Shown: positions 1 through 64,000 of the stretch, piece by piece
Layout: each line of letters opens with the position of its first letter
Numbering within the stretch: the first letter of the stretch is position 1
Assembly: GCA_029856145.1 (NCBI GenBank)
Contig: JAHQWK010000020.1
Location: 84,120 to 148,119, forward strand
Direction of reading: 5' to 3'
DNA: 64,000 bases
Origin: Promethearchaeia archaeon
GTDB taxonomy: Archaea; Asgardarchaeota; Lokiarchaeia; Sigyniarchaeales; SOKP01
Made by a program: the position numbers and the translations under genes
Notes under the pieces: model-generated
What the model was told of the DNA's origin: nothing
Databases searched by the model: none
The model's input: only the letters and a program-made list of their open reading frames with translations

Positions 1-82
1 CAATATTAATTTATTCTAGGTTATACAGAAAAAAAAGCTGTTCTTGCAATTTAATAATTAAATCTTAATGGAGATTCATTAA

Positions 83-1279
83 TTGAAAACCATCGTTGCT
101 TTGTCATATTTTCATCGTAAAATTGGTCCATTAGTCTTTTATTCTTATCCAAAAGATATGTTAGAAAGAGAATTATCACTTAAAATTGCAAACATTATGG
201 ATCAGCAATTTAGCGAAGGTTTTTTTACACATTCTTTTGAAAATTTAAAATCATTGAATTATTACTTCGAGATTCATTCAGATTGGGCTAGAGGAAATAA
301 AGAAATGTTGATGGTTTCAACAATTCTTGATCAGCAAATCTCTACTGAAGATGAAGAAAAAATCTCAATTTTATGTACAGAGTTTTCAGAACAATTACAA
401 TCAAATGAAGAGATTTATACTGCATTTTATATAAATGATGTAAATAATTTTGATGAAGAAGATCAGGAAAGCATAAGAAAAAACGAATCCTTAATAAAAG
501 CGTGGGTAGAGAATCTATATTGGTTTATTATAGAAGATACACGGGAAAAAACTGAAGAAGAGGAAATCGCAATCTTATTAAATGATAAACATATATTTAT
601 GACCTTAGAGAAGTTGTCCGAAGGTCCTATCTTATTAGAAGGGCTTAGAGAATGGTTCATTGAAAATTTTCCTGAAAAAAATTTTAATGAAATTATTGAA
701 ATATTAGATGAACGACAATTTATTTTTATTAATCAAATAGGCTTAGTAGAGAAATATGTACTTTTAGTAAAAGAAGTAAATGCTGAAAGAATACCACCAG
801 ATAGCATCATTGAATATATTGATGATAAACCAGAATTGATTGAATTGCTTCTCCCTAAAGTTCAAGAATATTTTAGTGAATATGAAAAGAAAACTAGGGA
901 AGACATAAAGGAAGATGCTTTCACATTATATCAAATTATGGCAGATCCAAAAAAGTATAGTGTTCTTTCAGAATTAAGAAATGGATTAATATCAAAAGAT
1001 AAATTACCAAAATTAGTATCGAAAAAATCTTTGGATTCATTAATGGAAAATATTGAATTCTTAAAGAAATTTGATGTAATTGAAGAATTAAATTATAATA
1101 GTGAAACTTATATTGTTTTAAAGACCAATTTGCAAATAACAACTGCATTTCCAGAATGGATGAGAAAATTATTACCAAAAGAATCTGAACCCGTGGTAGC
1201 AGATAAGTATAAAGCAAATAGAAATAAAAGTAAAAAAACTTCAAAAAATAAAAAAAGTAAAAATTCTAAAAAAAAGTAA
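83..1279 (+). CDS. Longin/u-DENN-like domain protein with C-terminal winged helices (NPRL2/folliculin-like)
   Basis: N-terminal 'ALSYFHRKIGPLVFYSYP' resembles the F-x-x-F-H-x3-G-P start of u-DENN/longin domains; two wHTH-like segments; Lys-rich tail; TTG start with GGAG upstream. Confidence 0.55.
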   Translation: MKTIVALSYFHRKIGPLVFYSYPKDMLERELSLKIANIMDQQFSEGFFTHSFENLKSLNYYFEIHSDWARGNKEMLMVSTILDQQISTEDEEKISILCTEFSEQLQSNEEIYTAFYINDVNNFDEEDQESIRKNESLIKAWVENLYWFIIEDTREKTEEEEIAILLNDKHIFMTLEKLSEGPILLEGLREWFIENFPEKNFNEIIEILDERQFIFINQIGLVEKYVLLVKEVNAERIPPDSIIEYIDDKPELIELLLPKVQEYFSEYEKKTREDIKEDAFTLYQIMADPKKYSVLSELRNGLISKDKLPKLVSKKSLDSLMENIEFLKKFDVIEELNYNSETYIVLKTNLQITTAFPEWMRKLLPKESEPVVADKYKANRNKSKKTSKNKKSKNSKKK

Positions 1280-1314
1280 CTCCCAGAAAATAGTCTTTTT
1301 AAGAACGAATAATA

Positions 1315-1566
1315 ATGCCTAAAAAAGAAGAAACTCATGAGGATTTAAAAAATCTTTTAGGTTATATGGGAATTGAAATACTGGTAGCAATTAATAATGG
1401 AGCTAAAAATTATGAAACAATAAAATTATTTTCTGGCTTACCAATTTCTTGTATAAACGGGAGAATACCAGTTTTACGTGACTTAGGTCTTATAAAACAA
1501 AATAACGATGAATATTTTTTAACAGAGAAAGGAATTCATTTTCGAAAAAGATTAGAAGTAGAATAA
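1315..1566 (+). CDS. Small winged-helix protein
   Basis: 'LRDLGLIKQNNDEYFLTEKG' is a typical wHTH wing ending. Confidence 0.7.
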   Translation: MPKKEETHEDLKNLLGYMGIEILVAINNGAKNYETIKLFSGLPISCINGRIPVLRDLGLIKQNNDEYFLTEKGIHFRKRLEVE

Positions 1567-1576
1567 TTTATAAAGT

Positions 1577-1653
1577 TTGACATCAGTTTGGGGCGACAAT
1601 GTCATCGCTACCGAGCAAGTAGCTAGCTTTGTCATAAGTTCATCATCTGTCAA
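1577..1653 (-). ncRNA. Box C/D guide sRNA
   Basis: Minus strand: TTGACA G ATGATGA (C box) ... GCGATGA (C') CATTGTCGCCCCAAA CTGA (D box) TGTCAA, with a 6-bp terminal stem and an internal GCTAC/GTAGC stem; GC-rich in an AT-rich intergenic gap. Confidence 0.85.
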
Positions 1654-1659
1654 TTGATA

Positions 1660-2145
1660 CTAATCTTCTTTACTATTTAATTCTTGATTATTAATCTCCT
1701 TTTTATAGTACTTTCTCATATAATATCCGGGTCGTTTTAAACCACCACATTCATCAATTATTTGCTTTAACCCTCCTTCTTGCGAAATGATGTTTTCATA
1801 TCTAATATAATCTTGTTGTGTAATTTCATTTCTTTCCATTAAGTAATCTAAAATATTAATTGCTTCTTCATTTTTTGTACACCTTCTTAAAAAGTCAATC
1901 ACTCCAGGATTAAATAATTCATTAGGATATAAATTATTAGATTCCTGAGGTTTTTCCTCATTTTCTTGCTCTACATCCATATCAATTGAATTCATTTTTA
2001 TTGATTTTTTTCTTGTTGAAATTTCTTCAATCAAATGAGGGAATTGCTTATTAAGTTCATCTTTATCATAAGATATTTTTAATCCGTTTGATTCTTCAAT
2101 TTCAACTTTTTTGAGATCTTTTCTATTTTTATTTTTTTTTTTCAT
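1660..2145 (-). CDS. DUF2095-family protein
   Basis: 'PGVIDFLRRCTKNEEAINILDYLMERNEIT...GYY' motif. Confidence 0.8.
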   Translation of the reverse strand: MKKKNKNRKDLKKVEIEESNGLKISYDKDELNKQFPHLIEEISTRKKSIKMNSIDMDVEQENEEKPQESNNLYPNELFNPGVIDFLRRCTKNEEAINILDYLMERNEITQQDYIRYENIISQEGGLKQIIDECGGLKRPGYYMRKYYKKEINNQELNSKED

Positions 2146-2320
2146 AATAATAATGATTTCTATTTATAGTTGAGTCTTTAAACGAATATTGGTTATACAA
2201 TTATTAATTTATATAATTATAGAACATCCAAAAATTTTTGCTCATAATAGAAAATAATAAAATTAATTAATTTCAGTAAATTTTTGAAGATATAATAAAA
2301 TAAAAGATTGTAGTGAGAAA

Positions 2321-2905
2321 TTGAAGTCTGGATATAGCTATGTAAAAGAGACTTTTGAGAAACATGAAAAAGGTTATAAAACACCTCATTGGTATCGTGG
2401 AATTGAATATCGAAAGGGTAGATCAATTCAAAGAGTTGAAAAACCAACTAATATTCATCGCGCAAGAACTTTAGGTTATAAAGCAAAACAAGGATATATA
2501 ATAGTTAGAGCTAGAATAAGAAAGGGAGGAATGCATAAAACTCGTCCAAAGCGAGGTAGAAAACCAAGAGCAATGGGTGTTTCTAAGTATACAACTGGAA
2601 AAAATCTTCAATGGATCGCTGAGGAACGTGTTCAAAGAAAGTATCCAAACATGCAGGTTCTTAACAGTTATAAAGTCTATTCTGATGGGAAACATTGGTA
2701 TTATGAAACAATTTTAGTTGATCCTAATCACCCTGTCATCAAGTCGGATCCCAAAATTAACTGGATAGTTCAACCACAACATACAAAAAGAGTAACTCGT
2801 GGTCTTACATCTGCGGGAAAAAGAGCTCGGGGATTAAATAAGAAAGGTTGGGGTTCAGAAAAAACTCGACCAAGCATTAGAGCTAATAAAGGTCGTGGAA
2901 AGTAG
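2321..2905 (+). CDS. rpl15e: 50S ribosomal protein eL15
   Basis: 'ARTLGYKAKQG', 'IAEERVQRKYPNMQVLNSY', 'RGLTSAGK'. Confidence 0.98.
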   Translation: MKSGYSYVKETFEKHEKGYKTPHWYRGIEYRKGRSIQRVEKPTNIHRARTLGYKAKQGYIIVRARIRKGGMHKTRPKRGRKPRAMGVSKYTTGKNLQWIAEERVQRKYPNMQVLNSYKVYSDGKHWYYETILVDPNHPVIKSDPKINWIVQPQHTKRVTRGLTSAGKRARGLNKKGWGSEKTRPSIRANKGRGK

Positions 2906-2959
2906 TAAGATTATATGATTTTATGAAATTAAAATAGAAATTTAATTTTTACTTATTCT

Positions 2960-3757
2960 CTACAATGTGTTTACTGAAATAGTCATCCCGCCATCTAAAA
3001 TCATGTTCTGGCCTGTTATATAATCTGAAGCAGGTGAAGCTAAAAATAAAGCGACATCAGCAACTTGTCTTGGTTCCCCAATTCTGTCTAATGGAAGTTT
3101 AACATTTCTTTTTTTCATAAATTCTCGAATAAATTCAGGATTACCCTTGTACATAGGTGTTAAAAATAAACCTGGACAAATTCCATTCACTGTAATATTA
3201 GTGGCCCCGAGTTCCAGAGCCCAAAGCTTCGTAAAACTAATAAGCGCTGCTTTACTTACACTATATATTCCTATATATGGATTAGCTCCGCATTCTGTAC
3301 CTGCACATGAGGCAATATTAATAATTTTTCCTGCTATAGGTTTGAAATCTTGTTTACTCATTTTTCTATAGAATGATTTTGTTACATTCCAAGCACCTTT
3401 AACATTTACATCCATGACTTTATCATAATCTTCTTCTTTTGCAACAAGTGAAAATGTACCTACTCTGACACCTGCATTATTCACCAATATAAACACATTA
3501 TCAAACTTTTCAAAAACTTCTTTTCTCATTTCTTTAACTTGATTGACATCAGATATATCTGCTTGAGCTAATAAAATATCCACATTATATTTATTCAAAA
3601 TGATTTCGCGAGTTTTTTCGATACTTTCAAGATTTATATCATTTAATACTAAACTAGCACCTTTACTTGCATAAGCAATTGCCATTTCACGACCAAATCC
3701 ACTTCCTGCCCCTGTAACAAGGGCTACTTTTCCTTCTAAAAAGTTTTTATTCATCAT
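2960..3757 (-). CDS. SDR family oxidoreductase
   Basis: TGAGSGFG, NNAG and YSVSK motifs. Confidence 0.95.
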   Translation of the reverse strand: MMNKNFLEGKVALVTGAGSGFGREMAIAYASKGASLVLNDINLESIEKTREIILNKYNVDILLAQADISDVNQVKEMRKEVFEKFDNVFILVNNAGVRVGTFSLVAKEEDYDKVMDVNVKGAWNVTKSFYRKMSKQDFKPIAGKIINIASCAGTECGANPYIGIYSVSKAALISFTKLWALELGATNITVNGICPGLFLTPMYKGNPEFIREFMKKRNVKLPLDRIGEPRQVADVALFLASPASDYITGQNMILDGGMTISVNTL

Positions 3758-3796
3758 ATTTTTCTCTTAAATTAATTAAATTATAAAAAGAATTAC

Positions 3797-5530
3797 CTAT
3801 TTTCCAAATAAACCCTTATTTTTTTTATAAAGACCAAGTAATTTCATTGCGGGGGGTGTTTCAAAAGCAATATCTACATCAATGACTGCTGGTTTTTTTG
3901 AATCAATGGCACGTTGCAATGCTGTTTTTATTTCTTCGGGGTTACTTATCTTCTCTCCATGGCATCCAAAACCTCGAGCAATTTCTGCATAATCTATTGG
4001 TGGAAAATCTACATCATAGTATCTTTTATCCAAATTAAGTTTTTGATTTGATTTTATCATACCCCACGCGCAATTATTACCGATTATAATAATTATAGGA
4101 AGATTTAACCTTACTGCTGTTTCCAATTCTTGTACATTAAACATAAAGCTACCATCTCCAGTAATACATACGACTAATTTATCTGGTTTAGCCATTTGTG
4201 CGCCAATAGCATATGGAATCCCAATACCTAAATGACCCATTGAAACAGAGCGAAAAAAACTTCTTGGGGGGCGCGGTTTAAGACTTATTAAATCCAATGA
4301 AAAAACAAAAATATCTCCCCCATCGATGACTAGTTGTGTATCATCTGGTATGAAATCTAGAACTTCATATATAAGTCTGTGAGGTTTCATGGGTAATTTA
4401 TTAGATTTTAACATTTTTTCTATCTGTTGTTTATCACTTTTCCTTACATCTTGCAAATATTCATTCCATTGAGACCATTCAGTAACTTTTTCTTTAGGAA
4501 GATTCTTTTCCATTTCTTCTAATAGTTGATTAATGACAGCTTTGGCATCTCCAACAATTGCAACGTTCACTGGTCTATTTTTACCAATTTCTGTCGGGTC
4601 TATATCAACTTGGATAATTTTTTGATCTTGATTCCAAAGAGGGGAAGCTCCATAAATAATTGTATGGTCCCATTTACACCCAAGAGAGAGGACTACATTT
4701 GCTTCAATAGCAGCTCTTCTATATGCCATTGCAGTCAATTTTCCTCCTACAAATGTTTTATCTGTTGTAACTGCTCCTATCCCGCTTAAAGTTGTTCCAA
4801 CAGGAATATTGTAGGTTTCTGATAGCTTATTTACCTCATTAAAAGCTTCTGAAGCTATGACACCGCCACCAGCTACAATTAAAGGTTTATTAACAGTCTT
4901 TAAAAGCTCTACTGCCTTAATTATACAGTCTATATTTCCAGCAGGTCTATATAATGGACGATAATGTTCTGGATCTAAAACTTTTTTAAAATCCTCCTCC
5001 GTAGCTTCTCTAACTAATGCTGTTTCCCTTAATTCGAGAAATACAGGCCCCCTTCTTCCAGTCAACGCAGTTTTTATACATCTTTGAACGGCATGTGGTA
5101 TTTCATATGGATCTTCTACTGAAACTTGTAATTTTGTAATAGGTTTCATTAAACTCATTTGGTCTAAATCACCTTGCAATATTCCGATATTATCAAACAT
5201 TCTAGCGATTTGAGAACCAATTACCAACATTGGTATCGAATCTGCATTTGCTGCAGCAACAGCGGGGATCAGATGAGTGACTCCAGGACCTGCTGTCCCA
5301 AAACAAACCCCTATTTCTCCAGTTGCTCTTGCCCATGCGTCTGCCATATGTGCTCCAGCTTGTTCGTGCCGTACCATTACAGTGTCAATACCTTCTTCAC
5401 GACCCCAGCGCCCAATAGCATCATAAATCTTTAGTAATTCTCCACCAACAAGACCAAAAATTTTAGTAATGCCTTCTTTTATTAGGCATTTAACTAGTAA
5501 ATCGCCACCATTTAACATTTGATTTGACAT
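3797..5530 (-). CDS. Thiamine pyrophosphate-dependent enzyme (acetolactate synthase/2-hydroxyacyl-CoA lyase-like)
   Basis: 'VRHEQAGAHMAD', 'TAGPG', TPP motif 'GDGS...NN'. Confidence 0.92.
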   Translation of the reverse strand: MSNQMLNGGDLLVKCLIKEGITKIFGLVGGELLKIYDAIGRWGREEGIDTVMVRHEQAGAHMADAWARATGEIGVCFGTAGPGVTHLIPAVAAANADSIPMLVIGSQIARMFDNIGILQGDLDQMSLMKPITKLQVSVEDPYEIPHAVQRCIKTALTGRRGPVFLELRETALVREATEEDFKKVLDPEHYRPLYRPAGNIDCIIKAVELLKTVNKPLIVAGGGVIASEAFNEVNKLSETYNIPVGTTLSGIGAVTTDKTFVGGKLTAMAYRRAAIEANVVLSLGCKWDHTIIYGASPLWNQDQKIIQVDIDPTEIGKNRPVNVAIVGDAKAVINQLLEEMEKNLPKEKVTEWSQWNEYLQDVRKSDKQQIEKMLKSNKLPMKPHRLIYEVLDFIPDDTQLVIDGGDIFVFSLDLISLKPRPPRSFFRSVSMGHLGIGIPYAIGAQMAKPDKLVVCITGDGSFMFNVQELETAVRLNLPIIIIIGNNCAWGMIKSNQKLNLDKRYYDVDFPPIDYAEIARGFGCHGEKISNPEEIKTALQRAIDSKKPAVIDVDIAFETPPAMKLLGLYKKNKGLFGK

Positions 5531-5596
5531 ATTTAGACCTATTACAAATAAAAAATAAAGTTTATGATAAAAAGAGATTCAACAAATATGTACAAA

Positions 5597-6040
5597 TTAG
5601 AGGGCAATCAATTCGAGATAATAACCTAAAATATCTTTTGTGTCTAAATAGAAAAATTCAACTCTTCCAACTTTTCCTGATTGAATCACATCTATATTAT
5701 ATACATTCTTAAAATGATTAATTTTTGTCTCAGTATTTTTGGTATATACGCCTAAATGATGTAAGCCTATATTTCCTTCTTTAAGAAATTCAGAATATAA
5801 ATGATCACCAGTAGATTCTAATAATTCAATAATTTCAAACTGTTTACCACTAAAATTTAGCATTATTTTTTTCATTTTAAATTCCACTTCTTTTCCTTTA
5901 TAAGTTACAGTGCTAGTTTGTTCAATAACCTTGATTTTTCCATTAAGATCCAGTAAAACATTATACAATGATGCTGCTTTTTCAATATCTTTAACTAAGA
6001 TTCCAATTTGATCAAATTTTGATAATTTTAGTTTTAACAT
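5597..6040 (-). CDS. VOC/glyoxalase family protein (methylmalonyl-CoA epimerase-like)
   Basis: 'DQIGILVKD', 'EIIE', 'GLHHLG', 'LELI'. Confidence 0.85.
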   Translation of the reverse strand: MLKLKLSKFDQIGILVKDIEKAASLYNVLLDLNGKIKVIEQTSTVTYKGKEVEFKMKKIMLNFSGKQFEIIELLESTGDHLYSEFLKEGNIGLHHLGVYTKNTETKINHFKNVYNIDVIQSGKVGRVEFFYLDTKDILGYYLELIAL

Positions 6041-6057
6041 AATTGCTAAATTAATTT

Positions 6058-7347
6058 TTATTTTACTTCTTTTGCAAACTGTAATTTAGAAATTGGTTTT
6101 TTTAAGGGAAATTCCCCTTTTAAGATCATTGATTTCAATTGTTCAGCTAATTTTATTGCTCCATATCTATCTGATTGTCTTAAAACAATTGGGATATCTT
6201 TGCCTTCGAATTCAATTGTTTTTAAATCTAATTCAAAAGCTTCTGGACATAAATGAGTACAATTGCCACAATTAAAACAGCGGGAACGATCTATAGCAGA
6301 GATCATACCCTCTTTTATAATAAACGCATTAGTAGGACATTTATCAATAGCTTTGCACTCTTCACAATTTTTACAGGCATCTGGATTAAACCTCATAAAA
6401 AAATTATTTTTCCAAACATCGCCATAAGTGATTTCTCCTACTTTTTCACGTCCTACGAGACTTAAAATTGTTAATTTAACTAATTTATCAGATTTTATTA
6501 TATTATTGAAGATATTCTCATTTAATATAGGAATAGGGAGGGCTAAGCTACAAATAGGCTCCAATCCATAAGAAGTTTTGAATGCACCCATGTATTCTGG
6601 TTTCATTCCTTTAAATGGAGCGATAGTCATCATATTAGGTTTTTCTATATAATTACGAGTTCCAGGACCCATGAGATGTCCTATATTTCCGTTTACAAGA
6701 ACAGGAGAACCAACACCAAACGATTCAAATTCAGGATCATTTTGAAAGGGATTAAGTGCTCCACATCCAGAAAAAGTAATTTCTGTTTTATTAGGTGAAA
6801 AAGGAAGACAAGAGAAAATTGTGTTAACATTATAAGTTTCGCAATTTATCATAGCATTGTAATTCTTTATAGCTTGTCTAGTTCCTGCTAATTTGGCAAA
6901 TTGCATATCTTCTAAATCCATTACTTTTTCGATGGTTTCACCTTCAGCACTCTTAGCTAAGATTTCTATAGGTTTTCCTTCAGCAATTTCTCTAAATAAA
7001 GAACCACCACAATAATTGTCTTTCGTACGACTTTGAGTAGTTCCATAGATAATTAGATCCACTATACCTAAATATTCATTTGGACAAGGTCCAGGAAAAG
7101 CAGGTATTCCATTAATATCAACTTCAGTAAATTTTCTCAAAGTTTTCGGTGGTGAGAGTCGAAAAGAGAAAATCCCCATAATTCCGCTCATAAGCCCTTT
7201 TGTTGCTGTTGTAACGATATCAACATCTTCAAATTTAACTTTCTTACCTTCACTTATTTGATCTATTAATTCTTGAACGGTTAATACCACAGCGGACCCA
7301 TTTTCAACCTTCTTTCTGATTTCTGAAAGCTTTCTTTTTTTGGCCAC
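6058..7347 (-). CDS. Methanogenesis marker 16-like metalloprotein (DUF39/homocysteine-biosynthesis-related, C-terminal 2x[4Fe-4S])
   Basis: 'VDIVTTATKGLMSG', 'GPCPNEYLG', 'SGCGALNP', two ferredoxin Cys motifs. Confidence 0.8.
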   Translation of the reverse strand: MAKKRKLSEIRKKVENGSAVVLTVQELIDQISEGKKVKFEDVDIVTTATKGLMSGIMGIFSFRLSPPKTLRKFTEVDINGIPAFPGPCPNEYLGIVDLIIYGTTQSRTKDNYCGGSLFREIAEGKPIEILAKSAEGETIEKVMDLEDMQFAKLAGTRQAIKNYNAMINCETYNVNTIFSCLPFSPNKTEITFSGCGALNPFQNDPEFESFGVGSPVLVNGNIGHLMGPGTRNYIEKPNMMTIAPFKGMKPEYMGAFKTSYGLEPICSLALPIPILNENIFNNIIKSDKLVKLTILSLVGREKVGEITYGDVWKNNFFMRFNPDACKNCEECKAIDKCPTNAFIIKEGMISAIDRSRCFNCGNCTHLCPEAFELDLKTIEFEGKDIPIVLRQSDRYGAIKLAEQLKSMILKGEFPLKKPISKLQFAKEVK

Positions 7348-7466
7348 TAGAAATCCTCACATAAATTCAAAAGCTAACATTTTAAATATTTATTTATAAT
7401 AAAATTTTTTTATTTTTATAATTCTTAAGATAATTATAGAGAGTTTAGCAGTTTTTTGAGGTTATA

Positions 7467-8192
7467 TTGTTTTTGTCATATTTTGAATCAAGACTACCAG
7501 CAGATTTCGATAATTTTACAGAAATGCTTAAAAAATTAGAATTTTGTGAAAAGCTAGGGATTAAAAATGTTATTTTGGAGCCTATAAATAAATTAAAAGT
7601 AATACCATTAGAAATAAAAAAGAAAATAAAAAGCAATACAACACTAAACGTATTTTTTCGAATTAATTTAAGATTAAATAATCTTGAGGATTTCAAAAAA
7701 AGAATTAAACAATATAACAATTGTTCTGACATCCTTTCAATTGAGTCCTTAAATAAAGAAGTTCAATTACAAGCAGCAAGAGATTCAAGGGTTGATATTA
7801 TCTCTTTTTCTAATCTGCAGATAATTAAAACACTTACTCCCGGAGTAATCTCACTCACTAAACAAAATAATTCATTTTTGGAATTTTCGTTAGCTTCAAT
7901 CATGATAACAAACAAGGCAAACCAATCAAAAAATTTTAGAAATCTATATAGATTTATCCAGTTAGCTTTAAAATATAAAGCAAATTGTATCATTAGCGGA
8001 AATTTTGATGATTTGTATGATCTTAGACACCCTAGAGCCTTAATAAGCATTTGCAATTCTCTTTTAGGAATTTCTTTAGATAGAGCAAAGAAAATCTTTA
8101 TAGTAAATCCAATTTTATTGTTGGAGAGAACTGAAAAACATCATAGTAATAAACTTGAACCAGAAGTTAGATTAATTAAAGGTGGGGATTAA
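7467..8192 (+). CDS. rnp3: RNase P protein subunit Rpp30
   Basis: 'AARDSRVDIIS', 'YDLRHPRAL'; adjacent to Pop5. Confidence 0.88.
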   Translation: MFLSYFESRLPADFDNFTEMLKKLEFCEKLGIKNVILEPINKLKVIPLEIKKKIKSNTTLNVFFRINLRLNNLEDFKKRIKQYNNCSDILSIESLNKEVQLQAARDSRVDIISFSNLQIIKTLTPGVISLTKQNNSFLEFSLASIMITNKANQSKNFRNLYRFIQLALKYKANCIISGNFDDLYDLRHPRALISICNSLLGISLDRAKKIFIVNPILLLERTEKHHSNKLEPEVRLIKGGD

Positions 8193-8194
8193 TA

Positions 8195-8527
8195 ATAGGT
8201 CGAAAAGAAAGGCAGAGATATATTTCCTTTAAAATAATTAAAGAAAATAAAATAGATATCACTCAAAATTCACTTTTAAAATCAATTTGGCAATCGATCT
8301 GGAGATATTTTGGATTGAAAGAAGCAAATAAAATTGGATTATGGTTAATAGAACTTAATTTGGATGAAGAATATGGAATTATAAGATGTTCTCACCAGAC
8401 TAAAGAAACAATAATTTCTGCTTTAAGCCTTGTAAAAGAAATTAATGGAATAAAAGTCATTCTATCACCATTTAAAACTTCAGGAACTATTCTATCACTA
8501 AAAAAAAGAATTAATAAAGAAAAATAG
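8195..8527 (+). CDS. rnp2: RNase P protein subunit Pop5/Rpp14 (start extended to an ATA codon)
   Basis: The frame upstream of the TTG at 8315 reads IGRKERQRYISFKII...YFG (Pop5 N-terminal R-x-RY motif); 'GIIRCSH', 'TSGTI'; in-frame stop at 8177-8179. Confidence 0.85.
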   Translation: MGRKERQRYISFKIIKENKIDITQNSLLKSIWQSIWRYFGLKEANKIGLWLIELNLDEEYGIIRCSHQTKETIISALSLVKEINGIKVILSPFKTSGTILSLKKRINKEK

Positions 8528-8553
8528 ATTTAGATTAAAAAATTATTTTTTAA

Positions 8554-8994
8554 TTGAAAATGAAGGTATACAATTTAACAAAAGCCCATATTCAGCATAT
8601 TGATGATATCTCCAGAACTACATTAAAACTTTCATTATTAAACATAAAAAATCTAGAGAATAATCCATTTCTTTTAATAGTTCAATCAATTATTGAGAAC
8701 TCTATAAAAGTCTCAATTTATCCACTAAAAAAAGAGAAAATCATAAAGGTGACATTCTCAACATTAAACTTTTCTAATGAGGTTTTTGATAGAATTTCCA
8801 ATATCTTTCAAAATTATCAGGTTATTCATACATCCGGATTTTTACTTATTGAAAAACAACTTTATTATGAGTGTTATTTGAATTTAAATTTAGATGAAAC
8901 AAAAGCTATGGGTTTAGATGCTTCTTTAAATAAGATTAAAAATATATTTAAACAAATAAAAATAGAAGAAATTGGACTGAAAAAACATATATAA
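8554..8994 (+). CDS. Hypothetical protein
   Basis: 146-aa ORF in a co-oriented run. Confidence 0.6.
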   Translation: MKMKVYNLTKAHIQHIDDISRTTLKLSLLNIKNLENNPFLLIVQSIIENSIKVSIYPLKKEKIIKVTFSTLNFSNEVFDRISNIFQNYQVIHTSGFLLIEKQLYYECYLNLNLDETKAMGLDASLNKIKNIFKQIKIEEIGLKKHI

Positions 8995-8998
8995 AACT

Positions 8999-9451
8999 AT
9001 GATGAATATTTGGAGAGTCTTTTTGAAATTATCAGACGGAGAAGATAAAGAGCTTGAATTATTTGATGCTAAAGGATATTTTGGAGGGTACTTGAAGATT
9101 AAAAGAAGTTATTTTAATGCTCTAGTTAAAACAATTAAAATGACTAAAAAATATCATACTCAAAAAACAATTGAAAAGGTAGTTGGACCTGATGATGATG
9201 ATTGGACACAAAATCCTTGGATGCTTATAATAGTAAAAGATAATGAAAAAAAAAACCCTTTTTGGTTTTTCATTAAAAGAGAAAAAGATTTATCTGGTAT
9301 CCTTGTTGCTATAGGCCCTAAACCATTCGCTGAATATAATAGTAATAATTCACTAGACGCTAAACGAGAGATTAAACGTCTGATGAATTATATTATAGTT
9401 TATTTAAATAAATTTAATTGTGTTGTCATGCTTCCTAGTTTTCTTCACTGA
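8999..9451 (+). CDS. Hypothetical protein
   Basis: 150-aa ORF with protein-like composition, 4-nt gap from the previous gene. Confidence 0.7.
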   Translation: MMNIWRVFLKLSDGEDKELELFDAKGYFGGYLKIKRSYFNALVKTIKMTKKYHTQKTIEKVVGPDDDDWTQNPWMLIIVKDNEKKNPFWFFIKREKDLSGILVAIGPKPFAEYNSNNSLDAKREIKRLMNYIIVYLNKFNCVVMLPSFLH

Positions 9452-9606
9452 ATGGAAGATATTTCAATTAATTTTTAATACTAAAGTTGATGTCGAATTT
9501 TTAGTAAAACATAAAATTTATACGAAAAATATTAAATTCAATTTTAATTATCAATTTTTATATTTAGCATTACAGAAAATAGAAGTATTTAAAAATAAAT
9601 GGCTTT

Positions 9607-10410
9607 TTGATCTTGAAGAGAGAGAATTTTAGAGTATTAACCTGTATTATAATTATAAATATAACTATAGTTTCCCTATTTCTTTTAGCAAATGGCTATT
9701 GTGCTACTGAAGAAATCAATTCAAAGTATGGAGAATCCCCTGTAATTGATGGTTATATGGATCTCTCAGCAAAAGAATGGAATAAAGCTGCCTTTAATGA
9801 TGAAATTTCATTAGAGGGTATTCCTATTGATTTATGGGTTATGCATGATGATACAAATCTTTATATTTCTATCCAGTTTGATTTATTACTCGGACATCAC
9901 AAAATAAATGAATTTATTGGGCTCATTATATCAAATAGTTCTTCTGAGGATAAAGAAGAATTTATTGATGCTAAAATAATTCAGTTCACTAATATCTCTG
10001 CAAATGAATATAACTATTTTGATTATAATGTTAGTGGGAGCGTTTTTTTAATCGATACAGAAAAAAATGGAGATGGAGCTGCTAAACTTGAAGAACTTAC
10101 ATCTACTTATGAATTTGCTTTACCCATTAAAGGCCATGATGCAAATGAAGATGATGCAGCATTAGATTATGGTAATGGTTATGCTTTCAATATTACTTAT
10201 GGAGAAACACCAGCCTACCCTGGTGGTATTAAAAAAAGTTCAATAGTTCTCATCAATATTAAAGCATTAGCTGGTCCAATACCATCAATTATCAATGTTG
10301 TTTTTTCTGTGTTAAGTATAATAGTATTTAGCGTTCTTGGAATTGTTCTAGGTTTTTACATTTATAGAATTTTTAAACTAAAAGAAAATATAGAAAAATA
10401 TAGAAGATAA
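9607..10410 (+). CDS. Secreted, C-terminally anchored protein with CBM9/DOMON-like domain
   Basis: Signal-like N-terminus, 'PVIDG...EW', 'DDTNLYISI', C-terminal TM helix with basic tail. Confidence 0.7.
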   Translation: MILKRENFRVLTCIIIINITIVSLFLLANGYCATEEINSKYGESPVIDGYMDLSAKEWNKAAFNDEISLEGIPIDLWVMHDDTNLYISIQFDLLLGHHKINEFIGLIISNSSSEDKEEFIDAKIIQFTNISANEYNYFDYNVSGSVFLIDTEKNGDGAAKLEELTSTYEFALPIKGHDANEDDAALDYGNGYAFNITYGETPAYPGGIKKSSIVLINIKALAGPIPSIINVVFSVLSIIVFSVLGIVLGFYIYRIFKLKENIEKYRR

Positions 10411-10411
10411 T

Positions 10412-10825
10412 ATGTCAAAAATTCCTAAACAACCAGAAAAGAAACAAAAAACAAAGGAAAAATATCGATCTGATGAAAATTTTGCTTTTAGATCAATAAT
10501 CATATCAGCTATATTAGGATGTATTTCTTTTATTGTATCACTTCTTTTTAATGCTGAAATAATAACAGTTTTTATGAATATAGATTTATTATGGACCTTT
10601 ATTGATATAAGCATAAAAGTAATTGCTGTTTTATTGTTTTTTCTATTTATTATTACCAGCTATGCGAATTATAAAGAATTAATTGGTAAACGATTAAATT
10701 GGAAAGAACTACTTTTACTTATATTTTTCTCTATTGGTCAGACTCTGTTAAATCCATCAGTTTTTATTCTTACTCTTATTGGTATATTTATTATTTTAAT
10801 CTACTTATTTCTTATTCAAGAGTAA
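10412..10825 (+). CDS. Membrane protein
   Basis: 3-4 hydrophobic segments. Confidence 0.7.
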   Translation: MSKIPKQPEKKQKTKEKYRSDENFAFRSIIISAILGCISFIVSLLFNAEIITVFMNIDLLWTFIDISIKVIAVLLFFLFIITSYANYKELIGKRLNWKELLLLIFFSIGQTLLNPSVFILTLIGIFIILIYLFLIQE

Positions 10826-10850
10826 AAATACAATTTTTAAAAGTTCTGCT

Positions 10851-11594
10851 ATGAACTCAGAATTTTTATATATAGGACACAGAGGAACCAGAACTATTTT
10901 TGATGAAAATACAATCACCGCATTTGAAAAAGCGATCGAATTTGGTGCTAATTGTGTAGAATTTGATGTTCGAGAGACTAAAGATGGGAAATTGATAATT
11001 CTACATGATCCTACATTAAATAGAACGACAAATAGTTCAGGTTTATTAAAAAATCTTTACTATGATGAGATAAAAGAATTCAGAACTAAAAACCATAATG
11101 ATACTATCCCTCTCTTATCAGAGGTTTTGAAAATATTAAAAGGAAAAACAATGTTTATGATTGAGTTGAAAGATGATAATATAAAAGAAGATATTCTAAA
11201 GATTGTTAATAATCATAATTTATTGGAAGATTGTATTTTTAGTGGGAGAAATTTACACGAATTAGGCGAAATAAAGTCGGATTACCATAATAGTCGAATA
11301 TGCTATAATATTACAAAAGGTTTAGGTTTCAATATCAGTAAATTTTTGAAATTTGGAAGACTTAAGAAATTCAAGATTAAACCTGATTTAATAAGTTTAA
11401 GATCGAATTTAATAACTAAAGAATTTATTGAAATTTGTTATAAATATAAAATAAAATCTTTAGCATGGAACTTTTTATTATACAACGATCCAATATTTCA
11501 GATTAAATCTTTAATTGATTTAGGTATTGATGGGATTTTATTTGATAACCATAGAAATATTACAAAAATTAAACATTGGCTTTACTCAACTTAA
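10851..11594 (+). CDS. Glycerophosphodiester phosphodiesterase
   Basis: 'GHRG...ENT', 'EFDV', 'HD', 'IELK'. Confidence 0.93.
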   Translation: MNSEFLYIGHRGTRTIFDENTITAFEKAIEFGANCVEFDVRETKDGKLIILHDPTLNRTTNSSGLLKNLYYDEIKEFRTKNHNDTIPLLSEVLKILKGKTMFMIELKDDNIKEDILKIVNNHNLLEDCIFSGRNLHELGEIKSDYHNSRICYNITKGLGFNISKFLKFGRLKKFKIKPDLISLRSNLITKEFIEICYKYKIKSLAWNFLLYNDPIFQIKSLIDLGIDGILFDNHRNITKIKHWLYST

Positions 11595-13651
11595 CTTTTT
11601 GACTTGATTATTGAAATACCACTAGGTAAATAAAGAAGAATTTCGTCTATGGATAATAACTTAATCCAAATTCTTGATTCCTTATCACTATTTTTATAAA
11701 AAGTAGATAAAATCTCTTTAGCTAACTTTCCTTTTGTGAAACCACCAGATTTTGATGGAATAATAGTTATAAGATTTTTAGTTTGCTTTTTTATTGCGGG
11801 TTTTGGACCGGAAATGAGTTTAGGATAAAAAATTTTCCGATTATCTTGAGAATCTGCTTCCAATTCAATAATTTTTAATCCAATTGTCAATTCAGTTTTA
11901 ACATTTTTAATAAAATTCTTTTTACCAGAAATTATAAAAGAGCCTTTTTGTAAAAACTCACCTGAGGGAGGGCTTTTTGAAATTTGATCTGTATGAATGT
12001 AAAATACATCAACTATCCCCCAGTTCTCTTTCCATGCCCGTGAATATGTTGCAACAAATTTGCCAGTCTCATCAATAGTGTTTAATGGAATCTTCTTATT
12101 ATCTGGATTTTTAATTACTACTAATGAAGATCCAGGGAAATTTGTATGAAAAATTAAATCATTTTGATCAAGATACTTTTTAAAAATAATCTCATTAGAG
12201 GATGCATCTCTTCCCCCTATAATTAGATATCCATCAGATGAAATAAACCATCTAAACTTCTCATACCATTTTTTCTTTGGTTTTTTAATCAAGAAATCAA
12301 CTTCAGCTTCTATTAACTCTCTATCTAGCTTTAATTTATTAATTTTTTCTTTAGTTTTTTCAATGGCGGTAATAGTTCCTTTTAATTTTTTATCTGCTTT
12401 TTTTCCCTTAGAATATATATTATTGGCATTTTCCCCGATGCTTTTTTTTAAATCTAGATAAATGCTATTATCATTAATATTTATTAAAACTTGATTAGTT
12501 GAGGGAATTACCTTCTCAAAGAAATCTGTTCCATTTAAATTTTCCAATTTTGCTGTTTCTAGTTTGTTGTTAATTACTTCCCATGAATACCCTTTTTTTT
12601 TTGCATCCAAAATTACAGTTTTTAATTTTTCTAAGGAATTTAAGCGGGCATATATTAATTCTCCAATTTTGTAGTATTTTACCTTCTTATTTTTGAGCTC
12701 TTCAAGGTATTCTTGTTGATTTTTTAATATCTTTTCTTGAGATTTTATTTGTTCTTCAATCTTTTGATCTTTAGGACTTTTTAGGGTTTCAGAATCAATT
12801 TTTGAAAAATACTTGTCAACTGCTTCGTTAAATGAGGTAAAAAGTTTTTTAGGATTTTTTTTAAGAATTTCAATTTCAAAGGGAAGTACTGAAATTTGAT
12901 TTTTATTGTTATCAAATACAATATATGCATTTACTTCACCAAATAATAATTGATTTCTTAACTTTTTAAAGGAATCATATAATTTTTCGTATTCTTTATC
13001 AGTAAGATTTTTTCCAAGACTAATTTTATCAATTTTGGTTCTATGGCATATTTCTTCACTATATAACCCGGAAATATGAATATTTCTGGAAAGATCTCTA
13101 ACAATCTCCACCTCAGAGTTTTTAAATAAAGCTTTAAATTCTTCTTTATTTAAAGTTAAAAAATCTTTTCCTTGAGATCTAGGAAAACTATATTCTTTTT
13201 TAGGGAGGATCTCTCTATCTCTAAACTTTCTATACTTTTTAGCAACTTTTATAATATTTCTTTCATCCAACAATAAGAAATTACCCTTGTTAAATAATTC
13301 TATAACAAATTTCCAAGGTTGGCCTGAATTATCACTTAATTCAATTATTATAATTCTATCAAATTGGTGTTGAGAAATTTTTAATATTCTCCGGTTTTTT
13401 AATAACTTTCTTAGAGAAATTATATATTGACTTGGATATTTTGGGATAGGATAATCATATTCGGTTAAATTAATCCGTGAATCCTTTTTGATAATTAAGT
13501 TTTTCTTTCCAAAATTAGTATTGATTTTTAATATCAATATATCTTCTACTTCATATATATTTAGAATCGTACCGTTAATCAATATTAAATCTAATTCTTT
13601 TACAATAGCAAATACGTCAAAATTAGTAAATTCTGTTGATGTTTTAATCAT
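11591..13651 (-). CDS. rqcH: Ribosome rescue factor RqcH/NEMF (NFACT)
   Basis: 'FDR', 'IELF', 'WYEKFRWFISSDG...GGRDA', 'KSPPSGEFL..GSF'. Confidence 0.93.
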   Translation of the reverse strand: MIKTSTEFTNFDVFAIVKELDLILINGTILNIYEVEDILILKINTNFGKKNLIIKKDSRINLTEYDYPIPKYPSQYIISLRKLLKNRRILKISQHQFDRIIIIELSDNSGQPWKFVIELFNKGNFLLLDERNIIKVAKKYRKFRDREILPKKEYSFPRSQGKDFLTLNKEEFKALFKNSEVEIVRDLSRNIHISGLYSEEICHRTKIDKISLGKNLTDKEYEKLYDSFKKLRNQLLFGEVNAYIVFDNNKNQISVLPFEIEILKKNPKKLFTSFNEAVDKYFSKIDSETLKSPKDQKIEEQIKSQEKILKNQQEYLEELKNKKVKYYKIGELIYARLNSLEKLKTVILDAKKKGYSWEVINNKLETAKLENLNGTDFFEKVIPSTNQVLININDNSIYLDLKKSIGENANNIYSKGKKADKKLKGTITAIEKTKEKINKLKLDRELIEAEVDFLIKKPKKKWYEKFRWFISSDGYLIIGGRDASSNEIIFKKYLDQNDLIFHTNFPGSSLVVIKNPDNKKIPLNTIDETGKFVATYSRAWKENWGIVDVFYIHTDQISKSPPSGEFLQKGSFIISGKKNFIKNVKTELTIGLKIIELEADSQDNRKIFYPKLISGPKPAIKKQTKNLITIIPSKSGGFTKGKLAKEILSTFYKNSDKESRIWIKLLSIDEILLYLPSGISIIKSKS

Positions 13652-13723
13652 ATTAGGTTTAATTTCTAGTTTATCAATAATATATAATGATTTTTATAAT
13701 AAATAATATTTATAATAATAATT

Positions 13724-14164
13724 ATGGGAAGGCGCAAGAAGGTAGATATTAAAAAAAGAAGACAAAGGCTTTTAAAAGAGAAGAAGAAAGAACAAAAAAA
13801 ACAATCAATTCAAGTTGAAAAAAAGCCATTAAAATCATTTGACCTTCGTATGGAGAAGGAAACAAAGCTGTACTGGATTCGGGCACTTACTGGAGCGCTA
13901 AGTGCATTTATAGGACGCTTGTTATTTGGATTAATTGGTTGGTTCATGTTAATGTGGATGTTATTATGGTGGTTTTTATTTCCATTTGTCGTAAGTTTTA
14001 ATATTCTAAAATACGAATACGACAAAGAAGAGTGGCATTGGAAGAATATTATATTGCCGGGTATTGGTATGTTCTTTTTCTTATTTATGATCGTTGGTGT
14101 TTTTCTTCATACATTACTTAATTTTATTCCAGGCTTTTCGTCGGTTCTTGAGCTTTTTTTATAG
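13724..14164 (+). CDS. EMC6/Rab5ip-like membrane protein
   Basis: 'LYWIRALTGALSAFIGRLLFGLIGW' and 'KNIILPGIGMFFF...FLHTLL' follow the 3-TM pattern of EMC6. Confidence 0.55.
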   Translation: MGRRKKVDIKKRRQRLLKEKKKEQKKQSIQVEKKPLKSFDLRMEKETKLYWIRALTGALSAFIGRLLFGLIGWFMLMWMLLWWFLFPFVVSFNILKYEYDKEEWHWKNIILPGIGMFFFLFMIVGVFLHTLLNFIPGFSSVLELFL

Positions 14165-14181
14165 AAACATTTAAATCTTCT

Positions 14182-14694
14182 TTATAATTGAATTCTTTGT
14201 TTTACTTTCATTTCTTTCTTTTCTTTTGAAGTAAAAACGATTTCTTCTAATTTGTATATACGTTCACAATAAATACATTGAATTTTCAAGGGTTTTTCTT
14301 CTAAAACTAGAAATTCAGTATCGATAGGCTCTTTTTCTGAATTAGTAATACATGTCTGATTAACACATAAAATTAATTTTTTAATTATCTGAGGAAGTTC
14401 TACCTTTTTCTTTTCAATCAATTTATAATTTTCAATTAAGGAAATTGTAGCGTTAGGAGACAATATAGATATTTGTTGCATTTGAGTTTCGTTAAGAAAA
14501 ACATTCTCAATTTTAATTATATCTTTCGTTTGATATTTTTTTGATAAAACATTAACTCCAATTGTCATTAAATTTTTAGATTCATCGATACCAGTAAGAT
14601 TGAGAATTGTTATAGCATATCCGGCATCTATATGATCAATAACAGTTCCTTTAGATATTTTATCGATTTTTAATTTTTCTTCTAACATTTTCAT
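14182..14694 (-). CDS. pyrI: Aspartate carbamoyltransferase regulatory chain
   Basis: 'GTVIDHI', 'KDIIKIE', Zn site C..C...CxxC. Confidence 0.95.
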   Translation of the reverse strand: MKMLEEKLKIDKISKGTVIDHIDAGYAITILNLTGIDESKNLMTIGVNVLSKKYQTKDIIKIENVFLNETQMQQISILSPNATISLIENYKLIEKKKVELPQIIKKLILCVNQTCITNSEKEPIDTEFLVLEEKPLKIQCIYCERIYKLEEIVFTSKEKKEMKVKQRIQL

Positions 14695-14735
14695 AAAAAA
14701 AACTATCTTGATTGAAAAAATTTATGTTAACTATT

Positions 14736-15764
14736 TTATAATATTGAAATTGAAGTAAAAAATAATATTGTTGATATACAAAAATTAAATGTTAAATTAT
14801 CGTCAATCTCTAAGTCCAAATAATCTATTATACCAATGATCATCATTCCAATAAAAGGAATCAGAAACAATCCTGGAACGCTGAATCTATAATAATTTCT
14901 TAGTATAAATAACACAATTACTCCTGAGAGAAAGGCAGCAATGATACCTCCAATTAGTCCTTCATAAGTTTTATTTGTTTTTCTAATCTTTCTGCGACCA
15001 ATTGTTCTCCCAACTAAGTTTGCGGTTACATCTCCAAAAATAGACATTGCCATTGAAGTACAGATTATTACTGGCCCGATGGGTTGAATTATACCATATA
15101 ACAAAATTATGGAAAAACATCCAATACTCATAGAAATATGAGGTCCTAACCTCATATGTAGTTCTTTTTCCCTTAATATTTGATTGACTTGTTTTAAAGG
15201 ATAAAACTCGGGAGTTAATATTCTTACAATATCAGCCGTCAATAACCCTATCAAAGATATCACAACTAAAAAAACTACTAAATTTTGAGAAAAAATCATT
15301 ATATCGCCGCCTATATATACGAAAAGATTTTGTAATAGAAACCCTAGAGTAAAATAAAAAAAAATTATTCCTAATACAACAAAATGGGTTAATTTTCTAT
15401 ATATATCATATTTAAGAGGGAGTTCTGTGAATGGTTGAAGTTTAATATTATTATTGCTTTTTTTCCTTATTTTAATTCTATGTTTCTCTCGAGAAATGAA
15501 AAGATAGAATAAAGGCAAAAAAAATATGATAAACGTAACCGTTAAAATATTAAAGGGAAACTCTATAAATTCTCTACTAGGGAGATTAAATATGTTTATT
15601 AGGACTAGATTTATTGTAATAGAAACAATAAGAATTAATGCATTTACTAAATTATTTATAAAAGCTCCTATGTCTCTTTTCTTTCTTGCTAAATAAGTAA
15701 TATAAAGAATAAATAAGCCATACAAGTATAAATAGCATACAATTATTATCGAAAGAGCATTCAA
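14736..15764 (-). CDS. CTP-dependent polyprenol/diacylglycerol kinase (SEC59/DGK1/VTE5 family)
   Basis: 'RKLTH', 'FGD..A..VG', 'NKTYEG', 'IDDNL'. Confidence 0.88.
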   Translation of the reverse strand: MNALSIIIVCYLYLYGLFILYITYLARKKRDIGAFINNLVNALILIVSITINLVLINIFNLPSREFIEFPFNILTVTFIIFFLPLFYLFISREKHRIKIRKKSNNNIKLQPFTELPLKYDIYRKLTHFVVLGIIFFYFTLGFLLQNLFVYIGGDIMIFSQNLVVFLVVISLIGLLTADIVRILTPEFYPLKQVNQILREKELHMRLGPHISMSIGCFSIILLYGIIQPIGPVIICTSMAMSIFGDVTANLVGRTIGRRKIRKTNKTYEGLIGGIIAAFLSGVIVLFILRNYYRFSVPGLFLIPFIGMMIIGIIDYLDLEIDDNLTFNFCISTILFFTSISIL

Positions 15765-15914
15765 GAATGATCAAATTAATAAGATTTTAATATTTAAAAG
15801 ATCCTTTTATTTTAAGATTTTCTTGAAGTAAGAAGGTTTTCAAATCTAGAAATAAATCTAATACCATAAAAATATCATAAAAATCTGTAAAATTTATTAA
15901 AAAAGTAATTAGAA

Positions 15915-16319
15915 TTAGCGATCTTCGAAAATTTTATATAGATTTTTAGCAGCAATCCTCATAACTTTTACAGTCTTCATTAAAGTGTCAATTATCGTTC
16001 CAGCACAAACAATTACTAATCTTCCTGCATTTGTAATAACAATATAGCCATCTTGAGCTCGAACAATAATTTCACTTAAATCTTCCTGAAATAAAGTCTG
16101 GATTGTTGATCGCCCGGTCATTAATAAGGCACTTGAAAGACCACAAAATTGATCTCCATCAACCTGATATTGTGGTAATGCGCTAAATGCTATTTGATAA
16201 CCTTCTTGAGATACAAGAGCAATCGCCTCAATATCTGCATTTGATGTTATAAATGTAATTTGAGGACTAATTTTTTCGATATCCTCTTGATTGATTCCTA
16301 AGTCAGACCCAAATTGAAT
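15915..16319 (-). CDS. Roadblock/LC7 protein (start extended to an ATT codon)
   Basis: The frame is open upstream of the ATG at 16121 to a stop at 16332-16334 and reads IQFGSDLG...DIEAIALVSQEGYQIA...LSSALLM, the first half of a Roadblock fold; AAGGTG SD-like motif upstream. Confidence 0.8.
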   Translation of the reverse strand: MQFGSDLGINQEDIEKISPQITFITSNADIEAIALVSQEGYQIAFSALPQYQVDGDQFCGLSSALLMTGRSTIQTLFQEDLSEIIVRAQDGYIVITNAGRLVIVCAGTIIDTLMKTVKVMRIAAKNLYKIFEDR

Positions 16320-16737
16320 ATCTCTACACCTTTAGTGCTTTTAGATTTTATAATTATTATTATAAATATAATAATTTTTATCTTATTATATTTTTATTTT
16401 CACAACTTAAAGTTTCTTTTTAACGTGATCTTAGTAAACTAAAATATAAAAATTCATTATAATTATGAATTATGGAGTTTAGCGCTCTTATTCTTATTCT
16501 CATATATCAAATTTAGGGCAAGTTAAAAAAAAAGTGTTAAATAGCTATTTATCAAAATGTCTTATTTCTTCTATAATATTTTTAAACGCGTACTTTATTT
16601 ACTATTCAAAAGTAAATTTTAATACTTTATAAACTTAAAATATTTAAAAACCTATTAAAATTGATTTAAAGGTTTAAACTTTTTTATACTTAGAATTTAT
16701 TATTTTAAGAATTACACTCTAGCAATGAAATTAAATT

Positions 16738-19044
16738 ATGATAACAACACGAGAATTTATAAATTATCAATATTCTCTGATATTTGGTTATTCTTCTCCA
16801 AATGAAGTTATAGTTGGAGATGTAATTGGCCCTGGAAGGCTTACAAGAGAAAAAGTGAATGAACTTTCGAAGGAAGTCATTAAATATTTAACAATGTATA
16901 ATGCAGTTCTGCGGGATTATACAGGTGCAGAAGTATTCAGTATTGAGTTTGATTTATACAATGTTGATGAAAAAAGTGCCCGAGTTAATATTTACCCCAA
17001 ATCAATGATTTTCATACCAGGAAAATATAAAGATTGTGAAAGTTTATTACTTGCTTTGAAACCCGAAACTGGAGTTTTAAATATACATAAATCCAGAGAA
17101 TCGTTGAATAATATAAGTAAACTATTTTTTGAGGTAGAAGAGTTTTCTGATCGCCCAGAATTAAATAGAGAAAATAAGCAAGATTTATATAACAAATTTG
17201 CCTCAAGATTCAATAAGAAATTTTATGGAGAACTAGTTGAAGATAAATGGAACAAGAAATTAATTGGTATAAGTAAAACTCTACCAACTGAAAAAGAAAT
17301 GTTAAATACATATGCTAAAGTTATCTCTAATGTTGAGGTTTTATGGTATAAAAAACCTATGGAGATTAATTTGTTGAATTCTAAATTTCAAAAGATTAAA
17401 AGCTTATTCAATGGACAACATGCAATTGAACATCTTAAATTCTCAATATCTGAGCCAAGTGCTAATTTTATTGTTGACAAAACTTTAAATTTAGGGACGA
17501 ATCTCATCAATTTAGCAAATACAGGTACTATAGATGAATCTCTAGATGAAATAATTATTTTTATGGTTAATTTTGTTATAAAAAAAATAAAAAATTATAG
17601 TGAACCTCATACAGCAGAATGGCTAATGGCTAATGTAAATACAGTGCTTATTGATTTACAAGGACATTTAAATAAATTTTTGGAATATTCTAAAAATTTT
17701 CTTAGTACAGGGGAAATGGGGGATCTTGATGAATTGTTAAACAAATTTGAATATTTTATATTAAATAAAGGAAAATTAGAAAGCGAAAATTTCGATCCTA
17801 TATGGAAAATAGCAAATAAGTTTATAGAACAAGCAATAACTCAAAAAATGAGTCTACGAATAATAGAATTAAGTTCAGTTTTTAGTTATTTTTCAGAAAT
17901 CATAAATAAGGGGCTTAGGCTAATAAGATTATCACTTCCAAAATATCTTTCATATCGCCGATTAAAAACTCTAACTACTAATTTAATAAATAAATCATAT
18001 GAAAAATTTAACCAGGAGCAAAAACCCGCAAAACTTTTAGGACAGAAGTTAATAAATAAGTTTAAAGCATTTCTTTTTAATCAAATTGAAACACATCCAC
18101 TTCTATTAAGAAAGGATCTTAAATATAATGAAAGAGAACTAATAAGAGAGTTTACTTTCTTAGTTGATAAGAATACTGATACATTTTTTAACGAAATAGA
18201 TTTGAAAATAGATGATTTAATTTCTTTTGCGGAGATCCAGATGGAATCTAAAATAAATAGTATAAAAAATCATATTGAAAAATTCAAGAAATTTTCAACG
18301 GAATTACATTATCTATTAAGCTACGTTTTAAGGCATTCTACAATAAATCGCTATATAAAGGAAGAACCTGATAAAGAAATTAGTGATCCTGTAAGCTTCT
18401 CAAATAGATTTCATAGATTTTTAGAAAAAAGAATAGGAGGTATAAATCTAGATTGGAAGTCTTATGTTCTAGATTGGATTAAAGATTATTCTAAGAAATA
18501 TCTAAGGCCAGAAGAACAAAGGGCATGGACATTAGACGAAGTTTATAATAATTTTATTGGGTATTTTGAAGAGAGAGAATTAAATGAGCAAAAAATCGAA
18601 AATTTCTTAACATTTTTAGATGCATATATTGCAAAGTTATCCAATCCAGAAGAAAGAAGTTTGTTACTTGAATTTTATAAAAATTATGAACTTAGTATTG
18701 ACATCAATACCGAATTTCCGAAGTATGTTAGAAATAATATTAAAAATGAGTTAAACAATCTAAATCCTCAACTAGAAAATATTACTCCTTTCAATTATTT
18801 TAATCTAGATGGGAATGAGACATTTTATGATTATATAAAAGATACAGAATTAAAGTATTTTTCAAAATTAGTACCAAGGCCTTTAACTGTAATTTTAAAA
18901 CATATTTTAACAAATGAGGAAAAAGAATTATTTAATGGTGATCTTTTTCATGTGCTAGATTTCAAATTCTGGCACAATAATGCTCGATTCGAAATATCAG
19001 ATAACTTTAAAGAAGTTTATAGAGAATGGGTGAGGGAATTATGA
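16738..19044 (+). CDS. Large helical hypothetical protein
   Basis: 768-aa ORF, no motif recognised. Confidence 0.85.
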   Translation: MITTREFINYQYSLIFGYSSPNEVIVGDVIGPGRLTREKVNELSKEVIKYLTMYNAVLRDYTGAEVFSIEFDLYNVDEKSARVNIYPKSMIFIPGKYKDCESLLLALKPETGVLNIHKSRESLNNISKLFFEVEEFSDRPELNRENKQDLYNKFASRFNKKFYGELVEDKWNKKLIGISKTLPTEKEMLNTYAKVISNVEVLWYKKPMEINLLNSKFQKIKSLFNGQHAIEHLKFSISEPSANFIVDKTLNLGTNLINLANTGTIDESLDEIIIFMVNFVIKKIKNYSEPHTAEWLMANVNTVLIDLQGHLNKFLEYSKNFLSTGEMGDLDELLNKFEYFILNKGKLESENFDPIWKIANKFIEQAITQKMSLRIIELSSVFSYFSEIINKGLRLIRLSLPKYLSYRRLKTLTTNLINKSYEKFNQEQKPAKLLGQKLINKFKAFLFNQIETHPLLLRKDLKYNERELIREFTFLVDKNTDTFFNEIDLKIDDLISFAEIQMESKINSIKNHIEKFKKFSTELHYLLSYVLRHSTINRYIKEEPDKEISDPVSFSNRFHRFLEKRIGGINLDWKSYVLDWIKDYSKKYLRPEEQRAWTLDEVYNNFIGYFEERELNEQKIENFLTFLDAYIAKLSNPEERSLLLEFYKNYELSIDINTEFPKYVRNNIKNELNNLNPQLENITPFNYFNLDGNETFYDYIKDTELKYFSKLVPRPLTVILKHILTNEEKELFNGDLFHVLDFKFWHNNARFEISDNFKEVYREWVREL

Positions 19045-21431
19045 TTAGTGGTGTTAAAAGGAAGACAACTGCAGTTGAAAGTACCTTCAGATTTTTTCAA
19101 ACTGTTGATTTAATAATTTCTCATTTTAAAAGAGAGGCTGACAAAAATAAAATCTTTGAGCTTATTAGTCAAAAAACAAGTCTTAGTGATTTACTAATTG
19201 CTACTGCAACTATTCATATTTACCACAGTTTAGGAATTCGAGTTCAAAAGCTATTGGATAAGGATAAATTTACTTTTGACTCGACTAAAAAATTAGAACT
19301 CAACGAAAAAAAGACGATTATTGATGAGGTTAATTCGCTATTAAAAAATTCCTTAAACCTTGAAGTAAATCTTCTCAACAAGATAATTGATTTAGAAAAT
19401 ATATTTATTTCTTTTTTGATCGAAGAACGAAAGGAAGAAATTCAAGATATTCAAAAAGAGCGAATGTTAAAAGATCTTGAAGGTCAGTTTGAACAAGAAT
19501 TGCAGGAAATCATTTTGAATTATCCCCAATTTTACTTTTATGATTTAATAGGTGATTTAATTGGTCTTAATAATGAAGTTAAAAAAGATATTTTGGAAGA
19601 ATCTGCTGCTTTTAAGGATATATCTGTTGAATTAGAGAAAAAACTAGAATTAGAAGAAAAAGAAGATAAATTCATAGAATTAGCGACTTTAGATCGACTA
19701 ATAAATAAAATCCAGACCGATTTTGAATTTAAATCATATAAAGAATTACAAATTGAAGCAATGCCCGTAAGAATGATAAAAAGGAGGGTAATAGACTATA
19801 ACTTTAACAGGTTTCCCATTTCAATACCAGGATTGAAGGTATTTATAGAAGCAAATAATCTAAAAAAAGACCTTATTTATAAAATTGAAAGTGCTCTTAA
19901 AGAAAAAATCGATTATGACCAGTTTGAAAAAAATATTCTTAGTTTTTTAAAATTTGCATTAATTAAAAAACTCAAAGAAAATCCAAATGATTTTATCTAC
20001 TTCTTACAAAGCATAAATGAATGTGAATTTGATGATATAATATATACACTAAAAAAATATGGAGTATACAATATTCTACATCTCTTAAATGTTGATGAAG
20101 AGCTTACAGCTAAAGTAAAAAGCAATATAGTTAGATACAATATAAAAAAGCTAGATATTGTATCTTTAAATGACAATAAACAGAACTTAATTTATTTAGC
20201 AAAAAAAGCGATTTCTGAAGGGAATTTCCAACATATCAAAGATACCATAGAAAGATCTGAAGAGATCTCCGAATTTGAATTATTAAATATATTAAAACAA
20301 GATCCAAATAAACATCAAGGTTTGTTAAGAATTTTAGAAGAAAAAGCAGGAATAAATATTAATAACTTGCGACAGTACATTAGAAAAAAGCAGGCCATCG
20401 ATAAAGTCTTTTTAGGTGAGCTAAAATTAAAAAATTATTCTCACATATTATTTATTTTAGAATTTGAAGAGATTTTGAATAAAATAGCAAAAGACATTTT
20501 CTTTTATATTTTATCTAAGATTTTAAGGCAACTTAGCAGAATAATAGAAGTATATTCTAAGGTTTCCAATGACAGATCACTATTCTTATTAGCTTTAAAA
20601 AAAATAGATGGAACAACTGATTCAGAAGAGTGGATTAAAGTAAAACTTGAAGAATTGATAATTAAACGATTAAATAAGAGACAAGAAGAATTGGTTATTG
20701 TATTTAATGCAAACAATCAGCCTTTTTTAGTTAATGGATTTATATTGGCACGATTGATGGAAAAATCTTTAAAAGAAGCGATTTCTGAATTAAGAAATAA
20801 TGGAAGTTTAATATATCAAAATGTTGCTGAATTAAAGTTAAAATCTGATATAATATCTCCAATTTCATATTGCATTGGATATGACATAATTAAAAGATTT
20901 GAAAATTTTGAAGAACGCCGTAAAGCAGAAGTAGAACTTATAATTGAATCTAAAGAAAAACAAAAAGAGGAGAAAGCTAAAAAAATCCGTGAAGTACAAG
21001 AATTAAGTACTTTAAATTGGATTGAACGCAGAATCACAAGTTCTCTAATGAGAATTAATAGCCCCGGAATTAACCCAAATCAATTGTATTGGCAAGAAAA
21101 AGATACAAAAATAGCTACTGATAATATTAAACTTCATAGTGAATTAAAAGGAGAACCTATTGAGTTAATCTCTGAATTTTTTAATTTTACCATAGAAAAA
21201 ATTAGGAATTTTGGTTCAGATATTAAATTACCCGATTATGGAAAAATTAAGGAGATGGTAAATAATATTACTGAAAAAACATTAATGAAAAGACTTAAAA
21301 TCGCTCCTACTCCTGAAGAAAAAAAGAATTTACTCGATGGAGAACGGTATGAAATTGGGAATCAGGTTGCTGTAAAAATTGGTAAGTTACTAGATAAGGC
21401 ATTGTATACTAAATTTAGAAGTAAGAAGTAA
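19026..21431 (+). CDS. Large helical/coiled-coil hypothetical protein (start may be ATG 19041)
   Basis: 801-aa ORF overlapping the previous stop. Confidence 0.85.
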   Translation: MGEGIMISGVKRKTTAVESTFRFFQTVDLIISHFKREADKNKIFELISQKTSLSDLLIATATIHIYHSLGIRVQKLLDKDKFTFDSTKKLELNEKKTIIDEVNSLLKNSLNLEVNLLNKIIDLENIFISFLIEERKEEIQDIQKERMLKDLEGQFEQELQEIILNYPQFYFYDLIGDLIGLNNEVKKDILEESAAFKDISVELEKKLELEEKEDKFIELATLDRLINKIQTDFEFKSYKELQIEAMPVRMIKRRVIDYNFNRFPISIPGLKVFIEANNLKKDLIYKIESALKEKIDYDQFEKNILSFLKFALIKKLKENPNDFIYFLQSINECEFDDIIYTLKKYGVYNILHLLNVDEELTAKVKSNIVRYNIKKLDIVSLNDNKQNLIYLAKKAISEGNFQHIKDTIERSEEISEFELLNILKQDPNKHQGLLRILEEKAGININNLRQYIRKKQAIDKVFLGELKLKNYSHILFILEFEEILNKIAKDIFFYILSKILRQLSRIIEVYSKVSNDRSLFLLALKKIDGTTDSEEWIKVKLEELIIKRLNKRQEELVIVFNANNQPFLVNGFILARLMEKSLKEAISELRNNGSLIYQNVAELKLKSDIISPISYCIGYDIIKRFENFEERRKAEVELIIESKEKQKEEKAKKIREVQELSTLNWIERRITSSLMRINSPGINPNQLYWQEKDTKIATDNIKLHSELKGEPIELISEFFNFTIEKIRNFGSDIKLPDYGKIKEMVNNITEKTLMKRLKIAPTPEEKKNLLDGERYEIGNQVAVKIGKLLDKALYTKFRSKK

Positions 21432-21570
21432 TCTTCTTCAATATAATCTTTATTTTAAATTTTTATTCCCATTTCTAACTTATTATTTTAAAACTTCTTT
21501 TTGAAATAAAAAAGATATTAAAATATTCTTTCCTTAATTTACTAAAATTAGATAGAATTGTTACATTCTT

Positions 21571-21846
21571 ATGGCTTCAGTATTTTCATGGATTAAAAAA
21601 GAAATTGTGTATTTAAAAGATTCCTTTTTCCAAATAGTTAAAGCATTATTTCTTGTTATTTTAGCATCTAGCGGTTTGATATGTGCTATATTCTTAAGAT
21701 ATTTAGGATATAGTGGCACAATCATTTCATTTGTTAGTATTATTATCGAACTTATATCTCTCATTTTGTGTTATTTCTTATTACGGGGATATTTAAAAAC
21801 AAAGGAAAAAACTGAAGCTTCTACATCCAAAGGTAAGAAACTCTAA
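21571..21846 (+). CDS. Small 2-TM membrane protein
   Basis: Two hydrophobic helices and a basic tail. Confidence 0.65.
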   Translation: MASVFSWIKKEIVYLKDSFFQIVKALFLVILASSGLICAIFLRYLGYSGTIISFVSIIIELISLILCYFLLRGYLKTKEKTEASTSKGKKL

Positions 21847-21858
21847 TAATAGAGGAAA

Positions 21859-22587
21859 TTAAATAAAAATTTCCCAGGGTCGCTCATCGATATGCTGGGA
21901 GATCAAATATTCTTTTATATCTTCCTTCAAAATATATGGATCATATTCCCATGCTCCCTGTTTATTAAAAGAAACACATCTAACTTTTTTAAGATTTAAT
22001 TTAGACTTTACTAAAAACCCATACATAGCAACTTGAGGGAGAGAAAGCAAAAAATTTCCTTCTGGTTTATAATCAATCACTTTAACAACATCATTTTCAA
22101 TTTGAATTAAATCAATATGACCTGTTATCGCCACATTTTCTTTTTTACCCCAAATCGGAACCTCTATTGCAACAGCATCTTTATCCTTAATTAAAATGTT
22201 TTTCAAAATTGGTTCATGCCCAGGAACACCCGAGATATTGTTTTCTTGATAATTTTCAAAAACATTTTGAGCATACTTTGGTAATTTTGATTCAGAATCA
22301 GAATACCGAATTTTACCAGATCTAATTAGGTTTTTACTATAACTTCTAATAAAAGCAGATTTAAGACCTTTAATTTTAAATTGAGATACCCTCGGAAATT
22401 CTCTTGAATTAAATAGTCTATTAGGGATTACCCCTTCGTAGACTCTTTTAAAATGGACCTTAAGCCTATTTAATTCTTCTCGATTAGTAATAATTTGAGA
22501 GTATTTTTCTTTATGATGCTCCTTATTCCAATTAAAAGAATAAGGAATATTTTGATGGATATATGTCTTTATCTTAAGTTTAAACAA
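21859..22587 (-). CDS. PD-(D/E)XK nuclease family protein
   Basis: 'IEVPIW...ITGHIDL...VIDYKP...QVAMYG'. Confidence 0.85.
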   Translation of the reverse strand: MFKLKIKTYIHQNIPYSFNWNKEHHKEKYSQIITNREELNRLKVHFKRVYEGVIPNRLFNSREFPRVSQFKIKGLKSAFIRSYSKNLIRSGKIRYSDSESKLPKYAQNVFENYQENNISGVPGHEPILKNILIKDKDAVAIEVPIWGKKENVAITGHIDLIQIENDVVKVIDYKPEGNFLLSLPQVAMYGFLVKSKLNLKKVRCVSFNKQGAWEYDPYILKEDIKEYLISQHIDERPWEIFI

Positions 22588-22914
22588 TATAAATACTCTC
22601 TCTTAATTTACCAAATCTATATAATACAATTAATATAAATTCTAAATTTAATTAAAGAATTTCACTTATTAAAAACAATGTGTTAACAATTTATTAATTT
22701 ATTAAATTTACTTTGACCATATCTCCCGACATAAAATAGTAAGGAAACTTGAGATATCTGTAATTTGTAATTTAGAGAAATCTACCCAAATACTAAACTT
22801 TTAAATATATTATTGGTAATATTTTAACGAAGAATAAGAATTGAATTGCATTGACTGTAATTAATTATTTGAGCCTAATCACTATAGAAAGGGATAAAAA
22901 ATAGCAGGATTCTT

Positions 22915-25900
22915 ATGAATACTCTGAATTTAGATATTTTAATTAACATGCTAAATGACACCTTAGCAAAGGATGTTAACCAAATATTCAGTAATCTCTT
23001 AAATGAAATTCAGAATTATTTAGATTTAGTTCCAATCAGTCCAAATATAATAATCATTATTACAGATGAGCTAAAGGAATATTCAAAAAAATTTTTTAGT
23101 CTTGGAGTAAGGAGAACACTGATAAATAATCAAACTCAGATAGAAATTTCAGAAAAATATTTAAAATTTTTACATTTTATCCTACTAAGAGAAGCTTACT
23201 TAAATTTTGTCCCATATGAATTAAGAGAGAAACAGATTATCCAAATTGTTATTCATGAAATAATAGAAAGTGATCTTTTTAAACTAGGGGTGATTAGTGA
23301 ATGGAAAGAGCTAGTTCGAAGTAATATAATCAATTATGACTTTTTATCATCTCAATTTGATAAACTCGATAAGTTTTTTAAGCTTGAAGCAACAGAAACG
23401 ACTCAAAGTCCTACACAATTCTTTTTTGAATTTATTCGCAGGAATGTTTCTGTAATTCATGATAAGATGGATGATTTTTATGATATTCTTTATGAAGAAT
23501 TTATCTATAAAACTTCAAAATCTCTCTATAATGATGCGATTGTAGAAACAATAAGAGTTCTTGTAAAAATTTTTTACCAAGTAAAATTTTTTAAAAATTA
23601 CAGTGAGTTTGAAGACCATTTTATTGAACTTAAGGAGAAGGGGATTATCTCTACTAATTTAAGTAAGAGAAAGTTTAGCGAAAATTTACGTTTGATTAAT
23701 AAATATACTATAATATCTCCTTCATATAAGCTAAACTATCATAAAGTAAACATAGTTGTAGCTATTACTGTTCTAAAGTTTAATCCTATTTTAGATCGAA
23801 AAGATATTTATTATTTCTTAGACAGAATCCCTTTTTTACATAATCCTATTTTTACGAAAAACGGATTTTCTGAGGAAATCTATTGTTATTTTGTTATACC
23901 TAAAATTTATTTAAAAGATTTATTGAAATTTATTGAAAAACTAAAAAATTTTGGTTATATTATTAATAAAGAATGCTATATCTGGAAAGCGTATAATAAC
24001 AACCTAAACTTGAACTATTTTAGGGAATACTTTAAAGCATTAAATAAAATCATAAATCCAAATCATGTGGAGTATGATGATAGATTTGAGCTTAAATTCT
24101 TAGATCTATATGATGAGCCTCATAAATTAATTGATCTTAATTTATTAGAATGGGTTATATTTGAAAGAGTTGCACAGTCTAGTCCCACAGGTATGGGTTT
24201 CGGACGTAGAGCAGACATACTTCAGTCACTTAAGGACGAAATGTTAAATTATATTGAAAGTGAAAGAGTTCTAATAATAAATTTAAGGGATTCTCTTAGT
24301 GTATTTTATAAAAAACCACAATTAAAAAAGGAGCTACTTGATTTTTTAGATAGCAATCAGAAGTTTGGTTTTTTTTATATAAATGATATGCTTCAGCAAA
24401 TATTTAAATACTTAGATGCAATTAAAAAGTTAATAAAAAGAAATCCTGAAATTAAGACTATAAGTAAACTCCAGGAGTTTCTAAGATTTCACCAATTTTC
24501 TCAGTTGATGGAAGAAAATATTTCTTTCAAAAATAAAGATATTCAATCAATAGTATTTAGAGATTTCATTCCATTATTTTTTAAATCATTTCAAGAATTT
24601 AGAAAATTAGAAGAAAAATATGGTTTTATCTATAATTTCTTTGAAGCTTGTAGAAAGTTAAAAATATATAGTTTCGATTTGATGAGACGAATCATTAGAG
24701 ATGAACAATTAGTTAAAAAAATTTATTATACAAAAGAAAAAAAACTTAAAGGATCTTTTGAGAAATTTAAACCATATAAAATTACTAACCAAATGCTCAA
24801 TTCCACATTTATAAAATTTCTAGATGCAAACTTAATTTCCCCTCAACTGATTAATACTATAACAACAAGTTCATTTGCCAAATATCATCCCGTTCTGCTA
24901 TTAAAAGACACAATTAATGTTAACAATCAAATAGCAAAGATTATAAAATATTTTCCAAGAGTGTTTTTAGAAAAAGTTAGGAATTTATTCACAAATGAAT
25001 CCTTTATAGTATTATTTACTTATTTCCTAAATATTAAAGAAAAAGATTTATTTTGTTCGATTCTATACCGCATTTTTAAGGAAAATATTGTTAGTTTTAA
25101 GAGATACTTTACAAGTGGTTTATCACCTTTTGTATTAATCAAAGATTTTTATGATTTTGATAGAAATAAGTTTTTTTATACAAAGGATTTATTTGAGGAA
25201 AGTCTTCTTTATATACAAAAAATATTAGGGGATCCTTTAAATCCGCTTCAGGATATTAAAACAACTAATCAAGAAAGATTTTGGTCTAAAGATCAAAATA
25301 TTATCAATTTAGTAAAAGCTGTTGATAGTCGTGTTTCACATGAACAACCTGACTTCAATTTCAATAGGTTAAATAAATTGATTGAATTCAATCGTAGTCT
25401 TAAAACAATACTTCTTAATCCAGAAAAATTTAAAAATTGTCAACGGGCAAATTTTTTTAAGAATTTTATTAAATCGATAAAATTCATCCCAAATTTTCAA
25501 GCTTTTGGCCTAAATCAATATTTCTTATACATTCGTCCTTCAAATATAGATGAAATAGATTTTAAGCATCTTCTAATTAATACTTTTCAGTCTATTAAAT
25601 ATCCAACAGTAATAGATGATACAAACTCTTTTTTAATTAAATACATATTTCCTTATCGCAATCCCAATATGAAACATCTGAACTGGTATTTAAAAACAAA
25701 ACTTATAATACAGGAGTATTGTCTCTTTTCTTTTAAAAAAATAATTCAAATTTTCAATTTTAATTATAACCTGAATGCTAATGGATGGAATTATGATTCA
25801 AATAGATTCAAAATATACATGCAGAATATACTTTTTAATCCAGATTATGAATTAGATTTTTCTAAAATACGACAGTTAAATATGATCGATCCATCAAAAC

Positions 25901-26535
25901 AAAATTCTATTGGATCTAATTCAATATTTTTCAAATTATTATTTGAAATTTACACTTGGAAAGCTGTAGATATAAAATCAATCTTAGGTACGCGGAAATA
26001 TTCAATTATTAATAATATTACAACACTAATTGCTAAAAATTTAATTTTTCCCTATATCTCATTGAAAAATTTAGAGTTCCAGGATAAAATCTACATAATT
26101 TTACCTAATGTAAAAGAAGAACTGAATCAAACCATCATAAAAATTTTTAACTTCTTTAACTATGGTTTTATTTATGAAATAGAAGGAGATTATTATATCC
26201 ATGGCTTTGCAGAACAAATTAGATTTGAAAATGGATTGATGATAAAAATATATTTTCCACAATCTGAGGTTGATGAATTTCTAAAAGTTTTTGATTTACT
26301 ATTTCATTATTTAGAAATCAATAATTATATCATTTTAACAGATTTAACATCTAGCAAAAATTTCCTAAACTGGATTTTTGGAGATTTAAGTTTTCTAGAC
26401 TCTTATAATCCTTTAATCAATTTAAAGTGGAGTAGTAAAGATAAAATTTGGTTAAATCATAAACTTTATACCGAAAAATTTGAGAAAATTTATCCCGATC
26501 TTTTTTATGGAGAGAAAAAATATCATTCACTTTGA
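22915..26535 (+). CDS. Giant uncharacterised protein, possibly tandem Lrp/AsnC-like (HTH+RAM) modules
   Basis: 1206-aa ORF; repeated linker-like motifs (SPSYKLNYHKVNI, IPNFQAFGLNQYFL, FPYISLKNLEFQ). Confidence 0.8.
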   Translation: MNTLNLDILINMLNDTLAKDVNQIFSNLLNEIQNYLDLVPISPNIIIIITDELKEYSKKFFSLGVRRTLINNQTQIEISEKYLKFLHFILLREAYLNFVPYELREKQIIQIVIHEIIESDLFKLGVISEWKELVRSNIINYDFLSSQFDKLDKFFKLEATETTQSPTQFFFEFIRRNVSVIHDKMDDFYDILYEEFIYKTSKSLYNDAIVETIRVLVKIFYQVKFFKNYSEFEDHFIELKEKGIISTNLSKRKFSENLRLINKYTIISPSYKLNYHKVNIVVAITVLKFNPILDRKDIYYFLDRIPFLHNPIFTKNGFSEEIYCYFVIPKIYLKDLLKFIEKLKNFGYIINKECYIWKAYNNNLNLNYFREYFKALNKIINPNHVEYDDRFELKFLDLYDEPHKLIDLNLLEWVIFERVAQSSPTGMGFGRRADILQSLKDEMLNYIESERVLIINLRDSLSVFYKKPQLKKELLDFLDSNQKFGFFYINDMLQQIFKYLDAIKKLIKRNPEIKTISKLQEFLRFHQFSQLMEENISFKNKDIQSIVFRDFIPLFFKSFQEFRKLEEKYGFIYNFFEACRKLKIYSFDLMRRIIRDEQLVKKIYYTKEKKLKGSFEKFKPYKITNQMLNSTFIKFLDANLISPQLINTITTSSFAKYHPVLLLKDTINVNNQIAKIIKYFPRVFLEKVRNLFTNESFIVLFTYFLNIKEKDLFCSILYRIFKENIVSFKRYFTSGLSPFVLIKDFYDFDRNKFFYTKDLFEESLLYIQKILGDPLNPLQDIKTTNQERFWSKDQNIINLVKAVDSRVSHEQPDFNFNRLNKLIEFNRSLKTILLNPEKFKNCQRANFFKNFIKSIKFIPNFQAFGLNQYFLYIRPSNIDEIDFKHLLINTFQSIKYPTVIDDTNSFLIKYIFPYRNPNMKHLNWYLKTKLIIQEYCLFSFKKIIQIFNFNYNLNANGWNYDSNRFKIYMQNILFNPDYELDFSKIRQLNMIDPSKQNSIGSNSIFFKLLFEIYTWKAVDIKSILGTRKYSIINNITTLIAKNLIFPYISLKNLEFQDKIYIILPNVKEELNQTIIKIFNFFNYGFIYEIEGDYYIHGFAEQIRFENGLMIKIYFPQSEVDEFLKVFDLLFHYLEINNYIILTDLTSSKNFLNWIFGDLSFLDSYNPLINLKWSSKDKIWLNHKLYTEKFEKIYPDLFYGEKKYHSL

Positions 26536-26619
26536 AAAAATTTCTCATAAGAAACTTTTCTCTTAAATCTTACTTTAAAATGGTTATAAAAATTTGGTCA
26601 ATTTATAATTTCAGTGTTG

Positions 26620-26626
26620 TTTAAAA
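26620..26626 (+). promoter_or_regulatory. Putative TATA box of micro-gene copy 1
   Basis: AGTGTTG-TTTAAAA, 31 nt before ATG 26651; mirrored in copy 2. Confidence 0.45.
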
Positions 26627-26648
26627 GGGTAACTAGAGATTAATTTTT

Positions 26649-26690
26649 GTATGCCAGGTGCTCATGAAGGTCACCCGATCATGTAAAGTC
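26649..26690 (+). repeat. 42-bp element copy 1 (micro-ORF MPGAHEGHPIM* at 26651-26686)
   Basis: GTATGCCAGGTGCTCATGAAGGTCACCCGATCATGTAAAGTC, identical to 27323-27364. Confidence 0.97.
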
Positions 26691-26743
26691 TACCAGTTTT
26701 GCAATGTCTTTATGGATGGACATTTACATTCTATTTCTTTTTT
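26681..26743 (+). terminator. Hairpin and T-tract after micro-gene copy 1
   Basis: ATGTAAA-GTC...GAC-A-TTTACAT followed by TCTATTTCTTTTTT. Confidence 0.5.
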
Positions 26744-26801
26744 ATCTTATAAAGTGGTAATAAAATAGTGGAGAGAAATAACTCTACAAGATTGTAAAAT
26801 C

Positions 26802-27101
26802 AAAAATGGTCTATGGATAAAATTGAATTTGCCACAATACGAACTTGATGAATTCCTTAGACTTTTTGATTTGTTATTTGAATATTTAGAAATCAAAGAT
26901 TACATAATATTAACGGATTTAACTAATGGTAAAAGTCTTTTAAAAGGAATTTATGGAAGTTTAAATTTTTTAGAATCTTTCAATCCACTGGTCAATTTAA
27001 AATGGAATGAAAAGGATAAAATCTGGATGAACCATAAATTATATACAGAAAAATTTAAAAAAATTTATCCAGACCTTTTTTATGGGGTAAAAATTCAATA
27101 G
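26802..27101 (+). pseudogene. 5'-truncated paralog of the C-terminus of 22915..26535
   Basis: About 70% aa identity over ~94 residues by manual alignment; homology starts abruptly at 'KNGLWIK'. Confidence 0.88.
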
Positions 27102-27295
27102 AAATGTAGAAAAAATAAATGAAAGTGAGATAAACTATTCTCATATAATTTTTATTAATAATTTTCTTTTTCCGGCTTAGATTTTATTTTAGGTTTTAAA
27201 TCTATGTTGTTTAAAATAGTTTAATTCTCAGAAATTAAATTTTTATTATAGTCTATCAAAATTTTCATTTCAAGATAATATATTTTTTAGTGAGG

Positions 27296-27302
27296 TTTAA
27301 AA
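27296..27302 (+). promoter_or_regulatory. Putative TATA box of micro-gene copy 2
   Basis: AGTGAGG-TTTAAAA, 29 nt before ATG 27325. Confidence 0.45.
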
Positions 27303-27322
27303 AAAAGAAATCAGATGTATTA

Positions 27323-27364
27323 GTATGCCAGGTGCTCATGAAGGTCACCCGATCATGTAAAGTC
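27323..27364 (+). repeat. 42-bp element copy 2 (micro-ORF MPGAHEGHPIM* at 27325-27360)
   Basis: Identical to 26649-26690. Confidence 0.97.
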
Positions 27365-27399
27365 CTTAGGGACTTTAATATTCTATTTTTTCTTTTTCC
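27358..27399 (+). terminator. Hairpin and T-tract after micro-gene copy 2
   Basis: TAAAGTCC-TTAG-GGACTTTA followed by ATATTCTATTTTTTCTTTTT. Confidence 0.6.
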
Positions 27400-27452
27400 T
27401 TTATTAAAAAAATTTAATATTTTCTAAGAACTTTCCTTAATTTTTAATTTTC

Positions 27453-28766
27453 TTAAACCTGATTAAAATTCTTTGGTTTTATAGCAAATTTAGATGAAAA
27501 AAGAAAAACAATTGATATTGATGTAAGTGAAACAACCGTAATGATCAAGATATCCATTGATACATATTGAGACAGAAATGTTCCGAGGGGTAAAAGGGTT
27601 ATACTGGCTAAATTTGAGGATAATGACATAATCCAATATCGCAGATTCTCATTTTTTCCAGTTCTGGAAATCTGCAGAAAAATATTCGTATATAATACCA
27701 CAAATAACCCGCCTAGGAGGTTAATAAAGGAATATATTAATACCAAGATCATTATGTTTGAGAATAGTAGCAGAACTAAACTAAATATATAAATTAAAGT
27801 TAAATACACTATAGTTTGTAATACACTTTTATTTTGAATAATATTCGGGTCTTTTTTTAAATCTATGATATTTAGTATCTTCTTAGCTAAATAAAACCCC
27901 ATTATATTAAAAACCGTAAAAATAATATAAAAATCTGAATATAAAGAAAAGCCTTCCTCTCCAAATCGGGAAAGAATGTAAGAACTAAAAGGATAAGCTA
28001 TTAATTTATCGCTCCATAAAAAAAAATAAGCTATAAATATAAAGGTAATAGCAAAAGGTGAAAAGATTAGTAAATTATTCTGATTTTGAAAGGCCTTCAT
28101 AGAAGGTTCTTGATTTGGCACTTTGGAGGAAGATTTCTTCATAAAAATGAATATTAATAATAAGGGGGAGGTTATTAACCATCCTACTACAAAGAAAATG
28201 TTCCAAAAATCTATAGAATCAATTTCTTTAACACAAAGTTTGAAAAGAAATGAGGAAAGTAATATACCTATTGAGGAGCAAGTATTGATTAATATAATTA
28301 TATTTCGTTCACTTTTTTTATCGGGAGACTCTAAAAGTAGTTTTGACATCCCTGTTCTAATTACTGCTTGACTTATTAGAAATAGAACTAAGAAAATAGC
28401 ATAACTAAGAAGAGATTGATTATATATAATAAACATTAAGAAGCTTAAAGATAGAACAAAACTAAAGGAGGTTATTATCTTGTTCTTATACTTTGAATAT
28501 TTATCAAAAAAAAGTCCCAATGCGGGGAATGAAAACAAAACTAAATATGATAAACTCTGTATTAGTGATAAACTGGATCTATCTACATTTAAAACATCGA
28601 AATGAAATAAAGGGATATAAACAAGGACGTAGATTTGAATCAAGCTAATGATGAAATAAACTAATGAGAATACGACATAATTGTTCTTACTATTTTTTAT
28701 TTTTTTTAGGGCTTTTTGAATATTTTCCCTACTAAATTTTTTCTCCAATTTTTCGTGAGTGAGCAT
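27453..28766 (-). CDS. MFS transporter
   Basis: About 12 TM helices in two halves; 'GLFFDKY' motif-A-like sequence. Confidence 0.8.
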   Translation of the reverse strand: MLTHEKLEKKFSRENIQKALKKIKNSKNNYVVFSLVYFIISLIQIYVLVYIPLFHFDVLNVDRSSLSLIQSLSYLVLFSFPALGLFFDKYSKYKNKIITSFSFVLSLSFLMFIIYNQSLLSYAIFLVLFLISQAVIRTGMSKLLLESPDKKSERNIIILINTCSSIGILLSSFLFKLCVKEIDSIDFWNIFFVVGWLITSPLLLIFIFMKKSSSKVPNQEPSMKAFQNQNNLLIFSPFAITFIFIAYFFLWSDKLIAYPFSSYILSRFGEEGFSLYSDFYIIFTVFNIMGFYLAKKILNIIDLKKDPNIIQNKSVLQTIVYLTLIYIFSLVLLLFSNIMILVLIYSFINLLGGLFVVLYTNIFLQISRTGKNENLRYWIMSLSSNLASITLLPLGTFLSQYVSMDILIITVVSLTSISIVFLFSSKFAIKPKNFNQV

Positions 28767-28869
28767 ATCACTTTATTTCAGAAGATATAATTAAACCAAT
28801 TGAAATTTTTATATTGGGCATATCGATTTTTGTATTGCGGTTTAAAAAGATAATTTTAGATAAAATTAC

Positions 28870-29010
28870 ATGAATTTATTTAAATGTCCTAATTGTAGAT
28901 TATGTATAGATTTTGACATCTTATTCAAAAAAGAGCTATGTCCTATGTGTGGTATGCCTTTAGACTATTGTATTGATAAGAACCCACCTAATATTGATAA
29001 GAAGTGTTAA
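28870..29010 (+). CDS. 46-aa Zn-ribbon microprotein
   Basis: MNLFKCPNCRLCIDFDILFKKELCPMCGMPLDYC...; below the ORF-track cutoff. Confidence 0.7.
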   Translation: MNLFKCPNCRLCIDFDILFKKELCPMCGMPLDYCIDKNPPNIDKKC

Positions 29011-29178
29011 TTTTGAAGATATCTCAGAGACCAATTTAATATATAAATAGATTTTTTCCCATAGCTTTTTTAGAAATCTGCAAAATCTAAAAACCAATTG
29101 AAAGCTTAAGGCTTCAAGACACAATTAAATCCTCTAAATTTAACTAAGATTTATATCTTAATAATTTAAAAAAAAAAT

Positions 29179-29322
29179 TTAGATATCCTTTTGATTTAAA
29201 CCATTATTTTCGAGAGAATTAAAAAATCTACCACATACATGACAATAAGTGCATTTTGAATCTAAATGTATACTGGTTCTACAGGATGGGCATTTAATAT
29301 AAATGGTGTTATGAAAATACAT
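29179..29322 (-). CDS. 47-aa Zn-ribbon microprotein
   Basis: MYFHNTIYIKCPSCRTSIHLDSKCTYCHVCGRFF...; below the ORF-track cutoff. Confidence 0.7.
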   Translation of the reverse strand: MYFHNTIYIKCPSCRTSIHLDSKCTYCHVCGRFFNSLENNGLNQKDI

Positions 29323-29459
29323 AAAAAATAATCTATAATTCTGTATTTAAATTACTACATAAATGCTTAAAATGGATGAAATTTATTAGAGGGCATAATA
29401 AAATTTAAACGTTATTTTAGATATTTTAATAAGTATAAGACATTAAATAGCTAAAAAAA

Positions 29460-29534
29460 GGACCTATAGCCTAGCCTGGATAGGGCGTCGGACTTCTAAT
29501 CCGAAAGTCGCAGGTTCGAATCCTGCTAGGTCCG
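29460..29534 (+). tRNA. tRNA-Arg(TCT)
   Basis: Cloverleaf; anticodon arm TCGGA-CTTCTAA-TCCGA; GTTCGAATC; CCA not encoded. Confidence 0.97.
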
Positions 29535-29537
29535 CTC

Positions 29538-30686
29538 TTATTTTGAGGCTTTTATTTTTAAGTCTACAACAATTAATTCAGATTTTGGCGAATAATGCTT
29601 TACAATTTTAGAAAAAATAATAGATTCAATTTCCCAATTAAGAAGAGTTAGTTCTTCTTCAAGAAACTTTAAAGTTTTTTCTATAGGGTTTGGTTTTTCT
29701 GAGAATTGATAAAAATGTAGAATCCCCCCAGATTCTTTCATTAAGAAGCAAGCTACATCAATGAAATTGATTGAACTTTCGGGTAAGTTCATAATTATCC
29801 TGTCTGCTTTGTTGTATAATGATTTGCTTAATTGGTTTGTGGGCTCAAGAAGATTTTTAACATCAATGTTGTTTGGGAAAATTTCTCCGTTAAGTTTATT
29901 TAATTTGATATTGTCTTTCAAATATCTATAGGCATTGGGGTTTACATCAAAAGCATAAATTTTGACATTTTTATTTTTCGCGATTTGAATTGAGAACGTT
30001 CCAACTCCCGCAAACATATCAAGAATTATCTCATCTTCTTGTATCTCACTTGAAGCAATCCTTCGTCGCTCGAAAACCAATCTTGGAGAAAAATATATAT
30101 TCTTAATATCAAGTCTGAAAAAGCAATCATTTTCCTTATGAATTGTTTCAGATTTATCCTCGCCATTTAAAAGAGTCAATTCTCTTAAACGATACTTACC
30201 TTTTATTTCACTTTTCTTCTCATAAACGGTTTTGACATTATTATTTACATCTATTATCGCATTAGCAATTTTATCCTTATAATCATGATACTCTTTATCA
30301 TATAATTGATTAAATTTATCAAATTCGATTACAGCAATATGTCCAATAATGTCATATGATTTTGGAATTAAATCTAAATATTCATCTGGAATTTTACCTT
30401 TTACTGCTTCCTGAAGTGTTTTATATTTATAATTTTCGTTAGGTATTCCTTCTTTGGAAATCATTTCAAAATTGATTTCTTTATCTATAACTGTTTTTAT
30501 TTTATCAAGGATAGATTGCCCTTTTATTATTGGATATAAAATATAATCGTTCTCATGTAAAATTTTAAATTTATGGTTAATAATTAGAGTAGCTTTAAGA
30601 TTTTTTTTTATAAAATCAATAAAATGCTGTCCGTCTTTCTTTTTCAATTTAATATATGTAATTTCTTTTTTGTTATTGATTTCCAT
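29538..30686 (-). CDS. trm5: tRNA (guanine-37-N1) methyltransferase, Trm5/Tyw2 family
   Basis: 'SYDIIGHIA', 'HKEN', 'YFSPRL', 'DMFAGVG', 'IMNLP'. Confidence 0.9.
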   Translation of the reverse strand: MEINNKKEITYIKLKKKDGQHFIDFIKKNLKATLIINHKFKILHENDYILYPIIKGQSILDKIKTVIDKEINFEMISKEGIPNENYKYKTLQEAVKGKIPDEYLDLIPKSYDIIGHIAVIEFDKFNQLYDKEYHDYKDKIANAIIDVNNNVKTVYEKKSEIKGKYRLRELTLLNGEDKSETIHKENDCFFRLDIKNIYFSPRLVFERRRIASSEIQEDEIILDMFAGVGTFSIQIAKNKNVKIYAFDVNPNAYRYLKDNIKLNKLNGEIFPNNIDVKNLLEPTNQLSKSLYNKADRIIMNLPESSINFIDVACFLMKESGGILHFYQFSEKPNPIEKTLKFLEEELTLLNWEIESIIFSKIVKHYSPKSELIVVDLKIKASK

Positions 30687-31110
30687 TTATCTCATTTAGT
30701 TCAAATGTTATTGTTATTCTTTTTCCCGGAATTTTTAGCATTTCAATTAAAGCACGATTTATCTCATTTGATGATTTTGTACAATTAACCAGTACGGTTC
30801 TGTTGCAAATATAATTACTTGTACGAAATACCATATCATCTTTATCTAATAATCTTAGCTCTTTATTTCCAAAACCATAGAAGGAATCTTGGATATTTTC
30901 TATTTTTAATGTAACTTTTAATTTTTTTCCATTATTTATTTTTTCTTTCAAAGTGGAATTTAAATCAAAACAAGCTTTTGTAGCATTAATCCCTACGATA
31001 CAATTTCCTTTCCTTGTTAAATTTTTAACTTTTGTAAGTTCTATCGTTGTTTTATGAGTGCTTAATATATTTTCATGGCCAAAAGCATAAATTTTGTCTA
31101 AAATAGTCAT
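30673..31110 (-). CDS. DUF371 family protein
   Basis: 'GHENI.STHKTTIELTK...GNCIVG'. Confidence 0.9.
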   Translation of the reverse strand: MTILDKIYAFGHENILSTHKTTIELTKVKNLTRKGNCIVGINATKACFDLNSTLKEKINNGKKLKVTLKIENIQDSFYGFGNKELRLLDKDDMVFRTSNYICNRTVLVNCTKSSNEINRALIEMLKIPGKRITITFELNEINGNQ

Positions 31111-32757
31111 TTAATCACTTTTAAAGAATTTAATAAGGGGGTCTAGTTCATTAAATTTAGCAATCTCGAGTTTATATTTAGATTTTAAAATATCGGCCAA
31201 TTTAATTATGATATTTTTTTTAGAATATTGGACAACTTCATTGAATTGATTAATAAATTCCTCAGGAATTAATATTCCGCATTTAGAATAATTTTGAGAA
31301 TGAAATTTAAAAAATAATTCTAACTTTTGCACTAAACTCTGGTAAATTAAATTTTTTTCACTCAATAAATCAATTGATTCATATTGGCCCATGGGAAAAG
31401 AAAAGCTTAGTTCTAGTGGAATAATTCCATAAAAATCAGAGAAAAATGCCACATGAAGAAGTTTCCGGGGTATTATTGAGTTATTATTAATTTTTTCTAA
31501 CCAATTCTTGATACTTGGTGATCTATCGCCCTTTGCATCCAACTCAGGTAAAATTACTAAAAATTTTGCATTTTCTGGAACTCTATAATTATCTTTTAAT
31601 TTGGCTTCATAACGATAAAGCAGAGGTCTTTCAACACTTTCTAGAGAAGAATAAAGCCTACCGTGCGTTTTATACAATTTCTCATGTGTTTCAAATAAAG
31701 GTAAATATGATTTAATTAATTTTGAAGCTTTAACTAAACTAGGATGATTTCGAATCCTTTGTTCAACAAGCTCCCATAAGTTACCTTCTTTAATCGCTTG
31801 CCGTATTGTTCTTAATTCTGAAAATGACAAGTATAAATTATGTTTAGCTAATAGTTCAGTTCGCAATGTTTCATCGAATTTTAACACTTCTTTAGGGTTA
31901 TAGTCACAACATATAGGACAGTGGCATGGAAATTCTTCTAATTCATCTAATTTCCTTGTTCCCGTAGATAATGTGAAATATCTGTTTTCTTTTGCAAATA
32001 ATATGTATGCTGCGGAATCCATTAAGTCGCACCCGCATGCCACGGCTAAGGAAAAGAATTGAGGTAAGCCTAATCCGAACATATGAATAGGTTTATTCCA
32101 TATTATGTCTTTTTTTACATTCAAAAGAATTTCTATTACTAAATCAAATCTGTAGTTTAGGAGTGATTTAACTAAACCTCCTATTGCGTAAACTCCAAAA
32201 TCTAGTTTACTCATTTCAGTTGTGCTTGTTTTTAATAAATCATCATATTTAGCTCCATGAATTGGGCCAAACCAGTGACAAGTATCCTTGATTCTTCGAT
32301 TAATGTTTTCTTTAGCTCGCTCTATTGTTATATCAACTTTCTTTTTAGCGATATCATAATTATCATCAGGTTGAACAGGTTCATCTAAGATCACAGCAAA
32401 ATCTGTTCCAATATCTTCTTGGAATTTTTCTATTTCTGCTGCTTGAATTTTTAACTTGTTTTTGTTGTACATATACTTTTGGAAAGCTCCACTATCCGTT
32501 GCTGTTATTCCATCAAAATTTAAATGTGAATGTAGTCCTTTCCTTAAGATGTCATCTCGGATTTGTTTATTCTGATAGATAATATAAGCATTTGTAAAAA
32601 CACATTGAGCACCTATTTTTTTCAAATCTGAAGTTGAAATAATATTTTTGTATGGATGTAACACAGGAAATAAATTGGGAGTGATCATTTGTTTGTTATT
32701 TACAGTTAATTTTCCAATTCTTCCTAAAGCATCAAAATCAGAGATCTCCCATTTCAT
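31111..32757 (-). CDS. tgtA: Archaeosine tRNA-guanine(15) transglycosylase
   Basis: 'TDSGAFQ', 'PIHMFG', 'GCDLMDSAAY', Zn site CHCPIC...HN, 'LWELVE.R...HP'. Confidence 0.93.
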   Translation of the reverse strand: MKWEISDFDALGRIGKLTVNNKQMITPNLFPVLHPYKNIISTSDLKKIGAQCVFTNAYIIYQNKQIRDDILRKGLHSHLNFDGITATDSGAFQKYMYNKNKLKIQAAEIEKFQEDIGTDFAVILDEPVQPDDNYDIAKKKVDITIERAKENINRRIKDTCHWFGPIHGAKYDDLLKTSTTEMSKLDFGVYAIGGLVKSLLNYRFDLVIEILLNVKKDIIWNKPIHMFGLGLPQFFSLAVACGCDLMDSAAYILFAKENRYFTLSTGTRKLDELEEFPCHCPICCDYNPKEVLKFDETLRTELLAKHNLYLSFSELRTIRQAIKEGNLWELVEQRIRNHPSLVKASKLIKSYLPLFETHEKLYKTHGRLYSSLESVERPLLYRYEAKLKDNYRVPENAKFLVILPELDAKGDRSPSIKNWLEKINNNSIIPRKLLHVAFFSDFYGIIPLELSFSFPMGQYESIDLLSEKNLIYQSLVQKLELFFKFHSQNYSKCGILIPEEFINQFNEVVQYSKKNIIIKLADILKSKYKLEIAKFNELDPLIKFFKSD

Positions 32758-32784
32758 ATTATCTACCTTCTTTAATTTAAATAC

Positions 32785-33378
32785 CTAATCGAAAAACTCT
32801 TCTAACCGATTTTCTTGAAATAGTTTTTCCAACCAATCTATTTTACCTATAAAATAATTATTTCCATCTTGATTTCCGAGTACGATATCTACAATAATTT
32901 TAGCTATTGAATAAATACTGAGATTTGTCGTATTTATTTCAAAAAGTGGAAATTTTGATTGTTTTTGAATAAAATAATTCACGCAATTGCCTAAAATTTC
33001 TGCTTGAATGTTTTCAATAATTTTTTCTGAAGTATATTTTTTTTTTTCTAACCTTTTGTATAATTCATCCGGATTACATCTTAAAATGAACGCATAATCA
33101 ATAAAATTTTCTGGAATAATATCAGAGAAATGACTTTCTATTATCAGGAAAGGTGAATCAGCTTGCCTAATCTCATCAATCTTTTTTAAGACATAGGGCA
33201 AAAATATTTCAAAATCTACAATGTAGGTTTTTCTTTCTTCATCATATTCGAATGAAAATTTATCAGAAATTGCTAATTCATTCAAAGAGATCATTTTAGC
33301 CTGCAAGAAATTAGTTATTTCTTTTGCTACTGAGGTTTTCCCACAACCTGGTGTTCCGGAGATTAAAATATTTTTCAT
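32785..33378 (-). CDS. Adenylate kinase, AK6/Fap7 family
   Basis: 'SGTPGCGKT', 'IESH', 'ENIQAEI'. Confidence 0.92.
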   Translation of the reverse strand: MKNILISGTPGCGKTSVAKEITNFLQAKMISLNELAISDKFSFEYDEERKTYIVDFEIFLPYVLKKIDEIRQADSPFLIIESHFSDIIPENFIDYAFILRCNPDELYKRLEKKKYTSEKIIENIQAEILGNCVNYFIQKQSKFPLFEINTTNLSIYSIAKIIVDIVLGNQDGNNYFIGKIDWLEKLFQENRLEEFFD

Positions 33379-33453
33379 TTCTAAATTTATAATAGAGTAG
33401 GATAATTAAAAAAATGAATGAATATACTTGAAATTAATTCAAGCTAAAAATAA

Positions 33454-33527
33454 TGGGAAAGGGGGGCTTCGAACCCCCGACCTCACGGTTATCAGCCGTG
33501 CGCTATACCAGGCTAAGCCACTCTCCC
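33454..33527 (-). tRNA. tRNA-Ile(GAT)
   Basis: Anticodon arm CACGG-CTGATAA-CCGTG; full cloverleaf. Confidence 0.97.
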
Positions 33528-33664
33528 TTAACAGGAATGTTCACAGTATGAAAATGCATATTTTAAAAAACGTTTTTTAACGAATAAATTTAATAAATCG
33601 TATTTAAAAAATTTTTTGACCTAAAATATAATAGATAAAACGTTGTATTTTATATTAGTTAGCA

Positions 33665-34096
33665 ATGCCTAGAATTTTAAATTATTCAATAGTAGGTTTA
33701 GAGGATTATACAATTAGCTTTGAGAGTTATTGTTCTTTATGCGAAATTCAAAAATACTGCAAGTTTGGAAAAGAAGAACCTTTTTCTATTAAAATCAGTT
33801 GTAGTGATTTAAATCGGGCAAAAGAAAAAGTAAAATTTGACCAACTTCAAAGACTACAAAAGACAGAAGATGTTTCAGTTCCATATGAAGAGCTAGTTAA
33901 AAAGGTAAGAATTAATCTGCAAAATATAATTTCTCAAATATGGAAAGGGAAAATTAAAGCTCAAAAAGAAGAAATTAGATGCTTAGACTCTAGAAAAATT
34001 GATCCTATGTTAGTTTCACAACAAGGGCAGAATTGGTGGCAAGATTTTAACGCAACAATTAAAGTTATTAATCAAGAGTGTGAAAAGATTACCTAA
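33665..34096 (+). CDS. Hypothetical Cys-containing protein
   Basis: 143 aa; CxxC-x5-C. Confidence 0.75.
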   Translation: MPRILNYSIVGLEDYTISFESYCSLCEIQKYCKFGKEEPFSIKISCSDLNRAKEKVKFDQLQRLQKTEDVSVPYEELVKKVRINLQNIISQIWKGKIKAQKEEIRCLDSRKIDPMLVSQQGQNWWQDFNATIKVINQECEKIT

Positions 34097-34152
34097 CCTA
34101 ATGTAAAAGATTTTGTAGACTTTAAATACGCAGTATTAAATATTATTATGTC

Positions 34153-34785
34153 ATGGTTTTGTATGGACAAATCATTAAGAACATTTTCTCCATAGATGAA
34201 GTGTTTAATGCCATAATCGCAGTGCTGGAAAATTTTTGTATCGCTTTCAATAATTTCTTTTTAATTTTATGCAAATATCTGAAATTTATTTTTGTTTTTA
34301 TTATTTTAACTATTGGAATTCTAACTTTATTAAGATTAAGAGGTGTTTATCGACAATCTAGATTAGTTAGTAAAGATAAACAAGAAGATCTATTCATGAA
34401 ACCAAGATTAATTTTAGGATGTTCCTATATTGTTTTAGCTTTTGGAATTCTTTTTAATTATATCACTTATTTTTTAATTTGGATTTTGGATCCACTACCT
34501 GATAAATTAATCTTTAGTTTTATTGATTTTGATGGGATCGATCCTTTTTATCTAAATAGGCTAATGAATCTTAGTACTTGTCAGTTTCCTCATGAAAAAA
34601 CTATATATTATTGCTTTTCTTATTTTTCTTTATTTTCATTACTACAAATATTAGTAAGTCTATGGTATCTCATCAATAATAATCGTTTGATTAATAACCC
34701 AAGAAAAACATTCATGTGGTTAATTTCTGGTGTTATGGAAGGACTTTTATTCGGTTTCAATACATCTCTTCCATTTTTTTTGTAA
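34153..34785 (+). CDS. Membrane protein
   Basis: Several TM segments. Confidence 0.7.
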   Translation: MVLYGQIIKNIFSIDEVFNAIIAVLENFCIAFNNFFLILCKYLKFIFVFIILTIGILTLLRLRGVYRQSRLVSKDKQEDLFMKPRLILGCSYIVLAFGILFNYITYFLIWILDPLPDKLIFSFIDFDGIDPFYLNRLMNLSTCQFPHEKTIYYCFSYFSLFSLLQILVSLWYLINNNRLINNPRKTFMWLISGVMEGLLFGFNTSLPFFL

Positions 34786-35022
34786 AAATTTAACATGCAT
34801 AACTTTAATTGCATTTTCTAGATACACACAGATTCTGAGCGAAACATTTAAATAATATATTTATATATATATTATTTGCATCAAAGAATATATTAGAGTT
34901 TCAGTCACGTATATTTTTACAATTTCAAAATAGTATTTTATTCGGTACACGGGTTAATTTTTGCTTAGAAAGATTTATTAGAAGGATATTTATAATTTTA
35001 AAAATATAATTGGGTTGGTATT

Positions 35023-35910
35023 ATGGAAGTTGAATCAGATTTAAGTAATTTATCAAATTTATGCCCAGAATGTGGAGGCAAGATTATTTTACTTCATGAG
35101 AAGGGCGAGACTGTCTGTGGACAGTGTGGTTTAGTTATAAGTGAGCGTATTGTTGATATTTCGCATAGTGGAAAAAGGGCTTTTACTAAACAAGAAAAAG
35201 AAAGTAGAGAACGAACTGGATCTCCGATTTCAATTTTATTACCAGATATGGGACTAAGTACAATTATAGATAAGGCTAATATTAAAAGTCCTGATTTGAA
35301 AAGAGCTGCTAAATGGAATTCTCGAATGACTTGGGATAAGAGGAATATGTTGATTGCTACTACCGAATTAAAAAGAATTGGAAGTAATCTAAACTTACCA
35401 AATCATGTTAAAAAAGCAGCAATAAGATTATATATAGAAGCATTTAAAAAGAAACTGCTCCGTGGGAGATCTATTAATGGAATGGTTGCTGCGTGTTTAT
35501 ATTTTGCGTGTAGAGAAATAAAAATCCCACGAACTTTACAAGAAATTTTAGATCAAACCTCAATAAGCGCAAAAAATGTCAGAAGATGTTATAGAACTCT
35601 GATTAGAGAATTAAATTTAAAAGCTCCTTCTACGGATCCAATTTCTCTTATTCCAAGATTTATAGCAGAATTGGAATTAGATGCAGATGCAGAAAATGTA
35701 ACAATAAAGATTTTACAAAACTTTACTTCTAAATTTTCCACAAGTGGTAAAGATCCGAAAGGTTTATGCGCAGGAGCATTATATTTAGTATGTAAAAAAA
35801 AAGATAAAAAAATATCACAGAAAGATATAGCAAACCTAGTAGGTGTAACTGAAGTAACTCTTCGCTCAAGATATAAAGAACTTGTAAAAATGTTAAATAT
35901 TATGGTTTAA
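35023..35910 (+). CDS. tfb: Transcription initiation factor IIB
   Basis: Zn ribbon CPECG...CGQCG, 'RTG.P', 'RGRSI', 'GKDPKGL', 'VTEVTLR.RYKEL'. Confidence 0.97.
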   Translation: MEVESDLSNLSNLCPECGGKIILLHEKGETVCGQCGLVISERIVDISHSGKRAFTKQEKESRERTGSPISILLPDMGLSTIIDKANIKSPDLKRAAKWNSRMTWDKRNMLIATTELKRIGSNLNLPNHVKKAAIRLYIEAFKKKLLRGRSINGMVAACLYFACREIKIPRTLQEILDQTSISAKNVRRCYRTLIRELNLKAPSTDPISLIPRFIAELELDADAENVTIKILQNFTSKFSTSGKDPKGLCAGALYLVCKKKDKKISQKDIANLVGVTEVTLRSRYKELVKMLNIMV

Positions 35911-35931
35911 ATAAAATTTAAACTCTTTTTT

Positions 35932-36513
35932 TTAATCTTCTTTTTTTAACATTATTTTTATAAAATCTGGTAAAGTTAATAGATAGCTTTGAGCATTTGG
36001 TAAGTGATCTTTGATTTTAATAAATAATTGAGAATAATTTTCAGCTTTTTCCTTTTGTTTAAGTACATCATTTCGTGTTTGTTCTCTTACTGGTTCAACC
36101 GGAATTCCCCTCATTACTACACGAGCAGGAATAGTTAATCCAGGAGGAACCTGACTTTGATTTAGAATGATTACTCCTTCTCCAATTGATGCTTCATCGT
36201 ATATTAATGTTCCTTCTTTTATTTGAACATAATCTTCTAAAAAACATCCTAAAAGTGTAACCCCTGATTCAATAATACAATATCTTCCAATATTTATTGA
36301 ACTTTTTTGAGAGCGTGTAAACATCATTACACCATCAAAGATAGTCGTATATTCCCCTATATTAATTGGAGAATTTTCTGCGCGAATGATTGATCCTGGC
36401 CAAATTATAACATTTTCATTAACACGTACGTCACCGATAAGTGTTGCCATTGGCGAAACATAACTTTTTGGACTAATATTAGGTTTTTTTCCATTATATT
36501 CTATTATTGGCAT
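35932..36513 (-). CDS. Gamma-carbonic anhydrase-like left-handed beta-helix protein lacking the Zn ligands
   Basis: 'ATLIGDV...IWPGSIIRAE', hexapeptide repeats; the three His positions read F, S and L. Confidence 0.85.
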   Translation of the reverse strand: MPIIEYNGKKPNISPKSYVSPMATLIGDVRVNENVIIWPGSIIRAENSPINIGEYTTIFDGVMMFTRSQKSSINIGRYCIIESGVTLLGCFLEDYVQIKEGTLIYDEASIGEGVIILNQSQVPPGLTIPARVVMRGIPVEPVREQTRNDVLKQKEKAENYSQLFIKIKDHLPNAQSYLLTLPDFIKIMLKKED

Positions 36514-36609
36514 AAAATCTTCACTAAATTTTTTATAAAAATAAGGTATAATTATTAGTATTTAAATTCAAATTATTTCTTAAGAAATTTAAACTTTTAT
36601 TTAATCCAT

Positions 36610-37434
36610 TTAGATATAGGTTTTAAAAGGATCTTTAGATTCAAATAAAACAAATTCAACTTGAGGAAATTCTAGACTCAAAATGTGGCATAATTTTTTC
36701 ATTGCTAGAATTTCATTTTTATAGTGTGATATTTCTATAAGATTTAGGCTAAGATCCCTAGCAAGAATACCATCAAAGTAATTAAGATTTCCCGAAATAT
36801 AACAATCACAACCAAGATTTACTGCTTTTTTAATAAGTCTAACATTTGATATATCTCCTCCAATAACACATATTTTTTTTATTACTCTTCCAAGATCTCC
36901 TACAAATAGCACTGATTTTAAATTAAAATTTCTTTTTATTCTCTTAATTAAATCTTCTAAAGTAAAAGGATCTTTTTGGTTTGGATAATTCAATAGTGAG
37001 CAGATTCTCCCAACTGGGATTTTTTTTCCATCATTGTTCTTAATTTCTAATACATTTTCTAATTTTAAATAAAGAACATTGACGAGTGTATCTGAAACCC
37101 CACCTTCTGCTGCAATAAATGAGGAATTTAGTACAAATATCGAAATTGGGTATTTTGAAAGTAAAGATAATTTATCTATTATGTTTTGATTGAATTTTTT
37201 TATTGGCTTGTTAATTAAGCTATGATGGGATATTATTAAACTGACTTTATGTTTTAAGGCAAAATATATCGCTTCTAAGCTTAAATCTATTGTTAACATA
37301 ACCTTTTTTATAATTTTATTACTTCTAACTTTATCAAAATATAGTCCATAAATCTCTGAGTTTAGCCTAAAAACTTTTGGAGATAACTTATTTGTTAAGA
37401 GCTCTTTTAATTCTTGAAATAGCATTATAATCAC
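36610..37434 (-). CDS. Nif3-like protein
   Basis: 'LIISHH', 'VGRI', 'ISHY..E'. Confidence 0.85.
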   Translation of the reverse strand: MIIMLFQELKELLTNKLSPKVFRLNSEIYGLYFDKVRSNKIIKKVMLTIDLSLEAIYFALKHKVSLIISHHSLINKPIKKFNQNIIDKLSLLSKYPISIFVLNSSFIAAEGGVSDTLVNVLYLKLENVLEIKNNDGKKIPVGRICSLLNYPNQKDPFTLEDLIKRIKRNFNLKSVLFVGDLGRVIKKICVIGGDISNVRLIKKAVNLGCDCYISGNLNYFDGILARDLSLNLIEISHYKNEILAMKKLCHILSLEFPQVEFVLFESKDPFKTYI

Positions 37435-37565
37435 TCAATTCAAGTGCATATAGGAAAAGTCTGAATGTTTTAATATGATAAAACTGAGTAAAGATTTTTT
37501 AATTTTAAATTAAAATATATAAATTAAATTGAAAATATCTTAAACTAAAAAATGGTTCAAAAAAC

Positions 37566-37979
37566 ATGAAACAAAAAGATTGCATATTTTGTAAAATGGC
37601 GGATAGAGAAATCCCCTCGAGAATTATATTTGAAAATGACTTTACTCTTGCTTTTTTAGATATTTCTCCAATTTCTAAGGGACATACTATCGTTATCCCA
37701 AAAAATCACTACTCAAATTTAGAGGTTATACCTGATTATGAACTTAGCGAAGTTTATAAAGTAGTAAAGAACTTAGCTATAAGGATTCATAAGAAGATAA
37801 AAATTGATGGATATAATGTGCTTCAAAATAATTTTGTTGCGGCAGGTCAAGTAATTAAACATTTTCATGTTCATGTAATTCCTAGAAACAATGATGATGA
37901 AAAGTTTCGAATTAAAATACCTAGAGTTCAAGCATCAGAAGAAGAACTTGAGGAAATTTTTGAAATCTTGAAAGCTTAA
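37566..37979 (+). CDS. HIT family hydrolase
   Basis: 'CIFC', 'GHTIVIPK', 'HFHVHVIPR'. Confidence 0.96.
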   Translation: MKQKDCIFCKMADREIPSRIIFENDFTLAFLDISPISKGHTIVIPKNHYSNLEVIPDYELSEVYKVVKNLAIRIHKKIKIDGYNVLQNNFVAAGQVIKHFHVHVIPRNNDDEKFRIKIPRVQASEEELEEIFEILKA

Positions 37980-38052
37980 AATAAAATTTTCAAATCTAAT
38001 TAAATTTAAAATTAGTTTAGTTTATAAAAATATGTGAAAAATTAAGTTAGAA

Positions 38053-38253
38053 ATGAATGTTAAAAGTTTTATTAAAAAATTTCGATCCAAAACGAAAGAA
38101 TTTTTTTCCGATGAATATGGAGGGAACCTTATTGAATATGCCCTATTAGTTGGATTTGCTTTATTTATATTTTTTATTATTGTAGGTGTTGTAACTTCAT
38201 TGCTAGATTGGACTGTAGGATTATCAAATGATTTTTTTAATTTATTTGGATGA
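38053..38253 (+). CDS. Flp-type (type IVc) prepilin
   Basis: Basic leader, 'FFSDEYG|GNLIEYALLVG' with E+5/Y+6, then a hydrophobic helix. Confidence 0.8.
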   Translation: MNVKSFIKKFRSKTKEFFSDEYGGNLIEYALLVGFALFIFFIIVGVVTSLLDWTVGLSNDFFNLFG

Positions 38254-38291
38254 TTTCATAAATTATCATTAAATAAATAGATTATATTCAA

Positions 38292-38660
38292 CTACGCTTT
38301 AACTATCTTATTATCTATAAGCCTAAAGTTATACTTTTCTCCCAATTCATCTAGCTGATTTATTACAAATTCACCATCTAATTTTAAATGATCTAAAAAT
38401 ATATTAAATGGGATTTTATCTGTCCTTTTTAAATAATTTCTAATCCTATTATCAAGATCTTCTTTATCAGGAATTTTTTCTTTTCTTTTTCTCGTTCTTA
38501 ATTTCTCTAAAAGTGAATCATTTTTACTATCATTTAAAAAATATTCTACAATATTACTGATTACTTGTGCTTTTGTGGCTCCAAACACATCTACTAATTC
38601 TTCAATTAATTTCATATAACTTTTATTTAACGTAACTGTTGTTCTTGTAGTCTCTGTCAT
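38292..38660 (-). CDS. Ribbon-helix-helix (CopG-like) protein
   Basis: 'MTETTRTTVTLNKSYMKLIEELV..FGATKAQVISNIV'; start probably 38660 rather than 38759. Confidence 0.7.
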   Translation of the reverse strand: MTETTRTTVTLNKSYMKLIEELVDVFGATKAQVISNIVEYFLNDSKNDSLLEKLRTRKRKEKIPDKEDLDNRIRNYLKRTDKIPFNIFLDHLKLDGEFVINQLDELGEKYNFRLIDNKIVKA

Positions 38661-38872
38661 TTTATCATTGAAAATAAGTAATTCTACAATATGTATAGAA
38701 AAATATTCATTTTTAAATCTTATGTTAATTGATGATAATAATGCATAAATAAGCATCATTTATATATTAATTAGAATTTACTAGATCATAAGAATAAAAT
38801 TTTTCACTTGAAAAATTAAATCGTCGCAAAATTGTCGTTTTTAAATCTATCTTAAAAGTGGAGGAATAAATT

Positions 38873-39127
38873 ATGGCAAATAAAACCACAATAGAAAATT
38901 ATCTTGAATTAAAAGAATTTTTCTCACCCATCCAATTTAATTTAATTAAAACTCTAAGAGATGAGGGTCCTTTAACAAGGCGGGATTTAGTTAAGGAATT
39001 AAAAATTCCAAGAACAACTATATATGATAATTTAGTAAAACTTCAAAAAAGAAAATTAATTGAAAAATTTTCACGTACTGATGGAAAAAGAGGCCGTCCA
39101 CTCATTTTTTGGGAATTTAAAGGTTAA
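38873..39127 (+). CDS. wHTH transcriptional regulator (TrmB-like)
   Basis: 'PLTRRDLVKELKIPRTTIYDNLVKL...GRP'; GGAGG SD. Confidence 0.88.
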   Translation: MANKTTIENYLELKEFFSPIQFNLIKTLRDEGPLTRRDLVKELKIPRTTIYDNLVKLQKRKLIEKFSRTDGKRGRPLIFWEFKG

Positions 39128-39192
39128 AATTTTATTTTTTCTTTTTTATTTTTATTAATCCAAATTATTAATACTTTGTTAATATCAATATA

Positions 39193-39380
39193 GTCTCTTA
39201 TATTTCCACTGCAAATTTAATTTTTGAATAGTATTATAAAGTTAATTAATATATTTTAGAATAAGGCCCAGTTAATTATTCGTATAAATTATTTAAATAA
39301 TATTATTAAAAATTAAATAAACTAAAATTTCATGATTTAACTTAAATTTCCCAAAAAAGTTCCAATCGAAATAAAGGAGT
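39193..39380. other. Candidate replication origin (inverted ORB-like pair around an AT-rich tract)
   Basis: Plus-strand GTTCCAATCGAAATAAAGGAGT (39359-39380) and minus-strand TTTGCAGTGGAAATATAAGAGAC (39215-39193). Confidence 0.5.
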
Positions 39381-39440
39381 ATAAAAAAATATTTAATAAT
39401 TAAAAAATAATTGAATTATCTATAAATATTTGAAACCATT

Positions 39441-41273
39441 CTATTTTGGGATATAATAATACTCATTTATCCGTTTTTGATAAATATCTTTATTACTTCC
39501 AATTTTATTTACACGAGGTCTTTTCGTAATACCATCTCTTCTAAACGTTATCCCCATAATCTTTAGAAACGTATTAAACCCATCTCTTAAGTTCTGAGGT
39601 GGTAAAGCATTACCTTCTAGTCCAGGACTCCCTTCAAAAACTAATATTGAATCTGCTATAAAATCTTGTGTTATAATATCATGCTCAACAACAAACCCAG
39701 ATTTTTTTAATTCCTCAATAGATTTTCTTAGTAGTTGAGCAACTTGTAATCTCATTTCAACATCTAAAAACGCTGATGGTTCATCAAATAAATAAATATC
39801 AGCTTCAGTAGAAAGGCATTTCGCAATTGTGATTCGCTGTAACTCACCCCCACTTAATTCAGAAAGATTTCTCTCCTTTATATTTTCTAAATTTAAATTA
39901 TTAATCAATCTCTTTTTATAGGATTGACTCAGATGAGGAGCTAATTTAATTTTTGTAATAATGTCAGAAACTTGTCCTTCCTCTTCAATTTTAATATACT
40001 GAGGCTTTATGGCGACTTTTAATTTTTGTGAGTTCTCTTCATTAAATATCTCATGTTCATCAGTAAGGTTGTAATTATCAGTATTTACTATATTCGCGAT
40101 AGAGTTTATAAACGTAGTTTTCCCAATTCCATTCGGCCCTAAAATTCCAATTATTTCACCAGCATGAATTTCACTCCCAGAAGCGTTCAAATGAAATCTC
40201 CCTAATGAAATCTCAATGTCATCATAGGAGAAAACAATATCTCCAGAATCAAATAATGATTCTTGAGGTGGACGTTCATGAAATATAATTGGATCTTCCC
40301 TAAATCTTATATTTTCATCTTTAATATATCCATTTAAATAAATATTAATACCAACTCTAACACCTTGAGGATGAGATACTATTCCATACACACCAGGTTG
40401 TCCATATAAAATCGAAACATAATCACTCAAATAATCTAAAATAGCTAAATCATGTTCAACAACAATTATCGTTTTATTCTTTTCTGATAATGTACGGATT
40501 AATTTTGCCATATTAATTCGTTCACTTACATCCAAGTATGAACTTGGCTCATCAAATAAGTAAACTTCCCCGTCTTTAAGATAAGCAGCAGCAATGGCTA
40601 CTCTTTGTAATTCTCCCCCTGACAATACTGAAATATCTCTATCTAAAATTTTACTAAGATTAAGATTTTCAGAAATCTGATCTAGCTGTTTCCCCCTATC
40701 ATTTTTATTCAAAAGATCTACTACTTTTCCGGAAACAAATTTAGGAATCACAGTAATGTTTTGAGGCTTATATATAATCTTGACTTTGTTATCTTTAAGT
40801 TCAATGAAATACTGATGAAGTTCAGAACCTTTGAAATGTTCAATTATTTCTTTCCAATCAGGGTGTTCCTCACCAAATCTACCAAAATTAATTTTTAATT
40901 CATTCGAAAGTAATTTTAATAAAGTACTTTTTCCAATTCCATTTTGTCCTATGAGTCCAAGAACTTTTCCTTTTTTTGGGATTGCCATTCGAAATAGTGA
41001 AAATTGATCTTGTCCATACCTATAGGAAATTTGATTTTCTAAAGGATCGGGCAAATTTACTATGCTTATTGCTTTAAAAGGACACTTTTTAATACAAATA
41101 CCCTCTCCAGAGCATAAGCTTTCTGTAATTATAACAAATTTCTCATCAGGGCTTAAAACTATTGTTTTGTCTCCAGTCCTAACTCTAGGGCAATATTTTA
41201 TACATGGTTTTTCCCCAAAAGGGCTACATTTATCTGGTTTGCAAAAATCCTTATTTAAAACTGCAATTCTCAT
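39441..41273 (-). CDS. rli1: Ribosome recycling ATPase ABCE1/Rli1
   Basis: N-terminal FeS domain, two NBDs with LSGGELQR, 'TFRRD...RPRVNK'. Confidence 0.97.
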   Translation of the reverse strand: MRIAVLNKDFCKPDKCSPFGEKPCIKYCPRVRTGDKTIVLSPDEKFVIITESLCSGEGICIKKCPFKAISIVNLPDPLENQISYRYGQDQFSLFRMAIPKKGKVLGLIGQNGIGKSTLLKLLSNELKINFGRFGEEHPDWKEIIEHFKGSELHQYFIELKDNKVKIIYKPQNITVIPKFVSGKVVDLLNKNDRGKQLDQISENLNLSKILDRDISVLSGGELQRVAIAAAYLKDGEVYLFDEPSSYLDVSERINMAKLIRTLSEKNKTIIVVEHDLAILDYLSDYVSILYGQPGVYGIVSHPQGVRVGINIYLNGYIKDENIRFREDPIIFHERPPQESLFDSGDIVFSYDDIEISLGRFHLNASGSEIHAGEIIGILGPNGIGKTTFINSIANIVNTDNYNLTDEHEIFNEENSQKLKVAIKPQYIKIEEEGQVSDIITKIKLAPHLSQSYKKRLINNLNLENIKERNLSELSGGELQRITIAKCLSTEADIYLFDEPSAFLDVEMRLQVAQLLRKSIEELKKSGFVVEHDIITQDFIADSILVFEGSPGLEGNALPPQNLRDGFNTFLKIMGITFRRDGITKRPRVNKIGSNKDIYQKRINEYYYIPK

Positions 41274-41412
41274 TATTTAATTCACAATTATTTAAAAGCA
41301 AAAATGAAAAATATAATTTGCTTACGTTAAATATACTATTATACATAATAGAAAAATTTTTGTAATACAAAATATTATCTCATTAAAGCAAAAGCTATTT
41401 AGTGAAGAAAAT

Positions 41413-43119
41413 TTGAATGAAGATTTTCCAGTTCATTGGCTAGAAGAAATTGTTAAAGAAATCTACTCGCGTAAACCTAATGAAATAACACTCTCTACAG
41501 GTAAGACCCCCTCAGGTCATATCCATTTAGGAATATTAAGAGAAATAATAATTTGTGATGCTTTAAGAAGAATTTTTGAGAAAGATGGTAAGACAGTCAA
41601 TAATTTGTTATTTTTCGACAGTTTAGATGCTGCTAAGCGATTTCCTCCATATATAGGCAATAATTTTCAAACCGAGCACATAGGGAAACCTTTTGCTATG
41701 ATTCCATGTCCTTATGAAGATTGTAAATGTGAAAGTTATGCTTATCATTTTGGTAACGAATTAATAGAAGTGTTTCCTGATTTTGGAATTAAATTAAGAA
41801 TAATTTGGACCCATGAGTTATATAAAACAAAAAAAATGCAGAGAAAAATAAAAATTGCCTTAGAAAATACAGAGAAGATTAAAAAAATCTTGAAGAAATA
41901 CATAATCCCTACATTGAAAGAAGAAGATAAAGAAGATTTCATAGAAATGCAGAAAGATTGGATGCCCGTAATGGCTATATGTGAAGAATGTAACAGAATT
42001 CAACATCGAGATAATAAAGGATCCATTAAACCAAATAGAATAAAAGAATACTTTAGAAACGAAGAAACTGTCTCATATGAATGTGAGGCGTGTGGGCATG
42101 CTGGAAAGATTTCTATTTGGAGTGGGAGATTAAAATTAAATTGGCGTGTGGATTGGCCTGCTAAATGGGCTTTATATACAACTACATGCGAACCTGCTGG
42201 TAAAGACCACAGTGTAAAAGGGGGGGCTTATGATACAGGAATTGAATTATGCCAAGCATTATATGAATATGAGGGACCTGTTAAAGTTCCTTATGAATTT
42301 ATAAGATTAGGTGATCAAGACATGGGAACTTCTAAAGGACATATTTTTACTCCAAAGAATTATTTAAATATCGCAGATCCAAGAATTTATAGAACAATAA
42401 TTTTAAGAACAAATCCAATAAAACACATTACATTTAGGATTGAAGAACTTCCGCAATATTATGATTATTATGAAAGAATGGAAGATATTTATTATAATTT
42501 AGAAATTACAGAAGATCCTGATGAAAGTAAGTTTTTTAAATACATATTTCCCTTAACTCAAGTAAGCGATATTCCTAAAACAAAGTTAAACAGATTACCC
42601 TTAAAACTTTTAACATTTTTAACCCAAATTCAAAATATTTTAAGTTTAGAGAGAATCTATGAAAAAGCTAAATTCTACGCAGAAAAACACAATTTTAGTA
42701 GTATAATTACTATACAAGAATTCGAGGCACTTCTTTCCCAAACAAATAACTGGATTGGAGAAGTAAAAAAAATATTTGAAAGTGAAAAAGATCCAAAAAT
42801 TAAAAAAGAGATCATGAGAAAATTAGAGCTTTTTACCATTCCGGAAGAAGTTGATGAAATTATATTAGAGAAAATGGATAAAAATCAGATCAAAGGTATC
42901 CATCTTTTAAGAGAATATTGTAAAAAAATTGAAGCTTTAGATGCTGATTCCATTCAAAACAAGATCTTTTCTATTGCAAAGAATGATTTAGATCTTTCTC
43001 CAAGAAAATTTTTTGAAGCTATCTATCAAATAATCTTAGGTAAAAAAAGTGGTCCACGCTTAGGATCATTTCTCTCCTTGTTAGATAAAAGTTGGCTATT
43101 AGCGAGATTAGATATTTAA
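41413..43119 (+). CDS. lysS: Lysine-tRNA ligase, class I
   Basis: 'TPSGHIHLG', 'WRVDWPAKW', 'GKDH', 'GPRLG'. Confidence 0.97.
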   Translation: MNEDFPVHWLEEIVKEIYSRKPNEITLSTGKTPSGHIHLGILREIIICDALRRIFEKDGKTVNNLLFFDSLDAAKRFPPYIGNNFQTEHIGKPFAMIPCPYEDCKCESYAYHFGNELIEVFPDFGIKLRIIWTHELYKTKKMQRKIKIALENTEKIKKILKKYIIPTLKEEDKEDFIEMQKDWMPVMAICEECNRIQHRDNKGSIKPNRIKEYFRNEETVSYECEACGHAGKISIWSGRLKLNWRVDWPAKWALYTTTCEPAGKDHSVKGGAYDTGIELCQALYEYEGPVKVPYEFIRLGDQDMGTSKGHIFTPKNYLNIADPRIYRTIILRTNPIKHITFRIEELPQYYDYYERMEDIYYNLEITEDPDESKFFKYIFPLTQVSDIPKTKLNRLPLKLLTFLTQIQNILSLERIYEKAKFYAEKHNFSSIITIQEFEALLSQTNNWIGEVKKIFESEKDPKIKKEIMRKLELFTIPEEVDEIILEKMDKNQIKGIHLLREYCKKIEALDADSIQNKIFSIAKNDLDLSPRKFFEAIYQIILGKKSGPRLGSFLSLLDKSWLLARLDI

Positions 43120-43158
43120 CTTTTTAAATTCTTTATTTTAGATGAACAAAATTATTTA

Positions 43159-43335
43159 TTAGGGTTCTTTCTTTTTCCTTCTGAATAATCTTCTTTTTTT
43201 CTTTTCTTTTAAGTTATTATAACATTCAGTACAATAAGTAAAAGCCTCTGTAATCATTTCTCCACATTTTTTACAGTGTTTGTGAGGGTCAATATAAGTT
43301 TCAGCCTTTTTTTTATATCTTTCGAATTTACTCAA
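43159..43335 (-). CDS. 58-aa Zn-ribbon protein (DUF2116-like)
   Basis: TTG start with GGAG SD; 'IDPHKHCKKCGEMI...YCTECY' and basic tail; below the ORF-track cutoff. Confidence 0.8.
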   Translation of the reverse strand: MSKFERYKKKAETYIDPHKHCKKCGEMITEAFTYCTECYNNLKEKKKRRLFRRKKKEP

Positions 43336-43779
43336 GTTAAATCTCCAAATGATTTTAAATATATAATTACTAATGAATTATAACTTTTTCACTCCATTCT
43401 TATCAATTTTTATATGATAAAATTGAGTATTTTTTAATTTATTTGTTATCTCTACTGGATATGACGAAAACTTTGAAGTAAGAGCTTCTTTATCTGTAAT
43501 TAATTTATTTAATCCGTGAAGGTGCTTGAATTAATATATCTGGGATCAAACTCAATAGAAAACTCTTTATGTCTTTAAGCAAAATAATTACCAAAATTCG
43601 AGTTTAATTTTATTAATTATAACATGAATGTGGTTTTAAGTTTTGTTTTAAGAGTTAGTTGAAAAATTCAAATAGATTTAAATTCTTACCAATAAACACG
43701 AATCTTATAGATTTTTGATGATTGTGGTTGTTGAGAAAAAATTTATGTTTTTATAAATCTTGTTATAAATATTAATGAA

Positions 43780-44901
43780 ATGGTCAAAAAGAGTAAGTAC
43801 AAACTTTTTTCATATCTTATTGAAAATTGTTTAATCTACTACAAGAGTTTAAGAGAAAACAACAAAATAATCTCATTCGCAATTTTAGAATGCCTAAATT
43901 ATAAATCAATAGATTCTATTTTAAATGACTTGCTAAGACGTAGAGTAATTCAATACTACTCTATCCAAATAAATACTGATGATAAAAATAAAAAAGTAAT
44001 ACTTCTAAATTTTGAAGAGAGTAAAAAAGAAAATATAATTAAAGCTTTTAATATTGTCCAACAAAATTTGGGAGAAACCCATAAACCAACTAAATTTTTA
44101 AAGGAAAAATTCTTAGAAGAAAGATTTTTAGCAATTATTTTTCAGAATTTTAGTTCTAATACAACTATTACAAAAAGTTCTGAATCAATTATAATTTCAA
44201 CTGAGAATAAATTAAAGGTTTTAAATTTTTTCACAATAGATTTTGATTTTATTGAAAAAACACACACATTTATATCAAACTTCTTAAATCTAGTTACTAA
44301 TATCGCGGAAAAAGGCTTTTTAATACTTAATTTTAAAATAGAAAATAGCGAAAACATTAAGATTTCACCTTATTTTGTTTTAGAAACTGATAATATTAAG
44401 AAAATCCTTAATATTGAGAATAAAGTTAATAATTTTTTTCATTCTAATTTGTTAAAAAGGCATAATATTAAAATAAAGACATTTTCTAATTTTCTTTGGA
44501 GATTAGGAATTAATGACACTTTCTTCTTTTTAGATGATTATTATGACCTGTTTTATTCTAATAATTCATCTGATTCCCTAGATTTATTAGAAATGAATAA
44601 ATTAATTGAAGAAAATCTATTAAATAATCAAATTGAATATATGAGATTAAGCAAAAACTTACTATTTATTGAGCAAAGTTATGTATTTTTAATATTAGAA
44701 AACCTTGATTGTGATAATATTTATAAAATCATTGAAAAATACCATCCTAAATATTTTATTTATATTTTAATATTAAATGATTTAGAAAATAAAGAATTAC
44801 AAAAAATTAAATCTATAAAATTAATAGAAAATATAAAAATCGTTAATCCTATAGAAATTCGAATTTTTAATTATAAGGAATTTAAGAGAAATGATAATTA
44901 A
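43780..44901 (+). CDS. Hypothetical protein
   Basis: 373-aa ORF. Confidence 0.75.
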
Positions 44902-45161
44902 AAAATACCTAAGTCAATTGCAATATCTTGAGCCGAATATTCAGGATGCAATTTAACAAATGCTTTTTTTTCTCCTTTAGGTGTAATCATAGTGTTGACT
45001 TTTATCACTTTTACATTATGTAATTTTTCAATGGCTTTTTTAATTTGACTTTTATTTGCTTTTCTATTTACTATAAATACTAATTTGTTCTCTTTTTCGA
45101 TTAAATCAAAAGTTTTCTCAGTAATTAATGGCTTTTTAATGATTTTATAAAATATCTCCAC
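44898..45161 (-). CDS. rpl23: 50S ribosomal protein uL23
   Basis: 'PLITEK', 'KVNT...GEKKAFVKL'. Confidence 0.98.
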
Positions 45162-45950
45162 TTATACGAACACCTCATAGTTGTGTAAATCATTAATAGC
45201 AGATTGGGTCCAAAGTATTAATCTCCCTGATGATCCGCTAGGAGCTAGATTATTAATTGATAAATTTTCAATTTTAATAACATCCGTTCCTGGAATATTT
45301 CTTGAAGCTTTGATAATTCCAAAATCGTCTTTTATTACAATTAAAATCCCCTTCTTTTTTTTATATTTGCGACCTCTTGATTTACCTTTCCCGGCTCTTA
45401 TTTTTACATTTTTCTTAATCTTAATTAGATTCTCCTCTAATCCAAGACTGCATAAAATTGAATAGATCCCTGTTGTTTTTTTTATCGTTTGGATTTTATC
45501 ATCAACAACCAATGGAATTTCAGGCATATGTTCAATATTATAACCTCCCTTCTTAACCCAAGCTTTATCCCCAGAAGCAGAAATTGCAGATATTATTGAT
45601 AGTTTATTTATACGTTTATTAATTTTCTTCTTAATTTTTTTTTTGGTTTTTCTTGGGTGTGTTTGTCGACCTCCTTTAGCAAAGGGTACACGCCCTACAT
45701 TTCTTGCAGTTATAAATCCACTTCCTTTTATTCTAGGGGCTCTTGATATTCCGTGACCAGTCCCCCACCCTTCAGCAGTATTTCTTAGTCCTGCCCTTTT
45801 ATCTCTTCCTTGAATTTGCTTATTTTTACTCTGAAATACTAAACTTGCTATTTGAATAAGATCAATTCTAGGTTTTACATCAAATACTTTTGGTTTATCA
45901 ATAAATCCTTTTTTCTTTCCATCTAAATTATAAACATTTATTTTTTCCAT
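45162..45950 (-). CDS. rpl4: 50S ribosomal protein uL4
   Basis: 'WGTGHGISRAPR', 'RAGKGK.RGR', 'LAP...GRL..WT'. Confidence 0.98.
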   Translation of the reverse strand: MEKINVYNLDGKKKGFIDKPKVFDVKPRIDLIQIASLVFQSKNKQIQGRDKRAGLRNTAEGWGTGHGISRAPRIKGSGFITARNVGRVPFAKGGRQTHPRKTKKKIKKKINKRINKLSIISAISASGDKAWVKKGGYNIEHMPEIPLVVDDKIQTIKKTTGIYSILCSLGLEENLIKIKKNVKIRAGKGKSRGRKYKKKKGILIVIKDDFGIIKASRNIPGTDVIKIENLSINNLAPSGSSGRLILWTQSAINDLHNYEVFV

Positions 45951-45972
45951 AATATCACCAGAATTATAAAAA

Positions 45973-46992
45973 TTATTTTCTTTGTTGACTTTCTCGACTT
46001 ATAAATGTAATTTCTGGAGTATTTAATATAAAAGATCTTGATGGTCTTATTGTTTTTCTTATTCTAACTAATCTTTTTTTAGGTCCTGGAATAGAGCCTA
46101 AGAGTAATATATAATCTCCACGAATCTTCCCATATCTGATAAATCCTCCTTTTGGGTTTATTTCTTCTTCATTTTCACCAATTTGCATTATTCTTTTATG
46201 ATATTCTGTCCTTTGATGAAATCCTAATTGACCCGCACGTGGAACTGTATAAAGAACTCTAGCAGGATGCCAAGGACCAATACAAGCAACAGCTCTCTTT
46301 ATTTTACTGTTTTTACGTGTGAGAATTTTTATTCCAAATCTCTTAACAGGACCCTGGAATCCTTTTCCTTTAGTTACAGCGATCACATCAACTAATTCTC
46401 CTTCAGTTAAAACATCTCGTGCCTTAATTTCTTTACCTAAGTTTTTATATGTAAAATTAAATTCATCCTTTGGTTGATTTATTGAATTTATTTTTATTTC
46501 AATAATATCAGGTTTCTTTCTAGGTATTGATGTTTTATAGGGCTGTGTTTGAAAAATCCCTCTAATCTCACTTGTTTTATTTAAGGCTTTCAATATTTCT
46601 TTTTTATTATCCTTAGTTTCTTTTTTTTCTAAATTTGGTAGATTTATTTTCCGAGATAAATAATTATTAAATTCGTGAGTATATAATTCTCCAATTATAT
46701 ACTTACCATACTCATCTTCATTATAAACTCTAATCCCTATAAGAATTAATGGAGGGACTTCAATGATTGTCACAGGTTTCATTAATTCTTTTCCATAATA
46801 CGGGCTATTTTTCTGATCCTCTATATATGTAATATGAGTCATACCTGCTTTAAATCCAGCAAATCCAAGAAATTTAATCTCATCTAAACTATCTAACCAA
46901 TGTCGAACTCGACCTTTTATTTGTACTGCTCTTTTTCTAGGCAGAAATGCTAATGATCCATGTCTGGGGGCGTGTTTTTTCCGATGACCCAT
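45973..46992 (-). CDS. rpl3: 50S ribosomal protein uL3
   Basis: 'PRHGSLAFLPRKRA', 'GFKAGMTH', 'GPWHP', 'GFHQRTE'. Confidence 0.98.
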   Translation of the reverse strand: MGHRKKHAPRHGSLAFLPRKRAVQIKGRVRHWLDSLDEIKFLGFAGFKAGMTHITYIEDQKNSPYYGKELMKPVTIIEVPPLILIGIRVYNEDEYGKYIIGELYTHEFNNYLSRKINLPNLEKKETKDNKKEILKALNKTSEIRGIFQTQPYKTSIPRKKPDIIEIKINSINQPKDEFNFTYKNLGKEIKARDVLTEGELVDVIAVTKGKGFQGPVKRFGIKILTRKNSKIKRAVACIGPWHPARVLYTVPRAGQLGFHQRTEYHKRIMQIGENEEEINPKGGFIRYGKIRGDYILLLGSIPGPKKRLVRIRKTIRPSRSFILNTPEITFISRESQQRK

Positions 46993-47117
46993 TATTTATC
47001 ACATTTGCTTTTGGAAGTGAATTTTTTAAAATAAATAAATTTTTTCATTTAAATCTAATTTTATCGCTTAGTGGTAAAATAGGGCTGTTTAAATTTTTCT
47101 TTTTAAAAAATATTTAA

Positions 47118-49298
47118 ATGTCTTTGAAAGATCCAAGTTATTTTAAAGAAAAAGAAAATTTAGATGGGAAAAAAGATATTATTTTAATCTTAGATTGTTA
47201 TAATTGCCCCCAAAAAGAAACTAATTTCTTTAAATCTAAAAAATGTATCAACTGTTTTTTAAAGACTCTATTTATTAATAGAAATCAAAAATTTGATTAT
47301 ATATCAATACTATGTAATGATATTTTAATTAATAATAATCAATTCGAATTATTTTTAGATTATTTCAAGATTTTAAAAACAATTAAAAGAATCAAATCTA
47401 AAATTGAAAAAATTCGAAATCAAAAATGTAAATATCAGGAATTTAAATGTAAGATTTTCCCAAATATTTCTTCTTTATATAAAATTAAAGATTTTGAATA
47501 CCTCAATCCAACTTTTATTTATAATAATTATGCTAAAGGATTTTCAAATCTAAAGAAAGAAAGTATTAATAATTCAATTTGTCAAGAATGTCATAATTCA
47601 ATTAGAACTTCAGTAGAATACCTTCTTAAAGTCTTAAATGATTTAAGAATTATTCAAAAACTTAAGAATTTTAAAATAGATACCAAAACTTATAAAAATC
47701 TCAGCAATTTTTATGAATATATTTTTTCAGGACCTTCATTAATAATAAATGATGTTCAAGAAATTCCAGATAAGAGTTTAGATAAAGACAAACAATTATT
47801 AAACTCCTATAATCTCGGTAATTCTGAAGTTTTTAAGGTTCTTATTTTTGAAAATGAATATGAAACTGAGAAGAATTACAGGGTTGAACTCTTCTTTAAG
47901 GGGGAAACACAGGAGGATTACTTCGAAAAGATTATACAGGATATTTATCATAATATTGAGATTATAGAACTTGATGAAATAGTTCCACTTGAAGAATTAA
48001 TTGAATTTTATGAAAGAGAATCTTTAAAAATTTTAAATTCAAAATATAAATTTTCGAACCCTGTTAGTCAAAAGATTGGATTTTTAGCTGCGATAAAAAA
48101 ATTGAACTTAGACAAATTATTTCCACTATTAATCGATGATTTTATAGAGGAGATATTTTTAGATTCTCCCAAAGATGAAATCTATATAAATCATCAAATA
48201 CATGGTCGCTGTCGAACGATGACAAGATTTAATTCAAAAGAACTCGAGCGTATTAAAGCATTGATTAGGTTATATAGTGGACAAAGGCTTGATTTTAAGA
48301 ATCCAATTATCAAATTTGTTATTAAAAATAAATATTTTTACTGCAGATTTTCTATTGACGTTGAGCCAATTCAAATCAATAACTTTGCTTTAGATATAAG
48401 GAAGTTAAATAAAAACATTTTCACTATACAAGATTTACTAAAAAATGGGACAATAGATCCTTTAATAGCCGCATTTTTATACTTTAATATTCTTCGCAGA
48501 AGAAATATTACAATCACGGGTGAGACTGACACAGGAAAAACAACTTTAATTAATGCTTTAGATTTATTAACTCCAAAAGAATTTAGAAAGATTTATGTTG
48601 AAAATATTACGGAATCATTAAATCAAATTGAATTTGGCAAGCACCAATTAAAATATAAAGTAGATTCATTAGAAGAATCGATTATAGAAAAATATTCAAA
48701 AAGTAACCAGATTAAAACTCTTTTACACAGAACACCCGATATTATATATCTAGGTGAGATTCTCACAAAAGAGGAAACGGAGGCTATGTTCCAATGTTTA
48801 GCAGCCGGATTAAGAGGGTTTCAGACAATACATTCCAAAAATATTGATTCTCTTATGAACCGTTTTCTCTATCACTTTAAAATAAATAAGTCGTGTCTTA
48901 ATGATTTGGATATTATTATATTGATGAAAAAAAAATATAATGAAAGAAAAGTTGTTGGAATATTTGAAATTAGTAAATCTCTTGAATCTAAAAATAAACT
49001 ATTCAACTCTATTTTTGAATACAATCCACAAACAAACAAATGGGTATTAACAAAATCACTTTATGAGACAAATATGATTTTAGATATAAAGAAGTATGAG
49101 GATTTAACAAAAGAAAATTTCTTATCATTGATTAAGGTATATAATGAAATCTTCGAGTTTTTATTAAAATCAGATAAAATAGAGAATATCGAATTAATTG
49201 AATTCTTTCATAAAATTTCATATTATTCAGCAATTTCTCTTGACTCATTAAAACAATTTTGGAATATTTGGAAAAAGAATCGAAGTTTAAATTTTTAA
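47118..49298 (+). CDS. Type II/IV secretion (TadA/VirB11-like) ATPase with Cys-rich N-terminal extension
   Basis: 'LDIRK', Walker A GETDTGKTT, 'PDIIYLGE', 'FQTIH'. Confidence 0.9.
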   Translation: MSLKDPSYFKEKENLDGKKDIILILDCYNCPQKETNFFKSKKCINCFLKTLFINRNQKFDYISILCNDILINNNQFELFLDYFKILKTIKRIKSKIEKIRNQKCKYQEFKCKIFPNISSLYKIKDFEYLNPTFIYNNYAKGFSNLKKESINNSICQECHNSIRTSVEYLLKVLNDLRIIQKLKNFKIDTKTYKNLSNFYEYIFSGPSLIINDVQEIPDKSLDKDKQLLNSYNLGNSEVFKVLIFENEYETEKNYRVELFFKGETQEDYFEKIIQDIYHNIEIIELDEIVPLEELIEFYERESLKILNSKYKFSNPVSQKIGFLAAIKKLNLDKLFPLLIDDFIEEIFLDSPKDEIYINHQIHGRCRTMTRFNSKELERIKALIRLYSGQRLDFKNPIIKFVIKNKYFYCRFSIDVEPIQINNFALDIRKLNKNIFTIQDLLKNGTIDPLIAAFLYFNILRRRNITITGETDTGKTTLINALDLLTPKEFRKIYVENITESLNQIEFGKHQLKYKVDSLEESIIEKYSKSNQIKTLLHRTPDIIYLGEILTKEETEAMFQCLAAGLRGFQTIHSKNIDSLMNRFLYHFKINKSCLNDLDIIILMKKKYNERKVVGIFEISKSLESKNKLFNSIFEYNPQTNKWVLTKSLYETNMILDIKKYEDLTKENFLSLIKVYNEIFEFLLKSDKIENIELIEFFHKISYYSAISLDSLKQFWNIWKKNRSLNF

Positions 49299-49314
49299 AT
49301 TTGTATTCAATTAT

Positions 49315-49737
49315 ATGACAAATCTGATTGAAAAATCCTTACTATTGGGGTTTGGGATTTTTACTCTTACAATTTTTTCTTCCATCATAATTCCTTTCTT
49401 AGGAACAATAGCAGAATTTAATCAAAATGGAAGGAATGATTTAGAAACTTATATGTTCTTTATTAATGAAATTGATCAAGGAATTAATTATATAGTACAA
49501 AATCAAGATGAAGACTATCTGAAGGATGTTGATTATCCCTCTAATTTAAATATATCTTTTTATGCTAACATTGCCAAATATGAATTTTTAATTGAAAATC
49601 AACTTTGCGTTAAAATAAAAGAATATAATGAGTTTTTTATCAATCTTGATTTTCATCAAATTCCCCCTGGACTATATCTTTTGAATATCTCCCGTTGTTC
49701 ATCGTTAATCAAAGTTAATATTAGTAACTTACATTAA
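49315..49737 (+). CDS. Pilin-like protein
   Basis: N-terminus 'TNLIEKSLLLGFGIF' resembles the mature N-terminus of the 38053 pilin; lies between the ATPase and platform genes. Confidence 0.6.
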   Translation: MTNLIEKSLLLGFGIFTLTIFSSIIIPFLGTIAEFNQNGRNDLETYMFFINEIDQGINYIVQNQDEDYLKDVDYPSNLNISFYANIAKYEFLIENQLCVKIKEYNEFFINLDFHQIPPGLYLLNISRCSSLIKVNISNLH

Positions 49738-49750
49738 AATTCTAAATTGT

Positions 49751-51277
49751 ATGAGAAATCTTAAAAATTATATTAATTTTTGTAAAAAATTCCATAAATC
49801 TTATTTACCTAGGTTAAAATTTAAGGAACTGAATGAACGTTATAGTCAACTATACAGAAAATTATATCAAATTGATAAAGATGATGTTAATAGAGCAAGT
49901 TTCATGGTTTGCATATTCTCATTTAGTATTTCTTTACTAATATCAATACTCATTATAAAATTAAATATTCTAATAATAATTTTATATTCAGTAATTTTCG
50001 GTTTACTTCTCTCATATAGATTCAATTTTATTATTTATCATGATATTAATAAAAAAGAAGTAGAAATAAATGCTATGCTCTATCTAATCAAGTTAGATTT
50101 TTCATTAATTAAAAAAACATTAAAAGCTAATTCTGATTTTTATTTAAGTTTTATAAGGCTAATTAAAGAATATCAACTTCCTATTTTAAACCATTTTAAA
50201 CATATTTTGGTAAAAATTCATGAAGGTGAAATTCCTGAAAATGAATTAATGAGAATTATAACACCATCAAGGGATTTTAATCAATATTTAAAGAATTTAT
50301 TGATCAATAATTTTGATGATACATATTCACTTGATGAGCCTACAGAAACTACATTAGAAAAAAACTTTAAAATCTATCTAAAAGAAATTCAATCAAAAAT
50401 AAGCATTATCTTTTTTATTGGTGTTTTTTTTCCAATTGGTCTATGTTTTTTGATTCTTTTTCAATTAGTAAATATAATTACTCTAATTGTTCTAATTCCT
50501 TTCTTTTTAATAATTTTAAATTATTTATGTCGCAAATTTATAAGAATAAATACATATATGATTGGTGTTCTAAATGATTATTCTGGCGTAGAAAAGAAAA
50601 AATTTAATGAATTTTTGTTATTTTTAAATGGTTTTGCTGCAAATTTAAAAAATAACCTATCTCCTGAAAAGGCATTTCTAAAATCATACTCACAGAATAA
50701 AAATTTATTCATAGTGCTAGAGAGAACCATTAAAAATCAATTATCTCGGCTTTTGAATTTTAATTGCTCGTTTCATGATATGATCCAATATTTTAAGCTA
50801 GAATTAAACTCAACAAGATATATAGTAATATTAGATCTTATCGAAAAATTTGTAACCGAAAATCCTTATTATTCTACCGAGAAAATCTTCGAAATTTTAC
50901 ATATACTTCATAATCATCAAAAACTTGAAAGAAAACTAGAAATAATAATTAAAGGAGAGAAGTTCAAAATATTTTTCTTCATTTTTCTTTTACCAATATT
51001 AATTGGGGCAATTTCAGGTATGTTTCCTTTTTTCATATTAATGACAAGGAATATTAATTCAATCACTCCCGCAATTTTGTTTGATTATAATAATTTGATG
51101 AATTTTTATTATATATTATTGATTTTTATTGTTTTTACTTCAAGTATTTCAATTACATCCAATAATTTCTTGAAAGTGATTAAATATCGGAAGAAATCTC
51201 TTATAATCTTTATTTCTAACCTAATTTTTATTCTAACGTTTATTTCATCTTTTATTAATACAATAAATTTTATTTAG
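49751..51277 (+). CDS. TadB/TadC (T2SS F-like) platform membrane protein
   Basis: Two cytoplasmic helical domains alternating with TM clusters; 'SPEKAF'; gene context. Confidence 0.7.
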   Translation: MRNLKNYINFCKKFHKSYLPRLKFKELNERYSQLYRKLYQIDKDDVNRASFMVCIFSFSISLLISILIIKLNILIIILYSVIFGLLLSYRFNFIIYHDINKKEVEINAMLYLIKLDFSLIKKTLKANSDFYLSFIRLIKEYQLPILNHFKHILVKIHEGEIPENELMRIITPSRDFNQYLKNLLINNFDDTYSLDEPTETTLEKNFKIYLKEIQSKISIIFFIGVFFPIGLCFLILFQLVNIITLIVLIPFFLIILNYLCRKFIRINTYMIGVLNDYSGVEKKKFNEFLLFLNGFAANLKNNLSPEKAFLKSYSQNKNLFIVLERTIKNQLSRLLNFNCSFHDMIQYFKLELNSTRYIVILDLIEKFVTENPYYSTEKIFEILHILHNHQKLERKLEIIIKGEKFKIFFFIFLLPILIGAISGMFPFFILMTRNINSITPAILFDYNNLMNFYYILLIFIVFTSSISITSNNFLKVIKYRKKSLIIFISNLIFILTFISSFINTINFI

Positions 51278-51294
51278 ATAATTTTATTACATTA

Positions 51295-51594
51295 TCAAGA
51301 AAAGCCGATAAGATAGATGGATTCTACAACTAAATATAATCCAATAAAAACATTTATCAGAATTGAATAAAAAAAAATTAATTTGAAAAAATTAATGTTC
51401 TCTAAATTATTCATATATATTATAATTTCTAATCTTTCTAATATCACATAAAAGGGAATTAATAGAATTAGAAAAATTAAAAGAGAAATTAAAGTTGTAA
51501 GCATATCAACAGAAATAGCGGAATAAATGAATATAAAAATGAAGATACTTAAAATTAATAAGATTTCAAATAATAAGATATTAAATTCTAACAT
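51295..51594 (-). CDS. Small membrane protein
   Basis: Three hydrophobic helices. Confidence 0.55.
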   Translation of the reverse strand: MLEFNILLFEILLILSIFIFIFIYSAISVDMLTTLISLLIFLILLIPFYVILERLEIIIYMNNLENINFFKLIFFYSILINVFIGLYLVVESIYLIGFS

Positions 51595-51763
51595 TTCTTA
51601 AACTATGTGCTCGATAAATTATTTAAAGGGCTCGTAATATTATTTCTAATAAATTTAATTACTCAATATGATTTTCATAAATAATCTTATTATTAAAATC
51701 AAGTTTTTATAAACAATAGCAATGTTAGAAAATATTATATAAGAAAAAAAGCTGATCATAATT

Positions 51764-52252
51764 ATGAGAAATTTAAAATTAAAAGGACTCAAATATAATA
51801 AAGGTAAATATAACTTCTATAATGATCGATTTGTATTTTTTCCTCCTCAAGTAATTGATATTTTATCATCTATTTATGGAGAAGGGGTGAAATCATTATT
51901 AGTTTGGCTTGGTAAGAAGGCAGGCTGGAATTTAATACAAAATTGGGATGAAATTATAAGACCAAAAACTTTGGAAGATTTAGTGAATCAATGTTGTAAT
52001 ATATTAAGTAATCATGGATGGGGACGTTTTGTCCCAAAACAAATTACTGAGGATTTAATTATCTTAAATCTTTTTCATAATATATCTTCACAATTAGAAA
52101 ATAAATCCAAATATTTTTGCTATTTTATAACAGGGTTATTAACAGGGATAGGAGAATTTGCACTTTATAGGGTAAATGTTTCTGAAACTCAATGTTGTTT
52201 AGAGGATCTAAATTTAGAATTCTGTGAATATAAAATTGAACAAATAAAATAA
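51764..52252 (+). CDS. V4R-domain protein
   Basis: 'LGKKAG', 'GWG.F', 'CYFITGLLTG', 'ETQC...CEY'. Confidence 0.88.
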   Translation: MRNLKLKGLKYNKGKYNFYNDRFVFFPPQVIDILSSIYGEGVKSLLVWLGKKAGWNLIQNWDEIIRPKTLEDLVNQCCNILSNHGWGRFVPKQITEDLIILNLFHNISSQLENKSKYFCYFITGLLTGIGEFALYRVNVSETQCCLEDLNLEFCEYKIEQIK

Positions 52253-52262
52253 ATTAGAGTTT

Positions 52263-52655
52263 TCACCAAGGATCCCATTCTTCTGGATTTAATTCTTCAT
52301 CATCATTTTCTAAGTTTTTTTCAGCAGTACCAGAGTGTAATTGATATAAATTATCATCTAGTTTTGGAATTTCTTCTTGAATTTCTCTTGGATGATCGTC
52401 AATTAAATCCAGCTCTTCCTCAATTGTAAGAGATTCTTCTCCAATAACAACATCCTTAAAGGCGGAGATTAAAGATAGAAAATTAAAAAACTCTTCTTTA
52501 TTCATCTCAACTTTGACAGTCTTATCGTTATTTAGGAGTGCTAATTTAATTATTCGAACCTCACCACTAATTTCTACAGAAGTTATTTCAATATTATCAT
52601 TTTTGTTTTTTAGCTGAATTTTCCATGAAGTTTCTCTTGTTTTTTCAATCTCCAT
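52263..52655 (-). CDS. Hypothetical protein with acidic tail ending EEWDPW
   Basis: 130-aa ORF. Confidence 0.75.
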   Translation of the reverse strand: MEIEKTRETSWKIQLKNKNDNIEITSVEISGEVRIIKLALLNNDKTVKVEMNKEEFFNFLSLISAFKDVVIGEESLTIEEELDLIDDHPREIQEEIPKLDDNLYQLHSGTAEKNLENDDEELNPEEWDPW

Positions 52656-52739
52656 TTTTAATTTTCACGTTAAAAAATTATTAAAGTTCATTAATTTAAT
52701 AAAAATTATTAAATTTAAAATTAATTCGATATTCATTAA

Positions 52740-53407
52740 TTAAATCGCTAGTTTAATAAACCACGCAAATAAATATGTTAGGATAATTATTAAAATGAGT
52801 GGAGGCCTATATTGAATTAATACTTGGAACTTTTTTTTTCTATTATTAAATACTAATAAGACAGACTTAAGGAGAATTTTCTCTTCCTTATATTCCCTTA
52901 ATTTTGAATAATTTAAGAATTTATAAAAACTTTTAATGTAAAATTTCTTAAAGCCTGAGAGTGTTGAATCTAAGTTAAAGAAGGTAATGAATGAACAATT
53001 GTTTTTGAATAAGGAGTTTAATATAAAATTTTGTAGGAATAATAAAATAAAAAACAATGAAAACAATAAAAAAAATGAAGTAACAAAATATAGATTTAAA
53101 AATTTTAAAGGATGAATTAGAAATATTAAAATTATAAGTTTTCCATCACTTCCACCTATTATTTTTAAATTAAACAAGAGAAATGAAAGAAGAAAAACAA
53201 TTAAAAAAAAAAAAATTTGCCAAAAATAATTATTAAGAAACAATTGGCATATATAAAATACTCAATTATATTTAGAATAAAAGCGAAGCTAATTGCTAAC
53301 TTGAAAAATTTATTTGGGACTTTACGATATTTTACATCAAAATATAACGTTACCAAGGACAGAATATTGAAATATAATACAGTTAAAAAAAAAAACAATA
53401 AGTCCAT
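52740..53407 (-). pseudogene. A24-family prepilin peptidase, frameshifted at a T13 run (53203-53215)
   Basis: 'FDVKYRKVPN' lies in ORF 53201..53407 and 'GGSDGK' in ORF 52740..53243; T11 or T14 would join them. Confidence 0.85.
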
Positions 53408-53411
53408 AATA

Positions 53412-53705
53412 CTAATAATTTCCTTCCCAAATTTCTATAAAATTTCTAAAACTCCTCGCTTTCATATTTTCTGATTTATACCTAAAGATTTTAATTCTCC
53501 CAAATTTCTTTTCTTGAATTAAATTATGCAATTTAAGGAAATTTAGATGTTTTAAAACACAGGAATAATTCAATCTGGTTTTTCTTATAATTAATGAAAT
53601 AGTTAATTCATCATCTCTAGCTAAAGCTTTTAGGATTTTAACTCTAGCTCTTGATCCTAATAAGTCCTCAATTAAATCTTTTTTTTCTAATTTATTATTA
53701 ATCAT
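53412..53705 (-). CDS. ArsR-like wHTH protein
   Basis: 'LLGSRARVKILK...HL..L...LIQEKKFGRIKIF'; overlaps the cdc6 stop. Confidence 0.85.
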   Translation of the reverse strand: MINNKLEKKDLIEDLLGSRARVKILKALARDDELTISLIIRKTRLNYSCVLKHLNFLKLHNLIQEKKFGRIKIFRYKSENMKARSFRNFIEIWEGNY

Positions 53706-54916
53706 ATTTTAAATCCTTTAGAGTTAAGCATTTCTATTGTGTTCCTTTCTAAATTAGGTAAACTTAAATCGGGAATTGCAATTATTGCTCGTCTGCCTTT
53801 TATTTTTTCACTTACAATTTTGGTTTCTAAAAGGTTTTCTCTCTTAAATTCTTGAAGATAGTTCCAAAGTTGAGAATTAGATCTCGGTTTCAGACCAATG
53901 TTTTCACATATCATATAATATCTTTTTAGAGCGTCATTGAAAGATATTTTAATATTATCATGATTATTTAAAGCTTTAATAATAGCAAGCAAGAATGATA
54001 ATTTTTGTGAATTCATATATTCTAAAACATCTAATGTTGAATAATGAAGTAGATCTTGGTTCCCCAATCTAACACATTCAGCATTAATGTATTTTAAATT
54101 CTTGCTTTCAGCGATTTTACATGATCTCCATATAACATTCAATCCGTGTCTTACATCACCTGAACTAGAAGTAATTTCAGATATCATTTTTATCATTTTA
54201 TCAGATAATACATTTTTTTTAAGACTATCATCTGCTCGATATTTTAAAATGTTAAAAATTTGACCGTCAGAATATTTTTTAAATTCTAATATATTTCTTT
54301 GTAGTGTACTCATTGTACTATTATCTAAATTATTTAAACATGAGAGATCTCTTACAATTCCAATAATTGATAACCTTTGATCACATTTCAGGTTGTCATC
54401 ATTAATTCGTGTTAATGAATAAATTAAATCTTCATGTTTATTTATCAAATAGCTTAATTCATCTAAAACAACTAATATATGTATATCATAAAGATGAAGA
54501 AATTCAATTAAGACATCTAATAAATCTTGTGAAGAATAGCCCCTTTTTGGAAATCGGGTGTCTAATGATTGAATTAACTTGATTAAGACCTTATAACTAG
54601 TTCTTTCTTTTCTACAATTAACATGAGCATATTTTATATTTATACTCCGTTTTCTTGAAACATTTTCTAATATCTTTCCAAATAATTTGACGGTAACAGT
54701 TTTTCCTATTCCTGTTTTTCCAGTTACTAATATTTTTCTTGAAATTGAATTTGGATTAGTAATTAATCCTAGAAAGAGTTGAGATAACAGTGAAAGCTCT
54801 TTATCTCTATGGGGTAATTCATTTGGAATATAATTTATATCTAGTTTACTTTCGTCCTTGAACAATGATTCTCTCTTTAATAATTCTTCAAAGTACTCCA
54901 TATGTATATAATTCAT
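53702..54916 (-). CDS. cdc6: Orc1/Cdc6 replication initiator
   Basis: 'LPHRDKE', GKTGIGKT, 'VNC', 'VLDE', 'GDVR', C-terminal WH domain. Confidence 0.95.
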   Translation of the reverse strand: MNYIHMEYFEELLKRESLFKDESKLDINYIPNELPHRDKELSLLSQLFLGLITNPNSISRKILVTGKTGIGKTVTVKLFGKILENVSRKRSINIKYAHVNCRKERTSYKVLIKLIQSLDTRFPKRGYSSQDLLDVLIEFLHLYDIHILVVLDELSYLINKHEDLIYSLTRINDDNLKCDQRLSIIGIVRDLSCLNNLDNSTMSTLQRNILEFKKYSDGQIFNILKYRADDSLKKNVLSDKMIKMISEITSSSGDVRHGLNVIWRSCKIAESKNLKYINAECVRLGNQDLLHYSTLDVLEYMNSQKLSFLLAIIKALNNHDNIKISFNDALKRYYMICENIGLKPRSNSQLWNYLQEFKRENLLETKIVSEKIKGRRAIIAIPDLSLPNLERNTIEMLNSKGFKI

Positions 54917-55175
54917 TTAATGGGATTTTATGATGATTTAAGAAAACATTCGTTTATAATAAAGTACAGAGTAATAATTTCTTATCACTAAGTTCTAAAT
55001 ATAATTCTAATAATAATATTCAATTCTTCTGAAAAAAAATAAAATTTGTTGAAATCTGATTTATATTTAAAACAATAATAGAGAATTTCTGATTTTTATT
55101 GGTTTTAAATAATTTATAATTTAATACCATGACTTATACATATTCCTTGAATCTTCAAAATGTTTGCATTTTAAT

Positions 55176-56399
55176 CTAATATCTAATAATCAATTCTGTA
55201 AGTAATTTTTCACTTTTACTCTTTTTATTAATAATTAAATATGATAAAAGTATTATTATAATAATCAGAACTGATGTAAAAGAGAAAATTTTTATTTGAA
55301 ATGAATTTATTATTTTCGAATAATAATCTTGATTTAAATTAAGATTTAAAGTTAAAGTCTTGTTATCTAAATAATATGTTTCATTTAAAAAAATATTGAT
55401 AATAAAATCTTGATTTCTTTGATTGTAGTTAAAAGAATCTTGAGAAATTGAAACTTCTAAAATCCCAAATTTATCTGTTTTATATTCATTGATAAAAGTT
55501 AATGTTTTGTTATCAAAAATCTTTATCAATAACGTATAATTTGCAAGTGGTTTTTCTGATTGATTAAGGTAATAATAGCAATATAATTTTATTTCTAAAT
55601 CTTCATTTTCTTCTAAGTTATTATTAAAACTTATAATATCTATAATTGGATCATTTTTATCTACATATATTTCATAAATGAATTTTGAATCATTATATAA
55701 ATTGTTATCTACTATTGAAAATATTAAGAAATTCTGCCCAAGCTTTAAATGTGTGAGTGATAACAGGCGAATGCTAATTACTCCCGACATATTTGTGGTG
55801 TAATTACATCGGTGTATTAATAAATCATTAAAAGATATCATAAATTGTATAGTCTGATTACCTAAATATTGGTTAATGTCAGAAACTTCATCATAAAATT
55901 TAGCTACTAGAGATAAATTTTCACCTAATTTTATCCGATCTTTATATCCAATTAACTCACATAAGATATTTCTTTTCATCACTCTAATTTCTATAGTTTC
56001 AATATAATTACACATAGTACTTGCAGTATCTATATGAAAAAAAAAGACGAAAAACTTTATATAAAGTATATAGGAAGAGTTTTTTATATCTAAATTAAAA
56101 TCTTCGATATTTACAGTCCAATTCTTTTCATAAGTTCCAATTTGATTATATTTTGAAGAATTCCAAATAAACTGATCGAATATATCCACTATATGAATTT
56201 GGATATAAGCAATTTCATTGTTATCATTATAATTCAACTCCCAAGATGCATTTATTTTGATAGAATCGTCAATATAATATTCAGATTGATTTGTATTTAA
56301 ACTAATTAAATTACAACTAAAAGCGTTCACAAAATTGATTACACTTAGAAGTTCTACTATTATTAAAATTGGAAGTATAATTACATATTTTTTTTTCAC
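55176..56399 (-). CDS. Secreted, C-terminally anchored beta-rich (Ig-like) surface protein
   Basis: Signal peptide, repeated 'Y.T...G' motifs, C-terminal TM. Confidence 0.7.
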   Translation of the reverse strand: MKKKYVIILPILIIVELLSVINFVNAFSCNLISLNTNQSEYYIDDSIKINASWELNYNDNNEIAYIQIHIVDIFDQFIWNSSKYNQIGTYEKNWTVNIEDFNLDIKNSSYILYIKFFVFFFHIDTASTMCNYIETIEIRVMKRNILCELIGYKDRIKLGENLSLVAKFYDEVSDINQYLGNQTIQFMISFNDLLIHRCNYTTNMSGVISIRLLSLTHLKLGQNFLIFSIVDNNLYNDSKFIYEIYVDKNDPIIDIISFNNNLEENEDLEIKLYCYYYLNQSEKPLANYTLLIKIFDNKTLTFINEYKTDKFGILEVSISQDSFNYNQRNQDFIINIFLNETYYLDNKTLTLNLNLNQDYYSKIINSFQIKIFSFTSVLIIIIILLSYLIINKKSKSEKLLTELIIRY

Positions 56400-56506
56400 A
56401 CCATATCTTTCTAGTTTAATCTATAAAAACTCAAATAATTCCAAAAAAATTTATTTTGCCAAATATTTAATTTCAAAATAAGAAAAGATTACTAGACGTA
56501 ATTGAG

Positions 56507-56701
56507 ATGGGTAAAGTAAGAACAGTTTTAATTAAAAAAGTGTCGAAAGAATTAATAAACAAATATCCAAATGTATTTACAACAGATTTTGAAATAAATA
56601 AAAGATTATTAGATAAATATCTTGAAATAGATTCAAAACATCTAAGAAACAGAATCTCAGGGTATATTGTAAATTTATTAAAAATTCGGGAAAAAGAATA
56701 A
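56507..56701 (+). CDS. rps17e: 30S ribosomal protein eS17
   Basis: 'MGKVRT', 'DFE.NK', 'SKHLRNRISGY'. Confidence 0.97.
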   Translation: MGKVRTVLIKKVSKELINKYPNVFTTDFEINKRLLDKYLEIDSKHLRNRISGYIVNLLKIREKE

Positions 56702-56790
56702 ATTATATAAAATAGATTTACTCTTTCTATAATTTATGTTGGAATAATTAATAAAAAATAGGGATCAAAATAAACGATAATATCAAAAAA

Positions 56791-57168
56791 ATGGCTGATC
56801 TTCTTAGATCTGGAAACACTATGTTAAATATGGCTTGTCCAGTTTGTAATAACCCAATTTTCCGAAACAAAGTTGGAAATACTTTTTGTCCAACATGCAA
56901 CAGAAATGTTCTAATCGTTAAAGATAGCACTTATAAAGAAAATGCAATTAAAAAAGGTGCGATTTATCATAAAGAACAAGAAAATGACCTCCATAACAGA
57001 AAAATTGAGTTGCTATTTTCATTACAAGAAGTACTATTTGAGAAAATCGAAATAATTACTGAAAAATTGAGAAATGAAACTCATTTACAAGTAATTGAAA
57101 CTTATACTATGATTTTATTAAATTGTCTTGAAATCCTTAATAAAATCCCGTTCAGGAGAGAAAAGTAA
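56791..57168 (+). CDS. UPF0148/autoantigen-p27 family Zn-ribbon protein
   Basis: 'MADLLRSG.TML..ACPVCNNPIF...FCPTC'. Confidence 0.88.
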   Translation: MADLLRSGNTMLNMACPVCNNPIFRNKVGNTFCPTCNRNVLIVKDSTYKENAIKKGAIYHKEQENDLHNRKIELLFSLQEVLFEKIEIITEKLRNETHLQVIETYTMILLNCLEILNKIPFRREK

Positions 57169-57251
57169 TTATAAAATGTTTCTGTAAACAGAAACACAGG
57201 TTAAATAATTCACCCTTAAAATCAACAATAATGATAATCCTAATAAAATGA

Positions 57252-57363
57252 TGCTTCTGCCGGGATTCGAACCCGGGTCCCGAGGGTGAGAGCCTCGTAT
57301 GCGTAATCCTAATCATAGTTTAATGAAAACTATAGTAGATTGACCGTACTACACTACAGAAGC
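57252..57363 (-). tRNA. tRNA-Glu(CTC) with a 37-nt D-loop intron (57303-57339)
   Basis: Acceptor GCTTCTG/CAGAAGC; anticodon arm CGAGG-CTCTCAC-CCTCG; removing the intron gives a 75-nt tRNA. Confidence 0.92.
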
Positions 57364-57534
57364 AGAAAATGTGTATTTTATTTTATTCTATAACGCTAAT
57401 AATATTAAATTTATATAATTTAAAAAATTTAAGACAATCTAAATTCTTTTTTTATTTTGACGAATCATTACTAATAAATAAGTGTTAAGTAGGATGAATT
57501 AATCTGAATTTCAAAGAAATTTTTAGAAATTCAA

Positions 57535-58557
57535 TTAACTCATAAACATTGGCTTTAAGAGATTTACATAGTGGTCTCTTATAGAATATTCCGCAATTTT
57601 AGTGGCTTCAGAAATAATTTTCTGTGTAAGGATTGTTTTTTGATCATAATCTTTAGCTAATAACTTATCTGCTAGATATATTATCGCTCCAGTTAAAATA
57701 AAAGGATTTCTTCCACCTCTTTGCCATAAGGGTAATTCTTTTAAAATTTCACGACATTTCATTATTAATTTATTTTGAAAATCACTTTCAGACCATAATA
57801 CTTCTTTTTTCATTAATCTCTCTTTTAGAAATTGATGCTTTATTATTTCATCTATTAGTCTGATGAGGTAATCTTCGCTTTTATGAGGAGTCGTATCGTC
57901 ATTTAAATGACATTTATATCTTATCCCATCCCTCAAAATTAATCTAGGATTTACTCGGTGCCCAAAATTTTGAAAACCATTTGAAATTTCATTAATTGTA
58001 ATAGGGGCATTGTGATACTCTTTTCTAGCAGCAAAAAAAATACAAAATGCGATGAGTGAAATGTTATTAATTATCTTTTCTTCAGATTTGATTATTTTTT
58101 TGTAGTAATAAGCAGCATTATTTCGAATGTTTTTATTAAGATTAAGATATAAGGTAATTTTATTTAAAATATTAAAAACTCTATATTCTGTTTCATGATT
58201 TTTAATACGTAAAAATTGAGCATAATTTTTTTTTAATCTCCTAAATAATTTTTGGTCACCTGGAGGTAAAAGTTTTCCATTTTTATCTTTTAAATATTTG
58301 GATTTTTCATAATCAATAAATGAACCTAGGCCCCCTATGAAGTCTGTTCGTTCACCCAAGGCGACGTATTGTTTGTTTAAGCTATTATTGTTTTTTAAAT
58401 CATTAAATATAAAAGCAGATTCTCTAAAAAAATTATTAATTACTAATCCACATTCCTTACAGATTTTTTCAAAGCTATTTTCAATTATTTTTCCTCCACA
58501 TTCAGGACACTTATCATTTTCTTGTTTATAACTTTCAATCGAGCTAATTTCCATCAC
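57535..58557 (-). CDS. Divergent TFIIB/TFB paralog
   Basis: Zn ribbon CPECG...CKECG, cyclin-fold repeats, 'GGRNP', 'TQKIISEATKIAEYSIR'. Confidence 0.85.
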   Translation of the reverse strand: MMEISSIESYKQENDKCPECGGKIIENSFEKICKECGLVINNFFRESAFIFNDLKNNNSLNKQYVALGERTDFIGGLGSFIDYEKSKYLKDKNGKLLPPGDQKLFRRLKKNYAQFLRIKNHETEYRVFNILNKITLYLNLNKNIRNNAAYYYKKIIKSEEKIINNISLIAFCIFFAARKEYHNAPITINEISNGFQNFGHRVNPRLILRDGIRYKCHLNDDTTPHKSEDYLIRLIDEIIKHQFLKERLMKKEVLWSESDFQNKLIMKCREILKELPLWQRGGRNPFILTGAIIYLADKLLAKDYDQKTILTQKIISEATKIAEYSIRDHYVNLLKPMFMS

Positions 58558-58789
58558 TTTTATGTTTCAACTTTAAATTTAAGATTTTTAGCTTACATTA
58601 TATTGATTTTGGAGAACAACAATACATCTAGCAGAACTGTACTTTCTATGAAATAAAATAATATTATTCAGAGAAAGAGAGAGAAGATTAAAAGTAAAAA
58701 AGTAGTAATTTAAAAGTTTCAATTTAGAGCTATATTAAACTAATATATAAATTTAGAATACTAAAATCAATACTTAAAAAACTTGAATT

Positions 58790-59032
58790 TTGATGAGCCA
58801 GACATCTAATAACCTAGATAAAATAAAAAGAATCTCAACCAGTAATTGCGAAGTATTGGAAAATATTATAGAAACACTTAAGAAAAAAATAAGAGGGAGA
58901 AGAAGAATCATGTACTCAGATATTATAAATTTTATTATTAGAGAAGGATGTATTGGAGAAAAGTATAATAAATTAATTTTATGGTGCAATTATAAAATTA
59001 GACTTGGCAAAACTTATATAGAATTTAAATGA
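58790..59032 (+). CDS. Small hypothetical protein
   Basis: 80-aa ORF. Confidence 0.55.
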   Translation: MMSQTSNNLDKIKRISTSNCEVLENIIETLKKKIRGRRRIMYSDIINFIIREGCIGEKYNKLILWCNYKIRLGKTYIEFK

Positions 59033-59259
59033 AAAATTATATGTTTTTTAAAAAATTCAGAGCCTTATTTTTAAATAAGTAGTTTAGACAAAAAGTTAAA
59101 ATATCACAAAGGAATTATAAATACTAAATTATAATAATACCTATTAATATAATTTAATAAAAATTAATAGATTATTTCGTTATTTAAATTCTTCACGAAA
59201 TTATTCCAAAGGAACGATTTTTTTTACTTTAAAATTTAATAATTAAGGGAAGATTCTTA

Positions 59260-59946
59260 ATGGTACGGTTTACAGCAGATCATAAGGTATATATAAAAAT
59301 CTTATATTGGGGGATGGCGGGATCAGGAAAAACAACAATTGTAGATACACTTTATAGATTTACTAAAGAAAATGAAAAAGATATTGAACCTACTGGAAAT
59401 TTAACAAAAATCTCAATGGCATCCGGATCAACATTATATTTTGATCGAGGAATCTTTCAATCTACAAAACAAAAAAGTCGTGGGAAAGTTTTTTATCATG
59501 TATATACTGTCGCGGGTCAGAGAAGATTTTCACCTTTAAGAAAAAAGATATTCAAGGGGACTGATGGTGTTATATTTACAGTTGATTCTCAAACTCATTT
59601 TTTTGAAGATAATATAGAATCTTTAAAAGAACTGAAAAACGTCACAAGGGGTAAATTAATTAAGGAAATTCCTCTAATTATCATGATAAATAAACAAGAT
59701 CTCTCAGAAGTCATAGGAGAAGAAGATTTTAAACAAGTATTAAAAGATGAGAAACTTTGGTATGAGCCTGATCATGAATTATACATTTGGAATCCTATAA
59801 TTTATAAAACCTGTGCTTTATATGAGCAAAGAAGTAACGTTTATCGTAGTTTCTCTGAATGTGCAAGAAGAACAGGTTTGTACCAGATTTACGGTGATGG
59901 AGAAGCTCCAATCGGAGATAATTTTAAAGAATTTCGTGAACTTTAG
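59260..59946 (+). CDS. MglA-like small GTPase
   Basis: GMAGSGKTT, TLYFD, TVAGQ, NKQD. Confidence 0.92.
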   Translation: MVRFTADHKVYIKILYWGMAGSGKTTIVDTLYRFTKENEKDIEPTGNLTKISMASGSTLYFDRGIFQSTKQKSRGKVFYHVYTVAGQRRFSPLRKKIFKGTDGVIFTVDSQTHFFEDNIESLKELKNVTRGKLIKEIPLIIMINKQDLSEVIGEEDFKQVLKDEKLWYEPDHELYIWNPIIYKTCALYEQRSNVYRSFSECARRTGLYQIYGDGEAPIGDNFKEFREL

Positions 59947-60255
59947 ATTTTATAAAAGTAAATGTAAATAATACTTTAAAATTATGCACAATTTCCCGTT
60001 TTCTTAATTAAATAACAAAGTAAATAATTCATATGAAGAATATAAGGAGTTAAAGAGGGTTGTAAATATTCGATGAAAAAAACTAGACAAGGATGATCTA
60101 CAATAAGTAGGAATGATAAGTTATAGTTACTTTGAGGATTATAAAAACCTAAACTCCACCTAATAAATTTTCAGTAATTTAAATAAAATATAAAAAGCTT
60201 TCTTCATTTAGTTTAAGTAAATTATAACAAAAAATAATGTGAATTAAAAACGGGC

Positions 60256-60450
60256 TTGTATAACAATATAAAGGATAATTTACCAAAACAATTTTCAATT
60301 TTTCAACTAATGAGTATTTTAGGTATTGACGCCTCAGAAGTACGCAAAGTGAGAAATTTACTTAAACAGTTCTATTTACATGGATTTATAAAAAGAGTAT
60401 CAAAAAATATGTATCAAAAGGTTGAAAATGAAAATAAAAATAGGAATTAA
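60256..60450 (+). CDS. Small wHTH protein
   Basis: 'VRNLLKQFYLHGFIKRVSKNMY'. Confidence 0.6.
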   Translation: MYNNIKDNLPKQFSIFQLMSILGIDASEVRKVRNLLKQFYLHGFIKRVSKNMYQKVENENKNRN

Positions 60451-61058
60451 TTATTAATACTAAGATTAATCTTTAATTGTGGAAAAAGAAATTTAATTAA
60501 TTCATTAAACGTATCTAATACGCCTTTTCCTTCTATTGCTATTGTTTTTTTAAATGAAATATGTTTAAACCGATTAAAATCTATATATGATAAAAAACTA
60601 TTATTTTCTAGATTATTTATGCTTAATAAATCACACTTATTCAATGAGATTACTATAGGAATTTTATAAAACTCGGATCCAAATATTGTTTTTAACTCAT
60701 TCCAAGATCTAATATTATGTTCCAAGTATTCAATTTGTGAATCAACAACAAAGATTAATCCATCTACTCCATTTAAAGTTGCTGGCCGCGTACTTGCATA
60801 AAAATCTTGACCTGTTGCTGAATAAATTAAAAGTTTCAAACTCCATTCAATTCCTTTAAATTGTAACACACCGAAATCAAAAAATAATGTACGGCCAACA
60901 GAACTGTCAATAGACTTGACTGAATGTTCTTTCTTAAAATAAGAAAAAAGAGATTTAATCGATGTAGTTTTCCCCGACATTGCAGGACCATAATACACTA
61001 CCTTAACTTGTAAAGTTTTATTCTCATAATTAAAAATCATATTATTTTCTAACCCCAA
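60447..61058 (-). CDS. MglA-like small GTPase
   Basis: GPAMSGKTT, RTLFFDF, SATGQ, NKCD. Confidence 0.93.
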   Translation of the reverse strand: MGLENNMIFNYENKTLQVKVVYYGPAMSGKTTSIKSLFSYFKKEHSVKSIDSSVGRTLFFDFGVLQFKGIEWSLKLLIYSATGQDFYASTRPATLNGVDGLIFVVDSQIEYLEHNIRSWNELKTIFGSEFYKIPIVISLNKCDLLSINNLENNSFLSYIDFNRFKHISFKKTIAIEGKGVLDTFNELIKFLFPQLKINLSINN

Positions 61059-61945
61059 AGTGAGACTATTTTATCACCCATAATAGCTTTTTTTCCATCT
61101 TCAATTAAATCTGAATAATCATCTCCCCACTCTTTTTTAATAAATGAACATATTCTTTCTATTGGTGCTTCTTCATAATCGATTGTTTCTAAGAGGGTTT
61201 TACTACCAACTCGTGTCTGGATTCCGATATTATTTAACAAATTCAATCTAGATAAAATAAAAAATGCTCTTTTTGACCCTGAATAAAAATTTTGAATTTC
61301 TCTTTTAAAAATATTTTTTTTTAACTCATTTTTTTCTACTTCAAAATCTAATAGTGTTTTTAGCAAATCTTTATCAAGTCGATTTGTTGTTATTTTATCT
61401 GATAATACTCTTTTCATTTTTACTATTGATTTTTCAGTGTCTTGAGATATTTTTTTAAAGATATTTTGTTCAAGCGTTAAGTCAATTACTTTTGAATTAA
61501 CACCTTCAATCTCTATTGAAATTGCATTTGATGTAATTTTAATATAAAGTAAGTTGTTGGTATTTCTTTTTATTAGATTTTTAATAAAAACTAATTCTTC
61601 TTTTTTTTCGGGTATCTTTAATCCAATAAGCCATGAATAAAGATTATCAAATTGACTTAAAGCTCTAAACGAAACGTTGCATGGACATCTAACATGAGCA
61701 CGTTGATAATTGTAGTCTATATTTTCATTTGCTATAAGATTTTCATAATCTTCCCTTGAAACAAAATCAGTATAGAATACATATTCTTTTCGAAAATGAA
61801 CAAGTTCAGAAAGTTCAATCAAAAAGTCATCAATTTTATCTGAATCTTCACCTAAAACGATTATAGGAATTCTATTTAATAAGCAATACAAAATTACTGA
61901 ATTATTATTACGTTTTAGTTTATCTAAAAATTCAAAAAAATTCAT
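61049..61945 (-). CDS. Uncharacterised protein, possible core-DENN-like domain
   Basis: 'LYCLLNRIPIIVLGEDSDKIDDFLIELSELV' resembles the c-DENN start; lies between Roadblock and GTPase genes. Confidence 0.6.
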   Translation of the reverse strand: MNFFEFLDKLKRNNNSVILYCLLNRIPIIVLGEDSDKIDDFLIELSELVHFRKEYVFYTDFVSREDYENLIANENIDYNYQRAHVRCPCNVSFRALSQFDNLYSWLIGLKIPEKKEELVFIKNLIKRNTNNLLYIKITSNAISIEIEGVNSKVIDLTLEQNIFKKISQDTEKSIVKMKRVLSDKITTNRLDKDLLKTLLDFEVEKNELKKNIFKREIQNFYSGSKRAFFILSRLNLLNNIGIQTRVGSKTLLETIDYEEAPIERICSFIKKEWGDDYSDLIEDGKKAIMGDKIVSLWG

Positions 61946-61957
61946 GATCTCACCTTC

Positions 61958-62959
61958 TTATTTTATTACTAATTCTCCTAACATTCTCTTAATGTCAAAA
62001 GTTCGATGATCTTGAATTTCTGATGCTCTTTTAATAAGAGAATCAATTTTTTTTGAAAATTGCGGAAGTATTAATCGTATTAATCCTAATTTTTGCCTTA
62101 GTTTTCCAATTTCTGTGCTGAAAATTGCTTTTCCTAATCCGTCTATAAATTGAAATGAATTTTGACAATCCAGTAGAATCCTCTCCGCTTGCATTTTTTT
62201 CAATAACCAAGCACATCTATTAGCAGTTTGGAATAATGAATAACTCATTGCTGAAATCTTGTCTAATTGTTCGGTATCAGTATCAACTTTTTTTAGAATT
62301 TTAGAAGCGATAAAACCTCCTTCAATAGTTATAAAAGCATATTTTAAGTCTGGAATTGTAACAGATATATTATTTAAGACTTTTTTTAATTCTAGAGATA
62401 TTGTCTCTGAAAAACTTAAGGAAAAGGAGGATAATCTTAGATCAAAATCTTCAGTTTCTTTGACGTTGAATCCTTCGATGATACTTAGAATTTTCTGATT
62501 ATTAAACTGAATTAATGGCGGTTTAAAGGACTCCCCTGATGTAATTAGCGTAGTTTTTATTTTTTTTAAGCATTCATTAGTTTGTAAGAAGATACCTCCT
62601 AAGTTTATATTTGGTTGGGCTGTAATTGCTATAAAAAATTCATGATTTGTATCCAAAATTCCCTGGGATTCTAAAACCTTATTTAATGAGCTATGTAAGG
62701 GACTATTCAATGGAGCAATCAAAATCTTTGCTTTTTTCCCTTCTATTAGGATATATTTCAAATCTTTTGGGTGTAAATGTATTCCTACGTTAAAGATTGC
62801 ACTAGTAGCTGAACTCACATTAAATATCTCATCTTTAGAAAACCAGACTCCAGTAGATTGTATAGGATTGCCATCTCGCTGAGTCAAAACTGCATTTTCT
62901 ACACCTTTAAGTTGTTTTATCTGGTCTAAATGGATTCCAATTTTATCTTTTAGATGCAT
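61958..62959 (-). CDS. Tandem Roadblock/LC7 (MglB-like) protein
   Basis: 'GVENAVLTQRDGNPI' and 'LKYAFITIEGGFIA...ISAMSYSL'. Confidence 0.88.
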   Translation of the reverse strand: MHLKDKIGIHLDQIKQLKGVENAVLTQRDGNPIQSTGVWFSKDEIFNVSSATSAIFNVGIHLHPKDLKYILIEGKKAKILIAPLNSPLHSSLNKVLESQGILDTNHEFFIAITAQPNINLGGIFLQTNECLKKIKTTLITSGESFKPPLIQFNNQKILSIIEGFNVKETEDFDLRLSSFSLSFSETISLELKKVLNNISVTIPDLKYAFITIEGGFIASKILKKVDTDTEQLDKISAMSYSLFQTANRCAWLLKKMQAERILLDCQNSFQFIDGLGKAIFSTEIGKLRQKLGLIRLILPQFSKKIDSLIKRASEIQDHRTFDIKRMLGELVIK

Positions 62960-63305
62960 TTTAAATCTTAAACTCTCTTATTGAAATGATATCCTTTAAT
63001 TTTAATAGAGATTTTTAAACTACGAAAATTTATTAAGCAATACTTAAGCTTCTGCTGATAAACAAAAAAATTTAAAATACATTGTACCTTTATAATATAT
63101 TAACAAATCGTATCTTTACCGGTGTAAGCTTGGATTACGGTAAACTTCCGTTAAATGAAGAGTTAAATCAAAGATGCGATATAAAAAATGTGGTTATATT
63201 TATAACAAATATAACTGAAGAAAGTTTTATTAAGAACTCCTAAGGATGACGAAATATCAATTCCAATTAAAAGTTTAAGTCTTTAGAAATTACTTCAAAT
63301 GAATT

Positions 63306-64000
<695 letters not shown>

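Follow-up and report, generated by a model that had tools for sequence, protein, structure and literature searches.

The window, a 64,000-nucleotide stretch of genomic DNA from a Promethearchaeia archaeon, contains a 42-bp block that occurs twice in identical form (26649-26690 and 27323-27364) and has a G+C content of 50% compared to 26.6% across the window. A preliminary description of this DNA had reported that each copy holds an 11-codon ORF running from ATG to TAA, with a TTTAAAA box about 30 nt 5' of the ATG and a tail in which a hairpin is followed by TCTATTT and a T-tract. We found each of these elements in place (Table 1): the boxes start 31 nt (copy 1) and 29 nt (copy 2) before the ATG, and TCTATTT with its T-tract, in a terminator-like setting, starts at 26730 and 27382. 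The reported neighbours are likewise present: copy 1 sits 3' of the single-copy gene for a 1206-aa protein, here called the giant, copy 2 sits 3' of a remnant of that gene covering its last ~102 residues at 67% identity, and an MFS gene converges on copy 2. Within the 3.55-Mb genome searched, the block is confined to its two copies, the next-best site having 16 mismatches. The duplication is not a mis-assembly, because a separate ENA assembly (L048, 99.95% identity over 9.8 kb) carries both micro-gene copies, excluding the assembly artefact that had been considered as its source.

Table 1. Features of the giant-peptide-transporter locus, in window coordinates.
Feature	Position	Strand	Remarks
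1206-aa giant	22915-26535	+	Gluzincin-like N-domain without zinc ligands (about residues 1-204), four Lrp/AsnC-like wHTH + ferredoxin units, helical insert
TATA-like box, copy 1	26620-26626	+	Putative leaderless promoter; conserved in 11 aligned cassettes
Micro-gene copy 1, 11 codons + TAA	26651-26686	+	Leaderless member of the peptide family, local pattern M-P-G-x1-2-E-G-x-P
Terminator-like hairpin + TCTATTT/T-tract, copy 1	26681-26743	+	Overlaps the stop codon; sole conserved structure of the cassette
C-terminal remnant of giant, last ~102 codons	26787-27101	+	Older allele, from DNA comparison
TATA-like box, copy 2	27296-27302	+	In L040-type upstream flank
Micro-gene copy 2	27325-27360	+	36/36 identical to copy 1, in L040-type flanks
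Terminator-like hairpin + T-tract, copy 2	27358-27397	+	From folding
437-aa MFS transporter	27453-28766	-	PF07690; candidate exporter of the leaderless peptide
46-aa CxxC-CxxC zinc-ribbon protein	28870-29010	+	Divergent from the MFS gene; kept in the window's subclade

The zinc-ribbon protein is 65-89% identical across the subclade, and weaker relatives lie downstream at loci L142 and L174. On the right the cassette is bounded by a tRNA-Arg(TCT) gene (29460-29535, plus strand); in several other genomes, too, giant loci lie directly next to tRNA-Arg(TCT) or to TRM5, the gene beside it. Divergent from the giant lies a gene for a 242-aa PD-(D/E)XK nuclease-like protein (21859-22587, minus strand) that is kept in most of the window's subclade. 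Named public relatives are Promethearchaeota (Lokiarchaeia) MAGs. Across the family the giant gene occurs in many different neighbourhoods, which suggests that it moves.

Coding potential of the 42-bp block and origin of its two copies

The DNA of the block has no match at ≤3 mismatches in 100 relatives, the window's own genome (G000) being the only one matched among 101 genomes; a near-exact DNA search elsewhere returned six metagenome matches, all unrelated GC-rich sequence, and none in viral contigs. Even so, each of the giant's closest orthologues (64-78% identity) has, at the equivalent place, a TATA box, an ATG, a short frame, a TAA and the same terminator tail, and the encoded peptides have 8-11 residues in the pattern M-P-G-x1-2-E-G-x-P with variable fill-in. 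Start, stop and frame are kept in the homologues, and synonymous codons are used at the conserved Pro and Gly positions. Together with the 32 synonymous and 64 non-synonymous codon changes counted between nearest-neighbour peptide pairs, this indicates that the frame is coding and diversifying fast. Judged by these comparisons, the duplicated 11-codon frame is a real coding micro-gene and not a structured RNA, and, as first proposed, it probably forms a leaderless transcription unit of under 100 nt that encodes a peptide.

The preliminary description had weighed a structured RNA or a recombination site against a peptide, pointing to the 42 identical bases, synonymous sites included, and to a hairpin on the minus strand. 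That hairpin does fold in the window sequence (z -2.6 to -3.1), but it has zero consensus pairs across ten homologues, which change codons yet keep frame, start and stop; on the plus strand, conserved base-pairing is limited to the terminator stem, and an Rfam search of the element gave no relevant match. The identity at synonymous sites is better explained by gene conversion, as set out below. A non-coding structured RNA, a recombination site or an assembly artefact is thus very improbable and already largely refuted, given also that the ORF is kept although its DNA lacks a near-match in the 100 relatives, that the independent assembly has both copies and that versions with a signal peptide exist. 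Readings of the element by eye as a SECIS, a C/D box or a riboswitch were dropped because the homologues are conserved at the codon level and not at the structural level.

The flanks of copy 2 have a different affinity from its ORF. The remnant of the giant gene is 79.8% identical in DNA to the L040 allele versus 75.6% to the resident giant gene, and of the 45 nt before the copy 2 ATG, 39 match L040 and 18 match copy 1. In the ORF itself, by contrast, 36/36 positions match copy 1 and 20/27 match L040. The two window copies are therefore probably identical because gene conversion with the resident copy overwrote the peptide ORF of an older allele. In the simplest history, a new giant-plus-peptide cassette would have displaced an older one, and after conversion both promoters would make the resident peptide. 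In the nearest relative, L049, the second position is occupied by a decayed peptide gene of the L040 type, and L051 has a decayed copy of the window's type; extra peptide genes, identical or different (two or three per locus), occur at 14 or more other loci. The decayed second cassettes (L049:7790-7900 and L051:6840-6965) hold peptide genes that lack an ATG, and at L052:7903-8100 a C-terminal remnant of the giant is followed by a terminator tail.

The peptide family, the linked MFS transporter and the giant protein

We collected 115 full-length giant loci and found a partner ORF at 90 of them (78 assigned by score, 12 by hand), so that the micro-gene travels with the giant gene as had been suggested. 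At most loci the peptide gene lies upstream of the giant, head-to-head, and at the others just 3' of it. The 90 ORFs encode 86 distinct peptides and end in TAA in 80 cases; a T-rich terminator accompanies them, in most cases along with a TATA box or a Shine-Dalgarno site. A fixed score (≥9.5) recovered 73/115 giant loci versus 5/1361 other genes of the window's genome, and a simpler rule 63/114 versus 32/1361, both rules having been tuned on the giant loci themselves, among which related loci are not independent. The two top-scoring of the five control genes are the window micro-genes themselves. The score gap between giant loci and controls is over twenty-fold and held in loci examined later.

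About two thirds of the peptides are leaderless 8-14-mers, 24 are precursors of 36-41 aa and two are triple repeats (L142 and L174, where the core is encoded three times in tandem; the L174 precursor has 46 aa). A Shine-Dalgarno site precedes 40 of the 65 short ORFs and a TATA box at leaderless distance precedes 24; at least one of the two is present in 57. The cores are polar and weakly acidic, consist of 27% Gly and 19% Pro, and end in Pro in 54 of 90 cases; with His at 2% and Cys at 1.5% of residues and neither conserved, they lend no support to the His-based metal binding once suggested for the peptide. Compared by sequence, a short, Gly/Pro-rich, diversifying peptide family sits head-to-head with the giant or just 3' of it. 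The precursors, at 23-24 loci, begin with a basic n-region and an uncharged hydrophobic h-region; a small-x-small site follows, in most cases after residue 27-29, and then the same Gly/Pro core. Predicted cleavage at this site would set free 8-13 residues, as many as the short forms have. Because these long forms of many lineages carry the same core behind a Sec-type signal peptide, we infer that the window peptide is an export-signal-free version of what other lineages send through Sec. At L109, about 285 nt upstream of the giant, the same peptide gene as in L106 has a stop that reads TTA, which extends the frame; this is possibly a signal-less variant or a sequencing error.

On a tree of the giants, peptide types cluster by clade, with about six changes between the long and the short state. 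The higher the identity of two giants, the more similar their peptides (from about 0.2 to 0.83), a trend also expected from linkage alone, and in a windowed partial correlation of giant and peptide no region clearly stands out, with weak signals at residues about 31-120, 301-390 and 601-720. At about 25 of the 115 loci, the deepest branches included, no peptide gene could be recognised. Among those lacking one nearby are L111, L116, L118, L150 and L190-L193 (genera g4, g38 and g39) and the deep homologues L231 and L232; these giants may be orphan receptors or represent an ancestral peptide-free state.

The MFS gene, proposed at the outset as a partner, turned out to be a third family-wide component. 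It is the commonest neighbour of the giant, and its family occurs in 93 of 134 genomes of the giant's taxonomic family (f1) and in 0 of 19 other genomes of the order, so that, like the giant, it is found in f1 alone. An MFS gene lies within about 5 kb of 55 of 66 leaderless loci versus 2 of 24 signal-peptide loci, and in genomes with both kinds of locus it is beside the leaderless one in 6 of 6. Loci examined later agree (L216, L171 and L221 with a short peptide and an MFS gene; L198 and L199 with a signal peptide and no MFS gene). The leaderless form is thus tied to the MFS gene, and because this gene accompanies leaderless loci and rarely signal-peptide loci, its product looks like an exporter that replaces Sec and would carry the leaderless peptide out of the cell; it may instead import the peptide. 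The correlation rests on about six state changes on the tree, and an independent-pairs test (about two of four supported pairs agree, none oppose, p=0.5) cannot reach significance with four supported pairs. Sequence searches with the MFS protein gave no solved relative, and its Atlas matches are unnamed MFS clusters.

Of the 154 genomes of the source organism's order, 107 have the giant, all of them in f1; a search of 196 other genomes from the phylum did not recover it. Searches against Pfam, NCBIfam and PDB sequences returned nothing useful for it, including no match to a TPR family in Pfam and none at E≤1 to the HTH_AsnC-type and AsnC_trans_reg profiles; an Atlas feature-level lead to Lrp/AsnC was weak (score 0.78). 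An AlphaFold2 model was confident (pLDDT 88, pTM 0.88). Aligned by VIA-align, residues about 200-765 match NirDL, a fused Lrp-like enzyme (Z 13.5, rmsd 5.0, 293 aligned), and residues about 198-367 match NMB0573, AsnC and LrpC (Z 6.5-7.3). The strand-helix pattern of the Lrp-like unit recurs four times in the model, units 3 and 4 being judged within the whole model, and the first wHTH has a conserved basic helix. This fold does not prove a regulator, since NirDL, the closest structural match to the Lrp-like part, is an enzyme. Searching with a profile of units 3-4 gave no clear link to Hodarchaeales double-Lrp proteins and six weak matches outside f1 (E 4e-5 to 8e-3), and at the four loci outside f1 to which these led there was no convincing peptide gene.

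Over its N-terminal 200 residues the giant resembles M1 aminopeptidases and thermolysin with middling but consistent scores (Z 7.0-7.7, rmsd 4-5), and the top 30 structural matches are mostly zincins (Z 5.5-7.7, rmsd 4-5; Foldseek E at least 0.33). The HExxH position reads Arg-Glu-x-Tyr-x in about 105 of the 115 giants (Arg stands at position 92 in 105/115, and Tyr, Lys, Leu or Asn at position 96), so the domain has no zinc site. From the model, the giant is a candidate cytoplasmic peptide receptor and transcription regulator, and both its putative dead peptidase cleft and its four Lrp effector domains are plausible candidates for a peptide pocket. The N-domain is also a mosaic: window positions 22915-23530 are 83% identical to L039 (the rest about 51-82%) and 70% to L049 (the rest about 67-87%), which suggests that alleles have recombined inside the giant gene. 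A word-counting search for operators and a regulon recovered the Shine-Dalgarno site alone and no operator motif. At 21 loci (for example L057, L060 and L068) the gene downstream of the giant on the same strand resembles, by eye and at its N-terminus, an ADP-forming acyl-CoA synthetase, a candidate for a regulated target.

A candidate signalling cassette and competing explanations

Taken together, we judge the odds somewhat better than even that the peptide is an exported signal that is re-imported and bound by the cytoplasmic giant, which would then regulate transcription, with the MFS transporter exporting the leaderless form. Export would proceed through Sec and signal peptidase where a signal peptide is present and through the MFS transporter where it is absent, as in the window. 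The peptide would accumulate outside the cell and re-enter through a peptide uptake system, for which the window's genome has seven SBP_bac_5 genes that could serve, a non-specific indication. Binding to the giant would then lead its winged-helix domains to change transcription. Each giant allele would read its own peptide, so that strains carry private specificity types, and second peptide-gene copies would be the leftovers of one cassette displacing another.

The preliminary description had named signalling and RiPP-like roles side by side, with the giant as receptor; of the readings weighed, signalling stands best and the RiPP-like part is disfavoured. A precursor, a large protein and an MFS transporter are the usual layout of a RiPP cluster, in which the giant, as enzyme or scaffold, would modify the peptide (for example by cyclisation) and the MFS transporter would export the product. 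The top structural match of the Lrp-like part to the enzyme NirDL/AhbAB, the Gly/Pro-rich and mostly Pro-terminal cores, the Arg-Glu pair retained in about 105 of 115 N-domains and the tandem-core precursors are consistent with this. However, a Sec-type signal peptide would put the core beyond the reach of a cytoplasmic enzyme, the short forms offer no leader for recognition, the N-domain has lost its zinc ligands, and no known maturase family is among the recurring neighbours within about 1.5 kb. The head-to-head layout with a separate promoter and terminator is moreover typical of regulator-signal pairs, and we consider modification by the giant unlikely.

Ranking next, and less probable again, is a peptide that acts inside its producer only, as a co-repressor, a timer or a probe of export and uptake, and that the MFS transporter clears. 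Lrp effector domains normally bind cytoplasmic ligands, the window peptide has no export signal and the transporter could run either way, all of which would suit an internal role; yet in a quarter of the family the same core follows a canonical signal peptide, and fast diversification, the replacement of alleles and additional copies are more in keeping with selection between cells. Lower still, and improbable in our estimate, is an exported peptide that is itself the effector (an antimicrobial, a metal or surface binder or a membrane-anchored tail), with the giant only controlling it or protecting against it. Signal peptides and a linked exporter show a potential for export and not signalling as such, and cleavage is predicted, but cores of 8-12 polar, weakly acidic residues with no conserved His or Cys make poor candidates for such an effector, and the peptides pair one-to-one with giant alleles.

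The signalling reading has a broader form, which we advance tentatively and hold at slightly less than even: an independently evolved Asgard peptide communication system with a receptor built from four Lrp-like units and a pseudo-peptidase, repeated switching between Sec and leaderless export, a dedicated MFS transporter, and dozens of specificity types arising via cassette replacement and gene conversion.

Relation to known systems

By analogy, the cassette resembles the systems by which Gram-positive bacteria signal to one another with peptides, though it is built from unrelated parts. Its closest resemblance would be to the leaderless communication peptides of the RopB clan, such as SIP/RopB of Streptococcus pyogenes, in which a mature peptide of 8-10 residues has no signal for secretion or processing and the receptor gene adjoins (PMC10518010). 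An ultrasmall ORF beside a candidate cytoplasmic receptor gene and distinct codes per lineage are common to both. In contrast, the RopB-clan peptides are hydrophobic and the Asgard peptides Gly/Pro-rich and polar, the RopB-clan receptors are HTH-TPR proteins of Bacillota and the Asgard partner is a 1,200-aa archaeal protein with a gluzincin-like domain and four Lrp-like units, and the Asgard cassette has a dedicated, linked MFS transporter.

RRNPPA systems (Rap/Phr, NprR/NprX, PlcR/PapR, Rgg/SHP, ComR/ComS and AimR/AimP) also have a small peptide gene divergent from or downstream of the candidate receptor gene, a signal peptide before a C-terminal core or a leaderless form, and multiple specificity types. 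Their receptors are defined by five or nine TPRs, and their pro-peptides have shifted from Sec to alternative or leaderless export (PMC12700828). The giant is not an RRNPP receptor, because it has no TPRs; we found no relationship in sequence or fold, and any likeness in function would be one of analogy. On these comparisons the cassette belongs to neither the RopB clan nor RRNPPA.

Like Lrp/AsnC regulators, NirDL and AhbA/B, the giant contains wHTH + ferredoxin-like units, fused as in NirDL, but unlike them it has four units in one chain, a gluzincin-like N-domain, a helical insert and no Pfam or NCBIfam match; unlike M1/M4-like gluzincin metallopeptidases, its N-domain lacks HExxH. To our knowledge, known Lrp-like members bind amino acids or siroheme and not gene-encoded peptides. 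If the signalling reading is true, the giant would be the first example of an Lrp-type protein that reads a gene-encoded peptide, and an orphan MFS family would gain a candidate substrate.

Density-dependent signalling in an archaeon, which the Asgard cassette would share if it signals, is described for Haloferax volcanii, where the two-component DFS / QarABC quorum-sensing system responds to a secreted factor; the passages of that source cited here call archaeal quorum sensing poorly characterised and name peptide signals for Gram-positive bacteria only (PMC13464002). A literature search whose scope took in few subscription papers found no description of this cassette and no paper on archaeal peptide signals with cytoplasmic receptors. 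The present analysis contributes the joining of leaderless and signal-peptide forms, the split of the MFS gene between them and the conversion history of the window copies.

Lokiarchaeia are close relatives of eukaryotes. If the signalling reading is true, those living in sediment would count their kin by means of private peptide codes, with components that have no relation to the bacterial RRNPP family, and the convergence would extend to the switch from Sec to leaderless export. The survey offers about 90 matched candidate peptide-receptor pairs, which are open to synthesis and in vitro testing with no need for a culture of the host. Peptide genes of this kind are invisible to standard annotation, and none of the short ORFs is annotated on the public contigs examined. 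Elsewhere, at G000:C26 near 76400 (plus strand), a 39-codon ORF with a basic start, a hydrophobic stretch and a Gly-rich tail resembles the signal-peptide precursors in sequence and, with no giant adjoining it, is possibly an orphan.
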